DNA from: an uncultured Gammaproteobacteria bacterium
GTDB lineage: Bacteria > Pseudomonadota > Gammaproteobacteria > JAIEPX01
Assembly (NCBI GenBank): GCA_964567285.1
Contig: CAZMLO010000006.1
Location: 7,259 to 71,258, forward strand
Length of the DNA stretch: 64,000 nt
Direction: 5' to 3'
This document shows positions 1 to 64,000 of this stretch, one piece after another. Under the pieces are notes generated by a model. That model had not been told where the DNA came from, made no database searches, and saw only the letters and a list, made by a program, of their open reading frames with translations. Position numbers and translations under genes: made by a program. Numbering within the stretch: the first letter of the stretch is position 1; each line of letters opens with the position of its first letter.

Positions 1-1639
1 TAGTAGTTGTATTTTTACTGTCTTCCGTTGTTACTCGAGCAAGATGATCATCCGCTTGTTGAACCGCGATTAAAGAATCTGATGCTGCATGATCATTGTT
101 TTGAGTAAATCCAATAGCATCAACACCGGGTCTTTGAGGCAGAGTTTGTAATTCGATTTCAGTTCCCGAACTACCCCGAGTGGACTTTTTCTTCACATCA
201 GTATTCATGAAGAGCGTCTTCAAATGCTCAAAAAAGGGCTGTTTGTTCCAAGTTGCCCACCAATCACTTAAGGCATCTGCAATACGGCTGAGGCCTGAGC
301 AGACGGGCGCTGCCAATGCGCCAAAGGCTGTTCCTACCAGCAGAACAAAGGTGGAAACTTCTATACTAAAAATGCCGGATAACGCCTTGATAAAAGCCCC
401 ATAGGCATGTGCAGTACCGATACCGACTACGGCCAATGAGCTTTCGAGTGAGGCTAAGTAGGTCGCTATAATGGGCAATTGTGAAATGGACAGAATGGCC
501 TGCTGGAGTATCGGAATATAAGTGACGATAGCACCAAAAATCAGCGGAAAAGTAACAGCCCATAGACCTGCGGTGGTGAGTATGCTCAGCATAGCACTGA
601 GAACACCCAAGAAATACGATGAAGCTGAAATGATTGATCGTAACCAGGGACGTTTTTTTACCATGTCTAAATGCATTAAATTGTTTTTAACGGACTTTTT
701 CACCGAGGTGTATGAAATCCGTGCGCTTTTATCGGGGGAAGTGATGGTCATGCCGAAAAATTTTAGGGCGCGAGAGAGGAGAAAAGGTACTAATACCACA
801 AGCGTATAAATTAAGTATCCGGTAAAAAATAAAAGTTGTTTCCCGAACCCTAGTTTCTCATCTTTAAAACTGTTACGTAATCCTTGGAAAGCGCTAGAGA
901 GTAAAGGTGCGAAAATAAATATTCCAATAGCCGGGAGAAATTCAGTAAAGAGTTTTGCGATATTAACAAGCACTTTAAAGGGGAAAACGACGAATAACTT
1001 TAAAGGAAAAATAATGAGGCCTTTGAACGGTATAGCAAAAATTTGAAGAATCTTCTTCGGTGTCCACACAAGTTTGCCATCTTCGTGCAAAGGATCCCAA
1101 CCGCCGAACAGCGCTCTTAAAAATTGTAAGAAGCTCAGTTCCAGCCTAAAACGAACACGGCCATTAACTGTTTTTTCTATTTTCTCCAGGCGATTAGGCA
1201 AACCCAGAAGTGAGGTTATAATCAGGCTCCAGGACAGTGAATAGCGAGTAGATTCTTCGGCATGACAAAAAGCTTGAACACCTTGGCTGGTCGCCACCTT
1301 TTTTTTCCGAATATCGAAGCCATCGAAGAGAAAGGTTTCTAAAAAGGCGAATCGACACTGATCTAGGAAGGTTTCTTTGGGTGCTTGATGTTGTTGGGGT
1401 AATCCTCCGAGGTTTTCAGATAGATTTGATGAAACCGCTGGATCAACAACAGTAATTGCCTCATCTTCTTCGCCAGTTCCGGATGGTGCTAAATCAACGG
1501 CTGGTATTCCCTCGTCATCAGCGGTAAATGCAATTTCAGATTGCGACTTAGTGGTGTAAGCCTGATTTGGGAGCAGAAGAGGATCAGTTTCGACCCCATC
1601 AGTGAGGCCCCCTAGGTCTTGTTCTTCGAAATATTGCAT
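1..1639 (-). CDS. Partial CDS (N-terminal ~546 aa; continues past window start) of a large multi-TM membrane protein. It is a paralog of the 1796..4444 gene.
   Basis: I translated the minus strand by hand from the ATG at 1639, and the frame stays open to position 1. It is absent from the ORF track because it has no stop inside the window. It shares long collinear similarity with the 882-aa neighbour: WTPKKILQIFAIPFKGLIIFPLKLFVVFPFKVLVNIAKLFTEFLP vs WTPKKKAQIILLPFKIFVILPVKIIAVPCKFFLNILKLFTELLP, and TSPDKSARISY vs TSPEKSARMAF. It has several hydrophobic helices. Confidence 0.6.
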   Translation of the reverse strand, partial: MQYFEEQDLGGLTDGVETDPLLLPNQAYTTKSQSEIAFTADDEGIPAVDLAPSGTGEEDEAITVVDPAVSSNLSENLGGLPQQHQAPKETFLDQCRFAFLETFLFDGFDIRKKKVATSQGVQAFCHAEESTRYSLSWSLIITSLLGLPNRLEKIEKTVNGRVRFRLELSFLQFLRALFGGWDPLHEDGKLVWTPKKILQIFAIPFKGLIIFPLKLFVVFPFKVLVNIAKLFTEFLPAIGIFIFAPLLSSAFQGLRNSFKDEKLGFGKQLLFFTGYLIYTLVVLVPFLLSRALKFFGMTITSPDKSARISYTSVKKSVKNNLMHLDMVKKRPWLRSIISASSYFLGVLSAMLSILTTAGLWAVTFPLIFGAIVTYIPILQQAILSISQLPIIATYLASLESSLAVVGIGTAHAYGAFIKALSGIFSIEVSTFVLLVGTAFGALAAPVCSGLSRIADALSDWWATWNKQPFFEHLKTLFMNTDVKKKSTRGSSGTEIELQTLPQRPGVDAIGFTQNNDHAASDSLIAVQQADDHLARVTTEDSKNTTT

Positions 1640-1795
1640 TAGCTTCCCCAAAATCGAAAATCCTACAACTCTCTATGATCGTTAGATTTGAAACAAGGAG
1701 TGTACCACAGTCCAGAGGCAATTTCCAAGGGTTTCACACCAGAAATCAATAAAAGTAATGGGTTTAAGCCTCTGTTAATATAAAAGTTGGAGGGC

Positions 1796-4444
1796 TCAAA
1801 CGACTGAGGTATCTGGCTTGAATTGTTGATTATCAGAGCTTTTTTGTGTAGAGGATAGGGTGGGGGTTGTAGTACTTGGAATCTTAGTTAATGCGATATC
1901 GAGACGATCAGCTGACTGAGAAAGATTCAGAGCAGCGGTTGAATCTCGTAGGGAGGAGTCAACAAGGCTTCGAGGTTTGGGACTGGGTGGCCTAGAATTC
2001 GCTACTGTGCCCTCTGAGGGAGCCACGGCCAGATGTCTTTTTTTATCCAGCATTAAAGCAGATTCAAGTGTATCCGCTCTATTGTCGAAAAAAGGCTCTT
2101 TAATTTTCAGGGTAGGTTCTGGGGTATTCCCCCAACGAGCCCAACTATTACTGAAACCTTCCGCCAATCGACTGATAATGGCGGTGATAGGGGGAGCAAT
2201 AAAAGCTACGGCGGTGCTGGCAATTAATACAACGGTTGAAACTTGTACTCCTATCAATGTGGCTAAGCTACTCACGATCCATCCGAATGTGACTGATGTG
2301 CCTAAAAAAGTACCCAAGCTGAGCAATGAACTTTGTAAGGCTGCAAAAGCCGTGCTGATCAAAGGAAATTGTAAAACCCAGATAACGGCTTGTATAAGCG
2401 CTGGAAAATAAGTGGAAAGAGTGGCCAGAGTGAGGGGTAAAAATATTGCCCAAGAAATCGCCGTAGCAATAATACTCACAAAACCTAAAATCACGCCGAA
2501 AGCAAAAGCGACATCTTCATTGGTTTCCGAATCTTCGCTTAATCCTAAGATAAATTTTCTGCCATAATTGAAAGCCATTCGCGCACTTTTTTCAGGCGAT
2601 GTCCAAGCAATACCGATTTTTTTGACGATATTCATCAGCACAAAAACACATATAACAGCTACAGAAGCTAGGCCGATAAGAATGGCGGGTAAAATATTGA
2701 GACCTGCGGCCTTTTTATAATCAAAAACTTTAATTGCTAATTTAAATAAGCTTTTATAAGCCGTTCTGAGTCCATCCACGCAAACGGTCGGGAGTAATTC
2801 GGTGAATAATTTTAGAATGTTCAAGAAAAATTTGCAGGGCACAGCAATTATTTTCACAGGCAAAATAACAAAAATCTTAAAGGGTAATAAAATAATCTGC
2901 GCTTTTTTCTTCGGAGTCCATTGCCAGTTCCGTTTGTCTCGGATGATTACCCAACCGCCGATAAAATTTCGTAATAATTGCAGAAAATCAAAATTGGGCG
3001 AATAATTAGGTTCGTAGGGTAAATTGGTTTTGGGGTTAAGTTGAAGCGGATCATGACGAGTAAAATGTGCAGCACGAGTAGGAAGCCCCAGAAAAGAACA
3101 AATGACTAAGCCCAGGGGTAATAGAGTGCCCCTATAAGGCCGCACTTCGATATCGGCAGTGGCTTTATGAGCAGTGATTTCAAAGCCATCAAAGCCATAA
3201 ACCGCCAAAAAATCCTCTTTGAAATGAGTTAAAACAGCTTTAATCACCTTGGCAACAGTCATTACCTTTTCCCGAGGCTGCTTCAATTTTTCTAATCGAT
3301 GAAGACTGGGATCTCCGCCAGGTTTATTGGTTGGATTATCCAAGTTTGCGATGGGAGTTGGATGACTATGTTTTGGCTGGTAATAAATGAAGCTTCTATC
3401 GGCTATAGCGAGAGGTTCTTCCGTGTTTTGTGTGATCAGCGGTAATTTTTCTCGAAGTCGCTCTAATTTTTCTTCTAGATAAAAACAAAGATCGATTCCT
3501 GCTTGGTTTAAATGATCTTTTGAGCCTTTTGTAATAAAGCGTTGGTCCTGTTTAATATTGAGCATGGCGATTTTAATCTGAGCTATCTCAAGTTCTGGGC
3601 TCAAAGAAGAATATTCAGGTCTATCCAAATAAAAAAAGACGGGATCTTGTGGCTCTAATAAAAATTTAAACGGATTGATAAGTACAATCTGATGTTGTTG
3701 TAGAAAGGTTTTGAGGACCTGGTCTAAATGATAATTACTCTCTAAATTAGGCGTTAATCTGAGCTCCATGTACAGATCAACAGCCGACTGAAATGAGGGA
3801 GGGAATTGTCTCATTAAATGAAAAAATAAGTATTCATCATAGTGCATAAAGCGAATTGAAAAAATGAGCATGTCATCGAATAATATAGCTGCGATTTGAT
3901 GAACTTTATCAGGGTTATTTTCGACAACAGCAATCAAATCACTCAGATATTGTGCGTCAAAAACTTGGCGTCTCAGAGGATGGTAGCTTTGATTGCTCAC
4001 ATCCTTACCCAGAAAAAGTAGCAGTGATTCATAATCTTTGTCGATAGAAGCAGTTTGCTCTGCTAAAGTATTTTCTAGGCCTTTTAATTTTTCTACAGTG
4101 CGGTCATCAAAATTTATCGGAATTTTTGAGGTAGGATTCTGTTGTATCTTCGCATCTTTTGTATGTTGAAGTTGCGTCAGCTGTTTGAGTGTATCCAGAA
4201 AAAACCTAAAGCAAGATGAAGAGGAAGAGTTTAAATAGTTTTGAAGCGGTTCTTGACAGAGCAGCGTATTGATTTGAGAAAAAAGTAGGGCATCTTCCTG
4301 GCTCTTATAAGTGGCTGCTGTGAATGGCTGCTGTAAACGTTGTATCAGTGACCTGATTTTAAGGCGAAGGACAAAAACCAATTCGATAGCGATTAGCTTT
4401 TTTAAGGTCTCTTCGTTATTTAGGTTTTCAGATCCTGCTTGCAT
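1796..4444 (-). CDS. Hypothetical 882-aa protein. It has an N-terminal ~480-aa helical soluble domain, a C-terminal multi-TM Gly/Ala/Ser-rich hydrophobic domain and a Pro/Ser/Thr-rich tail. It is effector-like and paralogous to the upstream gene.
   Basis: Long ORF on the minus strand. Several plus-strand antisense ORFs overlap it and are spurious. Paralogy to 1..1639. No recognisable enzymatic motif. Confidence 0.6.
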   Translation of the reverse strand: MQAGSENLNNEETLKKLIAIELVFVLRLKIRSLIQRLQQPFTAATYKSQEDALLFSQINTLLCQEPLQNYLNSSSSSCFRFFLDTLKQLTQLQHTKDAKIQQNPTSKIPINFDDRTVEKLKGLENTLAEQTASIDKDYESLLLFLGKDVSNQSYHPLRRQVFDAQYLSDLIAVVENNPDKVHQIAAILFDDMLIFSIRFMHYDEYLFFHLMRQFPPSFQSAVDLYMELRLTPNLESNYHLDQVLKTFLQQHQIVLINPFKFLLEPQDPVFFYLDRPEYSSLSPELEIAQIKIAMLNIKQDQRFITKGSKDHLNQAGIDLCFYLEEKLERLREKLPLITQNTEEPLAIADRSFIYYQPKHSHPTPIANLDNPTNKPGGDPSLHRLEKLKQPREKVMTVAKVIKAVLTHFKEDFLAVYGFDGFEITAHKATADIEVRPYRGTLLPLGLVICSFLGLPTRAAHFTRHDPLQLNPKTNLPYEPNYSPNFDFLQLLRNFIGGWVIIRDKRNWQWTPKKKAQIILLPFKIFVILPVKIIAVPCKFFLNILKLFTELLPTVCVDGLRTAYKSLFKLAIKVFDYKKAAGLNILPAILIGLASVAVICVFVLMNIVKKIGIAWTSPEKSARMAFNYGRKFILGLSEDSETNEDVAFAFGVILGFVSIIATAISWAIFLPLTLATLSTYFPALIQAVIWVLQFPLISTAFAALQSSLLSLGTFLGTSVTFGWIVSSLATLIGVQVSTVVLIASTAVAFIAPPITAIISRLAEGFSNSWARWGNTPEPTLKIKEPFFDNRADTLESALMLDKKRHLAVAPSEGTVANSRPPSPKPRSLVDSSLRDSTAALNLSQSADRLDIALTKIPSTTTPTLSSTQKSSDNQQFKPDTSVV

Positions 4445-4689
4445 ACCACGGTTCCGGCAAGGGTTTGTTAAAATATGTGAATTTCAGCTGGCAATTATGC
4501 CATTTTTGATAAGTTATTTCAAGGCAATGTCTCACATTTTGTCCTTTAAAGGCTAGTATCAATAAAGTAGTACAAATTCCCAGATAGTGGCGTATTCAGG
4601 CTCGGGTTGAGATACAGCTCAAACAGACTACTACGAAGCGAAACAGTGCATGATTGTTGGTCCAATATTCAGGCTCGTCTGGTGAATAC

Positions 4690-5655
4690 CTAGGAAGACG
4701 CACAGATTCTGTCTGCTAGGTAGCCTACGGATCCTGCATAGAACGTAGAGTTATTATAGGTCTTGATAACCTTAAAATTGTGGAAAGCGAGGAGTGGAGG
4801 GCCACCCTCCGGCATCAGTACGGCAGCCAGGAGTTCTTCAGACAAATCTTCAGGTACTTTCACGCCCATTTCCTGCCATTCTCCCAGTGTTCGGGTATTT
4901 TCAAGACCCAAGAGCTCTTCATCAAAGTCCTCGGGTAGCTCTGTCTGCAGTGCCCAGGGTTCGCTTCCGTGCCATTCATTTTTCTTAAGATAATTAGCGA
5001 TTGAGGCCAAAACATCGTCGGTACTGTTCCAGATATCCTTTTTACCATCCCCATCATAATCTACGGCATAGCGATACCAACTCGAGGGTAAAAATTGAGT
5101 TTGGCCCGAAGCGCCAGCCCATTCACCCTTAAAATTTTCGAAGCTGACCTGATGATCATTCAAAATTTTTAGCGCGAGCAGTAATTCATGCCGAAAAAAG
5201 GTAGTGCGACGGCCCTCATAGGCCAAAGTTGCTAATGCAGCAATTACCGGGAAATTACCTTTGACATGACCATAACTGGATTCCATCCCCCAGAGTGCGA
5301 CGATCATGCAAGGACTAACCTGGTACTCTTTGGCAATTTTATCCAGTAAAATCTGATGCTTATGATAGGCACGCCGACCCAAAAAGACACGGTACGCATC
5401 GATCCGAGAATTGCGGTACTGAAGATAGGTGAGTCGTTTTTCAGGTTGAGTCCGATCAAAATGTTGAACGCGTTTGCTGGGTTGTACACCCTGAAAAGCC
5501 CGATCAAAAACCTCAGGTCTGATGCCTTGATTGATTGCTTCCGTGCGCAATACTCTGACCCAGCGATTCCAATCTTGCTGAGGATTGTCAGTTGTTGCAG
5601 CAGCATTAACTGCAATAAAGGCAGATAGAAAAAGAATAATAAAATATTTGAGCAT
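4690..5655 (-). CDS. mltB: Lytic murein transglycosylase B (MltB family)
   Basis: N-terminal signal peptide. MltB-type motifs (SPCMIVALWGMESSYG; QFLPSSW). Size 321 aa. Confidence 0.8.
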   Translation of the reverse strand: MLKYFIILFLSAFIAVNAAATTDNPQQDWNRWVRVLRTEAINQGIRPEVFDRAFQGVQPSKRVQHFDRTQPEKRLTYLQYRNSRIDAYRVFLGRRAYHKHQILLDKIAKEYQVSPCMIVALWGMESSYGHVKGNFPVIAALATLAYEGRRTTFFRHELLLALKILNDHQVSFENFKGEWAGASGQTQFLPSSWYRYAVDYDGDGKKDIWNSTDDVLASIANYLKKNEWHGSEPWALQTELPEDFDEELLGLENTRTLGEWQEMGVKVPEDLSEELLAAVLMPEGGPPLLAFHNFKVIKTYNNSTFYAGSVGYLADRICASS

Positions 5656-5729
5656 AATTTACTCACTGCATAGTGTGTGCGATTAGAAGAATTATACAGT
5701 AATTAATAAAAAAGATTAATATAATTTTT

Positions 5730-5874
5730 CTGGATCGCCACGCTGCGCTCGCGATGACGAGAATGAAGGCAGTGGCGGTCTCCTAATCGCCACGCTGCGC
5801 TCGCGATGACGAGAATGAAGGCAGTCGTGGTCTCCTAACTGTCATTGCGAGCGCAGCGTGGCAATCCAGAAAAG
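5730..5874. repeat. Composite palindromic repeat element. The left arm is CTGGATCGCCACGCTGCGCTCGCGATGAC. A ~53-bp internal unit is duplicated in tandem. The right arm is GTCATTGCGAGCGCAGCGTGGCAATCCAG, the reverse complement of the left arm.
   Basis: Read directly from the sequence. It lies in the divergent mltB/fimV-like intergenic region. Family members are at 35831, 39897, 41301, 45226 and 46095. Confidence 0.75.
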
Positions 5875-5964
5875 AGCCTTGTCTTGCGGATGCACCAATT
5901 GATTTGCTTTTAAGTTTCGTTCTATAATCCCAGACTGGATGCTTTCCAAAAAGAGGGATTCTGG

Positions 5965-7065
5965 GTGCAAAAACTACTCGCCATTTTCAGTCTGACAACC
6001 ATTTTACTGCTGGTTTCAACGCCCAATTTTGCGGGACCCACTCAGACTTATGGTCCTACTAAGGCCACAGATCAGCTCTGGTACATTGCTCAAAAAGTTC
6101 GGCCCAGTCAGGAAGTTTCTAAACAGCAAACCATGGTAGCTTTGCTCAAAGCCAACCCTCAAGCCTTTACTGCCAATAATGTCAATGGATTACGTGCCGG
6201 TTATCGATTATCCATCCCTTCTTTGGCACAAATTAAGGCTATCCCGGCTACAAATGCTTTAATTCAGATATCTGAACAAAACGCGGCATGGTTGAATCAG
6301 GTCACTTTAAATCCTGTCGCCGTTAAAAATGCCCCGGAATCTTTATTTACTCTATTGGGATTGAGCGCCCCTCAAGAATTGCCAGCATGGCTTGTTAATC
6401 CCTTGGCTTTCCCGCTAAAGCCAACGGTATTAATCAGTCGATCGCCAGCACTGCCTGCACCGTCGAATTCCTATCTGACGGTAGCGGCTGCTCAACAATT
6501 GATCGAAAAAGATATTGCCGATCATCTGACACAATTCTCTCAGCGACTTGATGATTTTTTAAATAAAATCAAAGAGTTAGGGCAAAATACTCAACAAAAG
6601 CTGGAATCCGTTTCTGATGAACAGTCCACAATGAAAAATCAGATCGCTTCTCTCGATAAGCAAGTCCAGCAGCTTCGTGACAATTACCTCCATATTTCCG
6701 CGGCAACCCTTCAAGGCTCCACTTATAACGAAATAGGATTTTGGATTTTAGGCTCAAGTGTGCTTCTGTGTTTATTGATTTTAATTTACACCACCTCTCG
6801 GCGCCGTAAACTTTCTGTTCAACTCAAAGAAAACGGAACGGCATCCCTCAAAGATACCATCGAAACCATCGATGATGAGTACGATTATCTGGGTAGCCAA
6901 GAAGGGGTTTCAGCCAAATTAGATTTAGCACGAGCCTATATTGATATGGGGAATACCGAACAAGCTTCTCAAGTGCTGGAAGATGTCATCAACCATGGCA
7001 ATGAAGATCAACGTCTGGCTGCTCGAAAGATTTTAGCCGATATCACCCGGGATACTGTTCATTAA
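5965..7065 (+). CDS. fimV: Short FimV-like protein with an N-terminal LysM-like domain, one TM helix and the C-terminal FimV motif
   Basis: N-terminal LysM-like region (WYIAQKV...LLKANPQAF). TM segment IGFWILGSSVLLCLLILIY. C-terminal motif LDLARAYIDMGNTEQASQVLEDV. The conserved position immediately upstream of truA. Confidence 0.65.
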   Translation: MQKLLAIFSLTTILLLVSTPNFAGPTQTYGPTKATDQLWYIAQKVRPSQEVSKQQTMVALLKANPQAFTANNVNGLRAGYRLSIPSLAQIKAIPATNALIQISEQNAAWLNQVTLNPVAVKNAPESLFTLLGLSAPQELPAWLVNPLAFPLKPTVLISRSPALPAPSNSYLTVAAAQQLIEKDIADHLTQFSQRLDDFLNKIKELGQNTQQKLESVSDEQSTMKNQIASLDKQVQQLRDNYLHISAATLQGSTYNEIGFWILGSSVLLCLLILIYTTSRRRKLSVQLKENGTASLKDTIETIDDEYDYLGSQEGVSAKLDLARAYIDMGNTEQASQVLEDVINHGNEDQRLAARKILADITRDTVH

Positions 7066-7856
7066 TGCCTCATTTTGCGATTGGCATTGAGTACGACGGC
7101 TCCCACTATCACGGTTGGCAAGCTCAAGAGGGTTTACACACCCTCCAATCAACCCTAGAGCGTGCCTTATCCCAAGTCGCTGATGCCCCTATCGAATTAG
7201 CCGTAGCAGGTCGCACGGATAAAGGCGTGCATGCGGTGGGGCAGGTAGGGAGTTTTAGCGCCACAGTGGACCGTCCTTCAAAAGCCTGGCTGATGGGAAC
7301 CAATTCAAATTTACCCAAGGACATCGTGATTCGGTGGATTCAAGAGGTTGACGAGCAGTTTCATGCCCGTTACACGGCCTTAGCTCGTCGATATCAGTAT
7401 ATTATTTTAAACAGACCCATGCGCTCGGCCCTTTATCCGCATCGTTTGAGTTGGCACTATCACCGCTTGGATGCCGAACTGATGCACGAGGCAGGGCAGC
7501 ACTTAATCGGGGAGCATGATTTCCAATCATACCGTGCGGCAGAATGCCAGGCTCGGACCTCGATTCGGGAAGTGAGAAACTTGAATGTACACCGTAATGA
7601 GGATTTGGTTGTCATTGATATCACTGCCAATGCCTTTTTACATCATATGGTTCGGAATATCGCAGGAGTTCTAATGACCATCGGAGAGGGTAAGAAGCCC
7701 GCTCACTGGGCGCGTGAAGTGTTGCTCTCCAAAGATCGGACCGCAGCGGCAGCGACAGCCTCTCCATCTGGGCTTTATCTGGTTCAAGTGGAATATCCTG
7801 GCATCTATAAGATCCCTGCCTTTACGGGGTTGCCATCAATGATGGAGCTAATGTAA
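7065..7856 (+). CDS. truA: tRNA pseudouridine(38-40) synthase TruA
   Basis: GRTDKGVHA catalytic motif. 263 aa. Synteny with accD and folC. Confidence 0.9.
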   Translation: MPHFAIGIEYDGSHYHGWQAQEGLHTLQSTLERALSQVADAPIELAVAGRTDKGVHAVGQVGSFSATVDRPSKAWLMGTNSNLPKDIVIRWIQEVDEQFHARYTALARRYQYIILNRPMRSALYPHRLSWHYHRLDAELMHEAGQHLIGEHDFQSYRAAECQARTSIREVRNLNVHRNEDLVVIDITANAFLHHMVRNIAGVLMTIGEGKKPAHWAREVLLSKDRTAAAATASPSGLYLVQVEYPGIYKIPAFTGLPSMMELM

Positions 7857-7902
7857 CCTTAGCCTGTATCCTTTGCCATTAGCCTTCTGGGAGACCTAAG
7901 AC

Positions 7903-8793
7903 ATGAGTTGGTTTAAGAAATTATTACCCTCAAAAGTTGAATCCGCCACCGGTGGTAAGAAAGGTGTGCCTGAAGGTATTTGGAGCAAGTGCAATAAATG
8001 TGCTGCCACTTTATATCGCGCTGAGCTCGAACGAAATCTGAATGTTTGTCCTAAATGCGGATTTCACGAAAGACTCTCAGGACGAACTCGTTTGGCGATT
8101 TTTTTAGACGAAGGCCCTCAAGAAGAAATCGGTGCAGATGTGTTGGCAGTTGATCGATTAAAATTTAGAGATACTAAAAAATACAAAGATCGTTTAGTCG
8201 CTGCGCAAAAGAAAACCGGTGAAAAAGAAGCATTGGTTGTATTATACGGTCACCTTAAACAGATCCCTATTGTGGCTTGCAGTTTCGACTTTGACTTCAT
8301 TGGTGGCTCTATGGGGTCCGCGGTGGGAGAGCGATTTGTTCAAGGTGTGCACATGGCCATTGAACGTAAATGTCCTTTTATTTGTTTTGCAACTTCCGGC
8401 GGTGCCCGGATGCAAGAGAGTGTGATTTCACTGATGCAAATGAGCAAAACCAGTGCGGCACTGGCTCGATTGTCAGCTGCTAAATTACCGTATTTTTCTA
8501 TTTTATTGGATCCTACCACCGGTGGTGTTTCTGCCAGCTTAGCTACCTTGGGCGATATTATTATTGCAGAACCTGAAGCCTTAATTGGATTTACTGGGCC
8601 ACGTGTGATTGAGCAGACAGTTCGAGAAAAATTACCCGAAGGTTTTCAGCGTTCCGAATTTTTATTGGAACATGGCGCTATCGATATGATCGTTGACCGG
8701 CGTCAAATGCGTGACACAGTCGCTCGATTAATTGCCAAACTCACGCATCGTCCAGAGCCCGCTGTTGAAGAGCGTGCAGAACAGGCTGCATGA
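7903..8793 (+). CDS. accD: Acetyl-CoA carboxylase carboxyltransferase beta subunit
   Basis: N-terminal Zn ribbon CNKCAATLY...CPKCGFH. Carboxyltransferase core. Confidence 0.9.
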
Positions 8794-10100
8794 TCTCCAT
8801 CGATACAAGATGCGATAGGGATAATCTTCTAATGAACAATGCCAGGCCCAAAGATTTAGATTCATGGTTAAGTTTTCTCGCTCTGCGTCACACCCCCGAT
8901 GTTATATTGGGGTTGGAACGTATTTTGGTTGTTGCAGAAAAACTGCAGCTAACACAATTTTCTTCTCCTGTGATTACGGTCGCCGGTACCAATGGTAAAG
9001 GGACAACTGTTGCAGCTTTACAACGACTTTATAGCTATGCCGGATATAGAGTTGGCAGTTATTTTTCTCCGCATTTGAATCATTTTACTGAGCGCTTGAT
9101 TATTAATGATAAAGAGAGTGAACAAAGTCAGTGGATTGAGGCTTTTGAATTCATCAGTGACACCGTGGCCGATTTGCCGCTGACTTTTTTTGAATTTATC
9201 ACGTTGGCTGCCCTTTCTATTTTGAAAAACAATAAACTGGATCTGCTAATTCTTGAAATCGGTTTGGGTGGAAGGCTAGATGCTGTCAATTGTGTAGAAA
9301 ATGATTTGGCCATTATCACGCAAATTGCTTTTGACCATTGTGATCGATTGGGCACTGATCTTGAATCGATTGGGCGCGAAAAGGCCGGTATTTTTCGTAA
9401 AAATAAAATTGCGATTTGTTCAGAGCCTCATCCTCCTCAGTCTGTGATTCGTGCGGCTGAAGATTTAAATTGTGTCCTGTATCGTGTGGGTGAAGATTTT
9501 CAGATCAGGATTCATGAGAGCTTTTGGTCCTGGGAATCTGCGCAAGGTCACTTTAAAGATTTGCCAATTCCTGCCATACCGATTCCGAGTGTGGCTTCAG
9601 CGTTGATGGCGAGTTATTTGTTAGCCGATCGTCTACCCGTTTCTGACGCAGATCGGATTGAAGCTGCCACAAACACGCATTTATCTGGGCGATTCCAAAT
9701 TTTCCAAGATCGCTGTCCCTTAATTTTTGATGTGGCGCACAACGAAGCCGCAGCGATTTTATTAGCGCAGCGCTTAGCCAAAACTGAAGTAAGTGGCAAA
9801 ACCTATGCTATTTTCAGCGTCTTAGACGATAAAGATTGTTCCGCGATTGTGAAAGCCATGGGGAGTACTATTCAGGAATGGCATGTGATTCCGCTGGATA
9901 CACCTCGGGCGAAAAAAACCTCAGAAATTGTGAAAGAGATCACAGCACTTTGGCATCAACCTTGTTATAATCACCCAGATCTTAGCTCAATGTGGGGAAG
10001 ATTGAGGGAAAAAATAAAGCCGGAAGATCGTGTAATTATTTTTGGATCGTTTTATACTGTAGCTGCCGTGCAAGCTGTACTTAATCTGCACAAGGAATGA
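8790..10100 (+). CDS. folC: Dihydrofolate synthase / folylpolyglutamate synthase
   Basis: P-loop [11 protein letters not shown]. Mur-ligase fold. The ORF overlaps the accD stop. The true start may be the internal Met (MNNARP) near 8832. Confidence 0.85.
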
Positions 10101-10110
10101 AGGACTGATT

Positions 10111-10899
10111 ATGGAAATGAAACAACGCATTATTGGTTTGATCGTATTGTTGGCACTAGGGGTTATACTGGTTCCACTGATTTTTGATTCTGAAACGGTG
10201 ATAAAACCTACAAATATTGCCGTCGCTGAAAGTACTCAGACTAAGAATCCGGCACCTACGCTGAATAACGAAGCGGCGCCCAACAAAAACTTTAGCCCAG
10301 CGCCTTCCATTATTCAGCCGGGTGCCATTGAAGCTTCTGCGAATAGAATGCTGGAGCATCAATCTCAAATATCCTCTCCTTTCGCTTTGAATGAGCCCCA
10401 GGATTTTGAGGATAGAGAGGAAGAAGAATTAAAGTCAGATGTTGATAATCAAATTGCCAATGAAGAAGAATTACAGGCAGAATTAAACAGCATCGAAGAT
10501 CATCCACAGCCCGAAGCTTCGACGAAAACAATCGCCATCAAAAAGAATGATGGAAAAAATGCGGCCGATAAAAAGTTTGCTCCTACAGTGAATGTTGCGC
10601 AAAAATACAAAGAGCCTCAACATTCCACAGCGCTGCAGAAAAATAAAGCACCTGTCTCTTCTGCAAAGGGTGATTGGGCTGTTCAATTGGGTAGTTTTTC
10701 TGAAGTAGCGAATGCGAATAATCTGGTTTCGGACCTTAAATCAAAAGGTTTCAATGCTTTTACTGAACGTGATCGCAATAATAAATCGCGACATCGGGTT
10801 TTGATTGGCCCAGAAGTTGACAGAGAAACCGCTGATGCTGTTGTCGCAAAACTTAATCAACAACATCAAATTAAAAGTATTGTTGTGAGATATCGATAA
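10111..10899 (+). CDS. dedD: SPOR-domain cell-division protein (DedD-like)
   Basis: N-terminal TM anchor. C-terminal SPOR domain (GDWAVQLGSFSEVANANNLVSDLKSKGF...HRVLIGP). The conserved folC-dedD-cvpA position. Confidence 0.7.
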   Translation: MEMKQRIIGLIVLLALGVILVPLIFDSETVIKPTNIAVAESTQTKNPAPTLNNEAAPNKNFSPAPSIIQPGAIEASANRMLEHQSQISSPFALNEPQDFEDREEEELKSDVDNQIANEEELQAELNSIEDHPQPEASTKTIAIKKNDGKNAADKKFAPTVNVAQKYKEPQHSTALQKNKAPVSSAKGDWAVQLGSFSEVANANNLVSDLKSKGFNAFTERDRNNKSRHRVLIGPEVDRETADAVVAKLNQQHQIKSIVVRYR

Positions 10900-11423
10900 T
10901 GTCAGCATTACTGCATCTTAATACTGCCGATTTTATTATTATCGGCTTTATTTTACTCTCGGTTCTGATCAGTTTATCACGGGGCTTTGTACGTGAAGCC
11001 CTTTCTTTGGCTACATGGGTTATCGCAGCTTATGTTGCCTTTACCTATGCTCATGATTCAGCCGATTTGCTCAAAGGCATGATCGAAAATCCTCACACAC
11101 GAACGATCGTTGCCTTCGCTGCATTATTTTTGTTTGTGGTGATTATAGGCGGGCTATTTAATTATTTTGTGGGTCGCGTTATATCAATATCAGGCTTAGG
11201 ATTTTTTGATCGAATACTAGGAATTGTCTTTGGTGCTGCAAGAGGTATATTAGTTGTAGCCTTAGTCATCATCATGATCAAAGGCACTTCCCTGGTAGAA
11301 AGAGGCTGGTGGCGCCATTCTCAGCTCATTCCACTCTTTACTCCCCTGACCTTATCCCTCGAAAGCCTTTTTCCAAAACATAGCGATGAAAAACTCATCA
11401 TGCTGCATGAGCAAAAAAAGTAA
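10899..11423 (+). CDS. cvpA: Colicin V production protein CvpA
   Basis: 4-TM CvpA-family topology. Synteny. Confidence 0.8.
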   Translation: MSALLHLNTADFIIIGFILLSVLISLSRGFVREALSLATWVIAAYVAFTYAHDSADLLKGMIENPHTRTIVAFAALFLFVVIIGGLFNYFVGRVISISGLGFFDRILGIVFGAARGILVVALVIIMIKGTSLVERGWWRHSQLIPLFTPLTLSLESLFPKHSDEKLIMLHEQKK

Positions 11424-11522
11424 TTCTGATATTGGGGGTCTGCTTGGTAGATTGGGCACAAACATGCTCTTTGCCTGTGTCATGCAACCTTGAATGTCCG
11501 AACTCATAATTTCAATCAGTAC

Positions 11523-11550
11523 AAAAAGGGGGGGCTTAATAGCCCCCGGG
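11523..11550. terminator. Intrinsic terminator hairpin (GGGGGGC-ttaata-GCCCCC) with a U-run on the minus strand
   Basis: It sits between the convergent cvpA (+) and 11572..12642 (-) genes. aaaaa precedes it on the plus strand, which reads as a T-run after the hairpin on the minus strand. Confidence 0.55.
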
Positions 11551-11571
11551 TAGAAGAGTTAAGACGCTGAA

Positions 11572-12642
11572 TTATGCCGCTGGAGCTGCCATGGTGATGC
11601 CTGGGATGGGTTGATCATCTTCTGTCACGTTTTTAGGTGAGGATTCATGGGGTCTGAAGCTTCTAAGAAGCTGTTGAATATCGTTAGCAGAGAAGGCAGG
11701 GGCTTCGTCGAATTGAGGGCGCAATCCAGTAGGTTGTGGCTCTGCTAATTGAGCTTGGTTGATCAAGTTCTGAACTTCGTGAATTTCACTCATTAGTTCG
11801 TGTTCACGCAGTTGGCATGCAATCATCTGTTCACTCAGCATGCTGAATTCGATGTTTAACATACCGATGCCATCTTCATAAGCCGTTAATGCTGTTCGTA
11901 AAGCAGTGCTGTTTAAGAATTGATTGACTGCGGTAATAGCATTGTTGGCAGCATTATCCACGTCGATTATTCGTCCCAAAGCGCGGATTTGATCTTGGAA
12001 GGAAAGAGCAGAGTGGTACGAATCATGCACTTCAGGTAAGAAAGTGATGATGTGTTCTGGTTGTAATTCAACGCGTAATTCATGTGCCAAAGTTTGGACA
12101 GTATTGACATGTGAGGTATTTAAAATGATGAGGTTTTGAATTAATTGATGATGCTTCACAAAAAGCTTTTTGATCTCATCTTTTAAAAGACCTAAAGCAG
12201 CAAGAAGATCCGTTAATCGTAGATTAAGCTCTGTCTTTTTTTGCTGAGTCGGAGCAACGGGTGCAGGATTAACACGAAATCGTTCAAATTCGAGCATAAG
12301 CTCAGGTACAGGCACTGATTTTTCTTGAGCCTTTTCTCGCGCTTGCAACCATTCATGATAGCGTTTGGAGAGCTCTTTTAACCCAATTTTCTCCAGTAGT
12401 TTCTGAATGGCATGGTGTTTGACAGATTCTTTAACAGCGGCATAAGTCATTTCAAAAAAGATAATGTTTTTGATGATGCTATCCAGTGGGCTGTTGAGCA
12501 ACCAGCGGATTTGAATGTCTGTTATGGGGGTTGTAGCAGGATTATAATGAAGCAAGGTATTGACGAGCTCCCGAACGTTACCGACAGTATTAATCAGTGT
12601 TTTAGAGGTTGTGTGTACAGTTTTATCTTCATTCTTTGCCAT
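11572..12642 (-). CDS. Hypothetical 356-aa helical/coiled-coil protein (effector-like). It interrupts the usual cvpA-purF synteny.
   Basis: Clean ORF. No conserved motifs that I can recognise. Confidence 0.45.
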   Translation of the reverse strand: MAKNEDKTVHTTSKTLINTVGNVRELVNTLLHYNPATTPITDIQIRWLLNSPLDSIIKNIIFFEMTYAAVKESVKHHAIQKLLEKIGLKELSKRYHEWLQAREKAQEKSVPVPELMLEFERFRVNPAPVAPTQQKKTELNLRLTDLLAALGLLKDEIKKLFVKHHQLIQNLIILNTSHVNTVQTLAHELRVELQPEHIITFLPEVHDSYHSALSFQDQIRALGRIIDVDNAANNAITAVNQFLNSTALRTALTAYEDGIGMLNIEFSMLSEQMIACQLREHELMSEIHEVQNLINQAQLAEPQPTGLRPQFDEAPAFSANDIQQLLRSFRPHESSPKNVTEDDQPIPGITMAAPAA

Positions 12643-12780
12643 TTTCGTGCTCCTAACTTAGAGTAAATAATTGAGAATATTATCATAAAAAGCTTATCAA
12701 AGCATTACGGAAACCAAAAAATTGCTGAATTTGTAGTACATCATGCCAAATAGGGTGTCAGGGAAAGCAGGAAGAAGGAA

Positions 12781-12875
12781 GGGGTCAAGTCCTGAAATAA
12801 GAATTAAGCAATATGAGGGCCAAGCAAGACACTGTCTGATTAGCCTGTTTATTTCTTATTTCAGGACTTGACCCC
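12781..12875. repeat. Perfect 23-bp inverted repeat (GGGGTCAAGTCCTGAAATAAGAA ... TTCTTATTTCAGGACTTGACCCC) with a 49-bp loop
   Basis: Read directly. Arms are 12781-12803 and 12853-12875. It overlaps the annotated start of the miaE-like gene. Confidence 0.7.
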
Positions 12876-13518
12876 ATTCCAGCCCCCTTTGTATGCTTAC
12901 GGGATGAAAATCTCAACCCAAAACACCAGCTTAGACACGCTACTATTGTGCCCAACTCCTCGAGAGTGGGTTGTGCAAGCCATTGAAAATCAAGAGATTT
13001 TGTTGATTGATCATGCGCAATGTGAGAAAAAAGCGGCTTCGTCTGCCTTGGCGATGATCTATCGTTATCCTGATCGCGTTGAGCTGCTCCAAAAAATGTC
13101 GCGTTTAGCACGTGAGGAGTTACGGCATTTTGAGCAAGTACTACGTTTTATTAGCGCTCGGGGTTTTGAGTATCGTTATTTATCACCCGCGCGTTATGCC
13201 AATGGGCTCAAAGATCATTGCCGTAAAACACGATTAGAATGCCTGATCGATACATTGATTATCGGCGCCTTTATTGAAGCGCGTTCCTGCGAGCGTTTTT
13301 CAACACTAGCGCCTCATTTGGATGAAGAGCTCGGGAAATTTTATACGGGTTTATTAGCTTCAGAGTCCAGGCATTTTCAAGATTATCTTCAATTAGCAGA
13401 ACGATATTCTGAGGAAGATATTTCACAGCGGCTAAAGTTTTTCGCGGTAATTGAGGCTGAGTTAATTAACACGCCGGACTCAGAATTCCGTTTTCACAGC
13501 GGGATCACTGCATTTTAG
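12868..13518 (+). CDS. miaE: tRNA-(ms2io6A37)-hydroxylase MiaE-like ferritin-like di-iron protein
   Basis: DHAQCEKKAASSAL and ExxH-type di-iron motifs (EELRHFE, ESRHFQDY). ~216 aa. Family assignment is from memory. Confidence 0.55.
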   Translation: MTPFQPPLYAYGMKISTQNTSLDTLLLCPTPREWVVQAIENQEILLIDHAQCEKKAASSALAMIYRYPDRVELLQKMSRLAREELRHFEQVLRFISARGFEYRYLSPARYANGLKDHCRKTRLECLIDTLIIGAFIEARSCERFSTLAPHLDEELGKFYTGLLASESRHFQDYLQLAERYSEEDISQRLKFFAVIEAELINTPDSEFRFHSGITAF

Positions 13519-14306
13519 TCCGAAATCTTCCGCCAGGGCGCCTCAGATTTCTCTAAAAAAGCTTTGATACCTTCTTGCGCTTCCTCAGAAACTCGTATTT
13601 TTGCTAGTAAAGACGCTGTTTTCTGAACTTCATCGGAATCACGTACTATTAATTCTGAAATCAATTTTTTTGTGATGCTCATGGCTGCAGGTGCATTGTT
13701 AAGCAGCTGTTGGATCAATTTTTCTTCTGCGCTTTTTAGATCTTTTTTGCCAACAACAGAATGAACTAGTCCAATTCTGAGCGCCTCATCAGCTGAAATT
13801 GTTTCTGCTGATAAAGCATAGCGACGCATTTGTCTTGAACCGATGGCTCGTAAAACATAGGGTGAAATTGTTGCTGGGACGAGTCCTAATTTTACTTCGG
13901 ATAAACAAAAACTAGCATCGGTTGTTGCAATGACAATATCAGAACACGCCACCAGACCAACGCCTCCACCTAAAGCGGGCCCTTGTACCACCGCGATCGT
14001 GGGTTTTGGAAATTCATTTAAGGTTTTAAGACACTGTGCCAATTTTAAAGCATCAGAAACATTATCGATTTCGCTTAAGTTTCGGGCATTTTTAAACCAC
14101 TGTAGATCACCCCCAGCGCAAAAAAACTCGCCGTTTGCTGTAATTTTAAGCACTCGAATTTCAGCGTTATTCGCTATCATTTCAAGTGCGCGTTGAATTT
14201 CAGCAATTAAAGCATGATCAAAAGCATTGCGTTGCTTTAAGCGGTTGAGCGTGAGTGTTGCTACACCGGCTTCAGAATGAACCAACAAATTTTCAGTCTC
14301 AGACAT
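13515..14306 (-). CDS. Enoyl-CoA hydratase/isomerase (probable methylglutaconyl-CoA hydratase)
   Basis: Crotonase motif FCAGGDLQWF. Operon context with the MCC beta subunit. Confidence 0.8.
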   Translation of the reverse strand: MSETENLLVHSEAGVATLTLNRLKQRNAFDHALIAEIQRALEMIANNAEIRVLKITANGEFFCAGGDLQWFKNARNLSEIDNVSDALKLAQCLKTLNEFPKPTIAVVQGPALGGGVGLVACSDIVIATTDASFCLSEVKLGLVPATISPYVLRAIGSRQMRRYALSAETISADEALRIGLVHSVVGKKDLKSAEEKLIQQLLNNAPAAMSITKKLISELIVRDSDEVQKTASLLAKIRVSEEAQEGIKAFLEKSEAPWRKISD

Positions 14307-14320
14307 AAACGGTTCCCTGT

Positions 14321-15928
14321 TTACATTCTAAAAATGCCATAATGGGTTGGTGAAATCGGCGCATTTAATGCGGCAGAAATACTCAATCCCAAAATTCGAC
14401 GTGTGTCTTTGGGGTCTATAATACCATCATCCCATAAACGTGCACTGGCATAATAAGGATTACCTTGAGTTTCGTATTGACGACGGATGGTATTCATATA
14501 GGCTTCTTCTTCTGCTGCAGGCCAGGATTTACCATCACGCGATAATTTTTCTCGAGTCACTTGGGCTAAAACTTGAGCCGCTTGTTCGCCCCCCATCACA
14601 GAAATGCGTGAATTAGGCCAGGTCCATAAAAAACGCGGACTGTAGGCACGACCGCACATGGCATAATTACCGGCACCAAAACTGCCGCCAATAATCACCG
14701 TAAATTTGGGGACATTGGAGCAAGCCACAGCGGTAACCATTTTAGCGCCGTGTTTAGCAATACCTTCGTTTTCAAATTTTTTACCGACCATAAAGCCCAC
14801 AATATTTTGCAAAAATACCAAAGGTATTTTGCGCTGATTGCAGAGCTCAACAAAATGAGTGCCTTTTTGTGCGGATTCAGAAAATAAAATGCCGTTATTC
14901 GCAATGATGCCCACAGGGTTTCCATAAATATGGGCGAATCCACAGACTAAAGTTGCACCGTAGAGCGCTTTGAATTCATCAAAATCTGAGCCATCGACGA
15001 TTCGAGCAATAATCTCACGAACATCATATTGACGTCTCGGATCTGCATTGACGATCCCATAAATATCTTCGATATCGTGTTCAGGCGATTGTGGATCGCG
15101 TAATGCTAAGGTAATTTTTTTCTGACGATTGAGATTAGAGATGGCTCGTCGTGCTAATTGCAAGGCATGTTGATCATCATCCGCATAATAGTCCGCTACG
15201 CCTGAAATTCTGCAATGAACATCTGCGCCGCCTAACTCTTCTGCAGTCACCTGTTCTCCAGTAGCTGCTTTCACTAAAGGTGGTCCACCCAGAAAAATAG
15301 TGGCTTGATTTTTTACCATAATTGAGACATCGGCCATCGCAGGGACATAAGCACCGCCTGCGGTACAAGAGCCCATAACGACAGCGACTTGTGGAATATT
15401 TTGACTAGAGAGTTGAGCTTGATTGTAAAAAATTCGACCAAAATGATCGCGGTCAGGAAAGACTTCATCTTGTGCAGGCAAATACGCACCACCCGAATCC
15501 ACTAAATATACACAGGGTAAATTATTTTGTGCAGCAATTTCTTGAGCACGTAAATGTTTTTTTACGGTGATAGGAAAATAAGTACCACCTTTAACAGTAG
15601 CATCATTGACCACAATCATACACTCTTGGCCTTCAATAGTGCCAACGCCTGTGATGAGTCCACCGCAGGGCAGTGGTTCATCGTAACATTGATAACCCGC
15701 AAATTGTGAGAGTTCTAGGAAAGCAGAGCCTGGATCAACCAGTTTTGTAATGCGATCGCGGGGCAATAATTTCCCGTGTTTTACGTGTCTTTCTTTGCCT
15801 TTGGCTGTGCCGCCACCGGTGATTGTTGAAAGTTTAGTGCGAAATTCTTCAACTTGCGCCGTCATAGCTTCGGTATTTTTTTTGAAAGTATCCGTGGTGG
15901 TTTTGAGTGTGGATCTGAGTGTGCTCAT
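14321..15928 (-). CDS. Methylcrotonyl-CoA carboxylase carboxyltransferase (beta) subunit
   Basis: 535-aa acyl-CoA carboxylase beta family. Context with isovaleryl-CoA dehydrogenase. Confidence 0.85.
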
Positions 15929-15945
15929 TATTTCTTCCTCGAATT

Positions 15946-17121
15946 TTAAGCTGATACTATTTCAACAGCGATAGCAGTGGCTTCACCGCCGCCAATACAC
16001 AATGCAGCAATACCGCGTTGTGCTTTTTGTTTGCGTAATGCATGAATTAAAGTCACAACAACCCGAGCGCCCGAAGCACCCAAGGGGTGTCCTAATACGC
16101 ATGCACCGCCGTGAATATTCACGCGCGTTGGATCGAGATTTAAACTTTGCATAGTCGCCAGAGTGACAACCGCAAATGCCTCGTTGATCTCAAATAAATC
16201 CACCTCTGATAAATTCCATCCTGCTTTTTGCAAGCATTTTTCGATCGCCCCGATGGGTGCAGTTGTAAACCAATTCGGTTCTTGTGAATGGGTGCTGTGC
16301 GCCACAATTTTTGCCAAGGGTTTTAAATTTAAGGATTTAACACATGATTCAGTGGCTAAAATTAAAGCCGCGGCACCATCTGAAATCGAACTGGCATTCG
16401 CTGCGGTGACAGTACCATCCGTAGAAAAAGCGGGTTTTAATAGAGGAATTTTTTCAGGACGGGCCGTTAATGGGCCTTCATCCTTCGTAATGCTCTGATC
16501 TTTAACCGTGATAGGAATAATTTCATCAACGAACCAACCCTTATCAGTTGCGATTCGCGCACGTTCTACTGAGCGCAATGCGAATGCATCTTGATCTTCA
16601 CGACTGAACTGAAATTTTTTTGCACACAGCTCGGCATACTGCCCCATGAGCTGATGTTCGTAGGCATCTTCTAAACCATCAAAAAAAAGATGATCGAGAG
16701 CGCGTTGATGTCCCAAGCGATAACCTGATCGGGCTTTTGGAAGGAGGTAGGGTGCATTAGACATCGATTCCATACCGCCCGCGAGAATCATCTCTGCTGA
16801 ACCGGCGCGCAGTGAGTCAGTGGCAAACATCAGTGCTTTCATGCCTGATCCACAGACTTTATTCAGCGTTGAACAACCGACATGATCAGGTACGCCTGCA
16901 CCGCGAGAGGCTTGACGCGCTGGCGCTTGTCCAAGACCTGCCGGTAAAACACAGCCCATAATCACTGATTCTAATTGAGCAGAATTTATTCCGGCTTTTT
17001 CGATCACGCCTTTTATTGCTGCACTGCCCAATTCAGTCGCAGAAAGCGATTGTAAACAGCCTTGAAAATTTCCGATCGCAGTGCGTTGAGCCGCAATAAT
17101 ATAAACAGGATCTGTTTTCAC
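15946..17121 (-). CDS. Acetyl-CoA C-acetyltransferase (thiolase)
   Basis: Active-site [11 protein letters not shown]-terminal CIGGGEATA. Confidence 0.85.
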
Positions 17122-18282
17122 TCAGAGGGTTTCCTTAAATAATTCACGTCCGATGAGCAAGCGTCTGATTTCAGAAGTGCCTGCACCAATTTCATACAAT
17201 TTTGCATCGCGCAATAAACGTCCAGCAGGGTAATCGTTGATATAACCATTCCCACCCAAAATTTGAATCGTATCCAGCGCACATTGCGTTGCACTTTCTG
17301 CCGTGTACAAAATAACACTGGCCGTATCTTTTCGATCTACTTGGCCCGCATCGCAAGCACGGGCAACAGTATATAAATAAGAGCGGGACGCATTCAAAGT
17401 CGTATATAAATTGGCCATTTTGGCTTGTACTAATTGAAATTCCCCTATCGCGTGTCCGAATTGTTTGCGTTCGTGAACATACGGTAAAATAACATCTAAA
17501 CAAGCTTGCATAATGCCAACGGGGCCCGCAGCTAAGACTAATCGTTCATAATCTAAACCACTCATTAATACTTCAACGCCCAAATTGATTTGCCCCAAAA
17601 CATTTTCCAGGGGGACTTTGCAGTTTTCAAAAACCAGCTCGCAGGTGTTAGAGCCACGCATCCCTAATTTGTCTAATTTTTGAGCGGTACTAAAACCCGC
17701 AAAACTTTTTTCAATGATAAAGGCGGTGATTCCGTGGGAACCCGCATCTTTGTCGGTTTTACCGTAAACCACCAGAACATCGGCGTCTGGACCATTGGTA
17801 ACCCACATTTTGGTACCGTTAAGTAAATAATAACCCTCTTTGGCTTCTGCTTGGAGGCGCATACTGACCACATCAGAACCTGCACCAGGCTCGCTCATGG
17901 CCAATGCCCCGACGTGTTCACCCGTTACCAGTTTGGGTAAGTACTTTTGTTTTTGGGCAGGCGTGCCCTTGCGATGAATTTGGTTAATGCAAAGATTGGA
18001 ATGGGCTCCATAACTTAAACCTATAGAAGCAGAGGCCCTGCTGATTTCTTCCATGGCAATGGCATGCGCTAAATACCCCATATTTGCACCGCCGTATTCT
18101 TCAGCTACGGTGATTCCGTGAAGCCCCAGTTGCCCCAATTTAGGCCAAAGCTGCCGAGGAAAGGTATTGGTGCTATCGATTTCAGTTGCGAGGGGGGCAA
18201 TTTCCTTCTCAGCAAAGAGACGTACGGATTCCCGGAGCATATCGATGCTCTCACCAAGGTGAAAGTTCAGATGATGGGGCAT
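17122..18282 (-). CDS. Isovaleryl-CoA dehydrogenase (acyl-CoA dehydrogenase family)
   Basis: ACAD fold with the C-terminal [12 protein letters not shown] motif. 386 aa. Confidence 0.85.
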
Positions 18283-18395
18283 TACAAATCCTTTTCTTGA
18301 AGAGTCTCAGTGAAGTATAGCAGCCTCAGATATCCCTGTGGTAGACTCATCGCGCGCATTGGCGCTATTCTACTGTTAAGGCTGAGGAGAAGACA

Positions 18396-19088
18396 ATGGA
18401 TGCGGTCGTTAAAGATCTACTTTTAAGTGGTCATAACCTTGTTGATTACCAGCATATGTTCGATCTGAGCGAAGCTGATCTGAATTTGAAGTTCATTACC
18501 TGCGCGAGTGGCTTTGATACTTTTAATCGAGAAATGACCGCAAAAGGTAAATCCGTTATTTCATGTGCGCGAAATTATTCCCTCAACGTGGAACAAATGA
18601 GAGAGTTAGTTCAGAAAAATTTTGCACGAATGAAAGATCATTTGGATGAACATCAAGAACAGTATTTGCTGGATTCATCAGCCAATTTAGAGACCATTAA
18701 ATCCCGATTAAATAAAGCCGCTGAAGATTTTCTGGCCGATTATCCTCAAGGTTTGTCTGAGAAACGTTATTTAGCCGAAGTTTTACCTTCATTGCATTTT
18801 CCGGATCAATCCTTTGATTTGGCCTTGTGTTCACATTATCTCTTTGCACAACGGGACATTTCTATCGATCAACACGTGCTTTTTATTAAAGAAATGTGCC
18901 GTGTGGCCAAGGAAACGCGGATTTTTCCTTTATCCGATGCTTACGGAGAAATTTCACCACTTTTAGGCCCCGTCATGTTGCAATTACAGATGCAACATTA
19001 TGGTGTGGAATTGAAGCAAGTGGCCTACGAATTTCAGCGAGGCAGTAATGCCATGCTGCGAATCTGGGCAACAACCTGCCATGTTTAG
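18396..19088 (+). CDS. Hypothetical 230-aa protein
   Basis: Clean ORF between the liu cluster and pyrD. No confident family call. Confidence 0.4.
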   Translation: MDAVVKDLLLSGHNLVDYQHMFDLSEADLNLKFITCASGFDTFNREMTAKGKSVISCARNYSLNVEQMRELVQKNFARMKDHLDEHQEQYLLDSSANLETIKSRLNKAAEDFLADYPQGLSEKRYLAEVLPSLHFPDQSFDLALCSHYLFAQRDISIDQHVLFIKEMCRVAKETRIFPLSDAYGEISPLLGPVMLQLQMQHYGVELKQVAYEFQRGSNAMLRIWATTCHV

Positions 19089-19102
19089 ATCCAAGATTTA
19101 AA

Positions 19103-20131
19103 ATGAACTATCATTTTCTCCGACAATGCTTATTTAAATTAGATCCTGAACGTGCGCATGCCGTAAGTTTTAATCTTTTAAAAGTATTATCACAATTAAA
19201 AATAACTTCGTGTTTTCTAGGCTCTGTTCCAGCATCACCCTGTGAAATCATGGGGCTTCGATTTCCTAATCGAATTGGCAGTGCAGCGGGTTGGGATAAA
19301 AATGCGGATTATATTGATGTGCTAGGTGAATTGGGATTTGGTCACATCGAAGTAGGGGGAGTTACACCCCGACCGCAAGTCGGTAATCCCAAACCGCGTT
19401 TGTTTCGACTGATAGAGGATCAGGCACTCATTAATCGTATGGGTTTTAATAATGCGGGTGTTGATTATGTTGTAGAAAAATTAAAAAAACGAAAAGAAGG
19501 AAAATACCGTGGGATTGTTGGAATTAATATTGCGAAGAACAGAGAAACCCCCTTAGAAAAAGCCGCCGAAGATTATAACTATTGCATTGAACGCGTCTAC
19601 TCACATGTCGATTTTATGACAATCAATATTTCATCGCCTAATACTCCTGGATTGAGAGAATTACAAAATCAAACGTATTTAGCAAACTTATTGGCTGCAG
19701 TTAAAGATAAGCAACAGCGATTGGCAGAACAAAACAATAAATATGTCCCCTTAGTCGTTAAATTATCACCCGATCTGGATGATGAACAATTATCCAGTAT
19801 GGTGGCCACCATCAGTGCTCAAAAAATGGATGGGGTGATTGCAACCAATACGTCTTTAAGTCGACCAAAATTAATCAGTCCTCTAAAAGACGAGCAGGGT
19901 GGTTTGAGTGGAAAGCCCTTAATGACCTTGAGTACTGAAATCATTCGCAAATTAGTGCAGGCATTGCCCAGTTCCATTCCTGTTATTGCAGTGGGGGGCA
20001 TTATGAGTGCGGAAGACGCTTTGGCTAAATACCAAGCAGGAGCGCAATTAGTACAGGTTTTTACCGGCTTAGTCTATGAAGGCCCTCAACTTATCGTTGA
20101 GATTACAAAAGCGTTAGCAGCTAAGGAATAG
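19103..20131 (+). CDS. pyrD: Dihydroorotate dehydrogenase (quinone), class 2
   Basis: N-terminal membrane-association helix and a DHOD TIM barrel (GGVTPRPQ, NTPGLR). Confidence 0.9.
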   Translation: MNYHFLRQCLFKLDPERAHAVSFNLLKVLSQLKITSCFLGSVPASPCEIMGLRFPNRIGSAAGWDKNADYIDVLGELGFGHIEVGGVTPRPQVGNPKPRLFRLIEDQALINRMGFNNAGVDYVVEKLKKRKEGKYRGIVGINIAKNRETPLEKAAEDYNYCIERVYSHVDFMTINISSPNTPGLRELQNQTYLANLLAAVKDKQQRLAEQNNKYVPLVVKLSPDLDDEQLSSMVATISAQKMDGVIATNTSLSRPKLISPLKDEQGGLSGKPLMTLSTEIIRKLVQALPSSIPVIAVGGIMSAEDALAKYQAGAQLVQVFTGLVYEGPQLIVEITKALAAKE

Positions 20132-20197
20132 ATTATTGTATCGATTCATACTCTCAAGCTTGGGATGGCAATAACATTTGGATCGTGTCGTTACTAC

Positions 20198-21118
20198 TTA
20201 ATTTTCATTAATAACGCCATGCGGGACATGTCCTGTTGCTACATGTTCAGAAGCTGAATCGCAATGCACCAATTGATCATCAAAGAAAATATCGGCTCCA
20301 AAGGCTTTTAAAAATTCACCTTTTTTGAGTCCACCTAAGAATAATGCTTCGTCTAAGCGAATATTCCACGAACGTAGCGTGCGAATGACACGTTCATGGG
20401 CCGGTGCAGAGCGAGCGGTGACTAAGGCTGTGCGTAATGGTGAATCTTTCGTAGGTAATAATTGTTGAAGTTTATGCAGTGCTGTTAAAAAACCTTTGAA
20501 GGGCCCTACGGGCAGTGGTTCAAAAGCGGCTGCTTTTTCGCTTTGCACAAAAGCAGTAAAACCTTGTTCCTGATAAACTCTTTCTGCATCATCGCCAAAG
20601 ATAACAGCATCACCATCGAAGGCGATGCGTAGTTGTGGATGAGACTGCTTAGAAACTTCGGTATTAACGATCGTTGCAGCAGCACAATGGTTCGCTAAAG
20701 CATTTCTGACATCAGCAGGGTCGGTGGATAAAAATAAGTGAGATCCAAAAGCGTTAATGTAACGGTAGGGGCTTTCTCCGCTGCAAAAGGCAGCCCGAGT
20801 GATATCTAAGCCGTAATGCTCTATAGAATTAAAGACTCTTAAACCTGAATCTGCACTGTTTCGAGATAATAAGATAATCTCAACATAGGGCCCAAACTGA
20901 TTGAGATTTAATAGCTTTTGTACCAAACCAAAAGCTCCGCCCGTCTCCAAAATCACATTCTCATGCTGAATCTGATAGCGCGAAAAAGCTTCTACGCCTT
21001 CTTGCTCAAACACAGTAGCGCTTTCACTCAGATCAAAGAGGGCACGAGAAGAGACAGCGATTACCAATTTATCAGTGAGTTGTACAGACATTACAGTATC
21101 CTGTTGTTTAACGCCCAA
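20198..21118 (-). CDS. 5'-nucleotidase-family protein (eukaryote-type cytosolic 5'-nucleotidase IA-like)
   Basis: Motifs FDGDAVIFGDD and LVTARSAPAHERVIRTL. Family assignment is from memory. Confidence 0.55.
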   Translation of the reverse strand: MGVKQQDTVMSVQLTDKLVIAVSSRALFDLSESATVFEQEGVEAFSRYQIQHENVILETGGAFGLVQKLLNLNQFGPYVEIILLSRNSADSGLRVFNSIEHYGLDITRAAFCSGESPYRYINAFGSHLFLSTDPADVRNALANHCAAATIVNTEVSKQSHPQLRIAFDGDAVIFGDDAERVYQEQGFTAFVQSEKAAAFEPLPVGPFKGFLTALHKLQQLLPTKDSPLRTALVTARSAPAHERVIRTLRSWNIRLDEALFLGGLKKGEFLKAFGADIFFDDQLVHCDSASEHVATGHVPHGVINEN

Positions 21119-21150
21119 TTATCGCACAGTCTCTTAGAAAATTTAACTGT

Positions 21151-22428
21151 TTAAGCACCTTTAAAACTACCACTACGAGATGTGCGAGTGGGGGTTACAT
21201 GTTCTTTCTGAGAATTCAGTTTGTCTGCTCGTTCCTGCATAACTTTCTGGAATACGGGAGGGGGTCTTTTTGGTGGTGGTGAATTAAGCTTTGAGTCTCG
21301 CGCAGAACTTTTATTATCAGTCTGAGCCTGTGCAGAAACAGATTCTTTTTGTGTTGCAGCAGCTTCTTGACGAGGATTGCTGAGTTGTTCAACGGCATTC
21401 TCAAATGATTGTACAAACTGCTCTTTGGCTTCTTGTATAGTGGAGTTTGACGCTGATTTTTGACGGTTTGTCCCAATTTTAACTCTTTGAGATTCGGGTG
21501 CTGAGACAGCTTGGGACATAGGAGGTAGAATTTTCTCCATGGATTTAATAAAGCCATTTTTTATACTGCCTTTTAGGGCTTGAAAATCGTCTCGAGCGAT
21601 GAATTGCTGATACTCAGACCGTAATTGTTGCTTTTCAGTTTCTGTACCACCCTTAAGGTCTATCTTATTGGCTCGTGTCAATAAATCATCATATTTCGCG
21701 CTCAGCGCGAATGAGAGACGGTTTCCTTCTTCCTGAGTTGCTGAAGTCTTAGATTCGACTTTTACGGTTTTTTGCGGTATTACAGGGCTGGAATCTATGT
21801 TGGCTCTCTTTTGGTTAACTTCCTGTACTTTTTTTGCAAATTCTTGCTCAATATATTTTCTATCTTGTTGTTCTAATTGTTGGTAAGACGGACTTGCCTT
21901 AAAATCATTAAATTTTGCTTCGAGGTTTTTCATATCAGGGGGCGAGACCTTGCCTGAAGCGATTTGATCTGCTGCTTTTAATAGAGTAGCAAAATCTTCA
22001 TTGGCTTGTCTTGCAGCAGCAACTTTTGTGGATTTTTCATGTCTTTCAGATTGTAGATGAGGCGAATTCGTAGTGGAATTCGATTTTGACTGCAGTGCTC
22101 GTTGATTGATGTTGATTTGTGTAAAGAGTTCTGTAATCTTCCCGCGAGCATCTTTTGTTTCATCAAGAAATTTTTGATGATCTTTGGGAGAGAGAGGATC
22201 AGTCACAGCCTCATGGAGTTGTGATATTTTATCCAATTCAGTATGTGCTCGACGTATTTCTGCTGGAGTATTGGGCATATTTTCCCCTGAATGTGCTTCA
22301 ATGGCTTTGTAAGCCGCTTGATTAAAAGCTTCGATAAGTTGATCTAGAGTTTGTTGCCCATTCTTCTTACTAGCAATTTCTGATCTACCTGCCCTACGCA
22401 TAATATACCTCAAAACAGTCAGTCTCAA
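21151..22428 (-). CDS. Hypothetical 425-aa hydrophilic low-complexity (K/Q/S/E-rich) protein, effector-like
   Basis: Long ORF, no TM, compositional bias. The C-terminus is Pro/Ser-rich. Confidence 0.45.
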   Translation of the reverse strand: MRLTVLRYIMRRAGRSEIASKKNGQQTLDQLIEAFNQAAYKAIEAHSGENMPNTPAEIRRAHTELDKISQLHEAVTDPLSPKDHQKFLDETKDARGKITELFTQININQRALQSKSNSTTNSPHLQSERHEKSTKVAAARQANEDFATLLKAADQIASGKVSPPDMKNLEAKFNDFKASPSYQQLEQQDRKYIEQEFAKKVQEVNQKRANIDSSPVIPQKTVKVESKTSATQEEGNRLSFALSAKYDDLLTRANKIDLKGGTETEKQQLRSEYQQFIARDDFQALKGSIKNGFIKSMEKILPPMSQAVSAPESQRVKIGTNRQKSASNSTIQEAKEQFVQSFENAVEQLSNPRQEAAATQKESVSAQAQTDNKSSARDSKLNSPPPKRPPPVFQKVMQERADKLNSQKEHVTPTRTSRSGSFKGA

Positions 22429-22524
22429 ATGTCGATGCTAATATATTGTTATTTCTACTTAGATTATAGCATATTTCGAGTTACAATTAATTTGCGCTTG
22501 TAGTACAAATTGCTGTGTTGGGTG

Positions 22525-25311
22525 CTAACGAATGAAATAGTGGATAGGCAATCGGCTGATTTTATGTTGTACTACAGTAGTTTGAGGAGAGTTACTATTA
22601 TTCGTTTGTAGAGCCGCTTGAAAATTAGCTTCTAGATGCGGCCATAATAATGATAAAAAACTTCCCGAAGCAGGTGAGGATAATGCATTCTCATTTTTTA
22701 TGGGTAGGTTTGCCATTATATGTAGGGCTTTTTTCGCGCGAGTGGCCGCGACATATAATACGCGGGTATTTTCATACTGTGATTTTAGATTTTCTTGAGT
22801 TCTCAGGTACTGATAAATAGGATCGAAACTTTCAGTTGAGGACTTGATAGGTGCTAAAATAAGATCCGTTTCACCGCTGGGGCGGGGGCGTTCCCACCAG
22901 AGTAGTAATTCTTGTTTATCTGTCGATGCACTGCGTTCAAGACGGGGTAATATCACACAATCGAATTCAAGTCCTTTGGCTTTGTGCATGGTCATAATCT
23001 GTACGCGATCTTTGGCTTCAGGATCCACTGAGGCAAAACAATCATTGAGTTGTTTTTCTAGCGAATCAAAATCATAAATAGTGGAAGCAGGAAATGCTTC
23101 TAATAATCTAAAATAACGTTCAGTATTTTGAAAATCGACATTATTTTTGATGCAAAGAGGCCCAGATAACTGTTGCCATGTTGATTGAACCCATTGAGCC
23201 AAAGGTAAACGACCTCGTTGAGCAAGCGCTGTTGCTAAAATGGGTACACTATGTGCTAAGCGGATTTTGGCTTCCTCGGATAATTCAACGATATTTTCAA
23301 AGGTCGTTAACACAGACCATAGCGTTCCTGATTGAGCCGCTTGCGTTAAATACCATAAATCATTGAGTGAAAGACCAGACCAAGGAGCTCGTAAAATCGC
23401 CAGCCATGCGATTCGATCCGCAGGATGGAGCAGGGCACGTGTTAGTGCAAAACAATCTTGAATCACCGCTCTATGCGCTAATCTTTCCATATCATGGGCT
23501 TGATATTTAATATTAGCGGCTTGGAGTACAGGAAAAAGATCAGCCGCATGATCACGCGCTCTGACCAAAATGGCAATACTTGCTTCTGGATTTTCAGACT
23601 GAGCTTCTTGAATAATCGAGAGAATGCATTTTGCCTCAGTTTCAGGCGTCCCGTTAATTAAGGGATGAATCGAGACTAAGCCCTCGTTTGATTGAGAAGC
23701 TGAGTGAGAAAGTGAGTAGCTTACTGCACCAGCACTCATCTCATCTTGAAAAGGAAATATGGACATAAAAGTCTGATTGATCCACTCGATAATCCGAGGT
23801 TCAGAGCGGAAATTAACCTGTAATTGAAGGGATTTTAAAGGAACAGTTCCTAATCCATGCAGCTGAGCACGTAAAAATAAACCGACTTCTGCTTCACGAA
23901 ATCGATAAATGGATTGCATCGGATCGCCGACTAAAAATAGAGTACGGCCATCGTCTGGCTGCCAGCCGGCAGTTAGTTGTTCCAATAAATGAAATTGGGG
24001 CGTGGAAGTATCTTGAAACTCATCAACCAATAAATGCTTAAGTCGATAATCCCAATTCAAAGCAAGTTCAGAAGGGCTATCGTTCAATCCAAGTGCCAGA
24101 CGAGCTCGAGAAGCCACTTCGATAAAATCAACACCCCCTTCTTTGATAAAAACTAATTGCAATTCTGCGGCTAGAATCGGCAATAAAATGACCAAATCAG
24201 CAAGGATTTGCCATTGTTCATCGGTATACTGTGGTGTAGGTAGGTTTTGAATTTCTACTAAACCCTGAAGCAAAGCCGGGTAATTGTTTAATTCCGCCAT
24301 GAGATTTGCCACACGCTCTTTAATGCACTCGCGTTCTGCTCGTTCGCTCGCCATTTTGGTGCCGGATGGTGCTAGAAAACCTTGGGCCACAGTGAATGAT
24401 CGGCGCCACTCTCCACTTTGTGTCAGTAAAAAATTGGCCATTGTTTCCCACAGTGCCTGATCTTCAATTGTTGTTCCTGGGAATTCATCAATACTCAGAA
24501 AATTCGCGTAAGGATTTTTTTCGGCATTGGATTGAGAGAGCACGGTTGCTGCTGATTGTAATAGCGATAATAATTCAGTTTGACAGTGCTGTGGAAATTC
24601 TAATTGCACAAATTTCAAACTGTCTGTGATGACATTCTCCAAGCTTTTTTCGAGGATGCTTCGTTTTGAAGAAAGATCGGTTTGAGACAGTAGGTGTTCT
24701 AGCCATTGATCACGGCTTGCCAGCATGTTAGTTAATAATCGTTGCACGGCATACCAATTATTATCGAGGTGCAAAAATAAACGCGTTAAAGCAGACTGCC
24801 AGGGTGTGGAATCAGAGAGTTGTTTGACCAGGGCTCGCGTTGCTTCTTCGTAAGCGAGTCGAGGATTTTTTAGAATCTGAGGTTCAGCGCCCATCTGTGA
24901 TAAAAACGGGGCAGATCGAGCGATATTGGCGCAAAGAGAATCGATAGTTTGTAAACGCAATCGATTGGGATTTTCCAAGAGATGCCAAGTACGACGTGCA
25001 TCGACATCTAAGACAGCGCGTGCCAATTTCCAAGTTGTTTTGGCATGATTTTCGGCGGGCTCAGGATGGTTTTGTGCTGATTCTAATGCGCTGACCAATC
25101 GTTTTCGCATTTCAGCGGCTGCTTTGCGTGTAAAGGTAATGGCAATTATTTGTTCAGGCTCATCGCAGGCATGGGCCAACAACGATAAAATGCGTTGAAT
25201 GAGTAATTCCGTTTTACCCGAGCCTGCCGGCGCTTGAACAATAAATGACTGATTAACGTCGAGCGCTTGTGCGCGTTCATGGGCATCAATGATGGTGTTA
25301 TTCATTTTCAA
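22525..25311 (-). CDS. addA: UvrD/AddA-family helicase subunit of an AddAB-type helicase-nuclease. It has no C-terminal nuclease domain.
   Basis: SF1 motifs are present: AGSGKT, LLVDEFQDT, VGDPMQSIYRFREA, HKAKGLEFD and VLYVAATRAKKAL. The protein ends ~70 aa after motif VI with no PD-(D/E)xK motif. It overlaps the upstream addB-like gene by 14 bp. Confidence 0.8.
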   Translation of the reverse strand: MKMNNTIIDAHERAQALDVNQSFIVQAPAGSGKTELLIQRILSLLAHACDEPEQIIAITFTRKAAAEMRKRLVSALESAQNHPEPAENHAKTTWKLARAVLDVDARRTWHLLENPNRLRLQTIDSLCANIARSAPFLSQMGAEPQILKNPRLAYEEATRALVKQLSDSTPWQSALTRLFLHLDNNWYAVQRLLTNMLASRDQWLEHLLSQTDLSSKRSILEKSLENVITDSLKFVQLEFPQHCQTELLSLLQSAATVLSQSNAEKNPYANFLSIDEFPGTTIEDQALWETMANFLLTQSGEWRRSFTVAQGFLAPSGTKMASERAERECIKERVANLMAELNNYPALLQGLVEIQNLPTPQYTDEQWQILADLVILLPILAAELQLVFIKEGGVDFIEVASRARLALGLNDSPSELALNWDYRLKHLLVDEFQDTSTPQFHLLEQLTAGWQPDDGRTLFLVGDPMQSIYRFREAEVGLFLRAQLHGLGTVPLKSLQLQVNFRSEPRIIEWINQTFMSIFPFQDEMSAGAVSYSLSHSASQSNEGLVSIHPLINGTPETEAKCILSIIQEAQSENPEASIAILVRARDHAADLFPVLQAANIKYQAHDMERLAHRAVIQDCFALTRALLHPADRIAWLAILRAPWSGLSLNDLWYLTQAAQSGTLWSVLTTFENIVELSEEAKIRLAHSVPILATALAQRGRLPLAQWVQSTWQQLSGPLCIKNNVDFQNTERYFRLLEAFPASTIYDFDSLEKQLNDCFASVDPEAKDRVQIMTMHKAKGLEFDCVILPRLERSASTDKQELLLWWERPRPSGETDLILAPIKSSTESFDPIYQYLRTQENLKSQYENTRVLYVAATRAKKALHIMANLPIKNENALSSPASGSFLSLLWPHLEANFQAALQTNNSNSPQTTVVQHKISRLPIHYFIR

Positions 25312-27880
25312 TCAGCTCCAATTCATTGATCCGGCAGAAGGAAGATAAATGACAATAGGCACACGTAGAGGGATAATTTTTAGGGGTGACTCTGGCATCG
25401 CCTGCAGAAAATTGTAGTGCTAATTCTGTTAAGGCAGATTGCCAATTCTCGATAAGAACCGACCACTCTAAGGCAGAGGCCTTAACACCGGGCAGTTGTC
25501 CAGCCTCTGCAGTAAGCCCATTGAATTTAATACTTTGTGCACGGACCTGTGCAAAAGCAAGCCCTCGCACTTGACGAGGATTATTCAAGGCATAGAGCGG
25601 CAATTGTGGTTCCTCCGGGCGTTCGCCAAACCAGGCTGAAGGTGATGGGGAGCCTGTTTTGTAATCGATAATGATTTCAGAGCCATCTTCTAAAATATCA
25701 ATGCGATCGACTTGCAAGGCTAAAGGCAATTCTGCCACAGTTAAATAAACAGGTTTTTCAATCGCACTGACTTTAAAGGGAGAGCGTGTTTTTTCATGCA
25801 TCAACCATTGGAATATCAATTGTTCTAAACGTTTAATTTCCAATTCACGTAGAATTTGATTGAGCGCCTGCGAATTATTTTCGTTATTGAGTTCCTGATT
25901 TTCGTGAACCGTAGTAATAATGCTATTGTTGATGAGCTCCTTTAATTCAGATTCATTCATTCGATGTAATGTGTCGCTATCCCCTACATGACGCCACACC
26001 GTTGCCAAGACGGCATGCACTAAACTGCCTCGTTCTGCTGCGGATAAACCTAATTCTAGGTCCTCAAAAGGTTTAGCGTCTAAGCGAATTTCAGCAAAAG
26101 CCCAGAAGGGGCATTCAGCTTGTCTTTTTAAGATGGTTGCTCCACCTCGAATTTTCTCTTGAGGCTGAATAGCGGGCCCATAATCATCAGACCAGGGTTC
26201 GGTTTGTGGTTGAGCGCGTGGAATGTCGAGTGGGCTGAGTTTAAGATCTGCCACGGTAATTTCTGGATAAGCAAGAATGAGTGGGCTCGGTGATAATTCC
26301 CGATTTTCTTTTTGATCTTGGACTGAGTAACTTGCAATGAGTTCTGTGCAAGACTGTTCAAGGCGATGCAAAATTCGCTTTGAATATTCAAGTTCATGAA
26401 TTGCACTCGAATGTGGCATGGATAATTTGCGTTGCAAATGAATGGGCAGAAATGGATTCGGTGAAGCAGGGCTTGGCCAGGTATCGTCATTCAGATTGCA
26501 TATCCAAAGCTTGTCGCTCTCTACGGCGTTGGCTTCTAAAATTCCAAGAACTTGTATCGGAGCATGGTGGGGTGATTCTGCTTGAAACAATGCCTTTGAA
26601 AGAAAAAATACTAGGCTGTGAAGCGCTTCTCCCAGAGACTGTTTTTGCAAAAGCCAATCGCAATGAGCCATTATTTTAAGCTGGTCCCAAAAAGCATTAA
26701 TCAGTTGAGATTCTGCGCTCGATACTGTTTTTTCACCGGGCCATCCAGAGAGTGTTAATATGTCAGAGAAAAATTTTGACCAAGCTGAAGATGAATTGAA
26801 TTCTGATTGTTCTGCGTATAATGAATGAGCTTGACTCAAAATCTTGAGCAGTAATGGGCAATTTTCATTTTTCCCAAGATGTTTAATTAAATCAGCGATG
26901 CTCATCGATTCTTGTTGGATTTGCCGGCATTGGCGATCTAAAAGTGCACGCTCTTGATATTCTAAATCACCTCCCGAGAAAAAAGGGGATAATAATAGGC
27001 TCGTGATTTGAGATCGTGATAAAAATTGACCGCTGATAAACTGAATGAAGGTCAATCCCAGCTGAATCATTGGATAAGAGAGTAGGGGGTAGCCTCCTGC
27101 AATATTCACAGCGTCTTCATAATCTTGAGAAAGTTCTTCTTGGAAAATGCGCTCAATCGTTCGACGAACGGATAGAAGCTCGGGAACAACGCAGGTGATC
27201 TTTTGTCTGGGATTTTGTTGCCAAGATTCTTTAGCCCAACGTGCCATGATTCGATATTCTGTTTCTTGATCTGTTAAGCTTAAGCGTTGTTGCGTTGAGT
27301 TGTTGCAAAACTCCGTCGGAAAAATAATCTCTGTTCTGGTAGAAAGGGCATTAAAAAAGTCACGGGCTGCAGGCGTTAAACTATCAAAACCGAGTACGAT
27401 TATTTTTTTCGGAAGTGTGCCTGACGATGCTAGTAAATAGGGCAGACAGTTTTCGAAGATTTGTGCGTTATCAGACCACGCATTTTGTTCAAGCTGATTT
27501 TTATAGAGACGTGCCCATCGAAGAAAGGCCTGGACATCTTCAGAGCTATCGGCGCTAAGCTGATCAAGTGGAACTTTCCAATCACAAAGAAGCTGCCAGG
27601 CCTGTTGCGCCAATTCCGCTGCTCGGCGGATATCCAATAAAGGATTGTGTTGGGTATCCGATTGCACGACATTTTGCCAAACTAAGAGACTTTGCTGAGT
27701 ATCGAGTAAAAGCTCGTTTGGATTGCTGAGAAGCCCAATTTCTGTGAGCCACTGTGACAAAGGCTTAATGCTGGGTTTCGAACCGAAATAGGGTTCTAAA
27801 TGGCTTGATAAGCGGCGATTGGCTGTGATAATCAAGTCATCTGAATCAATCTCCTTTAAAATTCCATAGTATTTTTTCAT
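25298..27880 (-). CDS. addB: AddB-type nuclease subunit (PD-(D/E)xK nuclease with a C-terminal Fe-S Cys cluster)
   Basis: RecB-nuclease motif III EIIIDYKTG. The 1+3 Cys arrangement (AECPFW ... CAYCHLSSFC) is typical of AddB. Confidence 0.75.
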   Translation of the reverse strand: MKKYYGILKEIDSDDLIITANRRLSSHLEPYFGSKPSIKPLSQWLTEIGLLSNPNELLLDTQQSLLVWQNVVQSDTQHNPLLDIRRAAELAQQAWQLLCDWKVPLDQLSADSSEDVQAFLRWARLYKNQLEQNAWSDNAQIFENCLPYLLASSGTLPKKIIVLGFDSLTPAARDFFNALSTRTEIIFPTEFCNNSTQQRLSLTDQETEYRIMARWAKESWQQNPRQKITCVVPELLSVRRTIERIFQEELSQDYEDAVNIAGGYPLLSYPMIQLGLTFIQFISGQFLSRSQITSLLLSPFFSGGDLEYQERALLDRQCRQIQQESMSIADLIKHLGKNENCPLLLKILSQAHSLYAEQSEFNSSSAWSKFFSDILTLSGWPGEKTVSSAESQLINAFWDQLKIMAHCDWLLQKQSLGEALHSLVFFLSKALFQAESPHHAPIQVLGILEANAVESDKLWICNLNDDTWPSPASPNPFLPIHLQRKLSMPHSSAIHELEYSKRILHRLEQSCTELIASYSVQDQKENRELSPSPLILAYPEITVADLKLSPLDIPRAQPQTEPWSDDYGPAIQPQEKIRGGATILKRQAECPFWAFAEIRLDAKPFEDLELGLSAAERGSLVHAVLATVWRHVGDSDTLHRMNESELKELINNSIITTVHENQELNNENNSQALNQILRELEIKRLEQLIFQWLMHEKTRSPFKVSAIEKPVYLTVAELPLALQVDRIDILEDGSEIIIDYKTGSPSPSAWFGERPEEPQLPLYALNNPRQVRGLAFAQVRAQSIKFNGLTAEAGQLPGVKASALEWSVLIENWQSALTELALQFSAGDARVTPKNYPSTCAYCHLSSFCRINELELIENE

Positions 27881-28006
27881 TGAGCATCTAAACCCTTAGA
27901 GAGAATTAAACTGCCTATCAAGGCAAAGCTTGCAGGCAGGGGATACCCTAATTTATCATTGGGGTAGAGTGATGTTCAAGCTGATACACTCTGAAGCTAA
28001 GATTCG

Positions 28007-28924
28007 GTGGTGGATTTAGGTGGAGCAAGATCAATGATAAGACCTCCTGAAAAAACAGAAGACAGTATTGCATTGGATGCACTGCTCAAAAGCGCCCCTC
28101 GAATGCTCAGAATGGCAAAGGCAGATCGCGAGGCATTTCTGAAAAAGCAACTTAAAAAGCTTCAATCTGATTTGGAGCGCCATGAATTACTCCAAAAAGC
28201 GGTACAGTACTCAAATTTGCCATTAGTACGAGCATTGCTTTCAGATGGTGCCGATCCTAATAGATCGCTGATACCTGATCCTCCTTTTTTTGATGCTTTG
28301 TTAAAGGGTGCTTTAAAAATAGCAAAGGTGCAGCATACTGAACACCCCAAGTCTGAGGCTTTTTATGTGGCCCGAGAAATTGCTCAACTGCTCTGGATAC
28401 ATAAAGGAATTATGGATTTTTCAGCACCTTGCACGCGTAGTTCAGAATCCATTAAAAGTATTCGTGACAACATAGATCAACAATTTCCCGGTATTTTAGA
28501 TCTGAATCATCCCGCCCTGGGTTTTTGCTATGCAGTGCACTCAGCCCTACAAATTCCAGGGAGACAAGGTGCAGACTGGGGCAGAACACTTTTTTCAAAA
28601 ATGCTTGATAAATTGAATACAAATCGCGCCGAGGTCTTGCGGTTAGTTGCTGAGGAACTCAACCGTGAAGAGCGAAAATACCCTGGCGATCTGCGCGCCC
28701 CCATTTCTTTAATCACTGATCATTTTCACTGTGATTTGCTCCGAGAAATATCTCGTGATCAAACATTAACAGTGTCTTTAGGCATCGATACCACAGAATC
28801 AATCCAATTTGATCATCAACTCAAATCCCGTGAAGCAATCAAGCAGTCTGTTCTCAATAAAATCCAGTCTTACATCATCAATGCTTACGCCATTGTTCGA
28901 GTTGGGGGCTCAGGTCCTCAATAA
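28007..28924 (+). CDS. Hypothetical 305-aa protein with one ankyrin-like repeat (effector-like)
   Basis: ORF. LPLVRALLSDGADPN resembles an ANK repeat. Confidence 0.4.
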   Translation: MVDLGGARSMIRPPEKTEDSIALDALLKSAPRMLRMAKADREAFLKKQLKKLQSDLERHELLQKAVQYSNLPLVRALLSDGADPNRSLIPDPPFFDALLKGALKIAKVQHTEHPKSEAFYVAREIAQLLWIHKGIMDFSAPCTRSSESIKSIRDNIDQQFPGILDLNHPALGFCYAVHSALQIPGRQGADWGRTLFSKMLDKLNTNRAEVLRLVAEELNREERKYPGDLRAPISLITDHFHCDLLREISRDQTLTVSLGIDTTESIQFDHQLKSREAIKQSVLNKIQSYIINAYAIVRVGGSGPQ

Positions 28925-28989
28925 TTATATTTACTTCGGACATGTCTACTAAAATCAGTTGTTTTGTTTGACATGCTCCCTGTACAATC

Positions 28990-31560
28990 ATGCGCAGTTG
29001 CTTAAATAGCTTTAACAAGGAGTGCTACATGAGTCTCTTCTCAAGAGCTTTAGAATATTTGCTCGATGATGATCAGTCTGAGGACAACATAGATGCTTTA
29101 CGAGATTTATTAGATGACAATCCCGACCTTATAGATCAACAAGAAGAGGGTAGCGATAAGACTTTACTGCATTATGCCTGTGAGGAGGGTTTAACCGAGA
29201 TTGCAGAAATGTTGCTTTATGAATTCAACGCGGATCCATTACTGGCTTCCTATAACGACGACGAATTAGCGGATGCTTTACCTATTCATTACGCTGCCTA
29301 TGCAGATCATGCTGACTGCCTTTCATTGTTGCTCAGACATCCTAGAGTGAGAGAGATGATCAATGAGAAAGATGGTTTGGGGTTGACGCCTCTCTTAGAG
29401 GCAATCGTAAACTCATCTACTCAAGTGTTGAGCTTATTATTTCAGCATCAAGCTTGTAAAGTTAATGAGGAAGTTGGATCGGGTGATGTTGGGGCCGACA
29501 GGGCAGTAGTGGACATTCCTGATGAAACAACGCCTCTTTGTGCTCTGATATTGATGGGAAATGAGGAGGGTGCTCTAGAATTACTCAACGCCCGTGATGA
29601 GGTGGATATCTTAGATGGTTTTCCATTGCATCGTGCGGCAAAGTGTGGGATGTCAAAACTGGTAGAAAAATTATTGGAAATAGGTGCTGATCTAAACTTC
29701 AAAGATGATACAGGGATACCGGAATTATTGGAAATAGGTGCTGATCTAAACTTCAAAGATGATACAGGGATACCGGGTCCTTGTTATGAAATTTTATCCG
29801 ATGAGAAAGGAAGACCTGCTCTCTACTATGCTGTCAAAAAAGGGCATTTAGAGGTTGTACAGGTGTTTTATCGATATGCCAAAAATCATGACAGGTATAT
29901 GGGTGAAAATTTTCGAGAAGGCGATGAGCGCATTTCATTGTTACATTTGGCGGTTGAGAACGGCTCGACGAGAATTGCTCACTATCTCATGTGGTTTCCC
30001 AGAATTGATTTTAACGTTATAGATGCCTCAGGATTAACTGCATTTGATTTAGCGGTTAGAGACGAACATACTCAAGAAGTTGCACACTTCAAACATAGAT
30101 TTAATGCTGATCCTAATAGACGACTCCCTTCAATCTCACGCTCTCGAAAAAAATCAAAATTACACGCCGTATTGAGTCGAGATATTGATCCCTTTTCAGC
30201 AACCTTATTGTTAGGTGATGAATCAGAAGAACTGGGTAGTGAACTGACTGAATTTATTTTAAGTCAAGCTCCCAAAGAATCGGAGGATGCTGACGATAAT
30301 AAGCTATTGATAGCCGTAGCGGCTCAACGATCTGATCCTACTTTAGAGGCTTATTTAGGTCATCCTGCACTAAAATCTATAACCATTGAAGCGGCTTTAG
30401 AGGAAGATCAAAAAGACATCGCACCAGAATATCAAGAAAAAATCAGAAAAAAAGCAGCAGCAATAACAAAAGATGAAGCCCATATTTCGGATGCCTCTGA
30501 TAGTTCTGATGATGATTTCTCTCCCGAACCTTCGAAGACGCTGATTCCAGCAGCTATTCAAAGACAGGGTATTAGAGCTCAGCGATTAGTGGCTAATTAT
30601 CGTGGTGAACAGTATGGACAAGGTAAAGAAAAGAAAAATGAGAGACAGAAAAAGCGTGATCGGGATCCTAGTCTCTATGGTCTTCATAGCTCAGCCAGCG
30701 TTGATCTTTTAGAGAAGAAATTTAAGGAAGAAGAGCTGCCTAAAGATGCGGATGATGAAACAAAATTAAATCTGTACGATAAACGAGTCAATCAAGACAT
30801 GAGAAAAATGCAAAAAACAGCTTATTCTGGAAAGGATAATAAAAAAGCTAAAACTGATAGTGATGCCGATTTTCAAAGCTATATCCATCGATATGATGCG
30901 CATCTAGATGAATTTGCCGGTGCAGAGGGTGATGCAGAAAACATGGAACGTCTCAAAAGATATCAGTTTCCATTCACAAAAAATCCGAATCTCTCTTTTT
31001 CAGACACATCTAAAGTGGCGTTAAAGTTTGGGACTGGATTAAATTCTGCCAGTGATAGGACGGTAAACAAGATCAAAGTACGTTCCAACGGGGCAGTTCA
31101 CAATCCCTACATTGGAGAAGTATTTGTTGTTTTGCATACCCCCGACCAGCTACGAGATAATGGCAGTGAGCACGCTCCGACATTATTAAATCAGCAACGT
31201 ATTGGTATAAAACATATGTATAGATTTGCCTATGAACGACGTTTTCAAGGTGGAATCCCAAATGAATCCTGCCTGAAGAAAATCGTTATTAAGATACCCA
31301 GTTTCGATGAGTATTTGCCTCACTATCAAGAAAAATACGGGTTAACGGAGGAAAAATTTCAGTACTACCAGAAAAAATTGACTAAAGCATCTAATCAAGA
31401 AGAAGTTGATGCCGTCATCAAAAATTTTTTGGGATTCCTCCTGAAATATCTTGAACCACAGATAGAACAATTTGCCAATGATACCGCAAATCTTGAACAG
31501 GCGGAGATCGTTTATGACGATTGGGAAGGAGGATTTTCTACTGATCGATATACCTATTGA
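28990..31560 (+). CDS. Ankyrin-repeat protein, 856 aa. N-terminal ANK repeats, a central acidic/Ser-rich region and a C-terminal domain of unknown function.
   Basis: ANK consensus repeats (LLHYACEEGLTEIAEMLL; LHRAAKCGMSKLVEKLLEIGADLNFKDDTGIP; LHLAVENGSTRIAHYL). An internal exact duplication. A putative sigma70 promoter upstream (TTGACA/TACAAT-like). Confidence 0.75.
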   Translation: MRSCLNSFNKECYMSLFSRALEYLLDDDQSEDNIDALRDLLDDNPDLIDQQEEGSDKTLLHYACEEGLTEIAEMLLYEFNADPLLASYNDDELADALPIHYAAYADHADCLSLLLRHPRVREMINEKDGLGLTPLLEAIVNSSTQVLSLLFQHQACKVNEEVGSGDVGADRAVVDIPDETTPLCALILMGNEEGALELLNARDEVDILDGFPLHRAAKCGMSKLVEKLLEIGADLNFKDDTGIPELLEIGADLNFKDDTGIPGPCYEILSDEKGRPALYYAVKKGHLEVVQVFYRYAKNHDRYMGENFREGDERISLLHLAVENGSTRIAHYLMWFPRIDFNVIDASGLTAFDLAVRDEHTQEVAHFKHRFNADPNRRLPSISRSRKKSKLHAVLSRDIDPFSATLLLGDESEELGSELTEFILSQAPKESEDADDNKLLIAVAAQRSDPTLEAYLGHPALKSITIEAALEEDQKDIAPEYQEKIRKKAAAITKDEAHISDASDSSDDDFSPEPSKTLIPAAIQRQGIRAQRLVANYRGEQYGQGKEKKNERQKKRDRDPSLYGLHSSASVDLLEKKFKEEELPKDADDETKLNLYDKRVNQDMRKMQKTAYSGKDNKKAKTDSDADFQSYIHRYDAHLDEFAGAEGDAENMERLKRYQFPFTKNPNLSFSDTSKVALKFGTGLNSASDRTVNKIKVRSNGAVHNPYIGEVFVVLHTPDQLRDNGSEHAPTLLNQQRIGIKHMYRFAYERRFQGGIPNESCLKKIVIKIPSFDEYLPHYQEKYGLTEEKFQYYQKKLTKASNQEEVDAVIKNFLGFLLKYLEPQIEQFANDTANLEQAEIVYDDWEGGFSTDRYTY
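29671..29778 (+). repeat. Exact in-frame 54-bp tandem duplication (2 x LLEIGADLNFKDDTGIP) inside the ankyrin gene
   Basis: Units 29671-29724 and 29725-29778 are identical except for the last 2 nt. Confidence 0.9.
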
Positions 31561-31681
31561 ATAAATGGGAAAGGGTGTGCAGGGGATAAAAAATTTTTCG
31601 CCTTCAAGAGCGAGCATATTAAGAGAACATACAGCCCTTCTGAGTTGACCGTAGTCCCCACCAGCGATACCATAGTCATTT

Positions 31682-32197
31682 TTGACCTTAAGAGGAAAGG
31701 ACATGATCTTACTGCATACCAATTATGGCGACATTCGCATTAATCTCGACACCCAGAATACTCCGGTTACAGCCAATAATTTTATCGAATATGCCAAGAG
31801 TGGATTTTATGATGGTACTATTTTTCATCGTGTAATTAAGGGATTCATGATCCAAGGCGGTGGGTTTAAGCAGGGGATGGTTCAGCAATCCACAAATCCT
31901 GCCATTGAAAATGAATCTCCCAAAGCCCAGCCGAATAAAACCGGCACAATTGCGATGGCGCGAACCTCTGATCCTCATTCTGCTAGCGCTCAGTTCTTTA
32001 TCAACGTCGCAGACAATCATTTTCTGGATTATAAATCACAGACGCCGGATGGTTGGGGCTATTGTGTTTTCGGCGAGGTGACAGAAGGGTTGGATATCGT
32101 CAAAAAAATCAGCCAAGTTCAAACGACTGCGCGTTCGGGGCATGCGGATGTTCCCATCGAAGATGTGATTATTCAATCGATCGAAGTGATGGCCTGA
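31682..32197 (+). CDS. ppiB: Peptidyl-prolyl cis-trans isomerase, cyclophilin type
   Basis: Cyclophilin motifs [15 protein letters not shown] and [17 protein letters not shown]. Confidence 0.9.
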
Positions 32198-32208
32198 GAT
32201 CTCACTGA

Positions 32209-33327
32209 ATGGATTCACCAGGGATTAGGGTCGATAAAGAGCAGGGAATTTTGTATTGTCTTGGTGATTGGCGTATCTCCACCTTAGGAAAGGCAGAATC
32301 GCAATTACGTCAGCTCGCAAAAATTAAGAGCGATAGGCTGACGATTGATGGATCAGGTCTTTCCTCTTTGGATAGTGCAGGCGCATTTTTAATTTTCCAA
32401 ACCATTCAAAGCTTAAATCGCGCGAAAATCACTGCGGAACGTGTCAATTTTTTGGCGCAACACGATCATTTGTTTTCTTTATTGCAAGAAAAAATGAACA
32501 AAGTGAAAATCCCCATAAACCCAAAAGAAATATCTGATCCCCTCACTTTTATTGGTAAACAAACCATCAAGCGCTTAAAAGGGGGCTTGGATTTTTTATC
32601 TTTTGTGGGTGAGATGGGTTATATTCTTCGCAGTATTATTTTGCGCCCAAAACATTTTCAATTTCGAGCCTTACTGCGTATCGTGGAAGATGCTGGATTT
32701 CACGCCCTCCCGATTATTGCATTATTATCTTTCTTGGTGGGTGTTGTGTTATCTTACCAGTTGGGACGACAGCTCGAAACCTATGGCGCAAATATTTTCA
32801 TCGTCGATTTATCCGGTATGGCCATTCTCAGAGAATTCGGCCCCTTAATTACAGCCATTATTGTCGCTGGTCGAACGGGTTCGTCTTTTACAGCACAAAT
32901 TGGTCTGATGAAAGTCAACGAAGAAATTGATGCGCTCAGAACAATGGGGCTAACACCTTACAATCGAATTGTGATTCCGCGCGTACTGGGTATGATTTTG
33001 GTGATGCCATTATTAACGATTTGGTCGAATGCCTTTGCTGTTTTTGGCAGTATGATGATGTCAAGAAATATGCTGGGTATTACACCGTTGGATTTTCTGT
33101 CGCGATTTGCTGACCGAATCGATACCACAACCTTATGGACTGGGATGGGCAAAACGCCGGTATTTGCCATTGCAATTGCTCTGGTCGGATGCTTCCAAGG
33201 TTTTCGAGTGGAATATACTGCAGAAAGTATTGGAACTCATACGACAATGAGCGTGGTTCAAGCAATCTTTTTAATTATTGTGATCGATGCGATTTTTTCC
33301 GTGCTTTACAGTTGGGCGGGCCTCTAA
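32209..33327 (+). CDS. ABC transporter permease of the MlaE family with an N-terminal STAS (MlaB-like) domain
   Basis: N-terminal STAS-like ~100 aa followed by an MlaE-like multi-TM core. Operon with the ATPase and MCE genes. Confidence 0.75.
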   Translation: MDSPGIRVDKEQGILYCLGDWRISTLGKAESQLRQLAKIKSDRLTIDGSGLSSLDSAGAFLIFQTIQSLNRAKITAERVNFLAQHDHLFSLLQEKMNKVKIPINPKEISDPLTFIGKQTIKRLKGGLDFLSFVGEMGYILRSIILRPKHFQFRALLRIVEDAGFHALPIIALLSFLVGVVLSYQLGRQLETYGANIFIVDLSGMAILREFGPLITAIIVAGRTGSSFTAQIGLMKVNEEIDALRTMGLTPYNRIVIPRVLGMILVMPLLTIWSNAFAVFGSMMMSRNMLGITPLDFLSRFADRIDTTTLWTGMGKTPVFAIAIALVGCFQGFRVEYTAESIGTHTTMSVVQAIFLIIVIDAIFSVLYSWAGL

Positions 33328-34109
33328 TGAACTCTGTGGGAACAGTTATCGATATCAAGGGCTTGTCTAATTTTTTGGGAGGAAATTGGGTTCATCAAAA
33401 TTTAGATCTTCAGATCCGCCGTGGCGAAATTTACGCGGTTGTGGGAGGGAGTGGTAGTGGTAAAACAACCTTATTACGCACCATTCTGATGCTCCAAAAA
33501 CCGACTGCGGGTGAGATTTCTTTGTTTGGATTGAATTTAGGAACCGCCACCTCAAAAGAAAAACTCTTAATTCGCCGACGCTGGGGAATGTTGTTTCAAC
33601 ACGGTGCGCTTTTTAGCTCATTAACAGTCTTAGAAAATATTTTATTCCCGTTGCACGAATTCACGCATCTCAGTGCAGATTTAGCAACTGAAATTGCAAT
33701 GTTAAAAATTCTATTAACAGGCCTACCTGAAGACGCGGCCTTTAAATTACCGGCTGAATTGAGCGGGGGTATGCTCAAACGGGCGGCTTTATCGCGTGCA
33801 TTAGCACTCGATCCTGAATTGCTGTTTTTGGACGAACCCACCTCGGGTCTCGATCCTCAAGGCGCGAGTGAATTTGATGAATTGATTCTAGGGCTCAAAC
33901 AAACGCTCAATTTAACGATTGTTATGGTGAGTCATGATCTTGATTCACTCTGGGATGTGGCCGATCGCGTTGCTTTTTTGGGCGATAAACGTGTGTTGGC
34001 AGAAGAATCGATGCCCAACTTAGTCAAAAACCCCAATCCCATCATTCAGGATTATTTCAGTGGTAGGCGAGGGCAGTTACGCATTAAAGCTCACGAAGAT
34101 AGGTCTTAA
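33327..34109 (+). CDS. ABC transporter ATP-binding protein (MlaF-like)
   Basis: Walker A GGSGSGKTT, signature LSGGMLKRAAL, Walker B LLFLDEPTSGLD. The ATG at 33327 overlaps the upstream stop. The track ORF 33135.. is an in-frame 5' extension. Confidence 0.85.
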   Translation: MNSVGTVIDIKGLSNFLGGNWVHQNLDLQIRRGEIYAVVGGSGSGKTTLLRTILMLQKPTAGEISLFGLNLGTATSKEKLLIRRRWGMLFQHGALFSSLTVLENILFPLHEFTHLSADLATEIAMLKILLTGLPEDAAFKLPAELSGGMLKRAALSRALALDPELLFLDEPTSGLDPQGASEFDELILGLKQTLNLTIVMVSHDLDSLWDVADRVAFLGDKRVLAEESMPNLVKNPNPIIQDYFSGRRGQLRIKAHEDRS

Positions 34110-34205
34110 CAAGTATAAATCCACCAGGTTGTTGATTTAGGATGCTTTGCAGTCTTGCGCTTTGCTGCTAAACTGCTATGGATAGACTCAGGAAAATCGA
34201 CTCGT

Positions 34206-35111
34206 ATGGATACTAAAGTCAATTACATCGTTGTTGGTCTGTTTATGACCATCCTAACCCTTGGCATCATAGGGTCGACGATTTGGCTTGCCGGAGTTCA
34301 TAGCACAAAAAAATACAACACCTACGTGACTTACATGAATGAAGCTGTCACGGGCTTAAGTGAAAAGGCTCCTGTAAAATTCAATGGCGTTGAGGTGGGA
34401 TTTGTCGATAAAGTGGGTTTGAATAAAAACAACCCTCAACAAGTGCGTCTCGTACTTAAAATACAAGAGAATGTCCCGATTACTGAAGCGACGCGTGCTT
34501 CATTATTAGCCCAAGGATTAACGGGCATTGCTGTTGTGGGTTTAACAGCACAGCAGGTCAAAGCCCCGCCGCTGAAGAAAAAACCAGGCCAACATTATCC
34601 CATAATTCCTTCGAAGCCATCTTTACTATTTAGGCTAGATCAAACTGTGGAAGTGATGTCTCAATCGGTATCGTCAGTCGCAAAAAATCTCAATGAGCTA
34701 TTGAATGACGAAAATCGAAATGCGGTTAAAAACAGTTTGCAGCATCTGAGTGAGATAACGGGTCTTTTAGATAAAAATTCAAAGGCAATTGATGAAGCGT
34801 TGTCATCGGTGGGAAAGATTGCTAAAAATTCTGAGATCGCCAGTAATAGATTACCGCAGCTTATGGATGAATTTGAAATTTCACTGAAAGAAGCCAAAGC
34901 AGCGGCTACCAATCTTCGTGCATTGTCTGCCAAAGGGAATCAAAGCATTGATGATTTGACTCAGCAAACTTTACCCAACGCACAACAAGTGATGACAAAA
35001 TTGAAACGATCGCTTGATAATGTTGAACAATTAACCGGGGAGCTTAATAAAAACCCTGCGATGTTATTGCGTGGTCGTAATCCAGCACCTCTTGGACCCG
35101 GAGAACGCTAG
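34206..35111 (+). CDS. MCE-domain substrate-binding protein (MlaD/PqiB-like)
   Basis: N-terminal TM (IVVGLFMTILTLGII) and an MCE domain. I prefer the start at the MDTKVNY Met. Confidence 0.7.
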   Translation: MDTKVNYIVVGLFMTILTLGIIGSTIWLAGVHSTKKYNTYVTYMNEAVTGLSEKAPVKFNGVEVGFVDKVGLNKNNPQQVRLVLKIQENVPITEATRASLLAQGLTGIAVVGLTAQQVKAPPLKKKPGQHYPIIPSKPSLLFRLDQTVEVMSQSVSSVAKNLNELLNDENRNAVKNSLQHLSEITGLLDKNSKAIDEALSSVGKIAKNSEIASNRLPQLMDEFEISLKEAKAAATNLRALSAKGNQSIDDLTQQTLPNAQQVMTKLKRSLDNVEQLTGELNKNPAMLLRGRNPAPLGPGER

Positions 35112-35112
35112 T

Positions 35113-35811
35113 ATGAATTTTTGTGCTCTAAAAACCCCACTCACTTTGATTTTCGCGATTTTTGGTGTGGCGAGTTGTAGTTTTTTAGGACCTCAAAATA
35201 TTCCTGAAGTGACAACTTATACTATAGCGGTACCAAAAACGCAGCCAAGTTTTTCATCGGCTCAAAAAATCACCTTAATGGTGAGTACACCGACTGCAGG
35301 AGCAGGCTACGATTCACGAAAAATGATTTACACCAATAAACCCTACGAATTAGCTTCATTCGCAAAAAGCCAATGGGCTGCGACTCCGGCTGAAATGTTG
35401 GAACCCATTTTGATTCAAAAACTGCGTGATACTGGTTACTTTCATGCAGTCGTGAGCAATGCTTTTTCAACGTCACGACAAGTTTTTTTGAGAACGCATT
35501 TAATTGAATTACGCCAAGATTTTACGCAAAATCCCAGCCGAATTATTTTGTCATTGCAGGTTGAAATAATTAATGCAGAAGATGGTAGAGTGATTAATGC
35601 TAAAACTTTTACAAGCTCAGTGTTGACTGCTGAAAATACGCCGTATAGTGGGGTAGTGGCAGCCAATAGAGCGGTTGATCGACTTGCTTCTGAGATTGCA
35701 CTGTTCAGCTTGAGTTCTCTGAATAATAGTGGATTACAGAGTCATTCAACTCCTAAAGCAAGCTATCGGAAATTTCACCCCAAGCCAAGCAAAGTGATCC
35801 AAAAAAAATAA
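35113..35811 (+). CDS. ABC-transport auxiliary lipoprotein (PqiC-like)
   Basis: Lipoprotein signal with lipobox GVASC. Last gene of the Mce-type operon. Confidence 0.6.
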   Translation: MNFCALKTPLTLIFAIFGVASCSFLGPQNIPEVTTYTIAVPKTQPSFSSAQKITLMVSTPTAGAGYDSRKMIYTNKPYELASFAKSQWAATPAEMLEPILIQKLRDTGYFHAVVSNAFSTSRQVFLRTHLIELRQDFTQNPSRIILSLQVEIINAEDGRVINAKTFTSSVLTAENTPYSGVVAANRAVDRLASEIALFSLSSLNNSGLQSHSTPKASYRKFHPKPSKVIQKK

Positions 35812-35812
35812 C

Positions 35813-35833
35813 GGCCGCAAGATGCGGCCGTCA
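35813..35833. terminator. Hairpin ACGGCCGCA-aga-TGCGGCCGT. It acts as an intrinsic terminator for mip (minus strand; a U-run follows) and may act bidirectionally.
   Basis: 9-bp perfect stem. An A-run on the plus strand immediately upstream reads as a T-run downstream on the minus strand. Confidence 0.55.
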
Positions 35834-35865
35834 TCGAAAGCGAAGCCTGGCGACCCAGAAAATAT
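35831..35865. repeat. Degenerate right-arm copy of the dispersed palindromic repeat (GTCATCGAAAGCGAAGCCTGGCGACCCAGAAAAT)
   Basis: It aligns with GTCATCGCGAGGGAAGCGTGGCGATCCAGAATTT at 39897. Confidence 0.4.
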
Positions 35866-35872
35866 AAAATCC

Positions 35873-36655
35873 CTAAGATTTCTTAGCCTTTTGATTATCA
35901 ATATCAACCAGCTCAATCGTAAAAATCAATGTGGCATTAGGACCAATTTTTCCATGAGTGCCTCGTTCACCATAGGCTAAATTAGCGGGTGCAACGACTT
36001 CCCATTTTGATCCTTTGGGCATTAATTTTAGGGCTTCACGCCAAGCAGGTATGACGCTGTTCACAACGAAAGCAGCAGGTTTATCACCCAATTCTTGGCT
36101 GGTAGAGAAAACTTCACCGTTCAGTAGTTTTCCTGAGTAATTAACAAAAACCCTGTCAGTATCTTTGGGAGTAGGGCCCGTGCCTTTATTGAGTATTCGA
36201 TATTGGAGTCCTGAATTTGTAGTGGTTACACCAGGTTTTGCTTTGTTTTCGGCAAGGAATTTATTCGCTTCTTCTTTATTAGCATCCGCTAATTTTTTCA
36301 TATCAGCATACTGTTCCTGCATGGCTTGACGTTGAAAACTAATCAATACCTTCTGCATCTCTTCTTTGCTAATCGTAGGTTCTGCGTTAGAAATGCCTTG
36401 TTGGAATCCTTTGAGAAGCTCAGCTTGATTCAGCTGTTTGAATTGTTCAATTAAGTTTGTACCCATGGTGAAACCAATCGAATAACTTACTTTATTAATA
36501 TCAACAGATTGGTTGCTGGGTTGTTGAGAATTGCTGGTAGTTGAGCTTGTTGCGGTAGGTTTAGCCGGTGCTGTTGAATTGGCTGCATAAATCGACGACG
36601 CAGCAACCAAGGTTGAGAAAATCAAAGCCGTTGTTAAAGAACGAACTTGCATCAT
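35873..36655 (-). CDS. mip: FKBP-type peptidyl-prolyl isomerase Mip (macrophage infectivity potentiator)
   Basis: C-terminal FKBP domain (VNYSGKLLNGEVFSTS...LIFTIELVDI). N-terminal signal peptide from MMQVRS. SD AGGAG 7 nt upstream of the ATG at 36655. The track ORF has a 5' extension. Confidence 0.85.
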   Translation of the reverse strand: MMQVRSLTTALIFSTLVAASSIYAANSTAPAKPTATSSTTSNSQQPSNQSVDINKVSYSIGFTMGTNLIEQFKQLNQAELLKGFQQGISNAEPTISKEEMQKVLISFQRQAMQEQYADMKKLADANKEEANKFLAENKAKPGVTTTNSGLQYRILNKGTGPTPKDTDRVFVNYSGKLLNGEVFSTSQELGDKPAAFVVNSVIPAWREALKLMPKGSKWEVVAPANLAYGERGTHGKIGPNATLIFTIELVDIDNQKAKKS

Positions 36656-36857
36656 TATCTGACTCCTAAAAAGATGAATAAAAATCCAAGGGTACAAGAT
36701 TGTACCAATTTCAGTAAAGAGCAAAATGCCCGAAAGCGCTGTGGTAGAAGACTACAACAGTATTTTGTTAGCAAAGCATGGATTAAGTCTTCAGTAATCA
36801 AATACTGTGTCAAATAGCGTTTGTGCAATATCTAACAATAGAGTCGCCCAGCATATA

Positions 36858-36885
36858 ATTTCCTGTAAGGAAATTTACAGGAAAT
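36858..36885. promoter_or_regulatory. Palindromic operator candidate ATTTCCTGTAA-ggaaat-TTACAGGAAAT, upstream of a -10-like TATAAAAT, in the divergent mip / 36989 promoter region
   Basis: 11-bp perfect inverted repeat read directly. Half-site TGTAAG..TTACA is reminiscent of GacA/LetA-type boxes, but the spacing differs. Confidence 0.4.
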
Positions 36886-36988
36886 AGTAAGGTATAAAAT
36901 ACTGCTCTGTTGTATTTCTTATTGGCTGTGATACTATCCGCGAGTGATTTTATTATTATTCTTTTAACTCACAAGGAGATACAACATT

Positions 36989-38776
36989 ATGCAAGGTCAA
37001 CAGGAAAATCAAAGTCACCAACACTCAGCTGTGGTTCCAGGATTTATGGGGATAGGAAATTTAGTTTTCCAAAGTTTGCATTCCTCCACACAATCTGCCG
37101 CTGTTAAGGAAAAACTCTCATCTTTTCTCGCAATCAGGGACGAACTCCTCAAGGGCGTTAAAAATCTAATATCTAAAACGGATCCTAGGATAAACATCGG
37201 ATTATCTGCATGGTTAGATCAGAATGCTAAGACATACCCCGGCGCCATATTGAAGAAATTAATCTCTGAATATGCTGCGGCCAAAGCAGAAGATGCTAGA
37301 TTCAGTATCCTAAAAAAAGCAGGCGATTGGGCTACGTACTGCGCTCATCTTGGCGCAATTATCGAAACTTATTCAGCTCAAATGCTTCTCGATGCTGCAG
37401 AAGAACTGATTTTAGCATGGTCAAAATTACATGCAGAATCCAATGTTAGTGCTGAAGCTCTTAAAACGGCTCAAGGGAAAGTTGAAATCTTGACAGCAGA
37501 TAATCAGGCTCTACGTGAAGAGGTTGCAGGAAAAGCAGCAGCAGCTAGAGAAAAAGACGCGCTTGCAGCACAGCTAGCATCACAAAATGAGCAAGTACTG
37601 AAAGATCTGAAAGCGGAAGTAGAAAGACTCAGACAGTTGGCCGATAAAACAACAGCACTCGAACAGGAAGTCGTTAGCCTTAAAAGACAACTGGATAGTT
37701 CAGAGTCTCAAGTCCTCAAGCTTGAACAAGAAAAAAGTGAATATAAGGCCAAAGCAGAAGCTAACGCTCAAATGCAAACAGAGTTAGCCGTTACCAAAGC
37801 GCTCCTCGAACAACACAGGCAACGTATCGCTGAATTAGAAAAACAAATAGCGGAAGACAGACAAGAAACCAAAGAGATGCAATCTCAGATGTTGGCTCAG
37901 TTAACGTCTTTGAATGATAGATCTCGACTTGATGCAACGGCTAATCCTTATGCTTCTACCTCTATGAATCTTGGCAGTAGCTTTGTGGGTTCAGAAAATG
38001 CTTTTGGTGGGAGAGCTCCGGCTCCGCGGGATCTTAACACTTCGATGGGTGGGAATGGAAATCGTGGGAAATCTGGCATGTTTGCAGCTCCTGCCCAACT
38101 TATGCTGCTGAGAAACCCACATCTTGCAAAATCAGTAAACGAAACAACCGAACCTAATGCTAGTAAAATTGCTACGGGGTTGCACAAACTCAGAAGTACA
38201 AGACTTATTTCTGAGCTACGAATTAGCATGTTTGAACTTCTAGCTCGGTTTTTAAGTCATTTCGACCCAGACGATCAACGTGCTGACGAGTGCATTGCTG
38301 CTATCAATGCTTACAAGGGACTCTTTCTTGAACCTTTGGATCCTAAAACAGCTTTGGATAGGCTGATCAGAGACCTCTCTGAAGTTAAGTGCTCAACACA
38401 AGGTCCTGATCAATTCGAGGCCTTAAAACAAGATCTGTCTCAACTGGCAAGAACAACGCCTCGAGCTGTACAAAGCGTTGTACCTGAAAATCTTAATAAT
38501 ATTCTTGTGATCGCAGAGCTTAAAAATCTTACTATGCAGACTCGCTTTAATATACCCACTTTGAATGAGTACTTTACTGAAGTCTACGAAGAAGCTGAAG
38601 CTAAAGTAAAAGCTGCTAAAACAGCAACAAAGACAGCTGTAGCACCTAAGACGGCTTCGAAGCACGAAGAGCAGGTGTTTGGAGCAACTCAAGTTGAAGA
38701 GCAGGTGTTTGGAGCAGATCCAGCTTCACAAGATCTCTATGCATCCTCAGCGAGTAAAGACAACGTGTTTGGCTAA
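36989..38776 (+). CDS. Hypothetical 595-aa protein with a long central coiled-coil and FG-containing Gly/Asn-rich and C-terminal repeats (EEQVFGA x2, DNVFG). Effector-like.
   Basis: ORF with SD AAGGAG. Heptad-rich segment 150-300. 21-bp direct DNA repeat GAAGAGCAGGTGTTTGGAGCA x2 at 38664-38722. Confidence 0.5.
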   Translation: MQGQQENQSHQHSAVVPGFMGIGNLVFQSLHSSTQSAAVKEKLSSFLAIRDELLKGVKNLISKTDPRINIGLSAWLDQNAKTYPGAILKKLISEYAAAKAEDARFSILKKAGDWATYCAHLGAIIETYSAQMLLDAAEELILAWSKLHAESNVSAEALKTAQGKVEILTADNQALREEVAGKAAAAREKDALAAQLASQNEQVLKDLKAEVERLRQLADKTTALEQEVVSLKRQLDSSESQVLKLEQEKSEYKAKAEANAQMQTELAVTKALLEQHRQRIAELEKQIAEDRQETKEMQSQMLAQLTSLNDRSRLDATANPYASTSMNLGSSFVGSENAFGGRAPAPRDLNTSMGGNGNRGKSGMFAAPAQLMLLRNPHLAKSVNETTEPNASKIATGLHKLRSTRLISELRISMFELLARFLSHFDPDDQRADECIAAINAYKGLFLEPLDPKTALDRLIRDLSEVKCSTQGPDQFEALKQDLSQLARTTPRAVQSVVPENLNNILVIAELKNLTMQTRFNIPTLNEYFTEVYEEAEAKVKAAKTATKTAVAPKTASKHEEQVFGATQVEEQVFGADPASQDLYASSASKDNVFG

Positions 38777-38785
38777 TAAAATCCA

Positions 38786-39808
38786 ATGAAAGCTAAAAGC
38801 TCTCTCGCAGGTTCCGACTCCCCTGCTCCTACTGCAGGGGAGGATCCGCGAGATTCTGAACTACATCAGTTGCTTAATAAAAATAATTGGCTCAATGGCT
38901 CGAGAGACTATCGCCATAAAGCTTTAGCTCAGTTCGTCTCAAACAATAATCGTTATGCTCGTGAGAAATTACAAGCCGACGCTAAACTGCGGCAACAATT
39001 TTTCTCAGCATTGGCAGATTGTGAATTAGCAGAGTTCAAAATTTTAATTCGGTTTATTGCAAAATCGCGGGTATTAACTGAAGAGCTTAAGACCCTGCTC
39101 ACTGATGTCATGAACAAAAATGCGAATGGTTATTCTGATCCTCAGTGGAATAAGGCTCTTTATCGCTCTACTCTAGCCAAGTATTTGGTGCATAGTGATA
39201 CGATTGCTCATGCATTGTTATCGTACTCTATGCTCCCTTCAACAGATCCCGCTTTTGTTGCAAGAGTTTTACTGAATAAAATTGGTGCACCTGCAGTATA
39301 TTTTACACAAATAGATTCTCCGGTATGGCACATTATTAATACCTTAAAAGGTCTGGTAGAGTTAATACTCCCCTCTTTTTTATTTTCATTTAAAAACCCT
39401 CCTATACCTTCTGAAGTACTGGCGTGCATAGAAGAAGCTCCTCGTGATTTGGCGTCTGCAAAAGCTGAAGCTTCGAGCAATGCGGCTAAAATATGCATTA
39501 CCTTCAATACCTATGGCTGGTCCAAACCTAAAGAAGAAACTGAACCCAGCCCGGTTCCCTCACCTTCTATCAATCGAGTAGAACCACGCACTCCTGCAAA
39601 GCGGTTGGTGAATGCAAATGCTACTTTTCTAGGTACTGTTGAGGAGTTTGATCAGACATTTATGGAGCCAGCTCTTAAAAATGCTCTAGACGAGTCTTTT
39701 TGTGGTTCTTTTGGCGTTCCTCCATCTCCAATCAAATTTCAGGTAAAACGAACCCTATTGACTGATGATGAGTTGGCTGATCATGAAGTAAAATCAGGTA
39801 AACCATAG
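38786..39808 (+). CDS. Hypothetical 340-aa protein, cotranscribed with 36989..38776
   Basis: 10-bp gap to the upstream gene. No known motifs. Confidence 0.45.
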   Translation: MKAKSSLAGSDSPAPTAGEDPRDSELHQLLNKNNWLNGSRDYRHKALAQFVSNNNRYAREKLQADAKLRQQFFSALADCELAEFKILIRFIAKSRVLTEELKTLLTDVMNKNANGYSDPQWNKALYRSTLAKYLVHSDTIAHALLSYSMLPSTDPAFVARVLLNKIGAPAVYFTQIDSPVWHIINTLKGLVELILPSFLFSFKNPPIPSEVLACIEEAPRDLASAKAEASSNAAKICITFNTYGWSKPKEETEPSPVPSPSINRVEPRTPAKRLVNANATFLGTVEEFDQTFMEPALKNALDESFCGSFGVPPSPIKFQVKRTLLTDDELADHEVKSGKP

Positions 39809-39896
39809 TTATCTTAGGAAAGTCTCTCATTATATTTAGAAAGTTAAAATACAGTACCCTATCTGGGCCAAACGTGATGATCTAGAGTTAAGGCGT

Positions 39897-39933
39897 CTGT
39901 CATCGCGAGGGAAGCGTGGCGATCCAGAATTTC
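39897..39933. repeat. Solo right-arm copy of the dispersed palindromic repeat (CTGTCATCGCGAGGGAAGCGTGGCGATCCAGAATTTC)
   Basis: Read directly, just upstream of rmuC. Confidence 0.6.
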
Positions 39934-39951
39934 ATAGTAAGGTAATCTCAA

Positions 39952-41217
39952 ATGCATGAGCAAAGTCTGTTGATCATCGGTTTACTGAGCTTAGTATTAC
40001 TCAGTATTCTCGTCGTTTTTATTATCACCCAACACTCAAAATTAAAAGGTCTTGCTCATACTCTCTCCAATAAAGAAGACCAATTGAACGAACTTCGAGA
40101 TGCTTTTCATCGACTCATGAAACAACATCAACTGGATGTACATGAACAGCGCGAACGTTTTGATAAACATCAATTAGATAGCTTAAAATCCTTACAAGAA
40201 ACTTTAAACACGAATGTACTGAATATTCAGCAACATCTCACTTTCACCTTGAATCAAAACAGTGAGCAGCTCACTCAACAAGTTCGTTTTTTGACTCAAA
40301 ATACCGATCAACACCTCAAAGAAATCAGCGGACAAGTTGAAAAACGATTAACAGAAGGCTTTGACAAAACCACCGCTATTTTCAGTGATGTGGTGAAACG
40401 ATTGGCGCTGATTGATCAGGCCCAAGCGAAATTGACTGAACTCTCAAGTTCTATGCTCAGCTTACAAGAGGTGCTCTCCGATAAACGTTCGCGTGGTGCT
40501 TTTGGTGAGGTGCAACTCTCTCATTTGATTCATAATATGCTGCCAGAACAACATTTTGCACTGCAATATACGCTTTCCAATGATTGTCGCGCGGATGCGA
40601 TATTATTTTTACCCGAGCCCAGTGGACACATTGCTATAGACTCTAAATTTCCTCTGGAACGATATCGAGAGCTTCAAAATATTCCAGCGAACTCAAGCGA
40701 TCGAAAGATCATAGAACAACAATTTCGCACTGATATACGCCGCCATATCGATAATATTGCTGAAAAATATATTATTCCAGGCGAAACCGCCGATGGTGCG
40801 GTGATGTTTATCCCGGCAGAAGCCTTATTTGCAGAAATCCACGCGCATTATGCAGAATTAATTGAGTACGCCTATTCACGTCGAGTCTGGATGGTCTCTC
40901 CAACCACCTTAATGGCGATTTTAACCACCGCTGGCGCTGTGCTCAAAGACGATGCAACCCGCAAGCAGGTGCATATTATTCAAGAGCATCTAGCCCGATT
41001 AGGCGTTGATTTTGCCCGATTCCAAAAGCGGATGGATAATTTGTCGCGGCATATTACTCAAGCACAACAAGATGTTGAGGATATCCACAAATCTTCTCGA
41101 AAAATAACTCAGCGCTTTAACAAAATTGAGAAGGTAGAGTTAGAGGGCTACGGCGATGCTGCTCTACTCCCTGAGGCTGAAGTTGCTCTCTTGAATGAAG
41201 AAGCGATTGATGAGTAG
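39952..41217 (+). CDS. rmuC: DNA recombination protein RmuC
   Basis: N-terminal TM, long coiled-coil, conserved RSRGAFGEVQL motif and a C-terminal nuclease-like domain. Confidence 0.75.
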   Translation: MHEQSLLIIGLLSLVLLSILVVFIITQHSKLKGLAHTLSNKEDQLNELRDAFHRLMKQHQLDVHEQRERFDKHQLDSLKSLQETLNTNVLNIQQHLTFTLNQNSEQLTQQVRFLTQNTDQHLKEISGQVEKRLTEGFDKTTAIFSDVVKRLALIDQAQAKLTELSSSMLSLQEVLSDKRSRGAFGEVQLSHLIHNMLPEQHFALQYTLSNDCRADAILFLPEPSGHIAIDSKFPLERYRELQNIPANSSDRKIIEQQFRTDIRRHIDNIAEKYIIPGETADGAVMFIPAEALFAEIHAHYAELIEYAYSRRVWMVSPTTLMAILTTAGAVLKDDATRKQVHIIQEHLARLGVDFARFQKRMDNLSRHITQAQQDVEDIHKSSRKITQRFNKIEKVELEGYGDAALLPEAEVALLNEEAIDE

Positions 41218-41300
41218 ATGACGGGTTGCAGTTCTGATGTATAGTAGTGCGGCAGCCTGATGTGAAGAAGTGCTGCAGCGTAATCGTGACACTTATCCCA

Positions 41301-41336
41301 CCGTCGTCGCGAGCGTAGCGTGGCGATCCAGGATGG
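41301..41336. repeat. Solo right-arm copy of the dispersed palindromic repeat (CCGTCGTCGCGAGCGTAGCGTGGCGATCCAGGATGG)
   Basis: Read directly, just downstream of rmuC and in the same orientation as the copy at 39897. Confidence 0.6.
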
Positions 41337-41355
41337 TTCTGAAGGCTGGTGAACT

Positions 41356-42147
41356 TTAGCTGGCAGTCACTGCACGGGAAATCAACCCAACGCTTACCCA
41401 CTCTCTGAGTGTGGCCCCTGCAAATTGTGGTACTTGTTCAGGATCCATTAATTCGCACAAAGATTCGCAAATCTCAGGAAAGGTTTGATTGTCTTGTATC
41501 GCTTTGATCATTAATAATTGTTCAGGACCAGCAAGATTGTAGTGAGCGCGTTGATTGAAGCGCCAGACTATCCAAGTTTGTGGCTGCTCTGCTCTTTGAA
41601 CAGCCGGTACAGGATGTTTCTCAGGATCGTTTTCAAATAAAGCACGCCAAATTTCAGGGGTATTTAGTTCCAGTGAAAGAAATCGTAGGGAAGGATGCAA
41701 TTCTAATCGCAATTCCGCCCACGCTTCAGCAGGAATTTGCCCCATTTCTTCAACCGTTAATTGTGGCCCATCAGGCGCATCTATCACCTTGCCAAAAGCC
41801 CATTCGAACTGAGCTAATTCGATATGAAGGGGATCCCTATTGGGATCCTTAGCTAAATAGGCAGGCATGTGTCGGCCATAAGCTCTAACAGAAAAATAAG
41901 TAGAAGGATGAGCATCAATATACTGTCGACAGAGTGCTTCAAAAGCATCTTTACCGAGTAAATTTTTCAGTGCTGAAAATTCACGCTCTAAAATTTCAAT
42001 CAATCGCAAATAATAGCCTTGCCGATAAATTTCAACGCGTTCGTACACTGAAATCTGAGGAGCATCTACAATTTTCCCTTCAATACCCTCTCGCTTTTGA
42101 TGCACGTAGGTTTGAAACTGTTCCTGTAACTCCCGCAAGCGGCTCAT
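41356..42147 (-). CDS. DUF2063-family protein (MbnC/BufC-like partner of the DUF692 enzyme)
   Basis: 263 aa. It overlaps the DUF692 gene by 4 bp. The N-terminal region matches the DUF2063 family pattern. Confidence 0.7.
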   Translation of the reverse strand: MSRLRELQEQFQTYVHQKREGIEGKIVDAPQISVYERVEIYRQGYYLRLIEILEREFSALKNLLGKDAFEALCRQYIDAHPSTYFSVRAYGRHMPAYLAKDPNRDPLHIELAQFEWAFGKVIDAPDGPQLTVEEMGQIPAEAWAELRLELHPSLRFLSLELNTPEIWRALFENDPEKHPVPAVQRAEQPQTWIVWRFNQRAHYNLAGPEQLLMIKAIQDNQTFPEICESLCELMDPEQVPQFAGATLREWVSVGLISRAVTAS

Positions 42148-43019
42148 GCAACTGCCTCCAAGGTGTAAGCTTGATTTGATATGCTTTTATTCTTTGCCCA
42201 TGCCGTGTTAGCGATACTTTTTAGAGTATTTAATTCTTCAATGAGTTCAGGCAACGGTGGAATATTATCATCGCGCTCGATCATCGCAGAGACTTTCCCA
42301 AAACGTTCGGCGGCATAAGCAAATAAATCCCAGACTTCATGAATAATCGGATGATCATGCGTATCGATAATATGATCACCATTATTGGTATGCCCTGCCA
42401 TATGGAATTGTTGAACGCGATCGATAGGAATAATATTTAAATATTCAATAGGATCGAAATTGTGATTAAAAGCGGATACATAAACATTATTCACATCGAG
42501 CAATAATAGACAATCAGCTTGTTCAGCAACAGCTTTGATAAATTCGGGTTCAGAAATACAGGTATCCGTATACGTGACATAGCTTGAAGGATTCTCTAAT
42601 AGAATTTGACGTCCTAAAAAATCTTGGACTTTTTTTATGCGATCAACGACGTGAATTAATGCTTCTTCGGTATAGGGTAAAGGCATTAAATCATGCAGAT
42701 TATTGCCGTTAATGCCGGTCCAGCAAAAATGATCAGAAACCCAGGCGGGTTCTAATCGTTCAGCTAAGTTTTTGAGCAGTTTAAGATAATCGTAGTCCAG
42801 TGGATCGCAACCCCCAATCGATAAGGAAACGCCATGCATTACAATGGGATAGAGTTCGCGGATCTTGAATAAATAATGAAGAGGATTTCCACCTTCGACA
42901 AGATAATCTTCTGAAATAATCTCGAACCAATCGACTTCGGTGGGCTTAGTGCTGAGGACATCATCGTAATGTTTAGGTCGTAGACCCAAACCAAATCCTA
43001 AATAATCGTATCGGGCCAT
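42144..43019 (-). CDS. DUF692 / UPF0276 TIM-barrel protein (MbnB / BufB / TglH-like peptide Cys-modifying enzyme)
   Basis: Hallmark N-terminal GFGLGLRPKHY. 291 aa. Operon with DUF2063 and an upstream Cys-rich peptide. Confidence 0.8.
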   Translation of the reverse strand: MARYDYLGFGLGLRPKHYDDVLSTKPTEVDWFEIISEDYLVEGGNPLHYLFKIRELYPIVMHGVSLSIGGCDPLDYDYLKLLKNLAERLEPAWVSDHFCWTGINGNNLHDLMPLPYTEEALIHVVDRIKKVQDFLGRQILLENPSSYVTYTDTCISEPEFIKAVAEQADCLLLLDVNNVYVSAFNHNFDPIEYLNIIPIDRVQQFHMAGHTNNGDHIIDTHDHPIIHEVWDLFAYAAERFGKVSAMIERDDNIPPLPELIEELNTLKSIANTAWAKNKSISNQAYTLEAVA

Positions 43020-43043
43020 CTTGATGATCTCTTTAAAAAAACA

Positions 43044-43071
43044 CTACCGGTTATGTTGCCATAACCGGTAG
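43044..43071 (-). terminator. 12-bp perfect stem-loop (CTACCGGTTATG-ttgc-CATAACCGGTAG) followed by a U-run on the minus strand. It is an intrinsic attenuator between the precursor and enzyme genes.
   Basis: Read directly. AAAAAAA at 43034-43040 on the plus strand reads as a T-run after the hairpin on the minus strand. Confidence 0.55.
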
Positions 43072-43105
43072 TTAGCTAGAAAAAGAATATTACCGTAGTA
43101 ATTTC

Positions 43106-43297
43106 TTATTTTTTGCAGCTATCGCCACCACAGCTATTGGTGCCTTTGCAAGATGACATACCTTTGCAAGTTGGCGCTGGAGCAGCTTTAACACCGCAAC
43201 CACCACTAGAACCAGTGCCTGTGCTAGCACAACCAGCAGCAAACGCAGCAGCTGCAGCAACAGCAAGAACGGTACCTACTTTTGTTACTAAATTCAT
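43106..43297 (-). CDS. Small secreted Cys/Gly/Ser-rich precursor peptide (63 aa) with a Sec/lipoprotein-type signal and 6 Cys (..TCKGMSSCKGTNSCGGDSCKK)
   Basis: SD GAGGGA 8 nt upstream of the ATG at 43297 (the track uses TTG at 43303). Hydrophobic Ala-rich signal, then AAGC. Core repeats C-K-G-x-x-S-C. GCT/GGT-biased codons. Sits immediately 5' of the DUF692/DUF2063 genes. Confidence 0.6.
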   Translation of the reverse strand: MNLVTKVGTVLAVAAAAAFAAGCASTGTGSSGGCGVKAAPAPTCKGMSSCKGTNSCGGDSCKK

Positions 43298-43461
43298 AAC
43301 CAATTTCCCTCTAGTTAACTACTAAAAAAAATGCTTTGAAAGCTTCCAAAAATGCATTTATAAAAATGCTTGTATCGAATCAGAATGCCCATTAAAGAGC
43401 TTTTCCAAGCCGTTACAGATTGGTATTTAGAACTATTTTGAGCTAAAATGCAAGTGTTTCA

Positions 43462-45213
43462 TTGATGTATCTTCTGAAGGGAATTTTGATGACCACCGAT
43501 ACTTTATCTGAATGGCCTTCGAGCAGGGATGCACAGGAAGCTAAAAAATCTGTGTCCCCTAAACACTGGTTCAGGCAATTAATCCGAAAAACGTGGTTAA
43601 CTTATTCTCAAGTGATAATTATTTCTCTATTTATTAATGTATTAGGGTTGGCCACCCCTCTCTTTATCCGTCAGGTTTATGATCAAATAATACCCTTAAA
43701 GGCTATCGATACACTGGGACTGCTAGTCATCGCTGTCCTGAGTGCGTTGGCTTTTGAATTTGTTTTACGGAATCTACGCGCTTTTTGTATCGATAAAGTT
43801 GGCAAAAAAATAGATATTCAAGTCAGTTCTGAGCTTTTTTCCCGGCTTTTAGGGGTGAAATTGGCTGATCGTCCCGCCTCTGTGGGTTCTTTAGCCAATT
43901 CAATACAGACGTTCGATGGTTTTCGGGAATTTATGACTTCGGCAACGTTGAGTACCTTAGTAGATTTGCCTTTCGTTATCGTCTTTTTAGGACTGATTGC
44001 GCTTTTGAGTGGCAACTTAGTTTGGGTGCCTTTGGTTGCCATGCCTTTGATTGTATCCCTGAGCCTTTTTATTCAGCGACCGCACTCTCGGCTTATCCAA
44101 GAGGCTTTTAAGCACTCGGCTAAGAAACAAGCCTTTTTAATTGAATCTTTGGCCTCACTGGAGACAATCAAAGCCTTGGGTGCTGAGAGTCCTTTTCAAC
44201 AGCGTTATGAGGGCCTATCGAGGGAATCAGCATCCATGACTAACAAAACCAAATGGTTGAGCAGCTTAGCCAACCATTTTGCTTTGTTCGCCCAGACACT
44301 GGCTTCGATTGCGCTGGTTGTTTATGGAGTCTACGAGATCTCAGCAGGCAACTTAAGTGTGGGTGCTTTAATAGCTTGTTCTTTGCTCAGTGCACGAGCG
44401 CTCTCCCCTATTGCACAAATCGCCGTATTGATCAGCCGATATCAACATGCTAAAGCAGGATTCTTGGCTGTGGACGAATTGATGAAATTAGCGCAAGAAA
44501 AATCCGATCAGAGAGATTTGATCTGCCCTCATCATTTTCAAGGTCATATTGAATTTTCAGGCGTATCTTTTCAGTATCCGGGTGCGAAACTTTCAGCCTT
44601 AAATGCCATTTCATTAAAGATTCAAGCAGGAGAACGAGTGGCAATAATCGGTAAAACGGGGTCTGGTAAATCCACACTTGCCAAAACAATCATGAAATTT
44701 TACGAGCCTACACGGGGACACGTTTTTATTGATGGCGTGGATTTGCGTCAACTCGATCCTTGCGCATTACGTCGTTATATCGGATATATTCCCCAAGAGG
44801 TAGTCTTGTTTAAAGGGAGTATCAAAGACAATATTCTCCTGGGAAGTTCAAATGTGGATGAATCGGCTTTATTGCGTGCTGTTCAACTGGGTGGTGTGAA
44901 CTCGTTTCTAGAAAACCATCCTGAAGGATTGGATCGAATGATAGGAGAACGCGGTGAAGGGCTTTCCGGAGGGCAACGTCAGGCCATAGCAATTGCCAGA
45001 GCATTATTACTAGATCCACCACTGCTACTCTTTGATGAGCCCAGTAATGGCTTCGATGAAAACAGTACAGAGGCCTTGATTGAAAGACTAACACCTATTT
45101 TATCGAATAAAACATTCATTTTAGTCACGCACAAAACGGCTATGCTAAAGTGCGTGGATAGGGTTATTGTAATGGATAACAGCCAAATTGTGACGGATAT
45201 GGAGAAAAGCTAG
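43462..45213 (+). CDS. ABC exporter, fused TMD-NBD (type I secretion / peptide-exporter family, no C39 peptidase domain)
   Basis: 6-TM N-terminal domain. Walker A GKTGSGKST, signature LSGGQRQ, Walker B LLLFDEPS. Divergent from the RiPP operon. The start may instead be the MTTDTL Met at 43489. Confidence 0.8.
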   Translation: MMYLLKGILMTTDTLSEWPSSRDAQEAKKSVSPKHWFRQLIRKTWLTYSQVIIISLFINVLGLATPLFIRQVYDQIIPLKAIDTLGLLVIAVLSALAFEFVLRNLRAFCIDKVGKKIDIQVSSELFSRLLGVKLADRPASVGSLANSIQTFDGFREFMTSATLSTLVDLPFVIVFLGLIALLSGNLVWVPLVAMPLIVSLSLFIQRPHSRLIQEAFKHSAKKQAFLIESLASLETIKALGAESPFQQRYEGLSRESASMTNKTKWLSSLANHFALFAQTLASIALVVYGVYEISAGNLSVGALIACSLLSARALSPIAQIAVLISRYQHAKAGFLAVDELMKLAQEKSDQRDLICPHHFQGHIEFSGVSFQYPGAKLSALNAISLKIQAGERVAIIGKTGSGKSTLAKTIMKFYEPTRGHVFIDGVDLRQLDPCALRRYIGYIPQEVVLFKGSIKDNILLGSSNVDESALLRAVQLGGVNSFLENHPEGLDRMIGERGEGLSGGQRQAIAIARALLLDPPLLLFDEPSNGFDENSTEALIERLTPILSNKTFILVTHKTAMLKCVDRVIVMDNSQIVTDMEKS

Positions 45214-45225
45214 GGCTGAATCGAT

Positions 45226-45276
45226 TTCTGGATCGCCAGGCCACCTGCGCTTGCGATGACGAAGAGGTCAGATCTC
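45226..45276. repeat. Solo left-arm copy of the dispersed palindromic repeat (TTCTGGATCGCCAGGCCACCTGCGCTTGCGATGACGAAG)
   Basis: Read directly. Confidence 0.6.
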
Positions 45277-45295
45277 AGTGTAATGGGTTTTAGAA

Positions 45296-45365
45296 AGTGA
45301 AGGGGCCAAATTTAGGTGTGATGGGTAGTTAGTACCCATCACACTCAGACCTGACCCCTTCACCG
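45296..45365. terminator. Nested palindrome. The outer arms are GTGAAGGGG/CCCCTTCAC. The inner 12-bp perfect hairpin is GTGTGATGGGTA-gttag-TACCCATCACAC. It lies between convergent genes.
   Basis: Read directly. It sits between the ABC exporter (+) end and the SPOR gene (-) end. No strong U-run. Confidence 0.45.
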
Positions 45366-45368
45366 TTG

Positions 45369-46004
45369 TTAGGCTTGCTCATCAAAATCGGTGTTGACTA
45401 CTTTGCCTTTGATGTGTGATTGCTTCAGTTTGTTATTTAATTTTTCCGCGGCTGCTCGTTCTTTGGTTGGGCCTACATACACTTCAGAAGTGACTTTAGA
45501 ACCGTTTTTTATTTCTTTGATAAAGCCATCAAATCCTCGCTTTTGAAGCAACGCTACTGATTTTTTTAACTCCGTTGAGTTGGTATAAGAACCCACTTTG
45601 ACAGCCCATTTTTCAGTTTCTGGGGAGTCCGAAAGGGAAGACTGATTGTCATTAGTGGGATTGCTAGGATAATTGGGCATGGATTTATTATCAGGTTGAG
45701 TTGAATGATTGTCTGGATCAGAACTATTGTCTTGTTTCGGAGATGAAGATTGCGATTCCAAAGAGTTTGAGTTTGAACTTGTTGAGGTAGATGCCCCTGA
45801 ATTAGCAGAAGAATCCGATGTGCTGCTGGTTGAGTTTTGAGTATTTGATTGGGCATTTGAACCTGTCTGTGCTTGAGCCAGTGTGGTTTTTGAGGCTGAG
45901 GGCTTATGAACTACGGCTGCTTTTTGATGAGCAAAAACAGTGGAAGCATTTGCAAGAGAAAAAACAACAGAAATAAAAATCAGTTTGGAAAAGAACTTAT
46001 TCAT
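45369..46004 (-). CDS. Secreted SPOR-domain protein with a Ser/Asn-rich low-complexity linker
   Basis: Signal peptide. C-terminal SPOR domain (KWAVKVGSYTNSTELKKSVALLQKRGF). Confidence 0.65.
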   Translation of the reverse strand: MNKFFSKLIFISVVFSLANASTVFAHQKAAVVHKPSASKTTLAQAQTGSNAQSNTQNSTSSTSDSSANSGASTSTSSNSNSLESQSSSPKQDNSSDPDNHSTQPDNKSMPNYPSNPTNDNQSSLSDSPETEKWAVKVGSYTNSTELKKSVALLQKRGFDGFIKEIKNGSKVTSEVYVGPTKERAAAEKLNNKLKQSHIKGKVVNTDFDEQA

Positions 46005-46094
46005 GCTTGAAATCCCTTTGAAGAATTAAGATGGCTAAATTTTGCATAATTCAATCAGTGAGTCAACCAGAACCTCTGGACCATAGCAAGGCTC

Positions 46095-46170
46095 TTTTCT
46101 GGATCGCCACGCTTTCCTCGCGATGAAGGTAGAGTCCCGCAACCTTTCTAGGTGCCACGCTACACTCGCA
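46095..46170. repeat. Left-arm copy plus a second degenerate half copy of the dispersed palindromic repeat (CTGGATCGCCACGCTTTCCTCGCGATGAAG ... TGCCACGCTACACTCGCAATCAT)
   Basis: Read directly. Same orientation as the copy at 45226, on the other side of the SPOR gene. Confidence 0.55.
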
Positions 46171-46194
46171 ATCATAATCGGGAGGCAATACAAA

Positions 46195-47085
46195 TTAGAG
46201 ACTTTGATACCACTCAATAAATTCATTGGCAAAAAGAAAGGGATAACTTTCAGGTACAAAATGCAGGGCTTCACCTAAATCGATTAAATCCAAATTTGGG
46301 AGATTTTCAGAAGCCCAGCTCACATCACTGATAGTGGTTATGAAACCAGGTACGGCATAAAACAGTAATTTTGGGATTGGTGAACGCTTGAGTTGCTCAG
46401 AATATTCGCTGATTAAAGCCAGTACATCTTCGGGCTGGCCATTGCCTTTAGGAAAATCTCGGACATATTGCAACAAGGGTTTGCGAGATTCGGGGGTTTT
46501 AAAAGGACGACGGTATTGCTCTAACTCTTTATTGTCTAAGGGACGAATGACACTTGTGGGTAGCATGGTTTCAATCAGATAATTGTTCTCAATAATTTCT
46601 TCATAGGCATGATCCTCATCTTGGATCAAGGAGAGAAATTGTTGTACCGGTAATGATAATTCATCCCATTTTTTTGTCGGTTTGAGATGGGGTTCATAAT
46701 ATACCAGCGCTTTGATTTTATCTTGATGTTGCATGGCGTAATGAGAACCGATCACCGAACCCCAGCCGTGCATGACGAGGGTGATATTGTTTAAATCGAG
46801 CTTATCTAAAAATCGAGTCATGTATTGAATGTGATCAAATACCGTGTAGTTGATATCAGGTTTATCCGATAAACCCATACCCACCATATCCGGTGCAATA
46901 CAGCGGCACTGAGTGGCCACCGTGGGTATTATATTACGCCATAGATAGGACCAAGTGGGTATACCGTGTAAAAAAACCACAGGATCTCCTGCTCCTTCAT
47001 CAATATAATGAATTTTTGAGCCCTCGATTTCTAAAAAATGAGATTTGAATTTAAATTCAGTTGTGGGTTCCGCGTTTTTTAACAT
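46195..47085 (-). CDS. Haloalkane dehalogenase-family alpha/beta hydrolase
   Basis: HGIPTWSYLWRNIIP matches the haloalkane dehalogenase N-terminal motif (HGNPTSSYLWRNI). Nucleophile region MHGWGS. 296 aa. Confidence 0.7.
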   Translation of the reverse strand: MLKNAEPTTEFKFKSHFLEIEGSKIHYIDEGAGDPVVFLHGIPTWSYLWRNIIPTVATQCRCIAPDMVGMGLSDKPDINYTVFDHIQYMTRFLDKLDLNNITLVMHGWGSVIGSHYAMQHQDKIKALVYYEPHLKPTKKWDELSLPVQQFLSLIQDEDHAYEEIIENNYLIETMLPTSVIRPLDNKELEQYRRPFKTPESRKPLLQYVRDFPKGNGQPEDVLALISEYSEQLKRSPIPKLLFYAVPGFITTISDVSWASENLPNLDLIDLGEALHFVPESYPFLFANEFIEWYQSL

Positions 47086-47088
47086 CGT

Positions 47089-50000
47089 TCATCTCTCCCT
47101 GGCATCATTCCCATTGATTCGAGCTAAATCGACCAACTCTCTCATGGCTACTGTGAGCATAGAAAAATCGTTGCTGGGGGTATTTCGCAAATCAGTAACC
47201 ATATTTTCCCAACGATTGACGTGCTCTGAATGGCTTTGTAGCCAGGCTTTAATTTGTTGCTGAGGACTCAGTTTATTGTCTCGAGTTGCAATGACACTGG
47301 CTGTAATGGCTCGTTGTAAAGAATCCAAATCAGCTTTATAAGCAGCACGTGCCAACACGCCCCAATGATTTGTGATCGGGAAAGAATTAATTTGTTCGCG
47401 GAACCAAATTAAATCTAATTGTTCAATGAGCTCAAAGTGGTAAGCGGCTGCAGTTAAAACATCGACCTTAGCACCCGAAGAAGCTTCAACGATGTTCAAC
47501 ACCAATAGCATATGACCTGTCATTGCAAATTGTTTAGCAATTTCTTTAGGAACACCGGATTTTGTAAGGGCTTGAATGCGTTCATTATAGGCTGTTTTAG
47601 CGTTACCGGTTAATAAATTGGGCAATGCCTCAGCCAATTTTTCCAAGGGTTTTTTGAAATGTTCGATGGTTTTAAGAATATCGTAGTGACCATGTCGATT
47701 GCGTAAAAACCAGCGTGTTGCTCGACGAATCAGCTGAGTAATGTCTAAGGTCATTTGATGTAAAACATCGGCAGATACTTTATGTTCTAACGATTGGATA
47801 GCATTGAGATAATCCACCATAGAGAAAATTTCTCGGGAAGTAACATAAGCACGGACCACAGATTCTGCAGAGCCGCCTGTTTCATCTTGCATTTGATAGC
47901 TAAATGTAATTCCCAAGTTGGTGACTAAATCATTACAGAGTTGGGTTGCAATAATTTCACGAACAAGTCGGTGCTGATTCATCTCATCACGATATTGCTT
48001 CGCCAATGTTTTGGGGAAGGCCGATTCTAAATAACCGATCAAAGAAGGATCCTTGGTGAATTCAGTACCTAAAATTTGTTCTTTGAGAATTAGTTTTGAA
48101 TAAGCCATTAGTACGGCAATTTCAGGTCGAGTGAGTGCCAATCCATCCGCTTTGCGATCATTGAGATCTTTATTGTTGGGTAAAAATTCCAATGCCCGAG
48201 GCAGTTTGCCGCTTTGTTCATAGGTATCCATGTATTGTCGATACAATTCAAAATATTCTGCGGACTGTTTGACGGCCAAAGAGATTGCCCGAGCTTGAGA
48301 GTAATTGTTAATCAGAACTAATTTCCCAACTTCATCCGTCATCGAGGCTAATAATTTGTTCCGATCTGCCAATGTTAATTTGCCATTGGCAACCACGCGA
48401 CTCAGTAGAATTTTGATATTCACTTCATGGTCCGAGCAATCTACCCCACCGGAATTATCGATAAAATCAGTATTTATACGCCCGCCACTCAGTTCGTATT
48501 CAATACGAGACAATTGCGTGAAGCCGAGATTGCCGCCCTCAGCGACAACACGGCAACGTAATTCATCACCATTAATCCGGAGAGCATCGTTAGCGCGATC
48601 GCCAACTTGAGCGTCTGTTTCTGTTTTGGATTTGACATAAGTACCAATACCACCGTTCCAGAGTAAATCCACTTCTGCTTTGAGGAGTAAGCGAATTAAT
48701 TCATTGGGTTCGATCGTTTCTTTATCAGTGCCTACTAAAGACTGTGCTTCAGGTGAAAGTTTTATGGCTTTAGCTGATCGAGCATAAATACCGCCACCTT
48801 TTGAAATTAATTTCTCATTGTAATCAGTCCATTGCGAACGCGGTAAGTTGAATAAGCGTTGACGTTCATCGAAGCTCGTTTTAGGGTCCGGATTAGGATC
48901 AATAAATATATGCATATGATTGAAAGCAGCGACCAATTTAATATGTTTGGATAAGAGCATGCCATTACCGAAAACATCGCCTGACATATCACCAATACCC
49001 ACCACAGTAAATTCTTCTTTTTGAGTATCTAGACCCAGATCATAAAAATGATTTTTAACCGATTCCCATGCCCCTCTTGCGGTAATACCCATTTTTTTGT
49101 GGTCATAACCGGCAGAACCGCCCGAGGCGAAAGCGTCGCCTAACCAAAAATCATACTCTGCAGAAATCGAGTTGGCGATATCTGAAAAGGTTGCGGTTCC
49201 CTTATCGGCAGCGACCACTAAATAAGGATCATCGCCATCGTAGCGTACAGTATTAGGAGGCGTGGTTATTTTGCCATTTTCAAGATTGTCGACTAAATCC
49301 AATAATCCGCGGATGAAATTTTGGTAGCAATGAATTCCTTCTTGCATAATTTCTTCACGGCTGCCATCGGTGGGTAAGAGTTTAGGATAAAATCCCCCTT
49401 TAGCACCATGAGGAACAATAATGGCATTTTTAACGGATTGTGCCTTCATCAGACCTAAAACTTCCGTGCGGAAATCCTCTCTACGATCTGACCAACGAAT
49501 TCCCCCACGTGCTACTTTCGATCCGCGTAGGTGCACACCTTCAAAACGGACTGAATAAACAAAAGTTTCAAACATGGGTAAAGGTAATGGTAGATCGGGG
49601 ATTTTACGAGGATCTAATTTTAGAGATAAGTAGTCTTTGAATTTTCCATCCGAAGTGGTTTGATAGTAATTGGTACGCAAAGTCGCTTTAACAAGCGCGA
49701 TATAACGACTAAAAATACGTTCCTCATCCAGGCTGCTGACATGATCGAGTGCAGAGAGGATACTTTTTTCAATTTGAAGCAGTTTAGACGCTCTGCCTTT
49801 TTCCAATTGAGGATCGAAATGCAGATGGAAAAATTCCATGATGAGTCGAGCGATTCCAGGATTATTACTAAAGGCTTGTTCGATATAATGTTGAGAAAAA
49901 TGAAAGCGTGCTTGGTGTAAATATTTAGCATAAGCACGTAAAACACGAACTTCATGCCAGTTTAATTCAGCGGCTAAAACCAGTCTATTGAAACTATCAT

Positions 50001-58477: not shown

Positions 58478-61400
58478 TTAAACTTTTTGGACATCAAAAT
58501 GAGCAAACAAATAATCTAACCAAAGGTTAGATAAAATCTCTTGCGTACTGTTTTGTGCCAATCGTTCACCTACATTATCGAGATCAACGATATCCATGGG
58601 TTGATCTTGCCAAGAACACGCGTATACCGCTTTGGTTCTTTGTCCTGTCAATGGGTTTATTTGCCACTGTAAACATTGGGCGCAAACCCCCTTAAGCATA
58701 CACTGCATGGGGCCATAAATTGAAGCAATAAATTGGGTTTTGGGTTCAAAGTGTGCTCTTAGGCTGTTTCGCCTAGCGTGTTGAACCATTTTAACGAGCT
58801 TCTGTGTTCCGATGACTAAAACACGGTGCACCTCATTCAGAGGGATATGCTTGTTAGCAGAACATTCATTCATCTCTTTCTGATCTAATCTGCCTTCAGC
58901 ATAGTCTAGCAACACATTGAGCAATTCCCCGGTGGCGCTCAAATCCTGTGGGCGACGTACTGGAATGGGATCACCGCGTTCAGTAATCCAAATAATCTTA
59001 TCGGCAGCGGCTTCAAGTTCGGATTGGCAATAGACTTCTTCGCTCTGACGAAATCCCGCCACGTACAAAACCCGATGTCCGGCAGCGCGCAAGGCAGGGC
59101 CTACTGCTTGAATATGAGCAGCTCCCATTCTTCCACCAATCACCATAACGGTTTCATGATCTTGAGGGATTGTCGTGCGAACGCCCGTGGGGCCCATAAT
59201 AGAAATCGGATCGCCCACTTTGAAGGTTGCAAAGAGTCGCGAACTGGCACCCTGTTCTAGCACCATCAAACTGATGTTCCCTGCTTCTTTGTCAACTTTA
59301 GAAGCAATCATGGCCATCGCTTCGGATTGTAATCGAGTATCACCCACAAGTGCTGCGGTAGTTTCAAAATTTTGAACACGATAAAATTGCCCGGGTCGAA
59401 AATTCCTAGCGGCCATGGGAGCATGAATATCCACTTCAATCACGGTACTTGTGTGACGTTGGATTTTGATAATTTTGGCTGTAAAGAGTTGCTCGATTTT
59501 CTGAGCAAATTCTTGGTAATCATTAGCTTGATGTTCAAGCTTAATGTTCTGTTTTAAGGACTTGATAATTTTAGGATAAATGCGTTGCGCAGAAGCAATT
59601 GCTTTTACCACACTACCATGGAAAACAGGATGTGTGTCACCTAAAAAAGAGACTCGGTAGGCATTTTCGTGTTGATAGCTCGTAAAAGGCCCAAAATGTT
59701 TTGTTTTGACGTGATCTTCTGAAGGAGCGCCGGCATCCTGTAATTGACCTTTTTCATTTTCATCATAAGCGCGATACTCCATTCCTTCACGATGAAAGGT
59801 GCCACGATGTTCAAATTCGTAGGCAATATTCGGTTTGGCGCCAGTGGCTACAAAAATGGCGCGAGCTGGTAATGTTATTTCAACCTTGTTTTCATTTTCT
59901 GTTTTTTCGCAGACTAAGGCTTGGACGTGGCCCGCATGATCCAAGCGTGCAGCTACGGGATTTAAGTGTGGAGCATAAAAAATACCCTCTTGTAAAGCTT
60001 TAGTGATTTCTTCGTGATTACGACGATAGGCCGGTGAGTCTTCCAGTGCACGACGATAAACAATTGTCACCCCGCCCCACTCTCGAATTAAACGAATAAA
60101 ATCGGGCTGACGATTTTCTGATTGTGCCCTTTCACGTTCATGCAGAACAGCCTCACCATGCGCGATAAATTCTTGGAGAATTTGTGCATCGATTCCCTGA
60201 AAATGTTTGAGCACGCTCTCAGTTCCGTATTGCTGCGCTAAAGTTTGATAGCGACTAAAAATCTTTTCTACTTGAGCAATATAATACGCTTGAACTTCGG
60301 TGGCTGTATCGACACCGGTTAATCCACCGCCAATAACCACAGCGGGAAGTCGCACTTGCAAATTAGCAAGGCTTGATTTTTTTGCAGCCCCTGTGAGTTG
60401 TAAAGCCATCAGAAAATCGTTGGCCTGACGCATCCCTGGCGCCATTGAACCTGGTATAGGTAATTCACGGGGTAAACCTGCGCCAACCGCAACGGCCAAA
60501 TGATCACATCCTAAATTCCAGACATCTTCAACAGTAAAAGTTCCGCCGAACCGAACACCGCCATAAACAGAAAAATAAGGTCGGCGCGCCAAACATAAAT
60601 AAATCAATTTAAGATAATTCTTATCCCAACGTACGGTGATGCCATATTCGGCGACTCCACCAAAACCAGCCATTATTCGTTCAGAAAGATCTTCTTTGAG
60701 CGAATTAAAATTGTGAATGGGTGTTTTTAATGAGTGCATATCGACGGGTTCAATTTTTAATCCATCAACACCCACGACTGTGCAGCCTTCCATGGTTAAA
60801 TGATGCGCCAAGCTAAATCCTGCAGGCCCCATGCCCATCACCATAATTTTCAAACCATTATAGGGTTTCAGAACCCATTGCTCTTGACGCAGGGGATTCC
60901 AGCGCGTTAAAAGATCGTAAATTTCAACACCCCAGGGCAGGGAAAGCACTTCTTTCAAAACCCGAGATTCAATTTGTGGAATATTAACGGGTTCTTGTTT
61001 TTGGTAAATGCAGGCTTTCATACAATCATTGCAAATTCGATGGCCCGTCGCTGCGCACATCGGATTATCCACCATCACCATCGCCAAAGCGCCGAGTACA
61101 TCGCCTTCACGATAGAGCGAATGCATTTCAGAAATTTTCTCTTCCAGCGGGCAGCCTGTCAGATATTCATCCAGAGGATTTTTTTTCAAACCTAATTCAG
61201 GTTCACGTTTTTTAACGGGAAATCCCTGCGAACAAAAATCACCTTCATTGTCATGACAATAAACGCAATAATGCACTTCATTCAAAACTTCGCGTTGAGA
61301 CATGCCTTCATCGGTCAGATGAAAACCATCCCGTTGACGCAAATGCGATGGCAAGCCTTGGCGTTGATTCGTGCTCGGATTAATCTCCGTCGGCACCAAG

Positions 61401-62014
61401 TGTTCATAATCCAATTTAGCCGGCAATTTAAAACTCACCCACCCCTTAACAGCCTCTTGCCCTTCCGGTGTAGAAAGCGCCAACACGCACCAGCTAATCA
61501 GCCGCTCGTTGGCGTCAGGTCTCCCGTTGACATTGTTTAGTACCTCTGCAGCAAATTGGGCTGTGGCAAGTTCAGGATCGTTGGAGCAAGTAACAGAGTC
61601 AACCGGAGGCCTTGCACCTATAATCCATTGATTTAACTCTGAAAAAGTCTCTTTGATCTCATGATTGGCTAAACGTCTTTTTGCCTCTCTCAGTACATAA
61701 TGTTCTTTGAACTGAAATATCACCTTATCGCGCAGAATCGTTTGGCTTAAGTGCTGGACAGGTTCAGAAATACTAAAAAATTGAGCCAAAAACTCACTCA
61801 AATACTGGGCTACGCGGATCAATAGCTCAGAGACCTGATTGCGCGATAATAACTGGGATTTGCGGCGATAATCTAACAAATGTTGATAAAGTGCCTGATC
61901 TTTTTCTTGTAAAAGGGACAAAAATTCCTGATCTAGACGAGCCAGATGCTGCGCATCAAAGAGTTCGGCAAATTGATAGCCGGGCAATTTTAATGTAGCA
62001 CTCAAGTCTGTCAT
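58478..62014 (-). CDS. 1178-aa oxidoreductase fusion. N-terminal domain of unknown function, then a GltD-like (glutamate synthase small-subunit-like) Fe-S/FAD/NAD(P) module, then a C-terminal PyrK/ferredoxin-reductase-like [2Fe-2S] module.
   Basis: Cys cluster CAATGHRICNDCMKAC. Two Rossmann motifs (MGMGPAGFSLA, VVIGGGLTGVD). C-terminal CMLKGVCAQC. FAD/NAD-binding segment. Confidence 0.7.
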   Translation of the reverse strand: MTDLSATLKLPGYQFAELFDAQHLARLDQEFLSLLQEKDQALYQHLLDYRRKSQLLSRNQVSELLIRVAQYLSEFLAQFFSISEPVQHLSQTILRDKVIFQFKEHYVLREAKRRLANHEIKETFSELNQWIIGARPPVDSVTCSNDPELATAQFAAEVLNNVNGRPDANERLISWCVLALSTPEGQEAVKGWVSFKLPAKLDYEHLVPTEINPSTNQRQGLPSHLRQRDGFHLTDEGMSQREVLNEVHYCVYCHDNEGDFCSQGFPVKKREPELGLKKNPLDEYLTGCPLEEKISEMHSLYREGDVLGALAMVMVDNPMCAATGHRICNDCMKACIYQKQEPVNIPQIESRVLKEVLSLPWGVEIYDLLTRWNPLRQEQWVLKPYNGLKIMVMGMGPAGFSLAHHLTMEGCTVVGVDGLKIEPVDMHSLKTPIHNFNSLKEDLSERIMAGFGGVAEYGITVRWDKNYLKLIYLCLARRPYFSVYGGVRFGGTFTVEDVWNLGCDHLAVAVGAGLPRELPIPGSMAPGMRQANDFLMALQLTGAAKKSSLANLQVRLPAVVIGGGLTGVDTATEVQAYYIAQVEKIFSRYQTLAQQYGTESVLKHFQGIDAQILQEFIAHGEAVLHERERAQSENRQPDFIRLIREWGGVTIVYRRALEDSPAYRRNHEEITKALQEGIFYAPHLNPVAARLDHAGHVQALVCEKTENENKVEITLPARAIFVATGAKPNIAYEFEHRGTFHREGMEYRAYDENEKGQLQDAGAPSEDHVKTKHFGPFTSYQHENAYRVSFLGDTHPVFHGSVVKAIASAQRIYPKIIKSLKQNIKLEHQANDYQEFAQKIEQLFTAKIIKIQRHTSTVIEVDIHAPMAARNFRPGQFYRVQNFETTAALVGDTRLQSEAMAMIASKVDKEAGNISLMVLEQGASSRLFATFKVGDPISIMGPTGVRTTIPQDHETVMVIGGRMGAAHIQAVGPALRAAGHRVLYVAGFRQSEEVYCQSELEAAADKIIWITERGDPIPVRRPQDLSATGELLNVLLDYAEGRLDQKEMNECSANKHIPLNEVHRVLVIGTQKLVKMVQHARRNSLRAHFEPKTQFIASIYGPMQCMLKGVCAQCLQWQINPLTGQRTKAVYACSWQDQPMDIVDLDNVGERLAQNSTQEILSNLWLDYLFAHFDVQKV

Positions 62015-62088
62015 GGGCTTTATCTTAGAGACAAAAACGGCTATTCTACGCTACAATTCATTGCACTGCTACTGAAAGGGCTAAGACT

Positions 62089-62265
62089 ATGATTCGTCGA
62101 AAGAAAATTGTTGATTATGTGTCTGAGGTTGATCGGATGTTCGAGACCTTTGATAAGACTCACCCCAAATCAGATTCCCAATTAGCGGAAATGAAAAAAT
62201 ACGAAAGAATCTATAAACTCCGTGATCAAGAATCGGAACAAAAAAACTTAGAAGATACAATCTAA
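62089..62265 (+). CDS. Small hypothetical protein (58 aa, basic/acidic helical)
   Basis: ATG with SD GAAAGGG 8 nt upstream. Below the ORF-track size cut-off. Convergent with grxD. Confidence 0.35.
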   Translation: MIRRKKIVDYVSEVDRMFETFDKTHPKSDSQLAEMKKYERIYKLRDQESEQKNLEDTI

Positions 62266-62267
62266 GA

Positions 62268-62606
62268 TTATGTGACCTTGGCTTTCGCTAGAATCTTGTG
62301 AAGTTCGCCGCTTTCATAGAGCGATTGCATGATATCGCTACCCCCGATGAGCTCCCCATTGACATACAGTTGAGGGATTGTGGGCCAATTTCCGTAGTCT
62401 TTGATACCCTGGCGCAAAACATCATCTTCTAGAATATTGACCCCTAAAAAGTCAGCACCACATTCTCGCAAGATATAAACCGCTTTACCGGAAAAACCAC
62501 ATTGTGGGAAGGCCGGAGTGCCTTTCATATAGAGCACGATGGGATTTTCAGCTAACTGCTTCTCAATTCTTTCACGGATTGACATAGTGACACCTCTTTT
62601 TTCCAA
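62268..62606 (-). CDS. grxD: Monothiol glutaredoxin Grx4 family
   Basis: CGFS active site (PQCGFSGKAV). 112 aa. Confidence 0.9.
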   Translation of the reverse strand: MEKRGVTMSIRERIEKQLAENPIVLYMKGTPAFPQCGFSGKAVYILRECGADFLGVNILEDDVLRQGIKDYGNWPTIPQLYVNGELIGGSDIMQSLYESGELHKILAKAKVT

Positions 62607-62893
62607 TTCTCTTAGTGTATCAGAATCAGCTTAAAAATGAAGTCGGTTGAATTACGCTTCACTTCTAGTGCTCGAGTAGCATGTTGAGAAAGTGGAACTT
62701 TAAGTGTGTTTCAAGGATAATAGGCTTCAACCGAGATCCTCTGACAGACTTTGCTCGCTCTGATTGCTCCACCAGCATTACTGACATGTTAGTGCCAGCT
62801 TTGAGTTAATCTTTACACAGGAAAAGGACTTATCGTAAATTACTACAGGGATTAGTCATCATCACGGTATTTAGTATCACGGAGGAAAGATTG

Positions 62894-64000
62894 ATGAAAG
62901 TGCAAACTGAGACCACCTTTTTGTCGGAGCTTAGTCTTGTGAGTATCAAGAACTACTCCGATGCCCTAATAATGACCCTTTTGCCGCATCTGGACAAGGT
63001 ACTCGGTGTCGCTGAGATGCATGAACCTCCGAACACTGTTGCTAGTCAGGCCATAGATAGAGCATCGGAGATAAAAGAAACCTCTGCTGTTCTCAGTTTT
63101 AATCAATCTAAGCCAGCTGAAAAAAAATCAGACCGCACTTATTCATTTAAGGAACGGCCTCTCGAAATAGTGCTCAAAACAATACCAGATGAAAAAACTA
63201 TCCAAAGCTTAATGCGTATAGTAGGCGAATATTCACCCACAACAATGTCTGCTGAAGAATCAAGTTTTCTAGAAAATTTCCTAGAGAAAAATCACTTATT
63301 CGATAAATTCAAATATCAACGATCAGGAATTAGAATAGTCGTTAATATTCCTAAGCAAACATTCAGGCCATTATATGGATTGCCATCCCGCTTTAACTAT
63401 TTTACTGGCAGAGAAATTGAATTGAGGGAACTTAAAAATAACACAGCAAAAGTACAGGTTATTTCAACAATTGAAACTGATATTCCAAAAAGTTCAGAAG
63501 GAGTAGTTCTAAATGCACAAATCTCGGGAACAGGAGGAATAGGAAAAACTCAATTAGTCAATTATTTTGTCAGAAAGCAGTTTAAGGATAAATACTATGA
63601 TTGGGTGATATGGTTGAGTGGTGGAGAAGATGATGTTATCGCAGAGAGTAATGTGAGATCTCAGTTGACATTATTAGGGCAATCATTAGGACTCGATGTT
63701 GAAATGAGTCAAAATGATTTGTGTCAGTTAATTTACGATCGATTATCACAAAAAGGCCGTGGTGTAGTGGTTGTCGACGATACACCGAAATACGCAATAA
63801 TCAAGCAATTTTTACCGGAGCAATTTGATCATGCTGAGATTGCTGTTTTATTGACAACCAGAAATAGTCTCAGTTTTGGTTCAGGCTTGAAGAAGATAAT
63901 TTTAGATGTTTTTACACTTGAAGATGCAAAAGCTTACATCTGTAAGATGATCGAAGGGACTTCTAGTGAAGATGCTGAAGAGTTGGCAAATACCTTAGAC
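62894..64000 (+). CDS. Partial CDS (5' part; continues past window end) encoding a STAND NTPase with an NB-ARC-type nucleotide-binding domain after a ~190-aa N-terminal region of unknown function
   Basis: I translated it by hand from the ATG at 62894 (SD GGAGGA upstream). The frame is open to the end of the window. Motifs in order: FTGREIELREL (pre-P-loop motif), ISGTGGIGKTQL (P-loop), GVVVVDDT (Walker B), VLLTTRN (RNBS-B-like). Confidence 0.6.
   Translation, partial: MKVQTETTFLSELSLVSIKNYSDALIMTLLPHLDKVLGVAEMHEPPNTVASQAIDRASEIKETSAVLSFNQSKPAEKKSDRTYSFKERPLEIVLKTIPDEKTIQSLMRIVGEYSPTTMSAEESSFLENFLEKNHLFDKFKYQRSGIRIVVNIPKQTFRPLYGLPSRFNYFTGREIELRELKNNTAKVQVISTIETDIPKSSEGVVLNAQISGTGGIGKTQLVNYFVRKQFKDKYYDWVIWLSGGEDDVIAESNVRSQLTLLGQSLGLDVEMSQNDLCQLIYDRLSQKGRGVVVVDDTPKYAIIKQFLPEQFDHAEIAVLLTTRNSLSFGSGLKKIILDVFTLEDAKAYICKMIEGTSSEDAEELANTLD

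What the first reader, a model, noticed from the sequence alone, without database searches (positions are those of the whole stretch)
41356..43303. RiPP-type operon: a secreted 6-Cys precursor peptide, an attenuator hairpin, a DUF692 (MbnB-like) gene and a DUF2063 (MbnC-like) gene. It is likely a Cys-modifying metallophore system.
A 63-aa ORF encodes a Sec/lipoprotein-type signal peptide followed by a Gly/Ser-rich core with Cys in C-K-G-x-x-S-C-like repeats (TCKGMSSCKGTNSCGGDSCKK). It lies immediately 5' of a DUF692 TIM-barrel gene (hallmark GFGLGLRP) that is translationally coupled to a DUF2063 gene. A 12-bp perfect hairpin plus U-run separates the precursor from the enzyme genes. That is the usual device giving precursor:enzyme stoichiometry in RiPP operons. 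Established knowledge: MbnB/MbnC (methanobactin), TglH/TglI and the bufferin BufB/BufC pairs are DUF692/DUF2063 enzymes that oxidatively convert Cys in ribosomal peptides to oxazolone/thioamide or thiooxazole groups, and bufferins are Sec-secreted metallophores linked to copper stress. A 6-Cys precursor of this composition in a Legionellales-type intracellular bacterium would be a new or uncharacterised member. The divergently transcribed ABC exporter 160 bp away may be functionally linked.
Basis: partly seen in the sequence, partly recalled or inferred. Interest (0 to 1): 0.75.

Follow-up and report, generated by a model that had tools for sequence, protein, structure and literature searches.

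The report
Short lipid-anchored bufferin-type peptide operon
This is a three-gene operon of the known bufferin (captophorin) kind, predicted to turn cysteines of a small exported peptide into copper-binding rings; the only unusual part is the peptide, a very short, probably lipid-anchored version from a small unnamed subfamily.

Summary
On the minus strand lie a 63-aa Cys-rich peptide gene (43106-43297), a 13-bp hairpin plus U7 (43035-43072), a DUF692/MNIO gene (42144-43019) and an overlapping DUF2063 gene (41356-42147).

The enzyme passes NCBIfam's BufB equivalog cut-off and keeps all nine MbnB iron ligands. It also keeps the catalytic Asp and the adjacent Asp typical of enzymes that act on Cys-Lys motifs. 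The partner protein models confidently as DUF2063 plus a peptide-recognition (RRE) domain; its best structural match is 3DEE.

The peptive fails the BufA2 model (18 vs 60 bits). One of its six Cys is a lipobox Cys, so the mature core has five. Four of them (C44, C50, C56, C61) align with the four modified Cys of Buf2. The disulfide pair and the folded C-terminal part are missing. Only 11 relatives exist among 1.84 billion representative proteins; all are short lipobox + SCKG peptides, and every one checked on an informative contig lies upstream of an MNIO gene.

A stem-loop between the peptide and enzyme genes recurs in all 14 clade loci with unrelated stem sequences, which supports a real attenuator or stabiliser role.

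The neighbouring ABC transporter is an LssB-type type I secretion remnant and shows no link to the operon. Verdict: a new member of a known kind, with modest interest.

The parts
43298..43361 (-). Conserved 5' block directly upstream of the peptide gene, including the Shine-Dalgarno GAGGG (43307-43311). It presumably holds the operon promoter, which was not identified.
   Evidence: Alignment of the window, L001 and L002: this roughly 64-nt block is conserved while sequence further upstream is not. The sigma-70 scan found no minus-strand site here.
43106..43297 (-). bufA-like precursor gene, 63 aa: MNLVTKVGTVLAVAAAAAFAAGCASTGTGSSGGCGVKAAPAPTCKGMSSCKGTNSCGGDSCKK.
   Evidence: ORF. Called as a gene on independent metagenome contigs. 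Orthologues are 74-89% identical with all 6 Cys invariant. Weak BufA2 hit: 18.3 bits, cut-off 60.
43229..43297 (-). Lipoprotein-type signal peptide (aa 1-22: K6, hydrophobic core, lipobox F-A-A-G-C) and the lipobox Cys23 codon (43229-43231).
   Evidence: The PROSITE PS51257-style rule is met, with Cys at position 23, and the hydropathy profile fits. The [LF]xAGC[AS] motif is invariant in all 11 family representatives. SignalP/LipoP were not available.
43109..43228 (-). Core peptide (aa 24-63), Gly/Ser/Lys-rich with five Cys: C34, C44, C50, C56, C61. The last four sit in [TS]-C-[KG]-[GK] contexts spaced 5, 5 and 4 residues apart and are the predicted modification sites.
   Evidence: A local HMM of 63 canonical BufA2 sequences aligns C44/C50/C56/C61 with CysII-CysV. 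In Buf2 the central four Cys carry -4.03 Da (PMC11626156). The AF2 model has low confidence with no fold beyond the signal helix.
43089..43102 (-). Small 5-bp hairpin just after the peptide stop codon.
   Evidence: RNA fold. The stem is conserved and the loop varies in L001, L002 and L086.
43035..43072 (-). Intrinsic-terminator-like hairpin (13-bp stem, 6 GC pairs, 4-nt loop) plus U7, 16 nt before the bufB start codon. It is the proposed leaky terminator or transcript-stabilising element.
   Evidence: z = -5.45. Conserved in L001, L002 and L086 with loop changes only. All 14 clade loci carry a 10-19-bp stem-loop here with unrelated stem sequences. 22 of 75 buf loci pass a strict terminator rule. 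The sequence is not repeated elsewhere in the window.
42144..43019 (-). bufB: MNIO (DUF692) enzyme, 291 aa.
   Evidence: PF05114 E = 1.9e-108. NCBIfam MNIO_BufB 370 bits, above the 310 cut-off. Ligand equivalents H62, H97, E142, D175, N178, H206, D219, H221 and E248, plus D250 and D251. H97 to E248 are mapped on 7tcr_A; H62 is placed only by motif (3bww alignment) and by invariance.
41356..42147 (-). bufC: MNIO partner protein type 1 (DUF2063 N-domain plus RRE-type C-domain), 263 aa, translationally coupled to bufB (ATGA overlap at 42144-42147; GGAGG 7 nt upstream).
   Evidence: PF09836 73 bits, above the 27.2 cut-off. HvfC model aligned over residues 29-256, 46.6 bits, below its cut-off. AF2 model pLDDT 92.4. 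Best PDB matches 3DEE (TM 0.77) and TglI 8hi7.

Best explanation
This is a bufABC-type biosynthetic operon of the bufferin/captophorin class, Cys-Lys (Buf2-related) group.

Shown from sequence:
- A 63-aa precursor carries a lipoprotein-type signal peptide.
- It is followed by an MNIO enzyme with a complete iron site and by its DUF2063-RRE partner, in the invariant A-B-C order.
- A strong stem-loop plus U-run sits 16 nt before the bufB start. There is no room for a promoter after it.

Inferred mechanism:
1. BufC binds the precursor and BufB uses its Fe cofactor and O2 to oxidise Cys by four electrons to 5-thiooxazoles. The targets are most likely C44, C50, C56 and C61, and possibly C34. This happens in the cytoplasm.
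2. The modified peptide is exported by Sec.
3. Cys23 is diacylglycerylated by Lgt, the signal peptide is cut by LspA, and the new N-terminus is acylated by Lnt.
4. The result is a roughly 41-residue lipid-anchored thiooxazole peptide in the envelope. Because Ala follows the lipobox Cys, the outer membrane is the likely location.
5. There it buffers copper, or a related soft metal.

The hairpin terminates most transcripts after bufA, or protects the bufA 3' end. Either way the precursor mRNA ends up in excess over the bufBC read-through mRNA.
For: Enzyme:
- BufB equivalog score is 370 bits against a 310 cut-off. Scores for HvfB, ApyH, MbnB and ChrH are all below their cut-offs.
- Eight of the nine MbnB Fe ligands listed in PMC9060507 map residue-for-residue onto the window protein in the 7tcr_A alignment. 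The ninth, H62 (MbnB H54), lies outside that alignment and is placed by the conserved 'MHG' motif in the 3bww alignment. All nine, and the catalytic Asp, are invariant in 81 sequences.
- D251 follows the catalytic Asp. PMC13097082 reports this as the signature of MNIOs that act on Cys-Lys substrates, and the peptide has three C-K motifs.

Partner:
- DUF2063 hit. The high-confidence model's top PDB matches are 3DEE (NGO1945) and TglI, and RRE proteins (TbiB1) appear as weak sub-domain hits.

Precursor:
- It is conserved, with all Cys invariant, and shows more synonymous than non-synonymous changes in the mature part.
- Four Cys align with the modified CysII-V of Buf2.
- 75 of 80 related loci have a Cys-rich signal-peptide ORF in the same position.
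- All 11 significant relatives among 1.84e9 representatives are lipobox + SCKG peptides. Four of the five newly looked up (P0089, P0090, P0093, P0095) lie directly upstream of an MNIO gene, and the two on long enough contigs also have DUF2063 next; P0092 sat on a cut contig and was uninformative. P0001 and loci L001, L002 and L005 show the same bufA-MNIO-DUF2063 order.

Precedent:
- C. vibrioides buf2ABC also lacks DoxX, is Cu-induced, and its four central Cys carry -4 Da (PMC11626156).
- About 16% of Buf2 precursors are predicted lipoproteins (PMC12452194).
- An MNIO-modified lipoprotein has been shown experimentally (PMC13056109).

Hairpin.
Against: - The peptide fails the curated BufA2 model (18.3 vs 60 bits).
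- Mature-core profile comparison with canonical Buf2 matches only 9 columns around one xCKG motif.
- It lacks the CysI-CysVI disulfide pair and the folded C-terminal segment, so which Cys are modified is extrapolated.
- BufC scores below the HvfC equivalog cut-off (46.6 vs 142 bits).
- No copper-related gene, DoxX or metal regulator was found among the neighbouring proteins scanned, so metal specificity is borrowed from relatives.
- Lipidation rests on a pattern rule; no dedicated predictor or experiment was available.
- No promoter was identified.
- Termination efficiency of the hairpin is unknown.
Confidence: 0.78

Rival explanations
1. The hairpin is not an attenuator. Either it is a full terminator and bufBC has its own promoter inside bufA, or it only protects the 3' end of a processed bufA transcript.
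For: By consensus it is a strong terminator: 13 bp plus U7. Several relatives have stem-loops without a clear U-run (L007, L008, L028, L041), which fits a stabiliser better than a terminator.
Against: Only 16 nt separate the U-run from the bufB ATG, so no promoter fits after the hairpin. No minus-strand promoter-like site was found inside bufA. The A-B-C order with a short spacer is universal.
Confidence: 0.2
2. The small ORF encodes an ordinary unmodified lipoprotein, or is not the substrate, and BufBC act on a peptide encoded elsewhere.
For: The peptide fails the BufA2 HMM. Stand-alone bufferin precursor genes exist elsewhere in genomes (PMC12452194). Non-RiPP lipoproteins occur in some bufferin gene clusters (PMC13056109).
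Against: The position immediately 5' of the MNIO gene is conserved in every informative family member checked. Cys-Lys motifs match the D251 determinant of the enzyme (PMC13097082). No other CKG-rich ORF exists in the 64-kb window apart from one weak 2-motif stretch at 1047-1241 that was not examined further. There is no hit to LptM or other lipoprotein families.
Confidence: 0.07
3. The divergent ABC transporter exports or processes the peptide, as in bacteriocin-type RiPP operons.
For: The two genes are 158 bp apart and divergent. An orthologous ABC gene is adjacent in the closest relatives L001, L002 and L086-L088, where it carries a C39 peptidase-type domain.
Against: - It is an LssB-type type I secretion ABC protein (748 bits vs 693 cut-off).
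- The peptide has a Sec/lipoprotein signal and no double-glycine leader.
- In this window the ABC protein lacks its first ~138 residues, and the membrane fusion gene and the outer-membrane domain are gone, while bufABC is intact.
- More distant family members (L005, L089-L091) have no such transporter, whereas RmuC is just as syntenic.
Confidence: 0.03
4. The same enzymes act, but the outcome differs: another heterocycle (oxazolone-thioamide), or a target metal other than copper, such as Au, Hg, Cd or Zn.
For: Structural assignments in this family were disputed until recently (PMC11252979 vs PMC13097082). gig operons respond to gold and cadmium as well as copper, and some bufferins are fused to MerC (PMC11626156, PMC12452194). 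No copper gene is nearby.
Against: Recent work reassigns HvfA and related products to 5-thiooxazoles and unifies MNIO-PME1 systems (PMC13097082). Buf1 and Buf2 were shown to protect against copper (PMC11626156).
Confidence: 0.15

Closest known systems
Bufferin 2 system (BufA2-BufB2-BufC2, BUF_6/12Cys) of Caulobacter vibrioides and relatives, including Legionella species
   Same: - Three-gene A-B-C order without DoxX.
- The MNIO passes the BufB equivalog cut-off.
- The partner is DUF2063-RRE.
- The precursor has an N-terminal Sec-type signal and repeated x-C-K-G motifs.
- The enzyme carries the Asp-Asp (Cys-Lys) determinant.
- The nearest BufB clade includes canonical 7-Cys lipobox Buf2 precursors (L007, L028, L041).
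   Different: - The precursor is 63 aa rather than about 85-95 aa.
- It scores 18 bits against the 60-bit BufA2 cut-off.
- It lacks CysI, CysVI and the C-terminal 'GF..M..C..GG' segment.
- It is predicted to be unstructured.
- It has a lipoprotein signal peptide rather than a signal peptidase I type.
Oxazolin/HvfABC, fontiphorin and gonophorin (Lys-Cys captophorins, EGKCG repeats)
   Same: MNIO-PME1 pair, signal-peptide precursor, Cys converted to 5-thiooxazole, link to copper. The closest solved MNIO structure (3BWW, E = 2.8e-47) belongs to this group.
   Different: The peptide has C-K rather than K-C motifs. The HvfB model scores 275 bits against a 360 cut-off. The specificity position is Asp (D251), not Phe. 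No DoxX gene is present.
Methanobactin MbnABC
   Same: Same enzyme superfamily and the same iron ligands. Cys is oxidised to a metal-binding heterocycle on a ribosomal peptide.
   Different: The MbnB model scores 74 bits against a 325 cut-off. The partner is DUF2063-RRE rather than MbnC. The precursor has a Sec/lipoprotein signal rather than a leader peptide. There are no methanobactin transport or uptake genes.
RiPP-lipoproteins such as DybA (ChrH-subfamily MNIO) and predicted lipidated bufferins and oxazolins
   Same: An MNIO-modified peptide with a lipobox, expected to pass through Lgt, LspA and Lnt after cytoplasmic modification.
   Different: DybA undergoes macrocyclisation and hydantoin formation at a CPACGMG motif by a ChrH-type enzyme. 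Here the enzyme is BufB-type and the motifs are SCKG. Lipidation of a bufferin has so far only been predicted.

Membership tests
Bufferin / captophorin gene cluster (MNIO + PME1 + signal-peptide Cys-rich precursor) | MNIO enzyme of the BufB type | tested here: met
   NCBIfam NF050167 MNIO_BufB 370 bits, cut-off 310; Pfam PF05114 E = 1.9e-108.
Bufferin / captophorin gene cluster (MNIO + PME1 + signal-peptide Cys-rich precursor) | Complete multinuclear iron site and catalytic Asp | tested here: met
   H97, E142, D175, N178, H206, D219, H221 and E248 align with MbnB H90, E133, D163, N166, H192, D208, H210 and E239 in 7tcr_A (ligand list from PMC9060507). H62 (MbnB H54) is assigned by motif only. 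All nine, plus D250, are invariant in 81 sequences.
Bufferin / captophorin gene cluster (MNIO + PME1 + signal-peptide Cys-rich precursor) | Adjacent DUF2063 + RRE partner protein (PME type 1) | tested here: met
   PF09836 73 bits, cut-off 27.2. AF2 pLDDT 92.4. Foldseek top hits 3DEE (prob 1.00, TM 0.77) and TglI. Length is 263 aa, as is typical (PMC12452194).
Bufferin / captophorin gene cluster (MNIO + PME1 + signal-peptide Cys-rich precursor) | Gene order precursor-MNIO-partner, with a Cys-containing Sec-signal precursor | tested here: met
   The signal peptide was judged by a pattern rule and hydropathy only; SignalP was not available.
Bufferin / captophorin gene cluster (MNIO + PME1 + signal-peptide Cys-rich precursor) | DoxX (BufD) gene in the cluster (frequent, not obligatory) | tested here: not met
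   bufC is followed by a 138-bp spacer and the convergent rmuC gene. C. vibrioides buf2 also lacks it (PMC11626156).
Bufferin / captophorin gene cluster (MNIO + PME1 + signal-peptide Cys-rich precursor) | Cys converted to 5-thiooxazole; copper binding and copper-stress role | not testable with these tools
   Needs co-expression with MS/NMR and metal assays.
Buf2 precursor family (BUF_6/12Cys; NCBIfam BufA2 NF050166) | Score at or above the curated model cut-off | tested here: not met
   18.3 bits against a cut-off of 60, E = 0.002. 23 bits against a local profile of 63 canonical BufA2 sequences.
Buf2 precursor family (BUF_6/12Cys; NCBIfam BufA2 NF050166) | Six conserved core Cys, with CysI-CysVI flanking four modified Cys, and a folded C-terminal segment | tested here: not met
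   Only CysII-V equivalents align (C44, C50, C56, C61). CysVI and the C-terminal segment are absent. Mature-core hhalign covers 9 columns. The AF2 model shows no fold, though its alignment is shallow.
Buf2 precursor family (BUF_6/12Cys; NCBIfam BufA2 NF050166) | Cys-Lys motifs matched by Asp after the catalytic Asp in the enzyme | tested here: met
   The peptide has TCKG, SCKG and SCKK. The enzyme has E248-R-D250-D251, and Asp occupies that position in 80 of 81 relatives (criterion from PMC13097082).
Buf1 (DUF2282) precursors | Pfam DUF2282 signature with four conserved Cys | tested here: not met
   No Pfam hit at E <= 0.01.
Oxazolin / HvfABC (Lys-Cys, EGKCG) | EGKCG repeats and an HvfB-type enzyme | tested here: not met
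   No K-C motif in the peptide. HvfB model 275.5 bits against a 360 cut-off. Asp rather than Phe at the specificity position.
Methanobactin MbnABC | MbnB equivalog, MbnC partner and a leader-peptide MbnA | tested here: not met
   MbnB model 74 bits against a 325 cut-off. The partner is DUF2063, and MbnC structures match it only weakly (E = 0.4). The precursor has a signal peptide.
RiPP-lipoproteins (signal peptidase II pathway) | Lipobox with invariant Cys after a hydrophobic signal segment | tested here: met
   PS51257-style rule met at C23. [LF]xAGC is invariant in all 11 family representatives and in the 12-member BufB clade. Actual lipidation cannot be tested here.

The most novel reading that the evidence does not exclude
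The window peptide and its 11 relatives form a distinct, so far unnamed subfamily of minimal bufferins. They are 57-98 aa, disulfide-less and intrinsically unstructured. The mature product would be a triacylated lipopeptide carrying three to five thiooxazoles, tethered in the envelope. The subfamily probably derives from lipobox-type Buf2 by loss of the folded C-terminal half. It seems to be concentrated in a Legionellales-related lineage, where a membrane-anchored copper shield could matter inside amoebal or macrophage phagosomes.
Probability: 0.4. Interest if true: 0.45.

Novelty: new member of a known kind. Interest (0 to 1): 0.3.

Why it matters
Bufferins/captophorins are one of the largest RiPP classes and are tied to copper tolerance, including in pathogens. 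This locus adds a very small, probably lipid-anchored precursor type that curated models miss, so genome annotation would leave the substrate unnamed.

With only about 40 core residues and four regularly spaced SCKG-type sites, it would be a convenient minimal substrate. It could be used to study how BufB/BufC choose Cys residues without a folded scaffold. It could also test whether lipidated bufferins really exist.

The recurrent stem-loop between precursor and enzyme genes is a testable, general expression design in this class. I did not find it mentioned in the one bufferin paper I searched for it (PMC11626156).

None of this changes the known picture of the family.

Tried and rejected
- **Pfam on the peptide:** no hit.
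- **Rfam (E <= 1) over 40500-44000:** only two chance-level matches and no known RNA element in the spacer.
- **Sigma-70 scan:** no minus-strand promoter upstream of bufA. Palindromes I saw by eye in the 158-bp divergent region are not conserved in L001 or L002, so I dropped an operator hypothesis.
- **PDB sequence search with BufC:** nothing. Structure prediction plus Foldseek was needed instead.
- **Terminator after bufC:** the spacer folds no better than shuffles (z = -0.33). It contains a REP-like repeat instead.
- **Hairpin as a dispersed repeat:** rejected, because its arm occurs only at this site apart from one 1-mismatch half-site.
- **Copper or DoxX genes nearby:** none among the neighbours scanned. 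The two-component system at 52182-54247 looks PmrAB/QseBC-like rather than CopRS.
- **Second precursor gene in the window:** none beyond one weak 2-motif stretch at 1047-1241 that I did not examine.
- **hhalign of mature cores against canonical Buf2:** only a 9-column motif match, so I do not file the peptide as Buf2.
- **AF2 of the peptide:** low confidence from a 4-sequence alignment, which is weak evidence for disorder.
- **Organism identity:** not resolved. The closest genomes are unclassified gammaproteobacterial MAGs.
Full report
**1. What is there**

- **Peptide gene.** A 63-codon ORF at 43106-43297 starts with ATG, and a GAGGG Shine-Dalgarno sits 9 nt upstream. The in-frame TTG at 43303, which gave the finding its end coordinate, is too close to that site to be the start.
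- **Spacer.** An 86-nt spacer (43020-43105) follows. It holds a small 5-bp hairpin (43089-43102) and a 13-bp, 6-GC stem with a 4-nt loop (43043-43072), followed by G and seven U (43035-43041). The spacer folds far better than shuffled controls (z = -5.45; 0 of 200 shuffles as good).
- **Enzyme genes.** The DUF692 gene (42144-43019, 291 aa, starting MARYDYLGFGLGLRP) begins 16 nt after the U-run. The DUF2063 gene (41356-42147, 263 aa) overlaps its stop codon by ATGA.
- **Flanks.** Downstream is a 138-bp spacer and the convergent rmuC. Upstream, 158 bp away and divergent, is an ABC transporter gene.

Two small corrections apply: the stem is 13 bp, not 12, and the '6 Cys' include a lipobox Cys.

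**2. The enzymes**

The DUF692 protein matches Pfam MbnB_TglH_ChrH at E = 1.9e-108. It exceeds NCBIfam's curated cut-off for the BufB equivalog (370 vs 310 bits). It stays below the cut-offs for HvfB, ApyH, MbnB and ChrH.

The iron ligands of Methylosinus MbnB are H54, H90, E133, D163, N166, H192, D208, H210 and E239 (PMC9060507).
- The phmmer alignment to 7tcr_A places H97, E142, D175, N178, H206, D219, H221 and E248 opposite eight of them.
- H62 (the H54 equivalent) lies outside that alignment. I assigned it from the conserved 'MHG' motif in the 3bww alignment.
- All nine positions are invariant in the window protein and its 80 relatives.
- The following R-D250-D251 is also conserved. D250 corresponds to the proposed catalytic base. 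An Asp at the next position, instead of Phe, is reported as the mark of MNIOs that work on Cys-Lys substrates (PMC13097082).

The DUF2063 protein passes the Pfam cut-off and aligns over almost its whole length to the HvfC model, though below that cut-off. A 48-sequence AlphaFold model is confident (pLDDT 92.4). Its best PDB matches are NGO1945 (3DEE, TM 0.77) and TglI, with RRE proteins as weak sub-domain hits. It is a type-1 MNIO partner: DUF2063 plus an RRE domain (PMC12452194).

**3. The peptide**

*Coding status.* Gene callers find this ORF on independent metagenome contigs. Orthologues at 74-89% identity keep all six Cys. Against L001 and L002 the mature part shows more synonymous than non-synonymous codon changes.

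*Signal peptide.* The N-terminus has a Lys, a hydrophobic stretch and F-A-A-G-C. This meets the PROSITE-style lipoprotein rule with Cys23. Ala follows the Cys, so there is no Asp retention signal.

*Relation to Buf2.*
- The curated BufA2 model gives only 18.3 bits against a cut-off of 60.
- A profile I built from 63 canonical BufA2 sequences gives 23 bits. It aligns C44, C50, C56 and C61 with canonical CysII-CysV. In Buf2 those are the four Cys that carry -4.03 Da, while CysI and CysVI form a disulfide (PMC11626156).
- The window peptide has no CysVI and none of the C-terminal folded segment.
- With signal peptides removed, profile-profile comparison matches only 9 columns around one xCKG motif.
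- The AlphaFold model shows no fold beyond the signal helix, but the alignment has only four sequences.

I therefore do not file the peptide as a Buf2 member. It is a Cys-Lys-type bufferin-like precursor.

**4. Relatives**

*BufB relatives in genomes.* BufB relatives are very common: 593 confirmed stretches in one genome scan.
- In 75 of the 80 loci kept, a Cys-rich ORF lies just upstream. 63 of these are canonical ~88-aa Buf2 precursors.
- In a neighbour-joining tree (no support values), the window enzyme falls in a 12-member clade in which every precursor has a lipobox.
- Its nearest neighbours carry short non-canonical peptides. Canonical 7-Cys lipobox Buf2 precursors (L007, L028, L041) form the sister group.
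- This suggests the short peptides arose from lipobox Buf2 by loss of the C-terminal half.
- The clade includes Rickettsiella massiliensis, a member of Legionellales.

*Peptide relatives.* A full HMMER scan of 1.84 billion representative proteins found only 11 relatives at E < 0.001.
- All are 57-98 aa with [LF]xAGC and two to four SCKG-type motifs.
- Four of the five I looked up from this scan (P0089, P0090, P0093, P0095) sit directly before an MNIO gene. On the two contigs long enough to show it (P0090, P0095), a DUF2063 gene follows.
- The fifth (P0092) was on a cut contig and was uninformative.

**5. The hairpin**

- The same stem is kept in L001, L002 and L086, with changes only in the loop.
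- In all 14 loci of the wider clade, the bufA-bufB spacer holds a 10-19-bp stem-loop whose sequence differs completely between lineages. Most are followed by a U-rich run.
- Across 75 buf loci, 22 pass a strict terminator rule.
- The stem is not a dispersed repeat in the window, and no Rfam family matches.
- Because only 16 nt separate the U-run from the bufB start, bufBC must be read through from the bufA promoter.

A leaky terminator, or a 3'-end-protecting stem, giving excess precursor mRNA is thus the best reading. The efficiency is untested. From general knowledge, similar devices operate between the precursor and enzyme genes of other peptide operons such as microcin C.

**6. The ABC transporter**

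- It passes the LssB type I secretion model (748 vs 693 bits) but matches only profile positions 128-685.
- Relatives L086-L088 have, at the same place, a 727-768-aa ABC protein with a C39-type domain, a membrane fusion protein and an outer-membrane-SPOR fusion.
- In the window the first ~138 residues of the ABC protein, the whole fusion-protein gene and the outer-membrane domain are absent, while bufABC is intact.
- More distant family members lack any such transporter, and rmuC is at least as syntenic.
- The peptide has a Sec/lipoprotein signal and no double-glycine leader.

I see no support for a functional link.

**7. Comparison and verdict**

This is a bufABC operon of the bufferin/captophorin class.
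- The three-gene form without DoxX matches C. vibrioides buf2 (PMC11626156).
- Lipoprotein signals are predicted for about 16% of Buf2 precursors (PMC12452194), and lipidation of an MNIO-modified peptide has been demonstrated (PMC13056109).
- Hundreds of unclassified small Cys peptides next to such enzymes have already been noted (PMC12452194).

Two things are new here: one more member, and the recognition of a small, coherent short lipobox-SCKG subfamily that curated models miss.

Modification chemistry, lipidation, metal specificity and attenuation are all inferred. The Legionellales-like origin of the window is plausible but was not tested. It rests on a Mip-like FKBP, LssB, a PmrAB-like system and many orphan proteins.

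Noticed in passing
window 43462-46004, compared with L086 1-5624: The type I secretion module next to the operon looks degraded. Relatives have a C39-ABC protein (727-768 aa), a membrane fusion protein (388 aa) and an outer-membrane-SPOR fusion (719 aa). The window has a 583-aa ABC protein lacking about 138 N-terminal residues, no fusion-protein gene, and a 211-aa SPOR-only protein.
   Followed up: partly
window 5732-5755 (-), 39902-39925 (+), 41306-41329 (+): A REP-like 24-nt element (GTCGCGAGCGTAGCGTGGCGATCC, up to 3 mismatches) occurs three times; the two copies near the operon lie between genes. None is expected by chance. One copy sits in the spacer between bufC and rmuC.
   Followed up: partly
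window 36989-38776, 38786-39808, 54562-56754, 56696-57529 (-): Four sizeable ORFs (595, 340, 730 and 277 aa) have no NCBIfam match. The 595-aa protein is coiled-coil-rich and ends in tandem EEQVFGA repeats. They may be lineage-specific, effector-like proteins.
   Followed up: no
window 35873-36724 (-), 47089-52014 (-), 52182-54247 (+): The context hints at a Legionellales-like organism: a Mip-like FKBP isomerase with an N-terminal domain, a 1641-aa NAD-glutamate dehydrogenase, and a PmrA/QseB-type response regulator with a QseC/PmrB-type kinase. Taxonomy was not established.
   Followed up: no
window 39952-41217 and loci L002, L005, L086-L088, L090: rmuC lies convergently downstream of bufC in the window and in several relatives, including ones that lack the ABC gene. 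This synteny is at least as persistent as that of the ABC transporter.
   Followed up: partly
L003 3495-3770, L004 3582-3833, L061 3528-3782: Other members of the same BufB clade carry quite different lipobox peptides with 9-16 Cys in CxxC, CxxxC or 'TCNTCDTC' patterns and His/Lys/Arg-rich tails, one of them in Rickettsiella massiliensis. They still pair with an enzyme that has the Asp-Asp motif.
   Followed up: no
L086 6217-7155: The public gene call for bufB in this relative is extended upstream (312 aa) through the hairpin region. The conserved start is the Met before 'TRFDYLGFG'.
   Followed up: no
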